64,000 nt of DNA from Rhizodiscina lignyota (lineage: Eukaryota): assembly GCA_010015805.1 (NCBI GenBank), contig ML978125.1, positions 124,001 through 188,000 of the forward strand, in the 5' to 3' direction. Below the pieces are notes generated by a model. That model worked only from the letters and a program-made list of their open reading frames with translations. It was not told the DNA's origin and made no database searches. Below, piece after piece: positions 1 to 64,000 of the stretch (position 1 is its first letter; each line of letters opens with the position of its first letter). The position numbers and the translations under genes were made by a program.

Positions 1-639
1 TGATCCCATGAAGATGACGGCATCATTTGAGTGTGGCCTGGAAGGCTTGTTCTGTGAGTTCTGAATGAATTGACGCTCTAGCAGGCGCAGAAGGATAGAC
101 CAGCCAGTGAAGACAGCGCAGGTACTTATTCCAATCCAGGTAGAGGTGCGGACGTAGCAAAGGACAGACATGATAGCGGCAAAGCAGATCCAAGTCAATA
201 CAACCCAAGCCTGAGATTGCCAATGGATTTGGCGCAATATACTTTCGTCAGCGCGCGGCTTGATTCTGTAGACAGTGCAGCTGGCGTGCTTGAGCAGGTC
301 AAGGTGGCTGATCGTCTTCGCAGTGCGCATATTCCGCAGAGGTGCGGTCTTTCCTCCAAATGGACTGATATATGTCTGGCCTACCGACTCATAGAGCTGG
401 GAGGTGGATCGTAGGTAGTTCTGCAGACCAGCGACAGGAGCAGCGGACAGGCACTCGGAGAGGGTGCGGCGCATCATGCGGAAATTCACCTCCTCGCTCT
501 CGCCCAAGAGGACCATGAACGATGAGACATCGAACTGCCATTTCTCGAACTTTGTGGCGACCATGTCGAGGGCATTGAAGAGGGAGACGCCAGCGGGATT
601 CGAGGGCAGAAGCAGAGAGAGAGGGTTGAGGGGTGACAT
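1..639 (-). CDS. Uncharacterised fungal membrane protein, 3' end outside window (partial, >=213 aa)
   Basis: Read manually; absent from the ORF track because no stop occurs in the window. Open frame from ATG 639 (alternative ATG 564): MSPLNPLSLL...MVATKFEKWQFDVSSFMVLLGESEEVNF...QAWVVLTWICFAAIMSVLCYVRTSTWIGISTCAVFTGWSILLRLLE...DAVIFMGS. It has two adjacent hydrophobic segments and runs off the edge. Confidence 0.7.
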   Translation of the reverse strand, partial: MSPLNPLSLLLPSNPAGVSLFNALDMVATKFEKWQFDVSSFMVLLGESEEVNFRMMRRTLSECLSAAPVAGLQNYLRSTSQLYESVGQTYISPFGGKTAPLRNMRTAKTISHLDLLKHASCTVYRIKPRADESILRQIHWQSQAWVVLTWICFAAIMSVLCYVRTSTWIGISTCAVFTGWSILLRLLERQFIQNSQNKPSRPHSNDAVIFMGS

Positions 640-1140
640 GAAGAACTTCGAACAGGCCAAGCACGCACAGCCTCGTCCCCGGTCGCACAAGTGGATCAGT
701 GGAATTCGAGTCGATGCGCGAGCGGAGATGTCTGCACGGCGAGCTCATAAGCTGCAGAGGGATGCGTCTGGGCTTTTATCGCACCACTGAAGGCAAACCT
801 CCGCGCCACGCTGCTCAGCTCCACCTCACGCTACCCCGGCCTGCGCCTCACCGGTCGCGCGCACAGCCCTCACCTCACTCTCCTCCCGTCCCTTCGACGC
901 GCTTTTCATGTTCGTTCATTCGACGTAATTCGTATCGCTCGCTCTGCCTCTCAGTGCGCCTTGGCCCTCCGGCCCTTCCGCTCCACCTTTTCGAGGCTGA
1001 GGCATCTTTATCATGGAGAGCCCGCTCCGCCTCGACGCCCTTGACTCGAGGCATTTCATTATTCCCGCTCTCGACGGCCGCAGTCTCCTGTGAATGTTGA
1101 AGCCGCTCAGCGCCATTGAGAGCCATTGCCCGGCTCAATC

Positions 1141-3672
1141 ATGCCGTTCTTCGCTCAATTCGCGTCGCTGACCGGTGGCAACATGCTTCCATGGGAGAAG
1201 AAAATGCAATTCGACCTCCACCTGCCAATTGAACAGGGCCACAATACGAGATCTGGGAAACAGCTCCAACGGCAGATTTTGAAAGTACTAGATTGCGCCA
1301 CCCCGACGGATGCAAGCGCTCGTGGGACCTGGCGCGTTTTCGGCGGGCACCGCAAAGGCTCGCTCCGCTTTCTTACCGCGTACACGCGCCGCGTTATGTC
1401 CTGGTCTTCGGATAAAGCCGTTCATCCACGGAATTTTGAAAGCAGACTCGACCTGGCCAATGGCACACCGGCTCCTCAATTTCAAGTGGTGGAGGCTGAC
1501 CACCTGAGTGGACTGCACAGGGATAAGCCCAAGTACTTAGCTGTCTCATACCGTTGGCCCAAACGATCACGACAAAAAGCGCCTGCAGACCTGAAGAGTG
1601 ATGTACATTGCTACGATGTGTGGGATCCGAGAGCCAATGGGGGCCACGGAGGAGTGCGCAAGAATAACGCCCCCAAGGAGGTCATCGATCGAGCTATCAA
1701 ATTCGCAAAGGACAGAAGGATTCAGTTGGTGTGGATTGATCAAGAGTGCATCAATCAGTCAGATCGCCATGACAAAGAGTGTGGTATTAGATCCATGGAC
1801 GACATCTTCCTCAACGCAGCAAAAGTCATTGGTCTCCTGCAAGTGCGCATCGACTCCGAAACAGAAGCCAAAGTGCTCCATAGGCTTACTGTAGAACAAC
1901 CTCGCCTCGACCCGAAATCTTTCAAGGCCGCGGTCAATGTCGTATACCGCATCTCTCAGGATGAGTGGTTCTCTCGAGCTTGGACTTTCCAAGAAGCAAT
2001 ATCCGGCGGCAATACAATCGAGTTCTCGATGAAGTGTGATCCTAAATTGAAGCAGCAAGCGAGCCATGGCGATACGGACGCATGGGGCGCAGTCGAAGAT
2101 GAGATTCAGTTTCAATTCGTCCACATTGCGAAGTGGCTCGCCTGCCTATTTGCTCAAGCCGCCTTCTATGATCAGAATCCTTCCCCTGACCTTCTCGATG
2201 GCGACCGTGACGACATCTGGCAGAAAATTGAAGAGATCCGCATATCTCTCATGAACCACTTTCCACCTTTCTATGAACCAACTCATCTCTCACGCCCACG
2301 CTTGAGTTGCAACGCTTCTGCAGCCCTCATGTTTCTCAAGAAGCGCCAGAACAGTCGAGCCCCAGATCGCGTTTCAATCCTTGCGAGTTTGGGGAACTAC
2401 CCCAGGAAACTGAATATTATGAAAATCCACAAATTTACCATGAGCAGCTGCGTTCTGGCACAAGCCCTTCACAACGGAGATATCTCCGTTTTAAGCAGCA
2501 TAGAAAAGGACGAGTGGCGCAAGAAAAAGCGATCGCAGGGCTTCTCATGGCTCCCACCGACAACAATAGCTCTGGAAAACGTAGCAGCGCACCACGAAGG
2601 CCATCCATCGTTGCGGCTTGTAGACCATTCAATAACGAAACGAGGCCTGTCTTTGCCAGGATTCTATTGGACCGTCAACCAGAAAATCGATGTGAGGTCA
2701 ATAAAGGAGAAATATTTTCAAGAGTGGGGAGAGACACGCAGTGCAGAGGGCCAAGAAGAAATCAAATGGGTGCTCCGGAAGATTGAGAAGGACGCACGCA
2801 CGGGCACAGGAGAGTTCTTTGACCGCCTTGTGAACGCATCAGAAAAATACTGCATCCGAGACCTACATAATCTCGACGACGATAAAGCTTTGGCTCACCA
2901 GGCCATTGGAAGCCAAATCCTAGGAGAATTACTGTGTCTTCTGGTGGAGAAAAACTACTTGAACATGGCAAATTCGATCTGGCATTCTGTCCGAAGGAAG
3001 ACTCCTATCCTGTCGCCTGAGGAGATGGAGAATAGCCACCATACCCGCCACAGCGACAATTCGACGTTGACGGAAGTCCCTGGATCGTGGTTTAACAAGC
3101 ATCACCCTCTGGGTGAGCTGCCTTGCACCCTCAATCACTTCGTGATAGATGGACGGCTTCAGATCCCTTGCATAAGCGACCGATCCCGAGCTGGTCGACT
3201 TTTCATCCCCATGAAGGACAACTGGGAATGGATCATTGACAGGATAATGCGCGACGGCTTTCTGTGGGGTGGTCAGTCAAGTGATGACGTCCACTCCAAT
3301 ATAGACGACGAGTCAACAAGTTGCATCTTTGACGTCGATTGTGGATGTGTCGTGTTAACGCCGTACTGCGGAGAAGAAGTAGAAAAGATGGAAGATTCCG
3401 GTAACCTCATTGCGCAATCCTTGCCGCTTATGCGAAGTCGGCGGATTTCTTGGGTAGTCGAACGCGCCGAGATGGATCATCGAGAAGACTGGTGTGGGTT
3501 ACTTTCGAGAAGGGATCGAACAGATTCGGACAATTTGGACAAAGAGCAGAGGTCTTGGCTGTCTCGTCTTGCTTCACCGGAATCAAGTCGGTATCGCTAC
3601 ACTACGAAAGGAATGGTCGCGGGTGTGTGGCGGTGCGGAGACCTTGCTCCGGTACAAGCCACACTCATATGA
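1141..3672 (+). CDS. HET (heterokaryon incompatibility) domain protein, ~843 aa, intronless
   Basis: HET-domain motifs in order: YLAVSYRW, VWIDQECINQSD, IRSMDDIF, WFSRAWTFQE, followed by DRVSILASL. First ATG at 1141; the track start at 1126 is TTG. Confidence 0.9.
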   Translation: MPFFAQFASLTGGNMLPWEKKMQFDLHLPIEQGHNTRSGKQLQRQILKVLDCATPTDASARGTWRVFGGHRKGSLRFLTAYTRRVMSWSSDKAVHPRNFESRLDLANGTPAPQFQVVEADHLSGLHRDKPKYLAVSYRWPKRSRQKAPADLKSDVHCYDVWDPRANGGHGGVRKNNAPKEVIDRAIKFAKDRRIQLVWIDQECINQSDRHDKECGIRSMDDIFLNAAKVIGLLQVRIDSETEAKVLHRLTVEQPRLDPKSFKAAVNVVYRISQDEWFSRAWTFQEAISGGNTIEFSMKCDPKLKQQASHGDTDAWGAVEDEIQFQFVHIAKWLACLFAQAAFYDQNPSPDLLDGDRDDIWQKIEEIRISLMNHFPPFYEPTHLSRPRLSCNASAALMFLKKRQNSRAPDRVSILASLGNYPRKLNIMKIHKFTMSSCVLAQALHNGDISVLSSIEKDEWRKKKRSQGFSWLPPTTIALENVAAHHEGHPSLRLVDHSITKRGLSLPGFYWTVNQKIDVRSIKEKYFQEWGETRSAEGQEEIKWVLRKIEKDARTGTGEFFDRLVNASEKYCIRDLHNLDDDKALAHQAIGSQILGELLCLLVEKNYLNMANSIWHSVRRKTPILSPEEMENSHHTRHSDNSTLTEVPGSWFNKHHPLGELPCTLNHFVIDGRLQIPCISDRSRAGRLFIPMKDNWEWIIDRIMRDGFLWGGQSSDDVHSNIDDESTSCIFDVDCGCVVLTPYCGEEVEKMEDSGNLIAQSLPLMRSRRISWVVERAEMDHREDWCGLLSRRDRTDSDNLDKEQRSWLSRLASPESSRYRYTTKGMVAGVWRCGDLAPVQATLI

Positions 3673-4913
3673 TGAGGCGGAAATACAGATACTGCTCACC
3701 AAACCACAGTTTGCGGGATCCCTAACAGAATGCAAAAACACTATCCGCTGCAGACTTCTTCGGACAGGTATCATCGAGCCAACAGTCTGCATGGCTTTTT
3801 GCTGTACCGATTCCTTCCAGACTGACGCATTCGAAATATCGCCGGAGTTCAAGGCCGGTTTCGCTTGTATGAAGGCTTTGAAGGCTTCTTGAGGAAGACC
3901 CGTGCGCCAAAAGTTGTGACTGTTAAAAGATATTGAGCTGATAATAGTCGATGTATCGAAAGAAGAGACGGTAAGTTACTGGAGATTGGATACCGCTTTC
4001 TGCGCCGGATTAATCAGACTAAATCATGGACTCTTTTGTCAAACCATCTGTTCCGTTTTCAGAGCGATTCTCCAGCGGCGATCATTTGCACCTGCAGGAG
4101 GTGGAAACACAAAGTGTGTAGCTATCAGATGACGAGAGAAGTGTTTCACAGTAGCACAGGATAACGAGTACCCTGAGAATGTTTTTTGAGCAATTGTTCG
4201 AAATCAGGTGCTTATCCTACATAGCAACATGCTGCTTGTTACTCTGTTCCATCTCCTCGGAGGCACGAAGATAGCCCGTTTTTCCTCAATCAAAACGGCA
4301 AGAGGAAGCTTGATCTTCAAGGGCGTAGCCCATTCTTTTCAGATCGAAACGGAATGAGAATGTAGCAGCTCCAGGAGGAGAGCCAGGTCTCTCAGAGTCA
4401 GATGGCAAAGCCTAATAATTCTCAAGCTTCGTACATCGCGGCATTTTGAGCAGTCAGCATTTCCAGACATGAAGGGAGCATTAAAAGATGTGTTTCAGTC
4501 GCGCCTCGGTTTAAGCTTTCCTTAATGGTTCCCCATACCTTCGTGCAATGCGGAGGCTTTTCAATTTTGAATAATATGCTCGTTGCATGAGAAAACTGCT
4601 AAGAATTACAATGAAATCGTTCAAAAGTAGCGGTATCGCATTCGGCTGCTAAACACAAACTTCATTTCGACATCAGTGCAACCAGCATCCAATAATCATT
4701 CTGAAAGCAAATGAAACTTCCCACAATATAACCATTTGCCCCCGTGGCGGAATGTCGGTTTTTACTCACTCTATCCTCTCCATAAACTGATCAAACTTCG
4801 CCTCTTCACCAATATTTCGACCCACCATCTTCTTCCGAGCTCCCTCTACCGGCAATGTCAGCCATGCTCTCAGCAAGTCGAGAAACAGTCTTTACTTTTC
4901 CTTTACGAGGGAA

Positions 4914-5852
4914 CTAGTTATTGATGTGGAAGCTAAGAAACGGAGACTCACGCCTCAATATCGCCCCAAAGGGCCCCAACTGTGTGGGTGCTAGCTTCGT
5001 ACCCGCATCAGGCTTTTTGATTTCCTTTTTGATATTTGGAGCACTTTCTTCTGCTTGCGCCACTTTCAGGCCGCTCTTCTTGGTCTGTGTCCTCCTTAAT
5101 ATTCCAGAATGCCTCATAGGCTGCCCTTCTTCAGAATGTTCGGTTGGAGTATAGGCCCAGTAGGGTATGTGTTCCATTCTCGGGTAACGCCGAATTTCAC
5201 TCAGCTGATAGGCGAACACAAAGTCACAAGACTCTTTGAAGGGGTCCATATTTGTATTTCCACCGTATCCAAACCCAGAGCTGCCTCCTGTGATTGGAAC
5301 GACTTGAGTTGATCCATCTGCCTGCGTGGATTCTTGTGGACCCGTTGAGTCGATCTTGATGGGTTTCATCTGCGCCCCGATGGCGACTGCAATACCCGTA
5401 ACCATGTAAACTGATCGGTGAGAAGCGAAAATCGCTTCCGATAAGATCCTAATCAGACCACGACCATCTGAGTAGGCACGAACATCCCTAACTTCGATAG
5501 CCCTTTCGACATAATCTAGCTCTGGTCGCATGATATGACTCTGAAGTTCATGAAATGTCCAAGAAAGTTCAGGAGACCCTTCGCCTTTCTTGGAGAGGCT
5601 CCCAACAGTGATTGAGGGGTTATTGTTTGCCCAACGTCTAAAGGCATCGGCCAACTCGTGCGTTGAGTTTTGGGCAACTTGTTCTATCTTCACCGTAGGG
5701 TTCAGGAGCGCGTTCGGAACGGGGATTGGTCCTCTTGGCTGAAGTGTGCGGAGAGGGTCGTATGGGTTGGCAATTATGGTGCCGAGTTGCAGCTCGCTGC
5801 CTGGAGTGATGCTCCAAGTTTTGGTCAAGATCCAACGTTCTCGTTTCTCCAT
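4914..5852 (-). CDS. Fungal gasdermin-like pore-forming protein (RCD-1/HET-Q1 type), ~312 aa
   Basis: Motif order matches fungal gasdermins: WILTKTWSITPGSELQLGTIIANPYDP, WTFHELQSHIMRPELDYV, VYMVTGIAVAIGA, DFVFAYQLSEI, then a C-terminal tail. Likely start is Met at 5852; an in-frame upstream ATG exists at 6032. Confidence 0.75.
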   Translation of the reverse strand: MEKRERWILTKTWSITPGSELQLGTIIANPYDPLRTLQPRGPIPVPNALLNPTVKIEQVAQNSTHELADAFRRWANNNPSITVGSLSKKGEGSPELSWTFHELQSHIMRPELDYVERAIEVRDVRAYSDGRGLIRILSEAIFASHRSVYMVTGIAVAIGAQMKPIKIDSTGPQESTQADGSTQVVPITGGSSGFGYGGNTNMDPFKESCDFVFAYQLSEIRRYPRMEHIPYWAYTPTEHSEEGQPMRHSGILRRTQTKKSGLKVAQAEESAPNIKKEIKKPDAGTKLAPTQLGPFGAILRRESPFLSFHINN

Positions 5853-6214
5853 TGTTTCTGAACTGGTGTATTTCTCTGAGGTGATCACAAAAATTCTGGT
5901 GTTATCGTTCTGAATCCGTTGTGCCGGAAGGCTCCAGCTTTTTAACGATGAGGCCACAAGGCTGTCCGTCAGCCTTGCGAACGGCTGTTGGATCGTAAAC
6001 CTTGCTGCAGGTGGTACAATTGGCCCATTCATGTATTATCTCCATCCATTGATGCCCGCTAGTATTCTTCGTAGGGCTTTATCTGCACGTTCGTACAAAT
6101 GCGACGTCGAGACCGCTCCAGAACAAGGCTCACTCCAGCCTTGCACGATATTCTGACGGCTATTACGGCCTTCCGTTCGCGAGAATTCGCGCGCAATATT
6201 TCATCCTACAGTGA

Positions 6215-6993
6215 GTCGCTGCTGCGGCAGCGCAGCTCATTGAGAGCTTCAGAAAGTTGAACACTTTTGTTTCCGAGATCCGAGACATCCCTGATGACAT
6301 TCAAAATTCACTTGAAGATCTGTCACTGCGAACAGAGACTCTCGACCTGGTGCGAATCCAACTCTCCCGAAATGACCTGCCGCAAGACCGAAACCACGGT
6401 ATCTCTCTCAAGGCTCTATCTAGCCTACAACAGGGTTCATGCCACGTTGAAGAAACGCTCAGGGACATACAAGAGAAGATTGGAAAGAAACGATACAGGG
6501 ACAGGATCAAAGTTGTGGGAATGAAAAAGAAACTTGACAAGGCCACTTCACGAGCCGAAGCTGCACAGAGTCTGTTACTTTTAGCGCTTACCATCGACAA
6601 TAGGTCCTAGCCTTCTGTCTTACAATTATTGAATGAGTTATGCTGATCCTGACTAGATCTGTACTCGGCCAAGGTGTGGGCGCTCAGCAGCAATGGCTCA
6701 TCGATGAAGATGCTAAGCCCAGAGTTTCAAGACCCTCCAAAAAAGCCTCTGGACCAATTCTCGTCAACTCAAGAACATTCCGGTTGAAATCCCCCACGTG
6801 GCTTTTAAGTCAAGCTTGGGAGTTGAACGTCCGTAAGGGAAGCCAAGGGTGGGACTTGAGCCTTCAATCATACCGGATCCACCCCATTGATACAAACATC
6901 TTCAATGCCATTTGGAGCGGAGATCTTACACAGGTGCGCGACTTAATGTCTAGAGGAGAGGCTTCAATACGCCAGATACTCTGGGGCACTTAA
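6215..6993 (+). pseudogene. Degenerate gene with fungal STAND N-terminal/HeLo-like helical domain and the start of an ankyrin-associated region
   Basis: VAAAAAQLIESFRKLNTFVSEIRDIPDDIQNSLEDL resembles the N-terminal helices of fungal NLR-associated proteins. After a probable intron (~6605-6656) comes IFNAIWSGDLTQVRDLMSRGEAS, which typically precedes ankyrin repeats. There is an in-frame TGA immediately upstream, no clear ATG, and an early stop at 6993. Confidence 0.55.
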
Positions 6994-7688
6994 GAATGTG
7001 GTCTCCAATGCAAGTTTTCTTACAATAGCACTTTTACTCACATACGTGGGGCATGACCTTGAACATCCTGCAAAATTGAGACTTGGAATACAGGAACAAT
7101 TACTTCAGCAAGGACTGAAGTATTATGTTACTGAGATGCTGCGGTTAGGAATAGATGTGGCACATTAGTTGATATTGAAGACCGATATTTGCGAACGGTA
7201 AGACTTGGGTCTGGAAGGGGCTGGATAGAGCAGATTTGGTATGTCGGGTGATTGGTTTCCGGCACGGTCCCAACGTTGACGACTGGCATCTCAAATGGGC
7301 AGGGGAATTTTGGGATATGATAGAACATCCTGAAAGAATGATTCCGGGAGCTTGGAACGATGAATAGAACGAGTCACGAGGATAAGAATGACATTTGAAT
7401 GATGCATGAAATCATGGAATATACGATGCTCATCTAATTACTAGATAACTAGAAAGAAGCGATAGGAAGAATGAATCTGTACTGAATTGATCATCGTACT
7501 TCCGACTGGCAGCTGGCAGAGAATCAGATATTGAACATTAGGAGACATGATATACTTCGTTCATTCCTCAAAGCTGGGTTAAATGTAGAAGCGTTATTGG
7601 GATGAGCCCTACTGCTATCGTTACAGTGAACATTCTATGTAGCATCCCACTCAATCCTCGCTATATGACCACAGCTGACGTGTAAAAT

Positions 7689-8996
7689 TTATCTACCAAT
7701 CTCCAGAAACCTCTTCACAGCCTCTTCATTCTGCGCTACCAGGTCAATATCATTAGTATACTTCGCCCCCATCCCTAAACTGGCACGAATCTTGTCCAAA
7801 TCGTCGCCCGTATCTTCCTCTGCGAATGCATAAATACGGCCAAACGCCCTGCTGATATCGACCACCTTCTGAGTCCTCGGTTTCCGCACTTCCTCGTACG
7901 CCTTGAATGCCACTTCCGCCTGTCTCAGCTCCATTACATGGCCAAACAAGGCGGTTAGAACCGCTGCGTCCTCAATGGATTGAGCAGCGCCTTGTCCGTT
8001 AAAAGGCAAGGTGGCATGTGCAGCATCTCCGACAAGACAGATGTTGCCGCGCGAGTAGAACGGTGCGTGGTCATGATCTGCAAGCTTCCAATCAGTGATC
8101 GGTTCGCGCATCACGAGTGTCGCAACGTCCTTGGCGTCCTTGGTCCAATGCACAAAGTGTTCTGTTGAGATGTGATCCGGTATCTCTTGCACCCCTTCTT
8201 CCGAGCTGTGCACTGCCGCCAGCCTGGATTCCTTAGAAATTTGAACCACGGCGACGCTGAGGCTCTTCCCGAAATGGAGAGGCATGCAGTTCATGAACGC
8301 GCCATGACCGCAAAATATTGGTACGTAGGTGAGCAGTCTCTCATTTAGCGCATTGGCTTCCTCAGCAGGGACGACGCGTCGCACCCAAGCCCAGCCATCG
8401 TGGTTTTTGAGTCCGACTGCGGGATGATCGGGACCCAGGAGATACTTTCTCGTGGCGCTGTGCACACCATCGCATCCTATCAGCACGTCGGCCTTGGCTG
8501 TGGTTCCGTCTTTGAAGGTTAGAGTGATGCTTCCGGCTTGTGCGTCGTTCTCAGTTGGCGCCTCGGAGATCTGTACAAGCCTCTTCCCAAATCTGACGAC
8601 TCCTTCCGGCACAAGACTCAACAAGCCGTCCAACAAGTCACTCCGCGCTACCGTCTTCCTCCCCTTCGCCTTTCCCAGCTCCGCAAGCAACACATCTCCA
8701 CCGTCTTCTGCCACTGCGTCCCCGACCAAAACCCGCGTTGCCATCTCCACGTCCCTTTCGGTCATCACAGTCGCGCGCCGGTAATACTCTGCCTGCAGCT
8801 CCGGGTCGATCAGTTCGAGAGCGCGCATTGCATTGCCATGGAAGGCAAGCCCGCCACCTATGTCGAGGTACTTCTGCGTCGCTTCGTAGACGGTAATATT
8901 GAGATAAGGATACTGTAACAAGCCACGTGCGAGGCAGAGGCCACCTATTCCTCCGCCCGCGATTGCGATGTCGATCTTTTGGGGGGTTGAAGTCAT
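7689..8996 (-). CDS. FAD-dependent monooxygenase (salicylate hydroxylase-like)
   Basis: GGGIGG FAD-binding motif, ADVLIGCDGVHS (DG motif) and LVGDAAHATLPFNGQGAAQSIEDA (GD motif). Intronless, 435 aa. Confidence 0.9.
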   Translation of the reverse strand: MTSTPQKIDIAIAGGGIGGLCLARGLLQYPYLNITVYEATQKYLDIGGGLAFHGNAMRALELIDPELQAEYYRRATVMTERDVEMATRVLVGDAVAEDGGDVLLAELGKAKGRKTVARSDLLDGLLSLVPEGVVRFGKRLVQISEAPTENDAQAGSITLTFKDGTTAKADVLIGCDGVHSATRKYLLGPDHPAVGLKNHDGWAWVRRVVPAEEANALNERLLTYVPIFCGHGAFMNCMPLHFGKSLSVAVVQISKESRLAAVHSSEEGVQEIPDHISTEHFVHWTKDAKDVATLVMREPITDWKLADHDHAPFYSRGNICLVGDAAHATLPFNGQGAAQSIEDAAVLTALFGHVMELRQAEVAFKAYEEVRKPRTQKVVDISRAFGRIYAFAEEDTGDDLDKIRASLGMGAKYTNDIDLVAQNEEAVKRFLEIGR

Positions 8997-9923
8997 GGCG
9001 GAATGGCGGCGGTGCGGACGGAGCTTAGAATTCGAGTTGCATATATATAGATGACAGAAACAAGATCAGGCCGGTGGAGAGGCATTTGTCATGAATCTGA
9101 AAATCCTTTCTTTCCTGTCATGTAAGACGGAGAGTTTTCAGACATGGAAACTGTAGTATGGCGTAGCTCTACAGAAAGGACAGAATGCAGTGTTTGGACT
9201 AAACACATCTTTGCACAAGTAATCAAGGGGCTCACTCGTCGACTCGTTTATGAAGATGAACATGATTTGAAGGGATGATTCACGAAAGTTAGATGATGTC
9301 TAGCAAGAGAATTTGTCAAGGAGAAGCACGCGCAGGTAATTAGATCAGAGGTAGGTATAAAGAGAGTGAATAAATGAAATTGTAAGTTATATGACGAGAT
9401 ACTACACCATTTAGCGCGGACATTGGCGTTCTACATGAAGCCATCCAATCTTTGGATTGTGAGAAACCTCATAACGGCATGACGGGAAGACGGGAGATTG
9501 ACCTGAAGTGACACCTGTCACGTGCATCCCCACACTTCCATTCCGGTCTTGGCCCTTTTCTCAATTAGGAAGTTTGCGAAAGGTCAATGCTACTCCGTAG
9601 AGTAGTCTTGACTGGACGTATAATATAGTTTCAACAATAATAATGAAAAGTATAGAGTAACAGACCTTAACACATTAGCTTTGCCAATTTATACGAATTG
9701 TTGATTTCAAGGAGGGATGAAGCTCGGCCCCACAATACAAGCACACGAGACAGCCAAAATTTCATTGTAGGAATTTCGTGCATGATTATCTGCGAATGTC
9801 TCCAAGATTACATGTTCCGGGCCATCTGAAGCCTAATGCAGCTCTATTCGCAAAAATGCGCGTCGAACCGTCTCCTCCTTGATACCCCATGCCCCTACCA
9901 CTCTTCCTCCTCTCACGCCATAT

Positions 9924-12479
9924 TCACGGAAACTCAAAAATGCTAACTGTATGACAAAACCAATTCGCATTCGGGATGTTCGGCACGAGCGCCACCTTAT
10001 CCACCTCCACCATATCTGTGGCGGCAATCGTATTCAAATTGTAAATATAAATAGCCTCCGACTTCTCTAAACTGACCATGTGCTCCTGGCAGTTTGATGT
10101 GAGTAAACAGGCTGAATCGTAGTTGTTGAAGAAGGAGTACAACCCCGCGCCAAATATCAGGATGTACGCGCTGTTGTAGATGCGCAGCCCGAATGTCTTG
10201 TAGCATGTTTGTTGGAAGCACTCGCTGAAGGTTGGGTCGTAGTAGTCCGAGCGTGGAGCGTATGGGACGAGGGCGTTGGGGTTGGATTGCATATACCTTC
10301 GCGTAATTATCAGAAATGTGTATACATAGCTAGATCATGTGCGAGCCGACTTACGCCGTCTCCGTCTGAATCGACGACATGAACACATTCCTTGCGTTTG
10401 CAACCTGATAGTTATAAAGCATGCTGTGCTCCATCGCCGTACCCCACAGCCAAGTCGGTTTCTGAGACTCGATGAGAATGCCGCGGCCGTTGTAGATGTT
10501 GATCTGGTTGTGATCCGGCAGATCGAGCTCGTGATCGGAGACCCACCCCCAATTATTCTCCATATAGACCGACGCGTCACTGGTGATATGCATGAGCATA
10601 AATGCGCCAAAGCACTGCGCATTAGGGAATGTCTGGAGATTGGGCGTTTTTGTGCAGATGTTGGACTGCAAAAGGGTTCCGGCCGTGCCCCCAATCCGCC
10701 AGTGTACTTCCCACATGGCAGCATTTCCAGGTTGATCTCCCGCTAAATTCCACTCGATGATGATGGCACCTGGAGCAGGGCCACGAGTCTCGAACACCAT
10801 GTCTGTCATTTCGACATGGCCGACGTCACCTGGATTCCCGACTCTCCAAGCCGGCTTGGGATTATTGATATCAGAGAATGTTGGCGAAGAGCCATCAACC
10901 ATGATCATCGGGAACTCCTCTCCAGTCATCCGAATATTTGCTGGAACCTGGATAGTGTCTCTGATTAAGTATGCGCCGTGGTCGAAGAAAACTACCTGAT
11001 TGGTGGATACGGTGTTGAATAAGGTCTGAATAGCGGCGGTATCATCCGACACGCCATCACCTATTGCACCAGCATCCTTAACCGACATAAAAGACGTTAC
11101 AGGGAGCTCCTCGTACTGTGGTTTGGATCTCTCAAATATTGTGCCGCTGGGAGTGAGGAGACCAGACGGCTTCGGCGGCGGATCAACCATGCGCTGAATG
11201 CGTGCCGAAGCCGCTGTCGGCTCGTAGCAGGTTAAATTGCCAACTTGTTGGGCCGCGATGAAAGCACTATAGACTGTCCCTTGCGCCCAGGATTGAATCT
11301 TCTGGCCCCCGGCTAAGATGGTCGTGCCATTTGGAGATGCGACGGCTGTCGTAGCGCCCGTAAAGTCGACGTTATCAAATACGAAGGAACCGCCAGTCGT
11401 TGCCATGCTATTGTTGGAGAACGATGTTAAAACGGCGATTGGCGTGTTAATGAATGTACTATCCTGCAGCGTGCCTGATCCGACAGTTTGAACGCCTCCA
11501 GCGCCGGAGCTGTTGTCCATGTTCGAGAGGTCGATACCGATTTTGCAGCCGTTGAAGGTGTTCGATTTGAACGCCCACAGCCAATCCCAGTTCATGTATA
11601 CCCCAGTGTTGCATCCATTGAACGTCAGATTGCGGCTCGTGAACTGCTGGTTGCCAAGGTAGAATCCGACATTTCCTCCATTGAAGATAAGGTCGCACAT
11701 AAATCCTCCAGAGCCGTTATCCATGAAGATACCTCTTTGCTGATTGTCCGCGCTGACTGGCTGCATATTGATTACGATATTCTGTAACTGTGTGGCCTGC
11801 GCGACCTGCCAATGTAGGCCGGCATTGAGAGAGTTTGCAGGTAGTAGTGTAAGGTCGAGAATCAAATTCCGTACTTGGCGGTAGAAATTATTCTGATTCG
11901 CATACCAGCTAGCGCCACCTGGGTAGTAGACATCTGAATCTAAGAGGCCAATCCCGAAGAAGCCTGGTAGACCTTGAATGATGGGCATGTCCAAAGGATC
12001 ACCGATGACCGAAGTAAAGTAGTACATTATGATGGGTGTGCTAATCATGTATGTGCCGGAAGGAATATAGACCACTGCAGGTGTTGTTGTCGAAGAATCG
12101 CATCCTGATCCACAGCGGTTTCCGTCGGCGATTGCAGCATTGATGGCATTCGTATCATCGGTAACTCCGTCACCTGATTTTGATCAGCGATGACTATCTG
12201 GCTTCCAATTTTAGTTCCATGGTACCTTTAGCGCCATAGTCCTTTACATTTCGATAGACGACATATGTGCTGTTTGTACCAAATGGTACTTTGCCCTGCT
12301 TCTTCATCAAAGAATACCAATATGACGTCCCGGACTGTCGCCTATGTTCTCTCGCATGGACCTAGTCATGGTTCAGTAACTAGCCAGACAAAACATTGAG
12401 GAGTGTTTACCGAGAGGCAAAATACTGCCAACAGAAATAACAACCTCCATAACGTCGGCTGTGTAGTCAATGTGATCAT
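9924..12479 (-). CDS. Secreted GH55 exo-beta-1,3-glucanase
   Basis: Signal peptide MITLTTQPTLWRLLFLLAVFCLS; RNVKDYGAKGDGVTDDT assembled across introns; NQNNFYRQVRN, HWQVAQATQLQN, second GAIGDGVSDDT repeat, WVSDHELD, IQTETA. Introns at about 12362-12410, 12175-12225 and 10295-10355. Confidence 0.92.
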
Positions 12480-13025
12480 TGCAAAGGAGACTCGGACACG
12501 AATACTGAAATCAAAATGAGCGGCTCGGTTCGGTAGAGAAGATTCAAGGTAATCGCAAACTCAACAGTAGTAAGGAGCGAATTCAGACATGAGTGGCTCG
12601 AGTGAGTATTGTTTGTATTGCCGTAACGACTGGACGCTCAAAGATTCAGAGAGACAGAAAGTCTGATGTCGCGAAATTCGCGACTATCGAGCATGTTGTT
12701 CGGCTCCTGTGCACCTCCTCCAGTGCGGACTTCGGAATGCCTTCGAACAAAGAAAAAGTGTCGGCAGCCGATTGAGTACGGGAGCCGCAACGCAAGGACG
12801 AAGTATATCTACATTCCCTTAAATAAATAAAAAACCTCTGTACGGATACAGATCTCACATTTACCAAGGGAGTACCGCGTGCCGGCCGATCGTGGAGGGG
12901 AGGATACCATATCTTGTCCAACTTCAGGGGCTCGTCCTGCGGAAAAGTTCCTGCCAGGGCTCCTGAGGATCCAAGTAGTAAGACATGATACTTAAATCCG
13001 CGCGTAAATAGTTCTTTCAATTACA

Positions 13026-13241
13026 TCAAGCTATCGAACCACCTACGCCCATGATCCGCTCCTGCTGGGTCCGGGAGGGTCTCGAGTTGCTTTGCTCTGT
13101 TTTGCCGCCATTTACTCCGGGCCTCTTGCTCTCGGCGGACTGCGCATGTTGCTGTGCTTGAAGGTGTTCTTGGCGTCTCTTCTCATAGTCTTCGAGGTCT
13201 TTCGCGTCGAGAGTGATGACGGTTGGTGGACGGCGAAGCAT
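13026..13241 (-). CDS. CDC26: Anaphase-promoting complex subunit Cdc26
   Basis: 71-aa ORF with the N-terminal signature MLRRPPTVITLDAKDLEDYE. Confidence 0.85.
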   Translation of the reverse strand: MLRRPPTVITLDAKDLEDYEKRRQEHLQAQQHAQSAESKRPGVNGGKTEQSNSRPSRTQQERIMGVGGSIA

Positions 13242-13550
13242 TGTGAGAGAATTTGTCCTAGAGGAAATGAGACTGTATTTGTGATATTAAAAAACAGAAT
13301 GACCAAGCCTACTTGCGAGATGTTATTGAGTAAGAGTTCAGGCAGAAAGAGGATGCGTTGTAAGTGTATGTGGTGAGAAATTGGGAAGTGTTTCTTACTC
13401 GGAGACGCGTCTGTGTTGTTGCTCGCTGCGCGGCTGCGCGGCTGCATGACTCGCGATTCGTGCAAGCTCCGAGGATTTTCCAGAGAGGTCAACTTGCATC
13501 TCAGCTTCGACTTCGACTTCAACTTCAGCGCCCCTTAATCCCCCACTACC
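13242..13550. promoter_or_regulatory. Probable bidirectional promoter for CDC26 and the hypothetical mitochondrial protein
   Basis: 309 bp between divergent ATGs; contains a short CTTC(G/A)A hexamer run near 13504-13527. Confidence 0.5.
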
Positions 13551-14767
13551 ATGCTCAAACTAAACTTCCGGTCCTCAATTGGGCCTGGGAGACCCATCTC
13601 CTCCGAATTCCTCCAAATCACCCTCACGCCAACCTCCGCATCCCCCAGTAAATTCCGCCCTTTCAGCTCCTCTCACCGTTTCGCCGATGGAGAGATTTCA
13701 GGCTCAAACCCATCTTCACAGCAATATACTTGTAAACTGTCTCTAGTCTCCAATTGCGGATCATTTCTAACATACCCACAGCCCGTCGCGCCAAAATTGC
13801 AAGCTCGCAATCCGCAAACCAAGCAATCCAGTCATTATCACGCTCTCCACCTCGCGAACCTTCGAACAGTGGCACTGTCCGCGCGGGAACTCCTAATCGC
13901 CCGCAGAGGCGGAAGCCTGGGGTTGGAGGACTGAGGTTTGGGCCGGCGATCGATGCGCCTGTGGGAGATGGACAGCGTGGCGCTCCTGCTCAGCGTGCTG
14001 CGCCTAGTCCACCAATTCGTCGAGAGGCCAGTGGTCCACGGGAGCCCACCGCTCCGGTTGTGCGAAAAGTGCAGTTTGGTCAGAGAACAAATACTCCGTC
14101 GCGATTTGATCCACCACGCAGTGAAGGTGTGCCGGAAGTGAGGCGTAGGCTGGCTCTAGCTCCGGCTCCGGCACAAGAGGAAGTGAGCGAGGGCCCGAAG
14201 AGTGGGCTGGACATATTTGGCCGCACAGCAGAAGAAGAAGACTTAGACCGTGTCGAGGACATCGTGGTGCAAGAAATCGACTTGGAACAAGAACGCGAGA
14301 CCGAAACGGAGCACCGTACTGGTGCACTTGCAGCGTCTCATGGTGTGACAGATAACGAGTGTGCACAGAAACGCGCAGCAGTACTGGATGAATTCCGCCT
14401 GAAGGAGGAAAATGTGCGTAATACGAAACCTGTATTTCCCGACCAGCGACCGGGGAAATATTTGAAGAACAAGTACAGGAAGGAACGAGAGGAGTGGATT
14501 GCTCAGTTGCCACGGGAAGACAAGTTCTTCCCGCACACTGCAGAGACGGTACGGCAGCTGAATGGCCTGTTTGATGGGGGGAGGTATACGATCAGTAAGA
14601 CAGACAATAAGACGACGAATGGAATGGTGATGGCTGCTGTGGAGAGGTATACGAGTTTCAATCAGACGTATGCGGAGCATCAGCGAGGTGGAATATTGAA
14701 GCATGTTAGCAGAGCGCTGCATGAGCAGGATGTTGCGCAGTCGGCGCAGGCGGCACAGAGACGGTGA
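13551..14767 (+). CDS. Hypothetical protein, probably mitochondrial
   Basis: Exon 1 (13551-13731) encodes an R/S-rich presequence-like N-terminus (..KFRPFSSSHRF). Intron 13732-13781 (GTAAAC..CTAAC..CAG) joins it in frame to the 13754-14767 ORF. Confidence 0.7.
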
Positions 14768-14923
14768 GAGCGTAAGATAAGAGCCATAGAAACTGTGGTT
14801 GACTTCTCTGTTTCTATATGTAGTATGTAGATACCTGAGTGCAATCCGAAGGAGGTGCTTGCATAAAATCAAGCATTTAGCGCTCGCTTGCAGAGTAACC
14901 ATGTACAGCACAGATTTCAAAGT

Positions 14924-15931
14924 TTAACTCCCTTGAGAGTGCATATTCTGCCATCTTACCGCATCTATCAGGCCTCTCAGCCACGGTTCGGCAAGTGGTA
15001 TATCTATTATCAGCGCATAGTCTTTCCATTCGTCGCTGTCGGGAATGGCTTCAAGAATTCTCCTCAACTTTGGCACAGGACACTGGATAGCTGGATGCCG
15101 CGGCATGTCCACCGTCAGTAATGTCTGAGACGTCAGTCTCGCTCTGGCGTCCCTTTCACTCCGGTTGCCAAATGAGTCGACAGTATACACCACAATCTCA
15201 ACAAGGAGTCTGCGCATGTCCTCCTCACTCGTCACAACAGCTCGAAAGGCGTTCCAGAGGGTCTCATAATCATCCGCATCATCATAAATCCGTCTTTCAC
15301 AGCCCCCCTGTGCAGAAACAGCAAGAATTCTCGCGAGCGCTTCTCGCCAGTCATCCGTCGGCGAATCTCTTGGCTCGTCCAAAAACGTCAACTTCGCCAT
15401 ACAACATCCCCCAAAAACGTCCTTCTCCAACCACCGCAGCTCGTTAAAGAAAGTCGTATTCGGCTCAACATCTCTCTTCGCCTTCTTCAGTAGCGTCCAC
15501 GCCTGCTCGAGCCTCATGCCTTCATTCAACATCAAAGTCGCCAATACGGCCGTCGCGCTGCGCGAGACACCAAAGGAGCAGTGAAACAAGATTCGTCCAT
15601 TACTGGCCTTTGCGGCACGCACAAAGCCGGCGATTTGGCGGAATCGCGGGCTAAGACGCTCTGAGGAGTCGTCTTTGGCGGGAACGCGGAGGTACATGAA
15701 GTACGAGGGGTGATAGTTGGGATGCTCCAGGGTTAAGTTGATGATGTGGGTTATACCGTATATGTGCAGGAGCGTGAGGTTTGAGGCGAAGACATAGCCA
15801 CTGATGTACATCTCGTTGGAGATTCTGGACATGTCGAGATTGGTGGCCGGAAGGGCTTGAGTGTTGTCTGCCTTCGACATCACTGGTCTTCGTGCACCGT
15901 CCGGCTGGTTGAAATGCTCGGAAGCCTCCAT
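14924..15931 (-). CDS. Dual-specificity protein phosphatase with helical C-terminal extension
   Basis: Active-site loop FHCSFGVSRSAT (HCx5R), GITHIINLT and VEPNTTFFNEL. Confidence 0.88.
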   Translation of the reverse strand: MEASEHFNQPDGARRPVMSKADNTQALPATNLDMSRISNEMYISGYVFASNLTLLHIYGITHIINLTLEHPNYHPSYFMYLRVPAKDDSSERLSPRFRQIAGFVRAAKASNGRILFHCSFGVSRSATAVLATLMLNEGMRLEQAWTLLKKAKRDVEPNTTFFNELRWLEKDVFGGCCMAKLTFLDEPRDSPTDDWREALARILAVSAQGGCERRIYDDADDYETLWNAFRAVVTSEEDMRRLLVEIVVYTVDSFGNRSERDARARLTSQTLLTVDMPRHPAIQCPVPKLRRILEAIPDSDEWKDYALIIDIPLAEPWLRGLIDAVRWQNMHSQGS

Positions 15932-16596
15932 AGTTCCTAGCTTTTGATGCTATCGATAGAAAGGCTACTCTCAATTTGTCCGATTGGTACACTTCATGTA
16001 TTCATGTTATGCCTTCGCTTTCCGTGGCAAAGCCGCGGTTTGAGTTGGCTTGGCATGAGTCTTTCGTACGAAGCGGGTGTATGATAGAGCCGACGGAGAG
16101 ATGGAGAGAATTTGAAACAAGCAGACGAAGAATAGCGGAAGAGTGAAGAAGGTGGCTGAGAAGTGAATGGTCAAGATGGAATGGTGTGGCAGTTGACTCT
16201 CTCATGACCCCTATCACCAGAACCAGGCAGCCTAGCGTTGATGCAAGCGCGGAATCACATGCGGAGGGCAGGAGAGCGGGCTAGGGAGACTGGGAAACTT
16301 GGAAGAGCATCATGGCCGCATTTCAGGCTGGCGAAGGGTGTCCTTAACGTGCTCACAGCCTTCAATCTCGCTACCGAACAATTTTGAGGTGAGCAGAAGC
16401 TTTCACGGCCGTGTTTTGAAGTTGGGATTGACTGATGCAAGCTTTGGCGCTAGAGCGTCACCACAGCCAGGATTATGGGTTGAGCACGTTGCACACTTCC
16501 ACATTTCCACCCTACCTCACACAAACATCACCTCTGCAACTGCTTCCAACTCCTCCTCCTCCTTTCTCTGCAATCTTCGCATCTCTCTTTCCACAC

Positions 16597-16620
16597 AGCA
16601 AGCAGCAAGCAGCAAGCAGC
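16597..16620 (+). repeat. 7-bp tandem repeat (AGCAAGC)x3.4 abutting the reticulon ATG
   Basis: Sequence reads agcaagc agcaagc agcaagc agc ATG. Confidence 0.7.
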
Positions 16621-18201
16621 ATGTCAGAAGGTGAGCAGCCCCAGCAACGGGCAGACCCGCCTCCGCATGCAATTCGTACGAGCTCACCACCAAGCAGCAG
16701 CGCCCAACGGCAACACGCTGGAAAGCGCAAAGGACACCGTGTTTAACTGTGAGGTACGTCAATCCATCAGCTGCATAAAGCAACACGGTGGCCCCCTATC
16801 TCTTTGCTGCCTATTCTCGTTTGAGCGAGAAAGCTAACGACTCCTCTTATCTCCAGTTTTTCCCTGCTTGTCCCGCAACATCGGAAGAAGCTCCTTTACA
16901 GCACGAAAGCGACCTCATCTTTGCCCCTGTATCCTGTTTTCGTTGATTACGACACCGACTCTAACATTGTCCTGTCAGCTGCACAATCTGCCATGGACAC
17001 TGTGCAGAATCATCCAATGACGCAAAATGTCACAAACGGTAAGGTGCGTGATCGAAAATCAACCCTCCGAACTACATTTCGGCAAGAAGCTGACTGCGAG
17101 TAGCATACGCGATTGACAATATGGCATCCACTGTACTCATATTAAATAGGCCCTGTCGGCGAGAAGGTCAAGGAGGAGAAGGACAAAACCGCGTCAGAAT
17201 TCCGTGACCTCGCCGACTCGCGCACCACGCCGGAACAGCCTGCAGCTACCGGCCAACCATTGACGCGTATGAGCACATAGTAACAGCTTGAAAACTGTAT
17301 ACTGACCAGAGCCCAGACTATCACTCCATGTTCTACCGTCTTCTGAGCGTATGTTCTTCCGCTAATACTATGCAAACGAACTGCTGACAATCTCGATAGT
17401 GGAAGAATCCCCGCGCAACTGGCATCTCTTTCGTCTCAGCTGTGGTCTTCATCTTCATGTGCCGCTACCTCAACATCCTCCGCTACATCTTCCGGGGTCT
17501 GTACACCGTTCTGGGCATCACTGCTGCCGCCGAGGTTGTTGGCAAGAGTGTCTTCGGCAACGGCTTCACCAGCCAGATACGTCCAAAGAGATACATGACA
17601 ATCCCAAAGGAGAGCTTGGAACGCTTCACGGACGACGTCGAGCAGCTGATCAACTTCTTCGTCATCGAGTTCCAGCGCATCGTCTTTGCCGAGAACATTT
17701 ACGTCACCGTTGGTGTAAGCACTCCTCCCTTCCATACCACTTCTTTGAACGCGATAGCTAACATCTATCTTACGACAGGCCTTCTTCTCCGCCTTCATCT
17801 CCTACTACCTAATCAAATGGCTCCCCGTCTGGGGCCTCTCCCTCCTCGCAACCTGCCTCCTCTATCTTTGCCCGCTCATCTACATCCAGAACAAGGAGCT
17901 CATCGACGCCCAGCTCAACCAGGCCAACGACCTCATGTCCAAGCAGGCCGCCCAGGTGCGCGAGATGACCGGCCAGTACACCAGCAAGGCGGGTGAGCAG
18001 ATGCGAACCTACGCCACCCAGGCGCAGAAGCAGGCTCAAGGTCTGATGGGCCAGGCCAAGCAGAAGGCTGGATACGCGGCTCCCGCGCAGGACAGGATTC
18101 CGCCACATGAGAGCGATTTCCCGAAGGCACCAGCTAATGACATTGAGCCACCAAAGGAGGAGGCTGCTGAGAAGGAGGGTGCTGAACCTGTTGCTGCGTG
18201 A
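16621..18201 (+). CDS. Reticulon-like ER membrane-shaping protein, multi-exon
   Basis: Spliced product contains GPVGEKVKEE..TASEFRDLADSR..GQPLTHYHSMFYRLLSWKNPRATGISF, RPKRYMTIPKESLE..DVEQLINFFVIEFQRIVFAEN and PLIYIQNKELID, typical of Pezizomycotina reticulons. The 5' exon structure is ambiguous. Confidence 0.85.
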
Positions 18202-18271
18202 GTGCGCAGCATGGTGTCACTGCCGTGTTCACGTGGATGAGAAAAGGCTTTTGTTGACGACGGTGACATAG

Positions 18272-18665
18272 GGAGGTGGCGGACGTGAAAATGGATCTCG
18301 ACGAGGCAGTTGAGGAGATCAAGGAGGAATCGAATGAACAGATTCAACGAGTGCGGACGGAAATTGAACAGACTATGGATGATGTCCAGGAAAAGGGAAA
18401 AGAAAAAGATGATAATGAAGGTGTTGGTATCGAGAATTCGGGCGTAAATGATGAGGAAGGCGATAAGGCGGAGGAGCAGAATGAAGACAACACACCTGTG
18501 GAGCCTCGGGAGCCAGAGGAGCGAGCTGAGGCTATGGACGTTGAAGCGGATCCAGAGCCAGAGGCGTCACCGCAGGCAGAGGATGCAAGCACAGAAGCGG
18601 CTGAGTCTAATGACGAGGACGTGGACATGCGCATTGGGAGGCGGAGTACTGCTGCGACGATTTGA
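18272..18665 (+). CDS. Predicted alternative terminal exon of the reticulon gene (acidic ~130-aa tail)
   Basis: GTGAGT donor at 18198 overlaps the reticulon stop codon, and a CATAG acceptor ends at 18271. The phase-2 join GC|G is in frame with the D/E-rich ORF ending at 18665. Confidence 0.6.
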
Positions 18666-19391
18666 GACCTTCCTCTACCTTTTTTTTTCTTTCCCATGCA
18701 GCACATGTACCTATGACACCTTTTTCCTTCTCTCTGGTATCACGGCTTCTCCCCCTTGTTCAGCCCAGCAAGCGAAGGTTGTATTTTAAGCTCTTTTCTT
18801 TGGTGCATACGTCTGGCTCCACGATCGAATGAACGCCGTCCTTACAATTATAATTGAATCAATATGGTACGAATTCGCTTCGAATGTTCGTGAGATCTGT
18901 ATGGCGAATCTGTATGGCGATGACGTATTGGGCGGACCAATTATCAACATCAAGACGCAGAGGGCAAAAATAATCCAATGCGCTTCCATCTCACTCGTTC
19001 TTCGGTGATTATACTATCTCAATATACATGCTAGAAGTCTGGTACGGAGAAATATCTTTCTTCATTTGGACGAGGATGATGTGGTGTCCATCAAAACCCT
19101 AACCCTACATACTCGTACTATACCCCTGTCCATGTTACTAAGCTCGCGTTGCACTTTACGCGTCGACGCGTCTCCCAGCCTCCTCCAATACTTAGTTCGT
19201 TGTATTTTCTCTCGCTGCATAGACTACCTTCTCTACGATTATATCGTGGCATCGAATAGCTATACGCATACGCTATTCTCGTCTTACTTCACATACATTT
19301 GAGGACTTCATACCTTACTGAAATTGTCCATCCATCCACACCCTGAACTCCACTTCGAGGCGCCGTTTCCGCTCCTGCACCCAAACGCACA

Positions 19392-20906
19392 ATGGCGCGC
19401 AGACAGAGCTCCATCCAGACGTTCGGACGCATATCGAAGGTGAATGCCGAGTCTCCTGCAACGAAGAAACGAAAAGCGAGCTCCGAATCGCCGAGTGAAG
19501 TTGTGGACGTTGTCGCGCCGCAAGAGCGTAAGAAGCGCTGTGTCGACGAACGCAGCCCCCAGACGCCAATTGAGACCCCGACAAAGGCGATCAGCCGCAA
19601 GCTTGCCGGACTTGAGCTTGAGCGGCGCGAATCGACAGCAGCCGCGAAGAGAAAATCGAGGAGTCTTGCGAAGATTGTGAGGTTTGGAGATACGCCGCCG
19701 ACGAGTCCGTCTCCGCAGGATCTGGAGCAGCAACTTGGCGACTTGAAAAAAGAAGAACAAAGGCAGACCCTTCCGCAGGAGCTGCAAGACCTCATAGCTC
19801 TGAATTCGTCTTTGCTCACTGCGCTGGCGCTTCACTACGCACATCATGGCACAGCTTCACCTCTCAACGTTCGACAGTTGATACCGTCTATGACGAAGAT
19901 ATGGGGCAAGCGAAAGGTCGATTCTGTTGATATCAAACGGTGTCTGGGCCTCTTACAATCAACTCCTCAGCGAAAGGAAGCTACAACCCCGTTCCAATTG
20001 TTCGACTACGGTCACAACAAGATCTGTATCGAGCTGCAGGGTAGTGGGAACAAATCCATTCTTGGATCACGATTCGATCACGACCAACAGACTCGGCTAT
20101 TTGATCAGCGCCTGGAAGACGCTTGGAAGAAGCATTGTTTGTCGGCGCAAGGCGAAGATGACGCCGCTACATTCATCGAGGGACTCCCTCTTGCGGTTGT
20201 AAGCATTTCACCCACGGCGGCCAAAACAGTGCAGGTGATATCACTCGCACGGGGACAGAAGCGTCTGGAAGAAGTTCTTGGTAGTCGCGACGATGGTGAT
20301 GATAACTCTTCGAATCACAAGCCGAGCAAGAGGCGAAGAATGCAAAAGACAGATTCGACTGAGGCAAAATCTACGGAGACATCTTCAACGGTTCCAGCCA
20401 AGGTCGACACAGCCAATGGTCCCAAGCCGGTGCCACAGAGCAAGCCATCCCCTTCACCAACACTGTCCACGCAGTCTGAGTCTATGCCAACAGCATCCTC
20501 ACGCTCAACATCGCTCCTCGCGCGAATCCTCGAAAAGCAATCTCTCAATTCCAGCCTCCCCACTGCTTCAACGAAAGCCGAAATCGCCCGCCTCGCCGCC
20601 CTCCAGCGCGTTTCCGACGTCTCCTCAATCCTCGACCTTCTCGTTGCCGCCAAAGGTTCCGGTCCACGCGCATCGTTCTCCTTAACGACATTAGTGCAGA
20701 GTGTGCAGGGCAGCGTGCGGAGTCCGCTGGGGAAGACTGAAGTCGAGGGCGTGCTGAGGGTGATGGAGCAGGAGGGCGCTGCCGGGGAGGGGTATGTTAA
20801 GATATTGAAGATGGGAAGTGTGCAGGGCGTTGTTGTTGATGTTGGGAGGAAGGTTGGACGGGACGAGATGAGAAGGAGGGTTGCGGCTGCTGGAGGGAAG
20901 AGATAG
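19392..20906 (+). CDS. CDT1: DNA replication licensing factor Cdt1-like protein
   Basis: N-terminal QSSIQTFGRISK..KKRK (PIP-degron-like), LPQELQDLIALNSSLLTALALHYAHHG, and C-terminal SFSLTTLVQSVQGSVRSPL winged-helix-like segment. Confidence 0.7.
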   Translation: MARRQSSIQTFGRISKVNAESPATKKRKASSESPSEVVDVVAPQERKKRCVDERSPQTPIETPTKAISRKLAGLELERRESTAAAKRKSRSLAKIVRFGDTPPTSPSPQDLEQQLGDLKKEEQRQTLPQELQDLIALNSSLLTALALHYAHHGTASPLNVRQLIPSMTKIWGKRKVDSVDIKRCLGLLQSTPQRKEATTPFQLFDYGHNKICIELQGSGNKSILGSRFDHDQQTRLFDQRLEDAWKKHCLSAQGEDDAATFIEGLPLAVVSISPTAAKTVQVISLARGQKRLEEVLGSRDDGDDNSSNHKPSKRRRMQKTDSTEAKSTETSSTVPAKVDTANGPKPVPQSKPSPSPTLSTQSESMPTASSRSTSLLARILEKQSLNSSLPTASTKAEIARLAALQRVSDVSSILDLLVAAKGSGPRASFSLTTLVQSVQGSVRSPLGKTEVEGVLRVMEQEGAAGEGYVKILKMGSVQGVVVDVGRKVGRDEMRRRVAAAGGKR

Positions 20907-21642
20907 AGCCAGAAGAACTCGTGCATAGAGAGACTGGATTGCTTTTGCTGAACGACTAATGAACGCTGCTCACGTGGACGGATGATGTAGTGATGGAGGT
21001 TGCATAGCGAAGCGGAATAGACTGTCAAAAGACAAAGTTTTGTAGACAAGATGCATATGTACAGGGCTGGAGTAAAGGAGTTCATTTGACTATGAAGAAA
21101 TAGAGAATGCAACTCGACCTTAAACAGCGCTGTCAAAAATGGCCTTTCCTTTCCGCATCAGTTATGCAAGTCAGTTCTAGCAGACTTGTTTAGTCCGATG
21201 AACTTAAAGAGAGTAATACGTATGACGCCTCCGACGCTGTGTGAAGAGCCTCATATTCCCCAAGTCAATTTGTCTCTTTAAGTTTAGCATCGCTGTGCGA
21301 GCGAGCAAATGTTCAATTACACTCGGAGTCTCCTTGCGAGTATTCGACTTGCTTGAGAAACTCGATGGATTCGAATATAGTAGTGAGCTTGACCACTTGT
21401 GCTCTGTGTGGAAATCTCCCAATCTCAAGTCATTCAATCTCTTCGACCAAGCGCTGTTAACGAACAAGCATACACTCGATTGCTATGGAGAGTATCTGTG
21501 TTCGTTTGCCGCAAGCAAGCAAATTTGTATGACGAACCTTCGTCTTCATATCCGTGTCCCAGCGCCGTCGCCATGCAATAGCCATGAGAATATAAATGCA
21601 CGAGCCGCAAAATCAAGTTACTATCTACCACAAGAGCCTCCT

Positions 21643-23353
21643 TCAACCACCCGCACCCAACATCTCAATCATACCCAACGTACTCCACGCCTGCTGGCTC
21701 AGCTCCACATTCTTCCTCACCCTCTCATGCAATACCCTAATCGCGTGGTCGACCTCAGGGCTTTGGCCCATGTGCTCGGAATACAGGTCCAACACGAGAC
21801 AACCAATGTCTGTCGTCAACTTGGCGCATCGCGGGTCGTTGATCGCTCTGATGAGCCATTTGATGATTGGGAGAAGCGTGACTTCGTCTCTGCCCTTTAA
21901 TGCGGTACGCAGGGCAGAGCGGTGCTTGAGGGCAGTGAGGAGGGTGAGTTGGGCTTGACGGTTGTTGTTCTGTGATGTGTCAATTCATGGGGATGGGATG
22001 GTTGTGAGGAAGGGCAGCAAATACCTCAAGGACAATATCAAGAGCCTTTTCATACATGCCCTGCCGCAGCGCCTTCTCCCACGGTGCGTGGTGCTTGAGA
22101 TTGTTGAGCCTGCCTCGTGCGTTTCCGTCAATGACGATGTCCGCTCCTTCACCTGTGTAATCCTTCCCTCTCATGTTCCTCTCCCACATCTTGCCTTTCT
22201 TCCGCCGTCGGCTGCTCTTCTTCATGTCATACTCCTCGATCCGCCCTTCGACAAGCGCCTGCATCTCTTTCTCCTTCTCTTTCGCCTGCGCCTTCTGCTG
22301 CCCCGACAGGCGCGTCTTGATCGACAAGACGCCAGACTGCATACCCACGAGCAGGTGCTTATCTTCCTGGGCACTGCCCTCCGCCATCATGCCCAACGAC
22401 AAGATGGGAGAGCGGTACTTCGATCCCGCGACGACTTTCCAACTCGTTGTCTCGAAGACCTTCACGTGTCCGTCCAGACCGCCTGTCAGGACTCTCGAGC
22501 CGTGGCTCGCGAGCGCTAGGCTAGTTACTGTCTTCTGATGATTCCTGAGCAGTTCTAAAGGCCGCGCAGCAACCAGATCCAGCACTGCGACCGTGCTGTC
22601 CGCGCTCGCGAGCAGCGTGGTGCCCATCGGCATCGGCAAGACGGCTTCCACAGGGGCTGCCATTGCGAATGTCATCACGTTGCCTCTGCTCTTGCCCTCT
22701 CCGACTCTTGCATCCCACAGCCGCACTGTCTTGTCATAGCTGCCACTCGCTATCATCGCCGCATCAGAACCTCCTGCGCTAGTCATCCACTCCCCCGCCC
22801 TCACATAGTCCCCATGTCCCCAAAACTCTCTCACGCTCTTCTCTTCTGTCAAATCCCACAGCCTAACCCCCTGATCGTCCCCACAGCTCATCAAATCCGT
22901 CAGTGGGCCGTTCTGTCGCCATCTCGTCACCCACACAGGCTGTTTCCGCTCGCGCCACGTCTTCAGCACTGCTCTTGAAGAGGTGTCGAATACTTGAATC
23001 AATCCACTGTCGCTGCCCGCTACGACGACCCGTCCGTCACGCCGGATGTGCGCACTGCGAGCGGTGTTGCCGGCGTCGAAGCGCGTGATGTTCTTGAGCG
23101 GTTTGCGCGTGCGCGAGGAGAAGATTTGGAGAAGGGAGCCCGATGTGACGGCAAATGTGTCGAGCGCATTTTGCGAAGGGAGAGAGGATGAGGGCACTAT
23201 TTGTGGTGTGGTTATGCTGGTGATGGGGTTCGAGTGGTGCGACGGGATTTGGAGCTGGGATGAGAAGCGCGCCCAGTACCTTTGATCGGGGGTGGTGGGT
23301 GCTGGCCCGGCTGCGAGCCTCAGAGGTTGTAGAGGTTGGACTTCTGCGGCCAT
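21643..23353 (-). CDS. UTP15: U3 snoRNA-associated protein 15 (WD40 + UTP15_C)
   Basis: WD40 repeats (GHGDYVR, SGSYDKTVRLWD, NHQKTVTSL, GGLDGHVKVFE). After an intron (~21970-22024) the last exon encodes LTLLTALKHRSALRTALKGRDE...LGMIEMLGAGG*. Confidence 0.92.
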
Positions 23354-23690
23354 TGTTGAGGTTGTAAGAGAGAGAGGGTTGTTGCAGGGGTGGTGAATTG
23401 ATCTTGGTGGTCAGGATTGCGGAGGCCGATATAAATTTTGGCGGTGACGTCGGGAAAAATTGCCGATGTGAGATTGGGCAGGATCTACCGATAGAAGCAC
23501 GTGCGCCACACCTGTATGAGATTTGCTTGACATGCCAAATTTATTTTCCATGCCGAGTATGCATATATACAGTTGCAGTTTTCAAATGAGTCTACTAACG
23601 AATATAGTTGCCCGTTTCATTGTATACTATCTTCCCTATGATGCTACCTGCCGACGTTGGAATAAATCACAGCTCCCGCCAAACCGCTCT

Positions 23691-25328
23691 TTATATCTTC
23701 GATCTAGTATCCTTCGCTCTCACTATATGTTCCACGGCGAGGTAGCCGAACACAAGTCCTCGACAGACACTGAAGCCACTGTTGTACCCAGTGCCCATCA
23801 TACTCGGCGATGACACAACGCCAATAGCATATAACCCAGAGATGACATTGCCTGCAGTATCGAGAACTTGGCCATTAAGTCCAGTCCTCACACCTGCATT
23901 CCCAATACCAGTATTCAGAATGCGCCAATTCATGCCGAAGAAAGGCCCACGTTCGATCGGCCCTAACAACGAGGACGGCTTGTGTGATGGGTCGCCTAGA
24001 AATTTGACTGCCCAGTCATTCTCGCCCCGCTTGAAGTCTGGGTCCTTGCCTTCCTTGGCATATTTATTGAAGCGCTCGACACTGGCAACAAATGTATCTG
24101 CGTCAATATTGAGCTTAGAAGCTAGTTCACGCAAACTCGGCGCCGTCGAGACTTTCATCTCTCCTGGATAAGGCTGTCCGGGTCCAGCTGGTGGAAGCCC
24201 GTACTTCTGATGGTGATCCTCATCCCAAACCAGAAAGAAAGGATTCGTCCCTTTTCCTGTGGCGATAGCAGTAACAACTGACCGGTAGTAAGAGTCGTCA
24301 CAAAAGCGCTTCCCCGTTGAATCTACAAGCATCGAGTGCGGCCACCCCATTGTTGACGCCCCGTATCGGAAGCCCAGGTCGTCTTGGTGTGGCGAAGCCA
24401 TCCGATAACCAGGGATGTGCATGGCTCTATCGATAGGCATTTTGACAATGTCAGCTCCTATCTCTCTTGCCATCAAATGCCCGTCGCCACGAATACCCGG
24501 CGGAGCCACGGACCCAGTCTCTTCTCGCCGCATCTCCGAATACTGATTGACCAAGTCGAAGTTCCAGTCGTACGAGCCTGTCGCAAGAATCACGGTGCCG
24601 TTGAAGGTGGTACGGCCATCAGAAGTCTTGCATTCGATTCCAGTAACAGCGTCATTATTTCTAACCAACTTGATGCCGCGGTGGCCCGTTAGGATTGGAA
24701 CACCCCGCCGCCTCAAACCGACTAGTAAGTGTGCAGCTACACCGGTACCCATAGTCAGAACATCTTCAGCCTGACGTTGGGCGATCAGAGCGTCAAGTTT
24801 GTTAATATCACCGCCGATGCCAAATATCTCGGCATACGTCGGACCGGGCGGGTGGTGAGGACTGTATAAGAGTTTGGGCCGAAGCTCCCCCAGGGCAGCG
24901 CCATCTAGGGGTGCTGCAGCGAGATACCGTCCTGAGCTCTTTGAACCCGCCACTTGGGGATAGTAGTAATCCGGAAAATCACGGATTAATTCCCACTTCA
25001 TGGCCTGGCATCGTTCTAAATCTTCCAAGACCCGTGGTGCTTCAGTGATCCATTGCTCCAACAACTGCTCGTCCAACTTGCTGGGGTCATCGTTGAGTGC
25101 TTTGACATATGCGCGTGTCTCCTCAAGGGTGTCTTCGATACCTTCGCGGATCATCAAATGATTCTTTCCCACCCAAACTTGGCCTGCTGAAAAAGCCGAT
25201 GAACCTCCAACCTTGTTATATGCTTCGAGAATGACGACGCGAAGTCCTAAATCATGCGCACGTATGGCAGCCGAAAGCCCGCTAGCACCGGAGCCAACTA
25301 CCACGACATCGTATTCGTTCTTCGTCAT
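23691..25328 (-). CDS. FAD-dependent oxidoreductase, 3-ketosteroid-delta1-dehydrogenase (KstD)-like
   Basis: DVVVVGSGASG, VGGSSAFSAGQVW, FPDYYYP, VILATGSY, GKRFCDD, GKDPDFKRGE and ISGLYAIG are motifs of the FAD_binding_2/KstD group. Intronless, 545 aa. Confidence 0.8.
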   Translation of the reverse strand: MTKNEYDVVVVGSGASGLSAAIRAHDLGLRVVILEAYNKVGGSSAFSAGQVWVGKNHLMIREGIEDTLEETRAYVKALNDDPSKLDEQLLEQWITEAPRVLEDLERCQAMKWELIRDFPDYYYPQVAGSKSSGRYLAAAPLDGAALGELRPKLLYSPHHPPGPTYAEIFGIGGDINKLDALIAQRQAEDVLTMGTGVAAHLLVGLRRRGVPILTGHRGIKLVRNNDAVTGIECKTSDGRTTFNGTVILATGSYDWNFDLVNQYSEMRREETGSVAPPGIRGDGHLMAREIGADIVKMPIDRAMHIPGYRMASPHQDDLGFRYGASTMGWPHSMLVDSTGKRFCDDSYYRSVVTAIATGKGTNPFFLVWDEDHHQKYGLPPAGPGQPYPGEMKVSTAPSLRELASKLNIDADTFVASVERFNKYAKEGKDPDFKRGENDWAVKFLGDPSHKPSSLLGPIERGPFFGMNWRILNTGIGNAGVRTGLNGQVLDTAGNVISGLYAIGVVSSPSMMGTGYNSGFSVCRGLVFGYLAVEHIVRAKDTRSKI

Positions 25329-26133
25329 GGCTGATCAAGTACTCAATTCGCTGGTTGCTAGAAAGAGATTGGCCCGTTTGTATGAGCTTGGTAAAGCGTA
25401 ATGTAGTGATGACGCGACCGCTTAGAGTTCTAAAATTCAAACAGAGTGCGCAACAGAAAACATAGACACGGGCTAGCTGTATTCCGAGACTGAAATATTA
25501 GAGAAGGGGAACCAAATGACCACATATAACTTATAAGAGCATTCTAATTTCGAGCTTCTTTGATGCCGTTAGCTCGGATAACGCAAGCATAAGATATTCC
25601 AGGTGCGAGCAGAGGCATGGCGGGCTGGACGAGAGGTTCTCTGTTTAACATTTCACATAGCTGGCGCCATATGGCGTACACGTAAGGCGTACAGGATGAT
25701 TTCCTGCCCTGCTCTGCTGTTTTCCCAACTGTTTGGGGTCAAATGCTGGGAAGGAGGTTTGATTTTCTTCCCCTCGAAGAGTCTTGGCATTATCACGTGA
25801 ACTCTCAGGATAGCGAAAAGTCAAACTAAGATAAAATCGAAAGAATTAAAAGGTAAATGATACCTTGAGGTGCTGGTAGAGCCTTTGTTTTAAAGGCAAC
25901 AGCTAATGAACAAGGAAGTGCAAATAGGGGTGGAGGGGCATGGATTTGTCCTTGAACACGTGTATATGAATGAGCAATATGACGCTAACTGAGTTTGGAA
26001 ATGGGGTTGGTGATACCTGGTCATTGGAATCACAATGATCTTTCTTTACCCATTCCTGTTTCAGCGGCCTCATTCGAAGTCTCAGTTATCTATCCGACAT
26101 CTACTAGGCCATATTCCACATCACCTCTTTGCA

Positions 26134-27283
26134 ATGACCCAGGCTAGAACAGAAGCATCGCGCTTAGGATATGAGCACTCGGCAGCATATGACTCCGGTT
26201 TTCTTCCGGTAGGTGACATCCACAAGCTTTGGTATGAGCAATACGGTCAACAGGGCGGGAAGCCAGGTAAGATTTTGGACCACACCCTTAGTAATAACAC
26301 GATTCCGTATGCTCAGCCATCACTCCGTAGTCATATTCCTCCACGGTGGCCCAGGAGGAAAGACAACAATCCAGAACACCGCATTCTTCAATCCCGCCGT
26401 CTACCGTGTCGTCCTTCTTGACCAACGCGGTTGCGGAAAGTCTACGCCACCGGCAGATCTCCGTGAGAACACGTCCCATCATCTTGTGTCTGACATAGAA
26501 GCGTTGCGAAAGCACCTTCAAATTCCGAAGTGGCACCTTGTCTTTGGCGGCTCGTGGGGATCATGCCTCTCTCTTCTATATGCCCAGACGCATCCCGAAG
26601 CAGTTGGCTCGCTTGTCATCCGCGGTATTTTTACCGTACGAAAAGCTGAGCTCGCTTGGTTCTACGAGGGGGGCATCAGCCAGTTCTTTCCTCAGCAGTA
26701 TGATGCGTTCATAAATTTCCTGCCCGAGGACAAAAGAAGCGATGCCATGTCTGCCTACTACGCACTCATGACATCTGAAGATAAAGCGACGAGACTGTCG
26801 GCTGCTAGATCATGGAGCGAAATGGAGTTGTGTACAAGCAACCTATTCATTGACCAGGAAGGCCTCAAAAAGCTTGACGATGAAGTTTGGGTCCTTGCTC
26901 ATTCCAGAATAGAGGCCCACTACTTCAAACACGGCGCGTGGATAGAAGACGGGCAGCTATTAAAGACCGAAAATATTGACAAGATAAGACACATTCCAAG
27001 TTGAGTCTAAGCAGCATATGTATATCCGGCTATTCATTAACCATAACAGCTACAATCGTGCAAGGACGATACGATATGGTGTGCACGCCTCGGACGGCGT
27101 ATGATTTGCACAAGGCGTGGCCTGAATCGACTTTGATTTGGATTCCCGATGCCGGACATAGTGCTGAGGTAATTAGATCACCTCTCTTGAAGAATACCGC
27201 ACTGACACTTGCAAACACCATCACAGGAGCCAGGCACCAAGAAAACTCTGATCGAGATCTGTGATCAGTATGCTGAGCTGTGA
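26134..27283 (+). CDS. Proline iminopeptidase (S33 alpha/beta hydrolase)
   Basis: FLHGGPGG, DQRGCGKS, FGGSWGS nucleophile motif, IVQGRYDMVC and DAGHSA. Three introns; ends ICDQYAEL* at 27283. An in-frame upstream ATG is at 26035. Confidence 0.92.
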
Positions 27284-27470
27284 GGAAAACGTACGCTGTG
27301 AATAATTCTGCAGTATCTTTCCCTGCGAGAAGCGGAGGTTCGCAAGAATTCGCCTTGAGGACCGTAGAGCAATAGCTCAGACCCTCTCAAATCTGTGTAG
27401 CGAGAATACTCTGCCAGTGAGGCTGAGGCGCAGCGCATGCTACTGCACTGCCATAGCTTTGAGGTCTCTT

Positions 27471-28571
27471 TCAAGCCACCTGGCTCTTTGGCCATTCCAG
27501 AAATCTCTGCCACTGCTCATCCAGCGTCTCCGCAACGGTCGTAACTGTCCACTTTCCCCATCCTCCGATCCAAAAGAACTGCGAGCAATGATGCAAACAA
27601 ACCGCCCAGTGCGCCAGTATAATCATTGCAATTGGCTCCTGAGCCTCCAACGCTGTAAAATAACGTGTCGGGACCATTCCAGGCCAGAAAAGGACCACAG
27701 TCACAGCATTCGGAGTCCACATGAGCCGTCGATGCGTTCGCTTCATCTTCTCAATCGTCAAGATGTACATATCTCTTTTGCTCACATCTTCGAGAAGTTG
27801 AGCAACATGCTGTGCTAAGTAACCCAGAGAAGCCTCTGCTTCAGGAGCTGGTTGCTCCTCGCTCCAGAGTGCAACGACTCGCGCGCGGATGAATGGGCTG
27901 ATGTTCGAATCTGGACTAGTTTTCCAGCCCATGCGGTACAGTTTTACAACGCCATCAAAGAGACTGACTACTCGTTTCAGCTGCTGTAATTGGCTGCGAT
28001 CGTTGCTGTCCGTTTTCGAGGTGGCCAGCGGCACGGCAAAAGAGCAAGCGACAATTAGGCCAGCGCATGTCAGAGCTGGCTCGCAGTTATCCGTATTGAT
28101 GTCGCTCAATATTGGGCGGAACCTCTCCAAGGCTGAATTTTGGTGGTTCAAGGCCACATCGAGGTAAGTCTGCCTGATACTAGCATGATCGCTTCCAATT
28201 GCCGAGTGAAGAGCTGCAAATGCCAGGACGATGAAGTACAAGTAGTCATGAGAATGACTGAACTTGCGGATAGCAGAATCCCAATGGTGAAGGCCGTCTT
28301 CTTTAGATGCACCCGTAAGTATCGGAGAGACAGCTGTGATGTAGTGCTCGTATAGCTGCTTGTTGGCCTGGGGGGTTTTGTCAACAGCAGCAAGCACTTC
28401 CTTGGGAGGTGACTGCTCCGATCCCGCTATGGTTGGCGACGAACCCGAAGAGCTTCCTGCAACAATTGCAAGTTGGTATTGAAAAGGATTGTATGCAGAC
28501 CCCAGATGAGCATAGTTGCAATCTTGGTTCTTTGAGACGCATCTAGAACATCGCGGCTGCCCTTCATCGCA
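27471..28571 (-). CDS. Zn(II)2Cys6 transcription factor, Upc2/Ecm22-like C-terminal region; first exon unresolved
   Basis: The exon starting at 28571, after a TTAG acceptor, reads CDEGQPRCSRCVSKNQDCNY in frame with the 308-aa ORF containing ILAHWAVCLH..FFWIGGWG..WQRFLEWP. Confidence 0.75.
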   Translation of the reverse strand, partial: CDEGQPRCSRCVSKNQDCNYAHLGSAYNPFQYQLAIVAGSSSGSSPTIAGSEQSPPKEVLAAVDKTPQANKQLYEHYITAVSPILTGASKEDGLHHWDSAIRKFSHSHDYLYFIVLAFAALHSAIGSDHASIRQTYLDVALNHQNSALERFRPILSDINTDNCEPALTCAGLIVACSFAVPLATSKTDSNDRSQLQQLKRVVSLFDGVVKLYRMGWKTSPDSNISPFIRARVVALWSEEQPAPEAEASLGYLAQHVAQLLEDVSKRDMYILTIEKMKRTHRRLMWTPNAVTVVLFWPGMVPTRYFTALEAQEPIAMIILAHWAVCLHHCSQFFWIGGWGKWTVTTVAETLDEQWQRFLEWPKSQVA

Positions 28572-29999
28572 CTAAGACGCCTGAAAATCAGCCCAGTCTA
28601 CGACGATGAACAGTACCTTAGAAAAGAAGTACGAAAATTCCATAGAGGAAATGTCAGGAGGTGATCAGTACACCCCATAGCCTTAGCGCTTCTCCTGTAT
28701 ATAAGCGAGCACCTTGAGAGCTTCCTTCCTTCAATCAATCAACTCACATTGATCATTCGTGCTCTGATAGGAAAACTGCCGGACATGGCCGAAAATGCAC
28801 AAAGGAACTTGCCTTCACTCTTTTAGCTTTGCATTCTCGGCACCCGTGGTGGGAGTTGGTATGGGACCGTCTGGACGACATACTCTTGCAACATTGCCGT
28901 CAGAGGCATTTCTGCCCACTTATGGACTGCCCTTCAACACCTGTGGAACATTCACTGAACGTGTCCACACGCGTCAGCCTCAGTTGATGTCGAAGATGAG
29001 CGAAGGAATCTGCCGAGGAAACCCCGACGGCGACGGGCATCGGCGAGTTTGGATGAAGAGTTAGAGTCTCTTCTTCAGTGAGGATTACATTTATTTGAAC
29101 CTTGCAATCTTAAGAGGTACTAGCCTGCCCATATTGAATTGGACTTTCTCTAAAGCTTGAGCTTGTGTAGAGACGCAGAACTCGTCGTTACTGCAACCTT
29201 TGCAGCCTTCATGGGAAGTCGAATCTTTCCATCTTTCCCATAGAGAAATGTCAGACTCTGCGAAGCAGTACGACTTGATTAAGCTTCAGCCGAAGTATGT
29301 TGTACTGAGTTTTCAGTGGTACTCTCGATCGATCAAGCTGGAGAACGAGACTCGACCGTACAGCACCCTTTCAGCCGCACCCTAGCCTGCCGTTTCGTCA
29401 CCTTCGATTCAGGCGCAAGCTGCCTCATTCACACAGCAAGGAAGAGTCAATCTTTCATCATTCGTATACAATTATTCCTGCATGCAATCGATTTTTGGAT
29501 TCTTTGGATTCGATTGGAATGCTCTGAACAAAGGGTTCCGTTCTGCCACCAACCGATAGAGTACAAGGGTCCACACCCTTCGCCGCGGCAATGTTTCATT
29601 CCATACATTACCATCATAAGTTTAGCGACAAAAGTTCAAGCCGCCTAGGGGCCTGTCTTGTTATCTTGTTGCCATTGTCTTAGGGTCCTTGCTTTGCGTT
29701 GTCCCGCAGCTTGATGCTATCAAGTTGAGTACAGACTCGGGACTTTGTGACCGGAAATTGTCTTTGTACGGATTCGTCACGAATTCACGCCGCAAACGGT
29801 GCAAGACGCATCATGGATTCACCCAATCTTTCTCTTCTTTGTTCTTGCGGAATTGGTAGAGTTATAGCTAACACAGAACGTCACGAATTATGAGTTACCA
29901 GCCTCATGTCTCCTTTGCTCGAACATTTCTCAGGGCTTCCGGTATTCGTTCTCGACTACAATACGATACCGCTGACCTCCTCAGAGACGCTGTCTGAAT

Positions 30000-31589
30000 A
30001 TGGTCCAAACACGAAGCCAGACTGGAAAGCAAACGAACAAACCCATCTATTATTCGGAGCCCCCAAAGGCTACAAAACCTGCCACAAAGAGGAAGAGGAA
30101 GAACGACCCCGAGAAGGGGGAGAAGAAAGAGAACAGCAAGAAGGCCAAGAAGGATAAGAAGAACAATAATGCTAAGGCAGCTGTCGAGGAAGCGGCAGGA
30201 GCCATTCCCGATACTGTTTCTAATGTCGTCGACGCGGTCACAAGCACTGTTGGTGAGGCTGCCACTACCTTGAAAGATGCGGCCACGAACCAACCGAGCT
30301 CGGCGAAAGTGCCAAAAGTTCCAAGCGCTGCAAAAGAGGACAAATCTCCTCTTAAAAGTGGACCGTCTACGATCAAGATAGATCCACCATCAACAAACAA
30401 GGACAAAGAAGCCAGCACGCCCACCGAAGCCAAAATGACAACCTTGCCGGGGGCGGGTTCCAAAAACATCGATGAGCTATTTGAGGACCAGAATGAGCCA
30501 GCTGAAGCCTCGTCCACCGACGAGAGGACAGAGTCCAAAGAGAAAGAAAGGATCAATCCATTCAAAGGCATCTCTACCGGTAAGAAGACCTACACAAGCA
30601 TCGATGATGCGTTGAAAGAGTTTTGTGAATCCGGAGGGAGCAACTTGCAGTACTTGCCGCAAGCAACTTCCGAGCTGACGCAACAGTGTGTCCAGGGGAG
30701 CTCTACAAATCCCTATGATGCGCTGCGGACGTATTTTCGGTGCTTTCAGCAAGCGAAGGAGCAAGCAAAGGCTCCAGACCCCTCCCTGTCACACAATCTT
30801 GAGCAACTCTTCAATAAGACCTTCAGCAACCGTACCTGCACAATGCCCCATATTCGGCATTCATCAACACTTTCAGGTCTTTCTTCTTCAAAGATCAAGC
30901 TCACTGGTAGTGGAGTGCTAAATCTCGGGTCCCCAGGGTCGCCATTCGACATCAACAGCGCGCATGACTGCCCTTCGAAGCTTCTCGATTCAGGCCCCAC
31001 GACCGCTTTGCACGACCGTTCGACACATGCAGTCACTCCAAAATATTCTCCAACGTCCCCGCACACGTCCTCGTCCACGGGCAAGCCGACTATATCACCG
31101 CCGAGTTATTCAAGGCTCACCCAAGTGGGACCTGGGCCTAAGCTGTACGATCCAACGGAAACGTCGCCTGCCTCAGAGCATAACCCGTTCGCCGCTTCTA
31201 TTTATATGGGGTCGTCGTACAGTCCAACCGCATCTTCGCTTGGCATGACGACGTACAGCCCGCCATCGCCAAGATACGCCACCAAGCCGGTAAACTGGGG
31301 TAGTTTGTCCGGCAAAAATCCGAGTGAGGGTAACACTAGGAAGGCAGTGTACAACCCATCGATGGGCATAACGGGGCCGCAGGGTCCGAGCTATAGCCCG
31401 ACGTCGCCAGGATTTGTCTCCAAGCCAGTGCTCTGGGGTAGTCCGTTTGAGGCAAAACCGAGTGAGCGGAAAACTGAGGGAGCGAAGATTGGTCCGAATA
31501 ATCTATTTGGCAACAAGTCGTTGGATCCACGAAAGGATTCGGAGCCGTCTGATGCAAATGGCAGCCCAGTCAGAGGCTTGGATGCTTGA
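30000..31589 (+). CDS. Hypothetical low-complexity protein (K-rich N-terminus, YSPTSP-like repeats)
   Basis: 529-aa uninterrupted ATG ORF with a basic cluster (TKRKRK) and an S/P/T-rich C-terminal half. No recognised family. Confidence 0.7.
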   Translation: MVQTRSQTGKQTNKPIYYSEPPKATKPATKRKRKNDPEKGEKKENSKKAKKDKKNNNAKAAVEEAAGAIPDTVSNVVDAVTSTVGEAATTLKDAATNQPSSAKVPKVPSAAKEDKSPLKSGPSTIKIDPPSTNKDKEASTPTEAKMTTLPGAGSKNIDELFEDQNEPAEASSTDERTESKEKERINPFKGISTGKKTYTSIDDALKEFCESGGSNLQYLPQATSELTQQCVQGSSTNPYDALRTYFRCFQQAKEQAKAPDPSLSHNLEQLFNKTFSNRTCTMPHIRHSSTLSGLSSSKIKLTGSGVLNLGSPGSPFDINSAHDCPSKLLDSGPTTALHDRSTHAVTPKYSPTSPHTSSSTGKPTISPPSYSRLTQVGPGPKLYDPTETSPASEHNPFAASIYMGSSYSPTASSLGMTTYSPPSPRYATKPVNWGSLSGKNPSEGNTRKAVYNPSMGITGPQGPSYSPTSPGFVSKPVLWGSPFEAKPSERKTEGAKIGPNNLFGNKSLDPRKDSEPSDANGSPVRGLDA

Positions 31590-31921
31590 TAGACGCGCTT
31601 CGGATATCGGAGTATTTGCAAGCTTCGGCGCGTTAGAGCTTTGTAGATTCAGGATGCATTCTGTTTTACTCATATAGGCATACATGAAAAGAGTAGTTGT
31701 AACAGACACGTATTAATAGCAAATAATCCAAATCCATTTCTGTATTATTTCGTCGGCATTTACAGTATATGTTGCTCGTGATCCGTTCTCGTATATACAG
31801 CGGTAATGCAATCACGCATTCCCATTACTACTCTATTAAGTTTGACTCTCTCTATACCCAAGATTCTATAAATATCAATTACGCTTATACTAAACACTAA
31901 TGTAGGTTTTCACCTCTCTCA

Positions 31922-34900
31922 TTAGTAGTTGAACACCATCAGCGACGGGTTCAGCAGGAATGGCAGGCCAGCATGGGAGACGATTGTGACGGCGAGTGGG
32001 ACGACGGCAGTGGCGCCTTGGATCTCCCAACCGCGCGGTGCGAAGTTGCCGAGATAGATCATACCGCCGACGACGATAAGGATTACGATATACATGTACT
32101 TGAAGCTTTTGAAGATCTTCGGAACTTCCTGGAAGAAGTTGGACTTGACAGCTTCCTTACTTGTGGCGCCCCTGTGCTCGAGATTAGCTGAGCCATCCAA
32201 AACGATTTCATGCACTAGACAAACCATTGCATGTCGATGTGGAACAAATGCGACAAGATTGCAGTGTTGAGATGGAAAGATAGGCCGCCGAAAAAGATGG
32301 TAAACATCGGCATCCATTTGAAGTTCTCAAGTAACGAAGCGAAGAGAGCCTTTTCGCCGAGTCGGTAGCGGAGGATGGCGAGCGCGAGGTTTCCGGCGCC
32401 GTTGAAGACGACAACAAGAGCGACAAAGACTGTAACGTATTAGTTCATGCGCATGGTAATGGTTGCGGAACATCATACTCTTCCAAGACTCCATGTAGAA
32501 TTTGTCTAGTTGACCGTTGTACCAACCGATGATGATGTAGTTCATAACTGTCAAAGGACCTCCAGAAGCCAGCGCAAAGTATGATGCGATGTATGCGAGG
32601 ATAGTACACTTAGATGACAGGTTCATGTTTGACCACAGGAATGTGTAAAAGAGGCGAGTGAAGGGACCTCTGAAAATCCATCGGTGGAAAGGGTTGAAGA
32701 CCAGCTCACTGCAGCCGTATGCGTACTTTTGCCAGCGGGTAAGCTCGTCGTAGATCGTAAGGGATACGCCTTCCTTGAATTGATTGTCGTGATACGCGGC
32801 GATTCGAACGGTGTTCCCGGCAATCTGAAGCCGAAGGGCGATGTCGAAGTCTTCCGAGACGTGGCTTTCGGACCAGTAAGCCACGTAACCATCTTCTTCC
32901 TTAACGCCAACGGATTGCACAGCTGCAGCCCATTAGAATCATTCAACCGGAAGCAAAAGCAACTTACCCTGCCATCGAAGAAAAGCGTTGTGCCCGACAA
33001 ACGGAGCGACTTCGCCAGAGCCGATAGAGAAGCGGATAGATGAATACACGAGATTAGTGAAAAAGGTGATGCCATTCTCAAAGAAATCGCCGACAACTTG
33101 CATGACCCCTGTCGAGTGCTGAACAATTGCAACTTCAGGGGAGAGGAACATTTCCGCGGCGCCATACAAGAGACAGTCAACAGGCTGTACAGCGTTAGTG
33201 TCGATACAAGTATTTGCAATGGCCATCGCTTACCACACGTGTATCAGAATCAATGATCAGGATATGCTCTCCAACGCGAATGTTTCCATGGGCATGTGCA
33301 AGGGGATTCTCTCGAAGCACACGCTCCAGACAGGCTTCGTACATTGCGTTTTCTTCCTGCTCGTCGAGGTAGTCGGTACCATCCCGCGCTATCTTCTCAT
33401 CGACCATCTCCTGAAGGTATGCTTCAACCTTTTGAGATATGTTCAAAGCGAAGTTCATGTTCGAGGCTTTTTTGAATTTCCCTTTCCGTTCGAAGCCCTC
33501 AGCGCCATGCTTCGGTCGAGAGACCCAGCCGATATTGTTGTCTTGGTAGAAGTCGAGTCGAGCTTTAACATCCTCTTCGGGAATTCCTGCACGAAGGCCA
33601 TCATCGTTGACGAAGATCGATGCAGTTCCACCATGGGACTCGTAGTGTGATATGGCAGCCTTCAAACTGTTCACAGTCGGAATGATGACTGAGTGCAAAC
33701 CTTCTTTGTACACGGGCATTTGAATTGTGACATGAGGGGGGATAAAGCCTTGAGCGTAGGCTCGGCGGAGACTTGGCTTTATCGCGGAGTAAAACCGTGA
33801 GTTACTCTTCAATCCGCTGATTGGTCCGATGGCCTGGAAGATGTCTGTGAAGATGACGACTACGAAGAACAAACCAACTAGGATGAGAAGAGGGATCAAG
33901 GCTACGAATGCGAGCCTGATCCAATTTCCGTCAGTAAGAGATTCGAGTATCAGATTCGATGTCGCCAAGCCCAGGAGGAGAAAGATAATGAGGCACATTC
34001 CAAGTCCAACAAAGAAAGCGGAGGTGAGGTTGATAGGTCGTCCCAAAGATTCCGGGCTTGCAGCTCCCTTTTCCTCGTCAAAATCGTCCTCGGCCTCTTC
34101 TATCTCTATTTGAGGGCCTTTCTTCTCTAAATTGTAGTTCACAATTGATCCAGTGGGAGTACCACGCGCCGTATTAGAGCCGGTGCCCATGGCGAAGGGA
34201 ATCCCTTGAGAGCCCCACACCTTGAGATCGTTAGCATGAAAAACTCGCGACAGGAGGGTTGGCCACCTACCAACGACAAGAGCTTCTCTTCCAAACGAGC
34301 CGCATGTGGAATGATCATCTGAAGATCATCATGCCATACCAGAAGCATGCGCTCCCTTCGAACCAGACAAGCATATTGGAACTTCTTTACGTTGTTGGAA
34401 GCTATCTCGCTGAGAGAGTCCACGATCTGTAACTGTGACCCGTCTGGCATAGCTTGTTCCGTCTGATATAGGTCAAGAGATGACAGGATGACACTGATCG
34501 TCTCAGTGCTCATCGTGAAAGCTATTTCGGCATTGATTCTTCGGACAGCAGCCAACAACTCGTCAGATATTGTCTCTGGTGCATGTACGTAGTTGCCTCG
34601 GGTCCTTCTTAACAAGACTCCGCTCGAACTTTCACCCAAGGTGCCAGGCATCGCTAACCATTGGCTTGACGATATTCTGCCATAGAGGTATTTGACCATC
34701 TGTGAAGGTATCAGCTTGTGATTAATGGTACTTGCTTGGCTGCAACGTACAGAAGCATAGCGAGCTCCCTCATCAATGTTCGCCAACGTATACCTACTAC
34801 CTGTGGGAGGTGGACCATCCTTTTCTGCAGGGTCTGAAATGGGCTGGTTCCTCTCCTCAACTTCCAATGGAGGTTGAGGTTCTTCCTCTTGAATCGATTT

Positions 34901-34939
34901 TCCCCCGAGCCATGATGGGCGGTTCTTACCAAACACCAT
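31922..34939 (-). CDS. Membrane glycosyltransferase family 2 (processive synthase-like), multi-exon
   Basis: VTIQMPVYKE, FVNDDG, FKKASNMN, IIDSDTRV, PFVGHNAFLRW, HVSEDFD and LTRWQKYAYG, with transmembrane helices on both sides. Several introns, including an in-frame 51-nt one at 34700-34750. Confidence 0.88.
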
Positions 34940-37085
34940 GGCTACAGAAGCAATTGGCTTAAGAGCCTACTGTCAATTGGCGTCGAAACGATGTATGAAG
35001 ACGGATGAAACAAAATAATGAAAGACAATGCACTCAAACGAATGGACGTCTTCGAGACGCAATAGAAAGAGTGGCCCTAGAACAAGAAATTCAAGACTCG
35101 AGATAGCGAACGAAAACATCCCGGCAGCGGGTTTAAAAGTATTAACATCGAGTGAGAAGCCGCACAGAGCACCGATAGCCTCTGTGGTATCAGTGCAGAT
35201 TAGCCACACCACGTTTTCGTGCCCACGTCTGTTAAGTTCTGGGCGTTGTCCTGAGACTATTTTGGGACCCTGGCGACAAGCAAGCACCTGGCCGTTTCAA
35301 GGCACGTCTGGGCAAGAAACCCGGCTGCGAACAATTCGATAGCTCGGTTTATCCCTTATGCTGACAAGAATCGTCGTGGGTGCTGGCGATGCACGATGGT
35401 GACTGAGTGAGAAGCGTGGATGGCAGGCATATGGCGGCCGCATTAGGAAGAAAACTGTGTTCCTGCATGGCATGGACGCATTGACGCCACTACGAAGTCT
35501 CCTTAAAATTCAAAACTGACAGTTTTGTTGTAACGCACGGCCCAAACGGCAGAGGAAGATAAGGGAAGGTCAAGGGCCAGGGGAAGCGCCACACAGGTTG
35601 TTTGCCCGCCCTAGTCTCCTTGCGGCAGCTAGTGCAAGCTTGTTTGGACTTCGAGTCCAACCCATCCTTCCTCCAATCCCATGCTCCCGGGAAGCTTTAC
35701 CGCACTGCGCTCAACCGCTTCACGTTCTGACCCACATGTTTTCTGGGATGTCTGCATTCCTGCGTCGCCAGTCGTCAGGCCAAGCCGCGGCTGCTCACAA
35801 CTCTCCTAGAAAGGGGGGAATTGCCAACCAGCTCGACGAAACTAACTTATGAAGTCAGTTGGTCAGATGGAGGCATTGCAGAAGAGGTCAATGACCATCC
35901 AATTCGAAATGAACGCCACAATGCGTATGTGGCTCAGCGCTGAACAAAGCGACACCTTGGAACGAGCAACGTGCAAAGACATGGCAGGGGACGGCAGAAG
36001 CTTACTCTGATCGTTTACGTGCATCGGGATTTTATTGACGCTACCAGGGTCTGCAGACAAGGCTTTCATTGGACACAGTCAGCATCTTATAGCCACAGCT
36101 ACAAGCGAGTGGTGTGTACAACACTCCTACGAATCTTGCGTTGATTGATTAGAAACTCGGCAGACAGCGGGCCTCCGTGGGAGGCAATCCCAGCTTTACA
36201 TGGCACCGCTCCACTACATGAACAAATGACGAGACAGCCAGCATACCATGACCTGGGGCATAGAACAAGGCAAAAGACACGAGACGCCTATCTCCGCTGA
36301 CTGACTGAACACCACAGAACGATGTTCCACACATACTTACTATTGGCTCGATGTACGCGTCCTTGAGCCTCGACCAGCAGATCACGCAAACCCACAGTCG
36401 AGAATGGACTGGCGCGCCGCGCCTCGACTTCTGCAAGGACTCACTCTCAAACTGCAATCAATTTGTGCCCGCATTCGCAAGTACGTATGGTAAAGTTGCG
36501 CACGCCAAGTCTTCACTGACATTACCCTGCTCAGGTACCACGACTCGACATCCCCAGGTGTCATAGTATTGGCATTTGTCAATCGAGAACAAGTTAGCTC
36601 GCCCTGTCGTGTGCCGATTTCCAGCAAACTATCGTTCCTGACACTTTGAAGCCTACTCCACAATCCTGTTCCAAGTATCCTGTCGATGCTGGACATCCAT
36701 TTTCGACTTCCGACATTATATCGGGGCCAGAGAATGGCGAACCTTGCACACGAGCAGCTTTGCCAAGACAGGAGACCTCCGCTGCCCAGCCGCTTCCAGG
36801 GACAGCAATGTGCCTAAATGGTAACGTAGCTTGTGCTTCATTGTATCAACGGTGCCATCTGTAGCTCGTGCCAATTGTGTCTCATGCCATTCAAGTGGTA
36901 CATGGTTGGTGCTCCTCTCTTAGTTGAATTGTTTCTCCAATTTCTATCTTCTTGAAATCTCTATCTTCTATTACAGGCATTATGATCTATAGTCGTTTCT
37001 CAGAATAGTCCAGATCCGTCTCGAACGCCAAACTGTGTTTATCACTGATATAATTGAAAGCATCGGGCATCCCACTCTGTCCGAA

Positions 37086-38620
37086 TCAAGCTGTACAGGC
37101 TCCTTCCTGCCACATTTTGACAGATTTTACAGTCATTCCACGCTTATTCCCTTCTCCCCATGTAGGCAGCCAGTTGTCTGCGTCATGGTAGAAGTCCCAT
37201 TGCGAACTTGCACCATCGTCTAGCCAAGGTTTCCCTGCCTTGTTGTCTGGGAAGAAGCCATTCCTGGCTCCGACGGCAACATTCAGAATGAGGTAGAAAG
37301 GTTGATCGAACGGAGTGTTGCTCTGGCCAGTCTTTTCCCACGGATCCTGGAGCAAAGTGGAGTTCTCTTCCATGGAAGCAAAATCGCCACGGGTCCAGAG
37401 GTCTTCATTGCCGAACTTAATGAAGAAGATTTGGACCAGTCGAGTATCGAGATAGAAGTAAAGGTAGTCACGCGACCATTCTAAACCGAACGTATGGAAT
37501 TCCTTGGTATAGTCGGTCCTTCGGATCGCTTTGCCACTGGTGGTTCTCCAATAAGCGTCCGTGTCTGTGGTGGGACCCCAGTGCAGCGTTGTGGTGTACA
37601 CATCTCGACCACCAGCCGGGTATTCGACATCGTTGCCTCGACTTTCCGCAATGTCAATCTCTCCACTGCGCGGCCAAACGCCATAGACATTATCCTCTGG
37701 CATCATCCCTAATGCCTGTATCAGATCATAGATATTCTCAGCTCTCCGACTGACTTACAAATAGCTGGCCAAAGCCAATCGCCTTCTGGCATCTTGGCGG
37801 TGACTTCGACTCGGCCGTACTTGATCGTCTTTTTGCCCTTCGTCGTCAACCTCGCAGAGCGGACCGGCGGAATCATAGACCCTAATGTCGAATTGGAGTG
37901 GATGGAGCACTGCGCATTGGTGGTCCCTGTGCAGGAGCCATCTCCACCAGCTTTTGTGAGGTTTAATGTGTATCCATTATACAGCTTGTCGTCATTTATG
38001 TTTGTCGTCTCGTTGGTCAATGTTGGCACAATATGCAGGCCTTCTGCGTCGACAAAGGAGTTCTTTGGATCTGTCGTGTCCCAGTCGAAACTACCAACTC
38101 CGAACCCATCAATCTACGAAATCAGTACAAGAACACGTGAGAAGCGATCCAAAAACTGACTTGGACTTCGTGAGACCAGATGTTGGTGTCAAGCGTATGG
38201 AAATCTTCGTCTAATATTAAGCAGTACTGTCTCGAAGTCAGTGTATCTCTTCTTCGGGCAACGGGATGAGCGATTCTCCAAAACATCGACGGACGCGGCA
38301 AATATGCTCAGGGACAGAGACCGTACCTTATGGTTACCGACTTTCCACGTTGCGGTATAACAAATGAATGCGCTCAATGCAACTCCAATAATAATGAAAA
38401 TCCGGACAATCCAGTTGTTCATCCGTGTCTTTTTCATCCGAGGGTCTTGAGTCCATGGTCGTTCATAATCTCCTTTTAATCTGTAGCTGCGGAATCGTCG
38501 CTTTGGGCGTCCAATTTCAGACATGCGCCCCGTCCATGACTGAGTCTCGTGGACTTGGTCCAATGTATTGTACGACTGTCGAAATGGACTTTCGGACCTG
38601 AACGCCATTGGAGCTGCCAT
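37086..38620 (-). CDS. Membrane-anchored GH16 (beta-1,3-glucan-binding protein/laminarinase-like)
   Basis: Catalytic motif WPRSGEIDIAE, YGRVEVTAKMPEGDWLWPAI and PFDQPFYLILNVAVG. A cytoplasmic N-terminus plus one TM helix (IVRIFIIIGVALSAFICY) precedes the domain. Three introns. Confidence 0.9.
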
Positions 38621-41600
38621 TGCGCCTTCGCTGCAATCGATTCAACTGCGTTTCAAACAATTTAGAATGTCAACAACGCTCACGAACCTTGGAGCGGGTG
38701 TACGTTACTGATGAAGCGAACCTTGAAAGTTATTAAAAGAGCAATCAGTGTGAAGCGACCAGGATCCCCTGTAATGGGAAGGGTGTGGCGTACGACTGGG
38801 ATAAGCTCTATACATGCACCCGGGATGGCCTCCTTAGCCCAAGCCTGGGCTTGGAGATGTTTCCTCTGGCGAGACAGCTTGAGGGACGAGCTTCTCAAAC
38901 AGCATCACACTCAACCGCATTCCTCATAAGACCAGGATCCCGATTGTACCTCAAAGATCACGACATGTTGAGCTCTTCCCTGTCCTCCCGATTGAGGGTC
39001 AACTCCGAGAAATATTCTCGAAGAATTCTTCGCTAATTTCTCATTATTGCCGTTACTGCAGTGCGGCTATTTCCCTCATCCAACCAACAAGACCTCAATC
39101 AGGCCACCCAGATCCCCGATCCGGCCAGCTTATGCTCCACGACCGCTGCTGCCAACGTGCAGCAGGCGTTGCTGCGACAGCAGCACGTCCCAAGCATCAG
39201 CGCCACAAAGTGGAATGGTGACAATTGCTAGTATGACCGTCTCATCTCTCGTCTCTTTGACAGTAAACAAATATCGGCCCTCAACTGTTGATATCAGTTG
39301 TCTTGAAGACGAGGGATTGGTCCCCGAGACTGTGTCACACTGAAGGTCTTCCAACTTTCGCAGCTTGCATGGATCTGTGACAATCGTGCATTATCTCCCC
39401 CTTCCTTCTTCCAAGTTTTGACTCGATGGAGAGGTTCTCGGCATGACGAGCAACCTGGGGCCCTGGTAAGCGCGAGCACGTGGGTTTGCTCGCAGTTCTC
39501 AGGTACAGGTGCCATTTAAGTGGTCAGCACATTGACCAGGCTCCATCTTTATATCATGTTGTCTCACTTCTCGGGCATATGGTCGAAATGGGGGGGAGAG
39601 AGGAGCATGCATGCCAAGGGAAGATAGCGAACTTCAATCCGCAATGGCTCTCTGAAGCGGCCATATGGACACGTTCGAATTTCGAAATTCAATGTCGATC
39701 TCCCGATATCGTCGCTGCAATCGACGATGTCCATGATGCCCCAGAATGAAATAGCATTGTCCCAGTTGAACAAATGGTTGGAGCAGAATCCGCCGTGGCG
39801 ACCACTGTATTTGCTCAACGTGGGGGTGTAGAGACGAGGGTTGTCGCTGCATGCCTGATGGACCAGTATTGTTTGCTAGGTAGCAGAGGCCAGACGAGGC
39901 GTCGTAAGCCTCTCGGAAGGAGAATTTCTGGCGCTGTGGCTTGAAGGATGTGGGTGGCAATCTGTTGCAGCGATCCCACTACTCTGTACGGTAGGGCGAT
40001 ATCTACGAAGAGCATGCACATGCGCCTTCTTCAACGGCCGCACGCGGACCAGTCAGCTTTCAGTTTGCCAAGCGTCCTGCAAGTGCTACGCTCAAGCCAC
40101 CGTGATCATCGATCTCGCTACAGAGGGAATGACATTTCTTACAGCGAAACTTACGATATCAGGGATCCATGCAAGCGGGACAACCCTCTGAGCCGCAGAT
40201 TTTCCTGGCAGACAAAGTTCTCACTCATCGCAATCGTTTAAATAATTTGAGATTTGTTGGGCAGGGGAACATTATATCCGCCCTCGAATTAATAAGTGAT
40301 ACATATCGCTCGTCTTCGCTTGTGGCGACATTGATGTGGCGAGCTTTGTCCCCCTTGAAATCGACTCTAAAATATCGGCCGACGTGTTACGGCTGTACAC
40401 TCTGATATCAGGAGGTGTGGTTACTCTATCGCAATGCGAGGCACCATAGCTCCGCCTCAAGCCGTTGTTATCCAATCCATATCTCCTTCCAAAAGCAAGC
40501 AGCCAATAATACTTGCATATGGCAATTGACATCAATTCTCTTCCTCCTTGTGCCGATTTTTGAGCTCTCTTCCTTCCTCATGCGTGTCTTGTCAAGTACT
40601 GCAGACGCTATTTGCTCACTTACATGTATGATGTATTGGAAATCGACTTGGCCGTGATAACCTTATCTGTCCATCCGCGTCGCGATGATATCCTTATGTT
40701 AAACCTAATAAATGATCCTGCTTGCGTCCAATAGCCTAACAGCTGACTCATCTACTATTCGCAGACATGTGCGCGAGAGGGTGACTGCCCGTTATCGCGT
40801 ATCTGCATCGGATTTGGGCGGTTCGCTTCCAAATCATTGGGCGATGGAACGCCTTTGAAGCCACAAAAAGCTCGTATGGGATGCAATTCTCTCCTGTCCG
40901 CAGCATTTCGAGCGCTCCGACATGGCATTCTTTGAAATTGACCAACTGCCGTGGTGAGACGCGTTGGCCCAAGCACCTTCCTATCAAGAAATCCAATCTC
41001 CGCTCCCAAGCCACGGCGATGCACAAAAAGAAGCAAACGCCCACCATCTAACAATTTTATTGTCATCCTCAACATACGTACATATCTCGCATCTCGTGTC
41101 TCGTGTCATCAAACGTCTCATCTGCGTCCGCTTCAATTCGTTTGCACGGGGGAACCGTATTCCAGAACTGTCTCGACTCAGGTGCCGCGTGCTTCGCTCC
41201 GCATCGTCGCTCGCTGATGATGTGTGGAGCAGTAGGCTATCAACTTCGAGATAACCACTTCGAGGCACGTCCTAATTGCCAAATACATCTTGATATCTCA
41301 TACGAACCCACGTGAAGATAGTAATGGCCACACACCTTAGCTATTGCCTTCGCAGTATGGGTCTTAAATAGGTATATCCTGCCTGCTTCTCGGGGCGTCG
41401 CTATCAGGTCATACTCCCCTTTCCTCTGCCCTTGAGTTGACCCTCTCGTGGTATTGTTTCGTCCCTCTCCTGAAAGTCTTGGTACTTCACCTTACTTTCG
41501 TATCCCTACAGAGCTGGATTTTTTCAAGTCTATTCCTGCCATTCGTTTCCCGACTTGTAGCACACTTTAAAGTTCAATTAATATTCTCACTATGGACATA

Positions 41601-43808
41601 ACTTCACCATTGCCGCTAAATGCTGTAGGCTACGAAGATGCGGTTTCTGGAGCCCTCGTTCAGGCCCCCCGGTAGTGTTTCGCTGCGAGCGGAACTGATT
41701 CGGATGGAGAAGACTAAATGAATCCATATATGCCACGAGAGCCTTGTTCCGAGCTGCGAAGACTTCGTTTAGGTTCTATATCGTCTAAAGCACAAGAGTC
41801 CTGACACTGCCTTCGACACTACCTCTCAATGCACATAGTTTAAGATGTCCATTATACACGGGCATAGATATGCACCGGAACGTCCAGAGCAAGGTGCCCG
41901 ACGTCAAGGAAGAAGCATAGTTGGTGGTGTGCATTACAGGCATGTGAAACTTCGTTATTAGCGAGTCCGCATGCCGTCTCTCTCATCTGACGAACTTTGT
42001 GGTAGCTAGAGAAACCAACACAGCTTCGAGCCGGGCGTCAAGCTGATACTACAGAGCTGGGAGAATCTGTAGGAGGGTGCTAGCTAGCGCCCTTACCGTG
42101 TATATGGTCTACGGAGTACAACGCTTTCCAACTGTGATTGATAGAATCCATGACGATCATTCCACGAGGATGTAGAACATGTTTATGGGCGCGCAAAACA
42201 AAGCCGCTGCTGACCCCGCCTGTTGCGCAGTCTCAGTGGCTTGCCGGATTGCGGACTAAATAGTTCGAAGGAGATTGCAGTGAGGTCTTTCGTAGTTCTG
42301 TTGGTCGGCGGCAGATGCTTGAGAGGCAATTAGAACCGGGCCCATGAATGGCACACGCGACCAAATAGTATTGACTAAACCATTATTTATGTTTCACTTC
42401 GCAAGCCAGCACGTCCTAGTCGAAATGGATGGTCAAACACGCCAGAATGCATCCGCCATGGGGCGCGAAGTGAATGTGGAGCAAAGCGGTCTACGTGGAG
42501 CATGCACTGATTTCAGGCATGATGGGAGAGAAGTAGTGCGGAAAGACATCACTACAAGGTCACGGAGGGTCTATTATGGTGCGGCTGCCTCCCTCGCAAG
42601 CTGGCTGTCGTGCGGAGGATGAAATACACCTCGAACACGGAACGAGAACAGCGCTCGCATGACCATTTTCATTTCTACAGTCCACCTTGAACCGACGCCC
42701 GACTTGTGCAGGTGTACTCAGCTCCATGCTTTATACACCTCTGCTTGATACGTAGTTTGATGACGCGACTCGGAATGTTCTACATAAACCACGGCCCCCG
42801 CAGTGCACATTTTCAGTCGACTTGCTTCTTTTGCCGTCTTACAAGTTTAATATACGGCTCGAATCTTTTCTCGGACCGTGTTTTGTGTTGATCGCCATCT
42901 AACATGTTTCACATGCATTTCCGCCGCTTCGTTTGCGAGACGTAAATCAGGATCATTAGAGTTTCTCATTCAGCATACCCTCATTTCGTTATTGCAAGAC
43001 GCTTTCGTCCATTTTGACTCATGTCCAGCCTCTCACGAATTTCCAGTGTCAAGATATTCCGCGGACATGAAACAATTGGCCCTCGTTTCCATTATTTCTT
43101 CCCATAAAACCTGATCAGGTGTCACGGCGTTTTATTGCATCATCCCATAACCCTGCACGTCCCAAGATTACGGGTTATGTGGATCTCGCGCAAACAGCGT
43201 CAGATCGCAGCTGGAGGGGAAAATCTCCGCTGCGTGCTCCGCATACCGCATCGTTGGAGGCGGCCCGACTCGGAAATAGTGAGGTGTGTAAGGGTCCATG
43301 AGGGATTTGCTGTGTCTCCAGTTTCACGTAGGGTGTAGGTCTGGAGGCCGAGACGAGGCGGACACGAACGGGAAGCTGCCGCAATGGAAAAGGGAGAGCG
43401 CCCAATGCTACGGACGGAGGATAGAAATAAAAAGCTGGTCACTGGCTCGCTTCCAGCGGTACCTTGCAGGCAGCTTTGATCCCCACGCGACGCGGCGTCT
43501 CGCTTTGCCTTTCCTTTGCTCTGCGCCGCTCCGCTCGCCTGCACCATGTGCGCCGTTGTCCTGAATCGTGCATAACGCGCTCCCTGCTCCTTCGCGCCAG
43601 GCCGCTGCTTTTCGCCTCGAAACCTTCGAGAGGCAAAAACCTCCTTTTCTCCCTTTTTCTGCAGCCTGCTTATATACACGCTCGTCGCGAGGCGCCCGAT
43701 TGCTGGGACCTAAATTGCAATCCATCTCGACTCTTTTTCTGCTCAGCTCAGCCCCTCCCCCACACTGAGCATCCTTCGCCCCGCAGCGCAGGCCCAGAGG
43801 CGCCCATC

Positions 43809-45119
43809 ATGAGCGGCGCAGAGGGTTCGGAGAGGCCTGCCGTGCTGATAGTCGGGGGTTTGGGTAAGTTGTGACGAGGGCTAATGCAAATGATTGAAAT
43901 TCCACAGAGATGGCTGACTCCCTCGTCATGGGCAGGTTATGTAGGCCGCTTTCTGGCGCTGTACATCCATGAAAACAAACTTGCATCCGAGATACGCCTC
44001 GTGGACAAGCAGCTGCCGGAATTGGCGATGCTGGCGCCTGAATTCTCAGAGGCTTGCGCAAGAGATAAATTCATACAGGCTGATGCCTCAAATCCACGTT
44101 CGTCCGCCTAGTGCAATGGCATAGCTGAAATCCCTCTCAATTGACATTTTTGTTGGGCCAGAGAACTATTCGCGCATATTCAACCGGCCTTCAGGAAAAG
44201 AGTTCGACTACCTGTTTAATTGCGGCGGCGAGACACGCTACTCCCAAGAGGATGAGGTCTACAAAGTGCGCTCGTACGGATTGTCGATGGCGCTGGGACA
44301 AGAGGCGGCGAGGCGGCACATAAAATGCTTTGTGGAAGTGTCGACAGGCATGGTGTACAAGCCGGATCCATCACCGAGGAAAGAGAGTGCAAAGACGAAA
44401 CCGTGGCTAAAGCTGGCAAAGTGGAAGCTCCAAGCAGAGGAAGACCTGGCCAAGATAGCCGACCTGAACCTGGTGGTACTACGTATCGCGCATGTCTACG
44501 GGCCGTATACGAGCAAATTCCTCGGGACGGCGCTGTCTCTGGCACGAGTATATCAGAGTTTGGGCAGAGAACTGAAGTGGCTCTGGGATAAGGACCTGAG
44601 AACGAATACAGTGCATGTCGACGACGTGAGTAGAGCACTGTGGCGGGCAGCCGAAGTCTATGCGGCGAAGGGACCATGGAAGGAGAAGCCTACATGGAAC
44701 ATTGTTGACAAGGGCAATACCTGTATGTCAAGTATCAATGCGTGGTATCGAATATACACTAACAGCAACCAGGTCAAGGCACGCTTGCTACTCTTACGCA
44801 CGAAATCTTCGATATCCCAACTGGATTCCACGGGACTCTCATCTCCTCATTCGCACGATTGAATCTCGACTCGGTCGTGGACGACGTGAACGACGAGACT
44901 CTGGATCCTTGGGCTGATCTGCAGACCCAAGCCGGCATTACGACGAACACGCCTCTCACGCCATTCATGGAAAAGGAGCTATTGAAAGACACAGATCTCA
45001 GCATGGACGGAAGCGCCTTTGAAAAGGAGGCGTCATTCGAGTACAAACACCCGCGACTGACGAAAGAGGAGGTCGAGGGCGTAATCGAGAGCTACAAGCG
45101 CATGGGCTGGTGGCCTTGA
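43809..45119 (+). CDS. NAD-dependent epimerase/dehydratase family protein
   Basis: VLIVGGLG|YVGR Rossmann motif across an intron, FNCGGETRYSQ, LRIAHVYG and TVHVDDV. Three introns. Confidence 0.85.
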
Positions 45120-45403
45120 TCTAAACTTAATTAAAGTCGCACTTTACTGGCTCCGCGAATGGTGGGGGGAGGAAATCTTATGGACCACGTCACTTTCTTC
45201 GGATGACGCGGAATGTTTTCAGTATGAAGAATGACGATTACGGCCGGCATGTATACCACCATTTCGAGCATTTTCTGCGAAGGTCTTTATATACCCTCTT
45301 CAGATTAAGACATTTCATGAAACGTCGAACTTTACACATCATAGACCTCTTAATTTCTCTTCTTAATCGTGTAATATCGCCCCTGAGAGTGTACTGATTA
45401 GAC

Positions 45404-47313
45404 TCATGAAGGAAGATCGCGGCCCCTTTCTTGCTGTAAGATCCACACTTTTGGTTCCATCCTGAGCCGCAGCCACCATCCTTTCGTGACGTGTCGCCGT
45501 GCAAACTCCTCAAGCTGCAGCAATTGTAAATACCATGGAGCATCAAACCCCTTCTGCGGCACATGCGCGTGCAGCTCTCTGCCATCTTTCATGTGAAGCT
45601 CGATGTCCTGCTCGTCGACACCAGCATATCCCGGTTTCAGCAACCGCACGCCAGAAAATCCATATATGATGTCCAGGACATCCCAACTTCCAGGCACTCG
45701 CGCAGGGCTCTCAGCCAAAGCATAGTTGAATTGCGTCCAGAAAGAAGGGTCCAGGAGAGTGCTCTCGTCCTCAGTCTTATCGTATACCCACACCGTAGGG
45801 GCACTCTCCGTATCAAGAATGGAATCTGTTCCAGGAGGTGGAAGCTGCAAGAACCTTGTGACCCCAGTTTGGCAGCTGAGGTTGTCTAGATGCACCTTGA
45901 CAACCCCAGAGCTGTTCGCATAAGCTAGGCTGTGGAGTCGAGTCAGGGCTTCCCCGCCAGGATAATTTAAACTGGAGACGGCAAGCAACAACGAGCTTGT
46001 GAGGAATGAAAGTAAAACGGATAGCACGAGCGCCATGCTCAACATGCCGCACACGTATTTCCCGAACCAGCCACTCCTAAGCCGCTGTTTCCAGATCCAG
46101 TCCGCACCAGCAGCGGCAACCGCCGTCAAGGATGGAACCACATAGATTATAAAGCGCCATTCTTTATGCGGTAGAAGCGAGTAGATCCCGATGAACGAAA
46201 TGCTTGGGATCAAGAGCGCAAAGCTCCGCGATCGTGAAGCAGACGTGATTATGGTGATGGCTGTTGGTGTGCATATCCCAATCGTTAAGGGATTGAGCAA
46301 TAGCTTTGGAAGGGCGTTCGTAAAGTAATAGTCCCACGGCGATACGCCCCACTCAGAGGACTTGCCGAGAATGGTGTTGTAGTAAAATCCAACGAGCTCC
46401 GGCCATAATGGAAACTTCTGCCAGAAGAAAGAGTCTACGGACACAGTTGCAGCCAACCCTAGTGCAGCTCCCACAAGGCCAGCAGGGATGATGGTCTTTA
46501 GTGATGCTCGTCGGCGGAGAAGCAAATAGATCAGATGCGTTGCAAGAAAGATGGCAATTTCAGACCGGAAGACCACCCCTGCTAAAGTCATGAGGAACAC
46601 AGCCTGTCGGATATACTGTTTCGACCAGTAATGATTTGGCTCGTACAAGTTTGCGAGCATGTAGCTTCGCATGGCGATGGTAGCTATTGAAACATGATTA
46701 GTTCAGATGAGTAAAATTGATCGGTGACTCAGCGTACTCATTCCAAAGGCATACATGTTTGGCAGTGTCCGCGAGGCATAGTAGATGATATGGAATTGGC
46801 TTGCCTGAAACAAGACATACCACTTGCTCGCTGACGGCCCAAATGTTCGAGCAACGGCGTTTCGGAGAGACAGTAATGCACCTGCATTGAAGAGGCCCAG
46901 TATCGCGCGGACTATTGTAACATGTGAGTCAAATACAGTCAAATTCAGCGGCTGAAGGAGCCATACCAAGCAGCTGCCTCTGTTCAGGAGCAGTCAACCA
47001 GCCAGTCCAGGGCTTGGAGAGTCCAGCGAGAACCAGAGCCCCCGTAAAGGTTCGAGGAACCGAGCCTGGAAAAGATACATGATCATAGTTCTGATTCAGA
47101 TATTGAGCAACATCTGAAGTCGGGATGCCATACGTGAGGATGTCGTGAGCGGCCTGGATATTGAAGGACTCCTCGACTTTGGTGTACGGCGATACAAACA
47201 AGTGTAGTAAGATCACGCTGGGAATAAGGAGCGTCAGGAACGCATCTGCAAAGTCATTGGTATTCGTTTTCAATATTTTCAGTGAGAGGCTTACCATATA
47301 ATGGTTCCATCAT
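45404..47313 (-). CDS. ALG12: Dol-P-Man alpha-1,6-mannosyltransferase (GT22)
   Basis: [59 protein letters not shown] and CQTGVTRF. Micro first exon MMEPLY. Confidence 0.93.
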
Positions 47314-47521
47314 TTTGCCATGGTGTTTTACATGAGGTATGTAGTCTTTATATGTAGCAAGGAAAGGTCGTGAAATGTGATGCCTGTCCACATGCGGGAC
47401 CCCTGCAGCAATCCATCGAAATATCAAGCTGTCCACAACTCGCAGGTCCACCACCTCGTCTACCTTCAACCTTCCACCCACCTCGACTCGCAAGCCACCT
47501 GTCACTTGCCTCTCCGTCGCG
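47314..47521. promoter_or_regulatory. Probable bidirectional promoter for ALG12 and YOS1
   Basis: About 208 bp separates the divergent start codons. Confidence 0.6.
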
Positions 47522-48005
47522 ATGTTGTTCTTCGGCCTCGGAAGTCTCTTTTATGGTCCGCAATATCGCACGCGCTGCACACAGCACATGTATGCTAACA
47601 ATCACCTCCAGTTTCCATCCTCCTCGTGAACGCGATCGCCATTCTCTCAGAAGACCGCTTCCTCGCACGCAGTATGCTCCCTCTCACAGCCGCCTCTGAT
47701 GCTTCATTGTATGCTGTATACTGACTCAAGTGACGTATAGTCGGATGGGGTGCGACAACAGACCCAGGCTTTGGGGGGGCACAGGACACGACGAGCGTCA
47801 AAGCGAAGATTATCAACCTTATCGCATCAGTACGGACATTAATGAGAAGTACGTGTGCCCTTCTCCGTTTAATAAGGGGCATAATAGCCGCCATTCTGGC
47901 TCTCAGGACTCTTAGACTTTGGACTGACGCGTGGCCGTTCGGCTTACAGTACCTCTCATCATAATCAATACTTTGATCATAATTTACGAACTTGTCCTTG
48001 GTTGA
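47522..48005 (+). CDS. YOS1: Yos1 ER-Golgi transport membrane protein (4 exons)
   Basis: Manually spliced: MLFFGLGSLFYVSILLVNAIAILSEDRFLARIGWG...VKAKIINLIASVRTLMRIPLIIINTLIIIYELVLG*. Not represented as such in the ORF track. Confidence 0.92.
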
Positions 48006-48720
48006 GGAATTGCACGGCAATTTCATGAATCAAACAAGATGCACCACTGGCAGCTGCAGCTCCGCGTAGATTGCTAGCATGCCGTCCACATGCCGTCCGC
48101 ATACATCCCGTGGCCCAAGCTAGCCATGTCCGCACGAACAAAGCATATCCTCCGAGCTTGGTATATATGCCATGTTTAATGGAAAACGCAACGAATGTGG
48201 AAGGCTGAATGACGGTACTCGGGCAGACACAAGTCGAGCGGCATTGGGCTCCGGTGTAGGCATTGATACCAGCGATCAAAAGCGCCAACCATGGATAAGT
48301 GAGCGAGGTAGCATTTGAAGGTCTTCTCCAAAGCAGCTAGCAGTAAGAGAAAATATACAGTAGAGCATCATGCATTCAGCATCACCATCAACCTCCAGAA
48401 AAAAAATTGAATCCCTTGCCCATCGTCCACCGCCTCTCGCCTCTTTGTCCTGAGGCAGCGCATTTCAAACTCCGTCAATATGCACAGAAGAAGTAGGCTA
48501 GGTATCCTCATGCCAGAAAAACCACAACGTCCAAAAGAGAAAATTTTCGCAAGGCCCACATTCCCTTTTTTCATGCCACTCTTCTTCCAACCATGGTCCG
48601 AAAAGAGAACCTAGTCAGAACAGAAAAACCGCCGACATTAGCAGGGTATCGGGCACGTATAACAAGCCGCAAAGCTATTAAGCGGCTGTACGCATCAATA
48701 AGAGGCGAAAGGCTCCCTTT

Positions 48721-51354
48721 TCAATCCTTCAAAGCCGTAGACTTCTTCCTCCCAATGCTGAATCGGTGCTTTTTCTCGTGCTTTTCGGGCGTCGCTGCGG
48801 CAGAGGGAGTTGCTGAGGCTGGGGCGCTTGGAGCGGGCGACTTCACTGGCGCTGGGATCGTCGATGTCATAGTTGCAGCAGTGGGTGGTTGTGCTGCACC
48901 GGGCGCAGATGGTGTGGTAGTCACCGGAGACTCTGTGGTAGGGCTTGTGACTTCTAGTTGCGATGGGCCCCTCTCTGTCGTTGCTGTGGACGTAGCAACG
49001 GTGGGTTGGGCAGGTTGCGTATTCGTGGTGTCTTTGAGTTGCGGCTGCTCGCCTTTATCTTTATCCTTCCCGCCCCAGCGCTTCCCACGTATCGTCATGC
49101 TGCTCGGTCTGAACCTATTCAACCCACCACCTATAATGCCGTTCTCCTTCTCTTTCTCCTTCATCGTGTCTGATGACCCAGAAGTCGAAGCCTCCTTGGT
49201 CGTCTTCTCCCTGTCCAGCTTGTATGTCTCCTTGCTCGCCGCAATCGCAGCCTTCATCTCCTCCTCTTGCCGCTTGTAGTTATCCTGCCGCCGCTTTTCC
49301 ATCTCTTTCCTCTTTTCAATTAGTTCCTTCTCTCGCTGCTTCTCATATTCCTTTTCCGCAGCCTTGTTCGCCTTTTGCGCTGCCTTCTCTGCCGCCTTCC
49401 GTTCCTTCTCCTCCCTCTGTCGCTCCTTCTTGCTTTGCGGGTCGCTCTTCTTTCCCGTCACGGTCAGGTTCCTGGCCAGGCCTGGAGACGTCATAGCAGG
49501 TTCCAACGGAGCAGCAGCAGCTGGTACAACCGGCGGCGCTGGCTGTACAGGTGCAGTTGCTGCATGGTCGAGACTTGCAAATATCTCGCCTTCCTCAGCG
49601 GTGGGTGTCGACGGCGACGGAGCGTGATTGACATATCCGTTCGGTAGATGAGTGCCATTTGTCTTGCCAGGAGTGTCCTTAAAGCCCTCTGTAGCTTTGC
49701 GCTCTGCTTCACGCCCTTCCTCGTCCTGCTCCTTCTGCATGGCTTCCAACGTCGTCTCTTGGTAGAAAAGCACATATGCGCACGCGAGAACGTTCTCGCC
49801 GCCGAAGAAATTCCTTACATAGCTCTTGTCAACTGGCTCCACCATCTCATCATCGAAAAGTAACCATCCACGATCCTGAGTCTTGATTATAGATACGTAA
49901 TGTCCGTGGTATGGCCCTCCACCAATGTGGACTACCACAGCATAGAGCTCGTATAACCGATCTGGATCCTCCGCATCGTCTGTCGTGTTGAATAAGCGCA
50001 AGTAGTAAGGGTATACGACTCGATGGAAAAGCTTCTGCAGTCTCTGCAGATCCTCGGTATATTTGAATCGCTTCAAATGCAACGCCAATATCCGCGGTAA
50101 CCGTTTGATCTTCATCCTCTTCTCCGCCTCTTGCAGGCCGCCGCAGTTGTCACAGTGGAACTTATTCCTCTCACACAGCATCTCCTCCTCTGAGAACTTC
50201 CGAAGACATGAAGTAACCGAAGAATGCTGCTCCAAATCCACTGAAAGGTCGAGGAAAGCCTCATCTCTGTGTGATGTATTCTCGCACGTTAGGCATCGTG
50301 TCTCTGATGTGAGTGTGCCCTCAAAGAGCTCATGAACCCAGCCGATGTTATTCATGCCATTTGTCGTTGACAGTCCTTGCGTGTTCGTTACGACGGTTGA
50401 AACTGCACTTGCCAAAGGCGCATCCGCTTCGTCGCTCTTCCGCAGTTCTTGTGAGAAGTGCTCCACATTCTCCACGACTTCGTTCAGCAGCAGATTCAAG
50501 AACTCGTGCGCATCTTGGTGCATCGGTGTCCGGAACATTTCGTTCTCTCGTCTCAGAATCTCTAGGAACTTGTACGGGCTCACTATACCCATGCGCGACT
50601 TGTGATGAATAACCGCCTCAAAGATATCCTTCAGCGCCGTAAACAGCGACGGAGGCATGTTGTAGGCGGTCGAGTTCTCGTAGTCCATTGTGAGATGTGG
50701 TCCGGCCGCCATAGCCTGCTTCTTCTTGTACTCTGGCGAGTCCTTGTTGTCCTCGGGCTTGCCTTGCTGCTGTCCCCCTGGTCCCGTAGGTTGGCCTTGC
50801 TTTGCCTTCTGTTGCGCTAACTGATTTGGCGTGGCGATACCGCCAGGTTTGGCGGGAGACATCGCACCGTTCGGGGCATTTCCGTTGACGGCGGTATTGA
50901 CTCGAGGTACGTGGGTACGATTTAGAGATTCATATGGTGAACGTGTGGGAAAACTGATGACCTGTTCCCGAAAAGGCGTGGAGTAGTAGAGACATTGTAC
51001 GATCGAGTTGCAATAGCATGTACTGCCAAACTGTGCGGTTGAGGTTAGCTATTGCTCCACAAACTCTGCGCCTCAACGCGCGAGATGCGACGACGGTCCA
51101 TGACAAATCGAGGGGCGCATACGTTTTCCATGCCAAAGTATTTGTCGCTGCCATCTTCTCTGACGGGTATCGATTCCGAGTCGGCCAGAAGCTTCTGGAG
51201 TGGAGTGATCTCCGCGATTTCTTTCTTCGCAGGCGTCGAGGGACTTGAGGGACCCTTCTTCTATGTTAGTAAGGGCAGTTGTGCACACGTTGCGCCCGTC
51301 AGGCAGCGGAAGCATTACCGAAGCGCTTTTGAAGCGCGTTAGGAACGAAGACAT
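48721..51354 (-). CDS. creB: Ubiquitin C-terminal hydrolase, CreB/Ubp9-13 type
   Basis: [15 protein letters not shown] Cys box across an intron, HQDAHEFLN, His box [11 protein letters not shown] and LLFDDE. Charged coiled-coil and S/T/P-rich tail. Confidence 0.88.
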
Positions 51355-52703
51355 GATGCTCTCTTCGAGGTGGAGTGAGGCAAGCCGCGCGACGTGCTGC
51401 TGCTATGGCTGGCAGAGGGTGGCAGCATGAGGCTGTGTGGATGGGCGGCGTGTATGCGCTCAAGCGGCGGACAAACAAGGCGGCATTGGAGGGGCGACGG
51501 GATGGCAGATGGGATTCAGGCGCGGTGGACACTTGCAATGGCAAAGTGAGGTTCGAACGGGTGGCAGAGAAGTGTGACCTGCAGCGGGGGCGCGGGAGGG
51601 AGAGTCAGTTGGAGGTTGCGTGTTACCGGCAAATGTGCCACACTAGATCGTCGACGAGACGAAGGATTTCTGCGTTACAGTCAGTCCAAGAGTCGACGCG
51701 ACCAGGGTGCCGGACAACAGTTCGTGCGCCTGTCCAACGGACGTGCAACGGCAGCGCTGTAGCTCCCGCTCGCCCTCGCCGCTGTTTGTCCAGCAACCGC
51801 CTTGTACCTATCGTAGCGAGCGCGCGCTAAAGACGTGCGTCGACACGGAGTTTAGGTGCTTGGGAAGAGGATGCATGCTGCCCCCAAGCACCCTCGTGTC
51901 GCGATGCTCGTCATTTGCTGCTGCCACGAGGCCGGCCACCTATCCGCGCTCCCGGGCTTGTTACCTACCAATTCGATGGGATCATCGGCCTTCCAGAAGC
52001 CCTGTAGCGTGGAGCTTGCAGCAGATTTCCGGGGCATGCCTCGACGCTCCGTGGCGATCGCTGCTGTGTTCTCGCGAGCTGCAATTGCAGTCTGTCTCGC
52101 TGCTCATCTCACCACCGACTACAACATGACAGCATGAGAGTTGCCAATCGTTCCATGTGCACCGCTGGATATAGCCGAGAAGAGCCAGGTCGCCGCCGCC
52201 GAACGGCGTATCGAGCGGCATCTGCATGGCCGGCTCAGACAGCAGGGATGGCGCGCGTCCACCAGTGAGCATCACCCGTCGCGCATATCAGCAAGCGACT
52301 ATAATAAGCGTCTTCATTGTCATCTATAGCACGTTTGTATCTGGCCGATTAGTGGCCTCGGTCACGCTCGCGGCATTGCTGAGAGTCGCCACCATGGTTA
52401 TATAGGAGGCCCGTGAGTAGAAAGCAACCACTTCAGTCGACATTACACGCGCCACTGTCTCTATATCTTGCCCTTGTCGCTTCGCTTCACCACGCTGCAA
52501 CCGGTCATTTGCCCGGCAGCCGCGCCAATGCAGAGGATTCTATGCTCAAGCGACATGCATTTCGTCGCAACTATACCCGAGCATGCTGAGCATCAATCGA
52601 ATGCTGGCTGACGACTTGCAAGATTGCCGAGAAGCTCTGGCCGCCATAACAACTCGGCAGATACTCTACGTAAACCAAACTTGCCTGTTCGTCGAACTTC
52701 CCC

Positions 52704-55700
52704 TCAGCCACTGCGTCCTATGTTCCAGCCAGTCACCGTCCTCTCACTCTCATACTTCCTCATCGCCGCCAAAGATGGCCTTGACGATGGCGCCGGGCTA
52801 TGATCGGTGCTCTTGCTTTGCAAGCGCCGCAAGTGACTGCTTGTCTCTGCTCTCGTCGGTCTCTCAAATTCAGCAGCAGCATCTTCCTGTTCAGCTAGTA
52901 GGTCCATATTCTCTTTCGTGAGCGCCTGGCGGACGCCCAAACCCCTCGCCTCGCCCTTCTCCTCCTCACTAAGGAGATGCTGCTGCTGTCGTGGGTTCTC
53001 AGTCATGGATAAGAGCTTGTCATCACGCAGACTTAATGCTTTCTCTTCTGCTGCTGCGCGTCTCGTCTCTCGATCATGCTCCGAGCCTTCAGAGCGATTC
53101 AGAGCCGTCCGGTTGGCCCAGTCGATGTGACTCAACTTATCCGATAGATGACGAGTTAATCTGTCCATATTCTGGCCTTTCCGTGGCACTTCTGGCTCAT
53201 CCAATGGCGTCTCCGAGCTGTCAGTCAGAGTTTGCAGTTGTCGGAAGTCTTGCGAACTGACATCGGTCTTGTCCTTCGCCGCATCCGCAGCCTGCTTGCG
53301 CTTCGCCTCCAACGCCCACTTCACAAGCATCTTCTCCAATAGCTTCGGTTTCACGGGCTTCGCTAAGTAGTCATCCATACCCGCGCGCTTGCACTTCTCC
53401 CGATCACCTTGTATTGCGGACGCAGTCATCGCGACTATAGGGATTTTGCGGATACTCGAGGAATTTTTGAATGGTTCTTGTGTACGAATGGTGTGCGTTG
53501 CACGATACCCATCCAAGATGGGCATTTGCACGTCCATCAATATGATATCTGGACGAGGATTTTCTGGCGTAGGAGCTCTCAGGAGATAATCGAGAGCCTC
53601 ACGACCGTTCCAGACGGCGTTGACGGAGAACCCGAGTTTCTTGATCGTCTTGAGCGCTATTTGCTGATTTATCTGGCTGTAGGAATTGTCAGCAAGTTCC
53701 ACGTTGCGGGAAGTAGTCAGGAATTAGTGGACATGGAAATAGACATGAAGGATCACTCAGACTTACTTGTCTTCCACAATAAGCACATGGATCTTGCTCC
53801 TCTCCTCCTCCGGTATATCAACAATGTCATCCGCACCTTGGACAATGGACGAAATTCTCGATAGCGAACCAGAGTGGTCTCTCTTGTGGCCCAGCTCCTG
53901 CTGAGAAGACAGCTTCGGTGTATGCGGATTGCGATTCATCTCATCCGACCCAAACGACAGAGAAGCATCAGACTGCAGTCGATCAGGAATCTGCGTGACA
54001 TCTACGAGCGGCGAGCCGTCGTTTGAATAAGACACCTTGCTGAAGGGTATCCAGAATGTCGCCTTCGTTCCGGAACCAAGCCTAGACTCGAGTTGGATCT
54101 TGCCATGCATCAACTCCACGAGGTTCTTGCTGATGGTGAGGCCGAGACCTGTGCCTCCGAACCGTCGAGCTGTGGACGAGTCTGCTTGGCTGAACGGCTT
54201 GAACAGCCTCTTACGCACTTCTTCTTCGATACCTATCCCAGTGTCCTCCACGACAAATTGAACGCTCACGGCGTTGTCCGTCTCCCCGATGACCGAGACC
54301 GTGAGGTGGACATAGCCGCTGGTAGTGAACTTGATGCTGTTCGTCAGAAGATTGGTAAGGACCTGGCGCACACGACCCGGATCGCCCATAACAGTCAGAT
54401 CGCGCTCAATTTCCGACGCGATGCTGCACTCATAATCAAGCCCCTTCTTCCAAGCTGCAAACGAGAGCATCTTGTTGACGTCGCGAATGGCTACGGAAAG
54501 GCTAAACTGGACTTCTTCGATATCGAGCCGCCCAGACTCAACCTTTGAAAAGTCAAGAATCTACGCTACTGGTCAGCAGACAGACATGTTAAAGAGCTCA
54601 CAGGTGCGCATTCATACATCATTGATCACAGTGAGAAGTCCATTCGCAGACCTTTGAATGTTGTCGGCACAGTCGCGCTGCTCTTGATCAAGTTTCGTGT
54701 CCATGAGGATCTCGCTCATGCCGATAACTCCAGCGATAGGAGTACGTATCTCATGTGACATCTACTCAATGTTAGTGATTGCATCTTCCGAAGAGCGTCG
54801 CTCCTTGCACAAGTGTATCGGTAGGTCTCAGAGTGATCTACTCTGTTGCGAGCCTTCTTAAAGCAGTTGAATCGGTGGCAAAACTTACATTTGCTAAAAA
54901 CTGGGATTTCATTCGACTAGCTTCTTTAGCAGCTACAGCATTAGCAAGGAGCCTCGCGTTCTCCCGTTCCTGCTTCCGGAGCTCATCTTCGCGATCCCGA
55001 AGCTCTGTAGATGAAGAAGTCAGCTACTATGACGCGGCATTTGTGACTCCGTCAATCTTGTCATCATACCTGTCACGTCCATGCTAAGTCCGATGACGCC
55101 GTCGATGAACTTCTTGCTGTCGATGCCATCATTCCGACCCTGGTGATAAAGGGGCAATATGCGAGATCTGAACCATTTCCCGCTGCCATCTATATGTATC
55201 TCGACAATCTCCTCGGTCGCGCGATCCTGCAAGATGTCTTCAATCGGCTTCTTCAGAAAGTCAATGTCGTCCCCGCCCTGTCTCTGGCCAAACACCTCGT
55301 ATATATTACGGCCAATTGAACTCGGACCAATGTCTGCACTCCCTCCTTCCTCGGGCGTGTTCTTCCACATAAGGTTTCCTTCGAGGAGCGTCAAGTTGCG
55401 ATTTCGATCAACCGCCCATAGCGTTACGTGTGCATGCTCGATGACCTTGAGCAATTGCTCTCGAAGCGACTTGGCCGCTTGTCGGGTTTCAACAAGCTCA
55501 TGAATGTCCGTACACGTTCCGAACCACTTGAGAATCCTCCCCTGATTGTCCCTGAGAGGGAGAGCGCGACCTAACATCCATCTCCACATGCCATCGAATC
55601 GCCTGCAGCGGTACTCTACGATGTACTCGTCGCCCGTTGCAAGGGAATGTGCCCATCTTTTGCTCGTCTCGGGCATATCGTCCGGGTGGAACGATGTTGT

Positions 55701-57678
55701 CCAGCGCTCTCCCAGAGATTCTTCGGGAGTCAGGCCTGTGTAATCATACCATCTCTGCGAGAACCAATCCGGTAACCCTGCTGACGTGCTTGTCCAAACT
55801 ATGGGTGGGATCATATTGGCAATGTTTCCAAGCTGATGTGCATTCTCAAGAACTTGCTCGGCGAGCTGATTACTAAGATCTGTATCGTCGCGGAAAGTGC
55901 ATAGACCACCGAGGAATTGGCCGCTGTCATCTGTTATCATCTCGCCGTGGACGGTGAAGATGATTTTGGCGCCGGTTTCGGGATGCCTCATTCCAATCCG
56001 TCGGCTGACAAAGGGCTTTTGATTCCGCACGAGATCCACGACGGGAAATTCATCAACACTAAGCCGCCGGGTGAAGTCTTCTGTATACATCTTGAATTGT
56101 GACAGAAACTCGCTCTGATCTAGATCAGCCATTTCGTATGTGGCCTCCGGGTTTGGATGCAGCTTTAGCAAGCCTCGATTAGGAATACCGAAGCTTTCAT
56201 CTTTCCACATCGCATAAGCAGGCATGTTTGTAGAGTTCAATATGGCATCCTTCATTTGTGAAGCTTTCGCAAACATTGAGTGTGCCGTAGATTGGCTAGA
56301 TCTAGTCGGCGGACCGCTAGGGGGGAATACAGGTGGTCTGACACTAGGCGAACTGCCGTGCGAACTCGGATTGGAGCTCAGTGCGGACCGTCTACCACCT
56401 TTGCCTTGGGAAGATGAGGAAGACAGTGAGCCTGGTGATTGCCTCAACATTGTGTTAGTTCGAGCGACGGTGCGGGTAGATGAGCGCTCTATCGGTCGCG
56501 TCGTCGGCTGAGGAGCTGCGCTTGTGAACGTCAGAGTTATGTATTGCTGCTCTTCCAGAGTCCAGACCGAAATAATCATCGTGGCTTGGAGCGGCGCCCC
56601 GAGGGACGATTTGGCGGGCTTTGAGCTGGATGATTTCGATGCGGGGCATCGATCGCATGAGATCAGCACATCGATAGTCGTTTCATGGATCGTGGTCGAG
56701 TTGAGATTAGACCTCGAGAGGTTTTGAGGTGTTGGTGATTCTTTAAACTGTCCTGGTTTTGGCGTGCTCGATCTGCTCGTGGAATCTCCGTGGTCGCTGG
56801 TGTCTGCGCCCTCTGCCTCACTGGGAGTCTTTGAGCTGTTCTTAACCACACCATCTAGGAAATCCTGTGAAGATGTGAGCACTGTGAATAACAGAAGCAG
56901 TTGGCCAAAGAAGGTGTCTCCTGCATCATCTCTTTGTCTTGATATAGTATAATTCTTGCCAGCAGCATATTGTACAAGTCACTCAGCCTTGGAAGTTCGC
57001 GTCTATTTGTCAGAGAAATTTCCTCTATAAATAGGCCCACTACTCCCAAGGCTGTCGCTGCTTGACGAAAGAATTTTTCTGCTGATTGTTTCGTCTCGTA
57101 CGCATTCGCGGCTGGCAGAACGGCGAGCAAGAGCTGATGCCATAGGGCGCGAGGTGAGGAATACAAGTATATGAAACTTGCTGGGGTGCTTGATCTGTAT
57201 CGTGGTGAAGAAAGCGACTTACCTCCCACGAGATCAGTATTGGACTTCCCCTTTGTAAGAGATCAATTCCAAGTTGACCAATACTGTATCCATGAAGTAT
57301 ATCCGTCACTGACATGACGCCCTCACCACCGCGTTCCATTTCGTTCGGAAACTGCAATAGCTTGATATTAAGCAGTCGCCCCATCGCTTCATTCGCAAGG
57401 ATGACAGTTTTCTGCGACGAGAGCACGATGAGAGGTACCGGAAGGTATTGCAATGCCGCAAACGCAGGCACGATCGCATTCGAAGGTTCGACCATGGACA
57501 GTGGTTGGCTTCTAACAGACGAGGGTGACGATGCTCCATCTGGCTGTAGGTCAAAGTAGGAATCCGCACCAATATCTAGGTTGGTTTCATTCAAGGCTGC
57601 CGGTGAGGCAATATTGGTTCTGGCGACATCACCGCGACTGTCGACAAGGGCCTCGCCATGGAACTCGGACGACTTCAT
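52704..57678 (-). CDS. PAS-domain hybrid histidine kinase (HisKA-HATPase-receiver)
   Basis: PAS/PAC segments ([25 protein letters not shown]), H box [14 protein letters not shown] split by an intron, [22 protein letters not shown], and receiver [19 protein letters not shown]. Confidence 0.93.
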
Positions 57679-58556
57679 GTTCCCGTACCAGCCCCAGATT
57701 CTTTGCGCAAGCGGTTAGAGACTCCAATCTCCTCGATCGACCGTCCAGCATTGCTTGAGCAATGTTACGGCAGGTGTTGCTAAAATTTGGGAGTGAAGCA
57801 AGGAGGTTGGAATGAAGATGGGTACGTGAGGAGCTAGGGATTGGGGATAGTACGTGAAGAAGAAGAAGAAGTTGTTGGGTGTTGTTCTCTGAGATTAGAA
57901 GAGGAAACTGCAACTGGTGGATAGCTTCAATCTAAGGACGGATCGTCGGGCCTAGACCACGAATCACGTCCAAAGGATCTGAAGTCGTAGTACTTCGTAG
58001 ACCTGCTCTGCGCAGATGCACAAACGACTCGCGGGTAGAGAGTAAGGAGGAAGAAGTGTTAACAGAGGTGCATAGAGTGATAAAATTCTTTAATGAAGGT
58101 GTAAAGGTCATCGAGAGAAGAGACAGACCGAGCCTTGACAGTGCCACAGGGCGACAGGGTACAATGCTCATGTTGGACGATCCAAGGGTTTGCAGTCCAA
58201 GCAAATGACGTCGATGGCTGCTGTTCGGGAAAGTCCCGATCGCATCATCGCGAAATGCCATTCTCCAAAATCCTTTGAGGCGCAAGGGCTTACGCTAGCA
58301 AGCTGCTACATGGGAGTCGTTGAAGCTTGTATCCGAACGTTTCGGCGGCGAATACCTTCCATGGTCGCATTTTGGAGACGTCTATGGTAGTCTGTCCACC
58401 ACGAGAGGTCAGGAGAGGTGCAGCTTGCGCCAGGGTCCCGGCCAACCCCAGCGATCACCTCGCCTCACAGCCAACTTGAGCACCTCAACATCATGATTCT
58501 TGAAGAATTCGAGGACCCTGAGATCAACGCTCCACGGAGCTGATCCTGCCGCTCTC

Positions 58557-60035
58557 ATGCAGTTACCCTCACTGGCTTCGTTAGCCGTCCCTGCAGTGCT
58601 CATCCTGGTTTCCTTTCTTGGATACTCTTCGCAATATTTGTTCCTGTATATCGAGCCGCAGCCCCTAACGCGTGATGAGCTTTTGAAGTTCAACATATTG
58701 CTCGCAGCGTTGTTCATATGCTACGCGCGAGCCTGTACTACAGACCCTGGCCGCCTGCCTGCAGAGGCAGACAAAGGCGATTCTGAAGAAGTCAATGTCG
58801 ATCGGCGACCACGGTGGTGCAGAAAATGCAACGCGGCCAAGTGGCCACGTGCACATCATTGCAAGACTTGCGGGAGGTAGATATTCGATGAAACATGCAG
58901 TCCAGCTGTAACGTAGCTCACTATTCGCGCAGATGCATTCCGAAAATGGACCATCATGTACGCCAGATCCAAAGACGGTCAACAAGAATGATATTGATCG
59001 CTATAGTGTCCATGGACCGTGAACTGCGTTTCACATACAACGTATCCTCACTTCATTCGATTCGTCTTCTACGCAGTCGCTGCAATGGGCTATCTCCTTA
59101 AACTCCTCTATGTCAGAGATGCCGTTATCTGGCGGAACCGCAACCTTCCAATGTATCTCGGCCCATCAGTCCCCCAGCTCGTACATCTGCTACTCCTGAA
59201 TGTCGCGAACTCCTTGACCTTCTTTGCCCTCATTATCCTTCTGGTCGGCTCGCTCTGGAATCTCGCAGTCAACCAAACAACAATAGAGACGTGGGAAATA
59301 GAGCGACATGAAGCACTTCTCCGCCGAGCTCGACACTTCGGAGGTTATCTAGACGGTCCTGAAGGTACCCGCATCAAGATTGTGAAACAAGAATTCCCTT
59401 ACGACATTGGCATTTGGAAAAACATTGCGCAGGGCATGGGGAGCAGCAATGTAAGTACGCCAGATCCATCACCATGACAAGCTTGTGGGTAACACATTCT
59501 TTGTACAGCCTCTTAGCTGGTTTTGGCCACTCTCGCGGACGCCCTCCGTCGCATCAGGAATAAGCTTTGAGACGAACGGATTTGAAGGCAAGTCACGAGA
59601 GCCCTTTATGTTTCCCATTGTCATTAACTAGGCATAGATCCTTCTGTGTCATGGCCGCCCCCTGACCCAGATCGCATCACGAGGAAGTTTGCGGGCCCAG
59701 AGGCATCTCCAGTGTTCACAGTTGATGAGAGCGAGTCGAACCAAGCTCGAATCGAGGCATTTCGTCAACGGCAACAGAAGGACCTGCAGAGATGGCAGAA
59801 AGGCGATGGAGAGGCCACCGTTCGGAAGCGCAAGACTTTCCACAAGCGTTTTGATGACGACGATAATGATACAGATGAACCTGCAGGTGACGAGAGCGGC
59901 GAAGAGGGCTGGAAGAATTCAGAAGGTGAAAGGCTGAAAGACTTTGGCGTTGACGAAGAGGTAGAGTTTTATGACGAGGAAGATTTGCCGCTTGCGAAAC
60001 TCATTGAGAAGCGGAGAGCTGCAGCATCTCGATAG
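58557..60035 (+). CDS. PFA4: DHHC palmitoyltransferase
   Basis: WCRKC..RAHHCKTC, KMDHH|CPWTVNCV across an intron, NQTTIETWEIERH, EFPYDIG, WPPPDPDR and DFGVDEEVEFYDE. Confidence 0.9.
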
Positions 60036-63000
60036 CAGACGTCTTCTCGGCCCTCTTTCTCACCTATTCCTGGCTTCCGGTTCGACAAGGAGCTTTGTGG
60101 TTGAATATGTCCGAATGGGACGTTGGTGACAATATAGTCTTCATGCTCTGTGATGAGTTTCCCCTGTATCATAGATTGACCTAATTCGAGAGCCGATGTA
60201 AGGAACAGTCGAGTATATGATCCGTTTCTACTTCCAACGCAGTAGTGATAACTCCGGGAAGGAGCGAAGTATGTATGACAAAGTACGTCAGGCGTAGAGG
60301 TGGCATTGCGGAGATTTCTGCCTTAAGTAAAGGCATCGTTGCATGACGATTCGAGCATCATAGAAGGCCCATCTGACTTGGTGAAACAACAAAATTCTTG
60401 ACTACATGACTTGGAGAGAGTTTATTCAGAGTGTGATTGTATGAAGAGGAGAGTCGACTACGCGACTTAGGAAGGGAACATTCCAAGTGCGCTTGTATGA
60501 AGAGAAGAGGAGAGCGAAAGTGCGGTCTGAGGGTATCCCTCCGTACCAATAGATAATCGGTCAAAGAGCTCTTGGAGTTTACCGCGGCTTGGAAACGGTT
60601 TGCGTTCATTTACTGGTTTGAGGTCGTCATCTGGTTCCGACTCGTGCGAAGGAGTGGAGATTCATTGATGTTGTGGAGTACAGCTGCAGCGCTAACATCT
60701 GAAGTCCCTTGTCATCAACGCATGGCACGCCAGTCTGCAGTGCGAATTGCTCAACCGTGTGTATACCAGATGTCGTCGCAAGCTTTATTGGCGGCTTGAT
60801 GATCCGGCGCAGAGCAATTGCGAAGATTATACGCTCAGTCCAGACTTCAGAAATGACTAACTCGCAGTCTCAGACCACTTTGAGTTGATTCAGTTCAGAC
60901 AATACCCGCTGCAGTGGATGGACATGCTTAGGACTGGGGGGAGTGCGGTCCAGGCAGACGTCGATTCATGAAAGGGAAAATTTGGTGTGAGGTTCGGTGA
61001 TAGTGACCCAAGCGCGGTGTGGGGGTTCCATCGACAGCAGCTTCGTGGTGCGTAGGGCGGTGAGGTCGAAAGCCAAATGATCGTCGATTAACTCAATCTG
61101 GCTGCTGGTGATATTGAATGCACGCTGCATCTGAGCGGCCGGGGTGCTGCGAGTCTGGATATTTCGCAGAGTGCAGTAGCCCGCGCGCATTTCGCTGATT
61201 GGTGGACTTTCGAGCGTTGCGTCTAGCGCGACTCGAAGGGAAATTGGACTTTCCGCTTCAGCGCAAACCCTCCACCTCCGCATTCCAGAAGGGCAGCGAC
61301 AGAGCCGCAACACCTGGAAATCGTCACAGGCACCTTGCTGATCGCAGCACCCGCCCAGATGAGACATGTCGGTCGATAGCGCAAGCACGAGTTTGAGATG
61401 AGGTGCACGTCCTGCCTTTCTGGACGGCGTGCAAGCCGCCGATGGCGCTCGCACACCTCACCTCCTCCTGCCGTCTTCCGAGTAATTTGACGGCCAGTTG
61501 GAGGCCTTTCCATCGTTCGACCCGTTGTGTTGGAGACGTAGGTCTGCATGATGACGCTACTGTGTCTATTGCCTTTCCCTCTTGGGCGTGACGCTTGGCC
61601 GGCGCCGAAATTGTTTGCCCTGCAACCGCTGACAGGGCCAGGAGTGAAAAGAGGGGTCCCGACACACCGAAGGCACAATCGCATCTCGTCCATCTCCAGC
61701 GGCGCCTCTTCCAGTCCGCCTGTGCTGTGGAGGCTTCCGCGCTCGGCAGCCAGGCTCAGGGCAAGGGCAAGCCGTCGAATTGCGGTGGTTGTCAGCGCAG
61801 TGGCCAGGTTAAGCATAAAGCGCCGCAGCTTGATGCGGTTAAAAGCAACCCAAGAGGTGGAGAGGGCTCTAGCTTGCGCTGCTTGCGCGGCAATAAGATG
61901 GAAATTCAGCAGCGTTGCAGACGGCGGCGCGTGAGCAGCGAGAAGCGCATCTTGCTCCCGCCCTTTCCCCATCAGACAGGTCACAAGTTCGCCGTCCAGG
62001 CTCGGAACATGATTGAGCGAGCGCTCGAAACACACATTGCTTTGCTGCGGCCATTTCCGCCAACGAATGCTTCTTTTCTGGATGGCCGCTGTGTCACGAC
62101 TAGCGCAGTCAGCGCCCAAGGGTCTCCACATCCATTCTGCGATTCATGTCGACCTCGTCGCTGCTGTCGCCGACGAATAAGTGAGTGAGGCGCTCAGGCC
62201 AGGAAGGCGTTCAAGCCTGATTAGATTTAACGTCGTCCTGCTTCCCCGGCGCATTACGAGACATGCAGGGCAGGGAGCGTGAGGCGTGCGAGGCTTCACG
62301 GAATCTACAAATCGGCACTACTTCAGAGGTACAGTGGGCCCTTGACCTCCGACTAGGCTGCGGGAGGCAGCTGTAGCTGCCGATCACGAGCATGGCCAAT
62401 TGGGAAAACGTCGCCGCGAGTGCGCACCTCCGCAAAGCACAGCAGCTCGCTTCTTGCGATGGATGGCAAAGGCGCGTTCAAGGTTCATGTTCACGGCGTG
62501 TGGAGAGCAGCAGAGCTCCCCAGCCCGCCGTGTCAGACCCCTGCGGTGCAGAGCAGAGCGCATTCTTAGCAGCGAAATTCCAGGGTTGGGAATTAGGAAT
62601 GCCAGTGTCGGGCGCCCCTTTGACGGCGGGACGTTGGCAATTGCAAGCCGTCATTGCTGCTCGTGCGGTAGGCCCGCGGACTGCGTGCGTGCGAGCGATG
62701 GGGAGGATGGGGGCGTCAGCGCGTTTGATTTCAATGCCTCCGCCCCTGCCCATCACGGCCGGCGTGAGTGGAGCTCTGGCTAAGGGTTCAGCAGCAGGCG
62801 TGGCGCTAGCGCACGCCGGCCTTGGCACGACGTCATGTCTGGCGGCGCGATAGCTGCTCCAGCACGCTTCCCTACGCACTGATGCACAGCACGCACTTCC
62901 TGCCTAATACCTTACGTCAATGTCTTATGGCCCTGCCCGCTGCCATATATTCTCCTAACGCCTCCCAAGCGGAGCATGATCTGCCCTTCTAAACCCAAAT

Positions 63001-63589
63001 GCTCCACAATTCACTCAAGCCGCCTCCAAGCATTCTGATCATTGCTCCTTCAAACGCTCCATCTCGCGCGTGAGCCAGCAACAGCCTGTTTCCGCCGCGC
63101 GACCGTGTCCTGTCATTTCGAGTGCGCGCCGTTGGCTGCTGCTCGATGATATCGCTCGTCACGGGGTCCTGATCAACTCGAGCTGCTCCATTCGTCAAAG
63201 CTTCGGCGCTGCGTGCCACCGCGTCACTCAATTGTCTGCCGGCCATTGGCCTTCGGCCTTCGTCACCGCCGTCTCCTGCCACTACTTCTGCTACTAGCGA
63301 CCCGACAACTCGGCAACCCGTTGAGCACATCATTACCGTGTTCGGCAACCACCTCCTCGGGACTACCCAGCTCAGGAGATCAAGGAAATCTCACTGCCCT
63401 TACCGTCCTTAAGACTGCTGATCCCGCACATCTGTCAACGTGCGATCGTCTGTCCCCACGTTTTTCTCTCTGCTGGCCGTGAATCTTGGTTCGGGACCAA
63501 CGTTCTGCTACACAAGTCAACAAACACTCCCCCAGCAACAACATCAACAAACACCACACGTCGATTCTTATCTACTCCATCCTTTTATC

Positions 63590-64000
63590 ATGTCAATGGC
63601 TGTCGAGAACCGGCAGCAGGGCCAAATGAACGGCCTGCCGTACGACACCATGCGCTACCAACCGCCGCAATTCACGAATCCGTGGGTGGCAGGAACGTCC
63701 GGCCCAGCTCCGAACGTGCTCTATGCCGGCTCTCTCGCGCCGTCGAGCGGGCCGCTAGATTCGCACCACCAATTGCGACCGGCAGCCCTCAATCTTCAGT
63801 ATCCTGGAGGTTCTGCAACGTCCGCTCCGCTTGGAACAGGTAGTGTTATCTCAGACGGGCCATTCGAACAGGCAGACTTACTTGGAGTATCACAAGATGT
63901 CTTGAACACATCAAGATCCTATGGCAGCCAATTCACTGCTTCCCCCTCGCCCAACACATACGCACCAACATCCTCTGCCGCATACCCAATGGATTATGGA
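63590..64000 (+). CDS. N-terminal part of a probable transcription factor (FlbC-like), runs off window
   Basis: Open frame MSMAVENRQQ...PPQFTNPW...YPMDYG continues to the edge. The N-terminus resembles fungal FlbC proteins as I recall them; zinc fingers are not in the window. Confidence 0.55.
   Translation, partial: MSMAVENRQQGQMNGLPYDTMRYQPPQFTNPWVAGTSGPAPNVLYAGSLAPSSGPLDSHHQLRPAALNLQYPGGSATSAPLGTGSVISDGPFEQADLLGVSQDVLNTSRSYGSQFTASPSPNTYAPTSSAAYPMDYG

Follow-up and report, generated by a model that had tools for sequence, protein, structure and literature searches.

A fungal gasdermin gene with no protease gene in view, beside HET-domain and SesA-like sequences in Rhizodiscina lignyota

Fungal gasdermins joined the study of pyroptosis only recently. 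In the fungal gasdermin HET-Q1, the C-terminal tail is an inhibitory piece that is taken off by a protease. Two-gene clusters of the HET-Q1/HET-Q2 type are described by Clave et al. (2022) in Podospora anserina and 366 fungal species, and the same survey records 80% of 1,884 fungal gasdermins as having a protease gene no more than 10 kb away and the remaining 20% as having none (PMC8851545). The lack of such a neighbour is in itself no oddity; it places a gasdermin in a class that has already been reported. The allelic gasdermins RCD-1-1 and RCD-1-2 of Neurospora crassa have no linked protease; their published lengths are 244 and 257 aa (PMC12881547), which leaves little sequence after the pore domain. 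Here, a gasdermin gene of Rhizodiscina lignyota and its neighbours are compared with both systems.

The DNA analysed is a 64-kb stretch of the R. lignyota genome, referred to below as the window. An initial annotation had recognized four adjacent loci at its left end, and all four are present at or near where it placed them. They run in the order membrane-protein gene (1-639, minus strand), HET-domain gene (1141-3672, plus strand), gasdermin gene (4766-5852, minus strand) and SesA/PigL_N-like fragment (6215-6610, plus strand). The HET and gasdermin genes are convergent, with 1.1 kb between the HET stop codon and the gasdermin gene, and this gap (3673-4765) contains short stop-to-stop frames only and no long frame. 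The SesA/PigL_N-like fragment is divergent from the gasdermin gene and lies 363 bp upstream of it. Neither repeats nor transposon ends were found in positions 1-9000 of the window. The stretch occurs in a single sequencing run, of DNA and likely from the source strain, and no RNA run is listed. Fast-turnover death and immunity gene families tend to cluster. The occurrence of three genes from death-effector families within 6 kb appears to lie above naive random placement, for which the expectation has to be drawn from the whole genome, and the locus is plausibly a hot spot for allorecognition-type genes.

The gasdermin gene has two exons (5852-4952 and 4845-4766) separated by a 106-nt intron (4951-4846) whose signals, GTGAGT...CTGAC...TAG, are canonical as read from the sequence. 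The annotated product, P0001 (326 aa), is 100% identical and adds the last exon to the open frame at 4914-5852 (minus strand), the part that the initial annotation had taken for a gasdermin. It was right to do so. A phmmer search of the PDB with the protein matched RCD-1-1 at 6e-5 and, more weakly, the HET-Q1 pore (0.028), and a family profile built from 70 relatives returned RCD-1-2 at 4e-24, RCD-1-1 at 4.6e-23, the HET-Q1 pore (9uv9_A) at 4.5e-19 and bacterial gasdermins at 3e-5. When the AF2 model was submitted to Foldseek, the top 12 rows were all RCD-1 chains (E 1e-9 to 3e-6), with bacterial and animal gasdermins ranking after them. The model has a mean pLDDT of 67.8, with core blocks at 91-98 and 109 residues at pLDDT ≥ 90. 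Relatives number 138 at E up to 0.001, the nearest only 36% identical, and all seven nearly invariant columns of the family (G24, P33, T152, G153, G159, G190 and G237) are kept. By family profile and predicted model, the 4766-5852 product is a fungal gasdermin with a pore-forming fold, and membrane pore formation and cytotoxicity are predicted from its family. It is a member of the same family as HET-Q1 and shares with it the arrangement of a pore-forming domain (here about residues 1-235) and a C-terminal tail, which in this case is unusually long and basic. The RCD-1 proteins are its best matches among solved structures in both sequence and fold, but at 326 aa it is longer than either of them.

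At 111 aa, the tail is the longest among 70 aligned sequences and carries a net charge of +7, whereas the tails of the other 69 average 79 aa (maximum 98 aa) and a charge of -10.4 (SD 5.1, maximum 0), and 68 of the 69 are acidic. Residues 239-326 fall mostly below pLDDT 50 in the AF2 model; in a control model of the relative P0003, the C-terminal strands at 258-274 are confident (block pLDDT 78-86). Where five of seven relatives have D/E-D-F-D/E/K-V in an alignment from which HET-Q1 is absent (alignment A2), this gasdermin has G-L-K-V. A correspondence of this stretch to the L237/F238 cleavage site of HET-Q1 would be tentative at most. An acidic-x-Cys motif at the C terminus was considered as a family hallmark and dropped, being found in only 25 of the 69 relatives.

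The genes around other gasdermins of this type were surveyed on 13 metagenome contigs obtained with an 8-sequence alignment as query; three of these are one lineage, and identity is only 23-33%. Eleven loci were scanned with Pfam, L002 and L003 being left out as loci with the frame layout of L001. A Peptidase_S8 frame lies about 0.5 kb or less from the gasdermin in seven of the eleven (L001, L005, L006, L007, L008, L010 and L012), in every one of them as its immediate neighbour and in five (L001, L005, L007, L008 and L012) in the convergent slot. The loci without S8 are L013 and three on contigs under 1.8 kb (L004, L009 and L011). On these contigs, the closest relatives normally have an S8 partner, in the manner of clusters of the HET-Q1/HET-Q2 type; two named relatives are listed in Dataset S1 of PMC8851545, PTB71324.1 as S8-paired and PHH92964.1 as 'n/f'.

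By contrast with HET-Q1/HET-Q2, the 64-kb window has no S8 or CHAT protease. The 26 large frames that lie from 9 to 64 kb include none, and 13 S8/DUF7580 frames from the relatives' loci gave nothing below E 0.3 when compared with the whole window by tblastn. No protease relic turned up in the gap at 3673-4765, where these queries gave a sole tblastn match of 8 residues at E 3.7. The protease-free region comprises 4.8 kb downstream and 58 kb upstream of the gasdermin, as covered by the window. In Dataset S3 of PMC8851545, the genus Rhizodiscina is credited with 4 gasdermins, 0 HeLo and 0 HELL; Dataset S1 has no Rhizodiscina row, and the published neighbourhood survey does not include this gasdermin.

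The convergent neighbour here is instead the HET-domain gene, an ordinary, stand-alone gene of its kind with an uninterrupted single-exon frame for 843 aa. Its initial description as a HET gene is borne out by a match to Pfam PF06985 at residues 132-285 (4e-20, 73.1 bits against a cut-off of 22.5) that covers the full profile, positions 1-146 of 146. About 560 residues without a recognized domain follow, and a sequence search of the PDB gave nothing at E up to 1. The product resembles other PF06985 proteins in carrying its HET domain ahead of a long C-terminal region that has no annotation, and differs from them in that neither polymorphism nor a partner gene is in evidence for it. A role in cell death may be assumed from family membership; most HET genes, according to the relevant passage of PMC12881547, are not het loci.

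The fragment on the other side of the gasdermin (6215-6603, the frame running to 6610) had been described as a decayed STAND-N/HeLo-like gene, an assignment that fits its SesA/PigL_N-like (HeLo-like) character. The Pfam SesA match is weak (5.9e-4, 20.4 bits, under the cut-off of 26.3) and starts at profile position 3. The protein-language-model features of the fragment (Atlas) score 0.96 to Ascomycota clusters with PigL_N (PF17111) or SesA, domains that are carried by 10-27% of the members of those clusters. The fragment resembles the SesA/PigL_N domains of STAND proteins (PF17107, PF17111) in both its weak SesA match and its nearest Atlas clusters, but differs in having no start codon, a TGA at 6212-6214 directly preceding a frame with no ATG at its start, and no NTPase behind it. 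Splice-like signals (GTCCTA...CTGACTAG) suggest a candidate 53-nt intron at 6604-6656, followed by a second open stretch that ends in TAA (6657-6993) and has no recognized family, a Pfam scan of 6637-6993 giving nothing. In the remaining space before the next gene (6994-7688, plus strand) the frames are broken, at most 73 aa long and of no family, and Pfam gave chance-level rows only for 6947-7168, 7179-7367 and the minus-strand frames. The NACHT/NB-ARC NTPase families are absent by Pfam from every frame downstream of the fragment; only 1.47 kb precede the next gene, and 6994-7688 is too small to hold a STAND NTPase. No protein of at least 231 aa containing the fragment was found in a collection of 5.8 billion. 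Descent of the relic from a het-Q2-like (DUF7580-S8) gene was also considered and is ruled out, because the partner frames in the relatives' loci carry DUF7580 and S8, along with a weak match to TPR, but not SesA or PigL_N, and because tblastn with them gave no match at 6215-7688.

At the left edge of the window, positions 1-639 (minus strand) encode codons 1-213, the 5' part, of a gene that extends past the window start, with at least 567 nt lying to the left. The product matches residues 1-213 of P0150, a conserved fungal membrane protein of 402 aa, with 100% identity. A hydropathy scan marks residues 145-163, 169-187 and 249-267 as hydrophobic 19-mers, in keeping with the initial description as a membrane protein, and nine more relatives (378-417 aa) are 41-75% identical. 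A Pfam scan gives no family, a sequence search of the PDB gives no match at E up to 1, and the best Atlas score, 0.83 with a recognition of 1746, is uninformative.

The linkage of these genes does not recur among the gasdermin relatives. A HET frame is present in 0/11 of the scanned loci, as against the seven with an adjacent S8 subtilase, and relatives of this particular HET, membrane or SesA-like gene are found in 0/13. Of the initial proposal that a gasdermin flanked by genes other than proteases may mark an undescribed pathway, the first part stands as far as the window extends, and the HET-gasdermin pathway itself finds no support.

The reading that we prefer, and hold with a little more belief than doubt, is that of an orphan gasdermin descended from an S8-paired gene and now lying among independent death-gene neighbours. 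The ancestor would have been an S8-paired gasdermin, and the linked protease would since have been lost. If still active, the protein would open membrane pores after a factor whose gene lies elsewhere, possibly a protease partnered with another of the gasdermins counted in the R. lignyota genome, had taken off or displaced its tail. The genes around it, namely those for the HET and membrane proteins and the SesA-like relic, would be independent neighbours with no joint pathway. Counting against this reading are the three death-effector-family genes within 6 kb, the position of the HET gene in the slot that S8 genes fill in five of the seven S8-bearing loci, and the small number of neighbourhoods compared.

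Two other explanations are unlikely, to a similar degree. The first is that this is an allorecognition locus of the het-Q or rcd-1 kind, the gasdermin being one of its idiomorphs or alleles, with a protease gene or a divergent gasdermin allele in the same place in other strains. It is no more probable that death would follow only from the fusion of hyphae from unlike strains, as such a locus would entail. HET and SesA-like neighbours are typical of incompatibility-gene regions, and there are precedents for both kinds: het-Q1 and het-Q2 of Podospora are presented as idiomorphs, with no adjacent protease in the het-Q1 strain (PMC8851545), and RCD-1 is described as working without a protease (PMC12881547). 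Against this, the DNA comes from one run only, likely that of the source strain, in which no polymorphism is shown, and the RCD-1 variants are short, whereas the tail here is the longest of 70.

The second explanation of this standing is a graveyard of decaying death genes, in which the protease has gone and the gasdermin is drifting towards loss of function, as the SesA-like relic has done. A tail that is not confidently modelled and lacks the acidic character of nearly all relatives would fit such drift, as would the distance to the nearest relative and the missing start codon next door. The frame of the pore-forming domain is nevertheless intact, with every nearly invariant column in place, a confidently modelled core and canonical intron signals, all of which count against decay.

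It is more doubtful still that the cognate protease lies to the left of the window, past the membrane-protein gene and within 10 kb of the gasdermin. A protease at 5.5-10 kb is conceivable because the DNA there is out of view; about 4.4 kb of the 10-kb clustering span falls outside both the window and the rest of the membrane-protein gene, and the published clustering rate would favour a protease within that span. In all seven S8-bearing loci, however, the protease is the immediate neighbour at about 0.5 kb or less, and here two unrelated genes would intervene.

Least probable of all, and very improbable in our view, is a working module in which the HET (TIR-like) protein senses a trigger and activates the gasdermin without the usual protease: the HET gene could be a replacement partner because it fills the convergent slot of the S8 genes in five of seven loci, with a spacing of 1.1 kb that mirrors theirs, and a remodelled tail would fit an altered regulator, but neither a HET frame in the scanned loci nor a relative of this HET in any locus was found, HET and SesA domains are absent from seven gasdermin relatives that have extra length or an extended N terminus (321-491 aa, and one of 292 aa), leaving no HET-gasdermin fusion among them, and the linkage is not described in the titles, abstracts and passages of the literature searched. 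The fuller version, in which the HET protein would have assumed both the genomic and the functional slot of the S8 protease and would control the gasdermin through the latter's remodelled basic tail, with the SesA-like relic as what is left of a third effector in the same island, is just as improbable.

As it stands, the locus adds an annotated case and no new mechanism. Were HET-gasdermin control to prove true, a TIR-like sensor in a eukaryote would reach a gasdermin pore by a route that needs no protease. The HET and SesA-like neighbours make this a reasonable place in which to seek allorecognition polymorphism. Among the approximately 20% of fungal gasdermins without a linked protease, the one described here is a clean case: a divergent gasdermin with S8-paired relatives, which has itself lost its partner and has a regulatory tail of changed character, is a candidate for asking whether such proteins undergo cleavage in trans, have some other means of activation, or are decaying.

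The four loci claimed in the initial annotation are all present within positions 1-7688, and the presence of three death-effector families side by side is real. The gasdermin identity of the 4766-5852(-) product is solid. Its frame at 4914-5852(-) had been called correctly: the translation matches the annotated protein NA57DRAFT_74788 (P0001) of the ascomycete Rhizodiscina lignyota at 100% identity, and the annotation adds a last exon, giving 326 aa from minus-strand exons at 5852-4952 and 4845-4766, separated by a 106-nt intron (4951-4846) with the signals GTGAGT...CTGAC...TAG. The frame stays open for 60 codons further upstream of the annotated start (5853-6032(-)). That start is used in all aligned relatives, and the ATG at 6032 is probably not the gasdermin start.

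Exhaustive HMMER searching of 1.84 billion representatives returned 138 relatives at E ≤0.001, mostly of 270-300 aa, the closest of which, self excluded, is 36-37% identical. Among PDB chains, the single protein detects RCD-1-1 (phmmer, 6e-5) and the HET-Q1 pore (0.028), and a family profile of 70 relatives reaches RCD-1-2 (4e-24), RCD-1-1 (4.6e-23) and the HET-Q1 pore (4.5e-19), with bacterial gasdermins at 3e-5; no Pfam model matches any of the 70 members. The gasdermin fold on which the initial proposal depended is present in the AF2 model (mean pLDDT 67.8, core blocks 91-98), for which RCD-1 chains fill the top 12 Foldseek rows (1e-9 to 3e-6) and gasdermins of bacteria, Trichoplax and mammals come next.

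Relatives are encoded at 13 metagenome contig loci (L001-L013; identity 23-33%). Frames of at least 130 aa were scanned with Pfam in 11 of these, L002 and L003 being set aside as having the same frame layout as L001. Peptidase_S8 frames lie ~0.5 kb or less from the gasdermin in seven of the 11, convergently in L001, L005, L007, L008 and L012, in tandem upstream in L006 and divergently in L010; the loci with no S8 frame are three contigs under 1.8 kb (L004, L009, L011) and one of 6.2 kb (L013). DUF7580 is N-terminal in the S8 subtilase genes of L001 (1599-3694(-), 1e-11) and L008 (2227-4471(-), 1.1e-17), a DUF7580-S8 architecture for het-Q2-like partners; in the L012 partner S8 is preceded by a weak TPR match in place of DUF7580. 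Clave et al. (2022; PMC8851545) report a protease gene within 10 kb of 80% of 1,884 fungal gasdermins. Dataset S1 of that survey lists the named relatives PTB71324.1 as S8-paired and PHH92964.1 as 'n/f', with no Rhizodiscina row; Dataset S3 gives the genus 4 gasdermins, 0 HeLo and 0 HELL.

The parsimonious account makes the window gasdermin a putative orphan of S8-paired ancestry whose regulatory tail has been remodelled. Past the conserved DFVFAY motif, this tail has 111 residues and a net charge of +7; those of 69 aligned relatives average 79 residues (maximum 98), with a mean net charge of -10.4 (SD 5.1, maximum 0). Five of the seven closest relatives carry D/E-D-F-D/E/K-V in the tail where the window protein has G-L-K-V. 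HET-Q1 is cleaved by its protease after F238, with L237 and F238 needed (PMC8851545); it lies outside the alignment, and its L237/F238 site is not equated with G-L-K-V. Residues 239-326 mostly fall below pLDDT 50, whereas the relative P0003, modelled with the same 70 sequences as a control, reaches 85.7 with confident C-terminal strands at 258-274, a gap due in part to the alignment being without homologous tails. The P0003 model has very long, high-confidence beta-hairpins (strands 50-74, 80-105, 148-166, 175-192) and resembles an extended, pore-like state, from which the compact model of the window protein differs. The locus may instead be a het-Q-like idiomorph, or the gasdermin gene may be decaying.

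No S8 or CHAT protease occurs among the 26 frames of at least 193 aa at 9-64 kb, the sole peptidase being a ubiquitin hydrolase far away at 48.7-51.0 kb. Elsewhere, a large frame at 10351-12183(-) scores strongly (2.4e-86) for a rhamnogalacturonase A/epimerase pectate-lyase-like domain, and PAS, HATPase_c and response-regulator domains run across three consecutive frames at 52704-56978(-), probably a single intron-split hybrid histidine kinase gene. When 13 S8/DUF7580 frames from the relatives' loci were searched by tblastn against the whole window, including the 3673-4765 gap and the SesA-like relic region, nothing fell below E 0.3. A protease may lie just beyond view; the window covers 4.8 kb left of the gasdermin stop codon and the membrane-protein gene runs at least 567 nt past the window start, so any left-hand protease would be more than 5.3 kb off, behind two genes.

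The putative orphan adjoins what is most parsimoniously an ordinary HET gene and a seemingly dead SesA-like gene. The former, an unbroken frame at 1141-3672(+), encodes 843 aa, with the complete Pfam HET domain falling at residues 132-285 (4e-20, 73.1 bits); Pfam and PDB sequence searches recognised no family in the ~560 residues C-terminal to it. The latter (6215-6610(+)) gives a Pfam SesA alignment that opens at profile position 3 and scores 20.4 bits (5.9e-4), short of the 26.3 gathering threshold, and its language-model features are nearest to Ascomycota clusters (score 0.96) in which 10-27% of members have PigL_N (PF17111) or SesA. The domain starts where the open stretch itself does, with no ATG there and a TGA directly upstream (6212-6214). 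A candidate 53-nt intron at 6604-6656, with splice-like signals (GTCCTA...CTGACTAG), would link it in frame to 6657-6993, past which frames are broken and no family matched. The next gene is only 1.47 kb from 6215, so an NTPase domain could not fit, and no protein of at least 231 aa in a 5.8-billion collection contains the fragment. We read it, as did the initial annotation, as a decayed or truncated gene. Directly to its right lies an ordinary metabolic gene, for an FAD-dependent monooxygenase (7689-8996(-); FAD_binding_3, 6.9e-19).

On the other side, 1-639(-) covers, at 100% identity, codons 1-213 of the gene for a conserved 402-aa membrane protein (P0150), which has nine further relatives (378-417 aa, 41-75% identity) and three hydrophobic segments, of which the window includes two. 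It matched no Pfam family and no PDB sequence, and no tie to cell death was found. The 75% match (P0151) comes from a metagenome-assembled genome labelled Pyrenula ochraceoflavens, a lichen fungus of a different class from Rhizodiscina, which would mean either strong conservation of the family or the presence of a Rhizodiscina-like fungus in that assembly.

The proposed linkage of HET and membrane-protein genes with the gasdermin does not recur: HET is in none of the 11 scanned loci, tblastn at 1e-3 found relatives of the window HET, membrane and SesA-like genes in none of the 13, and seven scanned longer or N-terminally extended gasdermin relatives have no HET or SesA domain. With neither recurrence nor fusion among the relatives examined, and no HET-gasdermin link in the titles, abstracts or passages searched, a true HET-gasdermin module is very improbable. 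The initial observation stands and its interpretation is partly supported, the novel pathway being the part left without support. The juxtaposition is suggestive of a region where death-effector genes accumulate. The locus adds a further gasdermin of an already known kind, and its most useful leads are the basic character of the tail and the absence of the partner gene.
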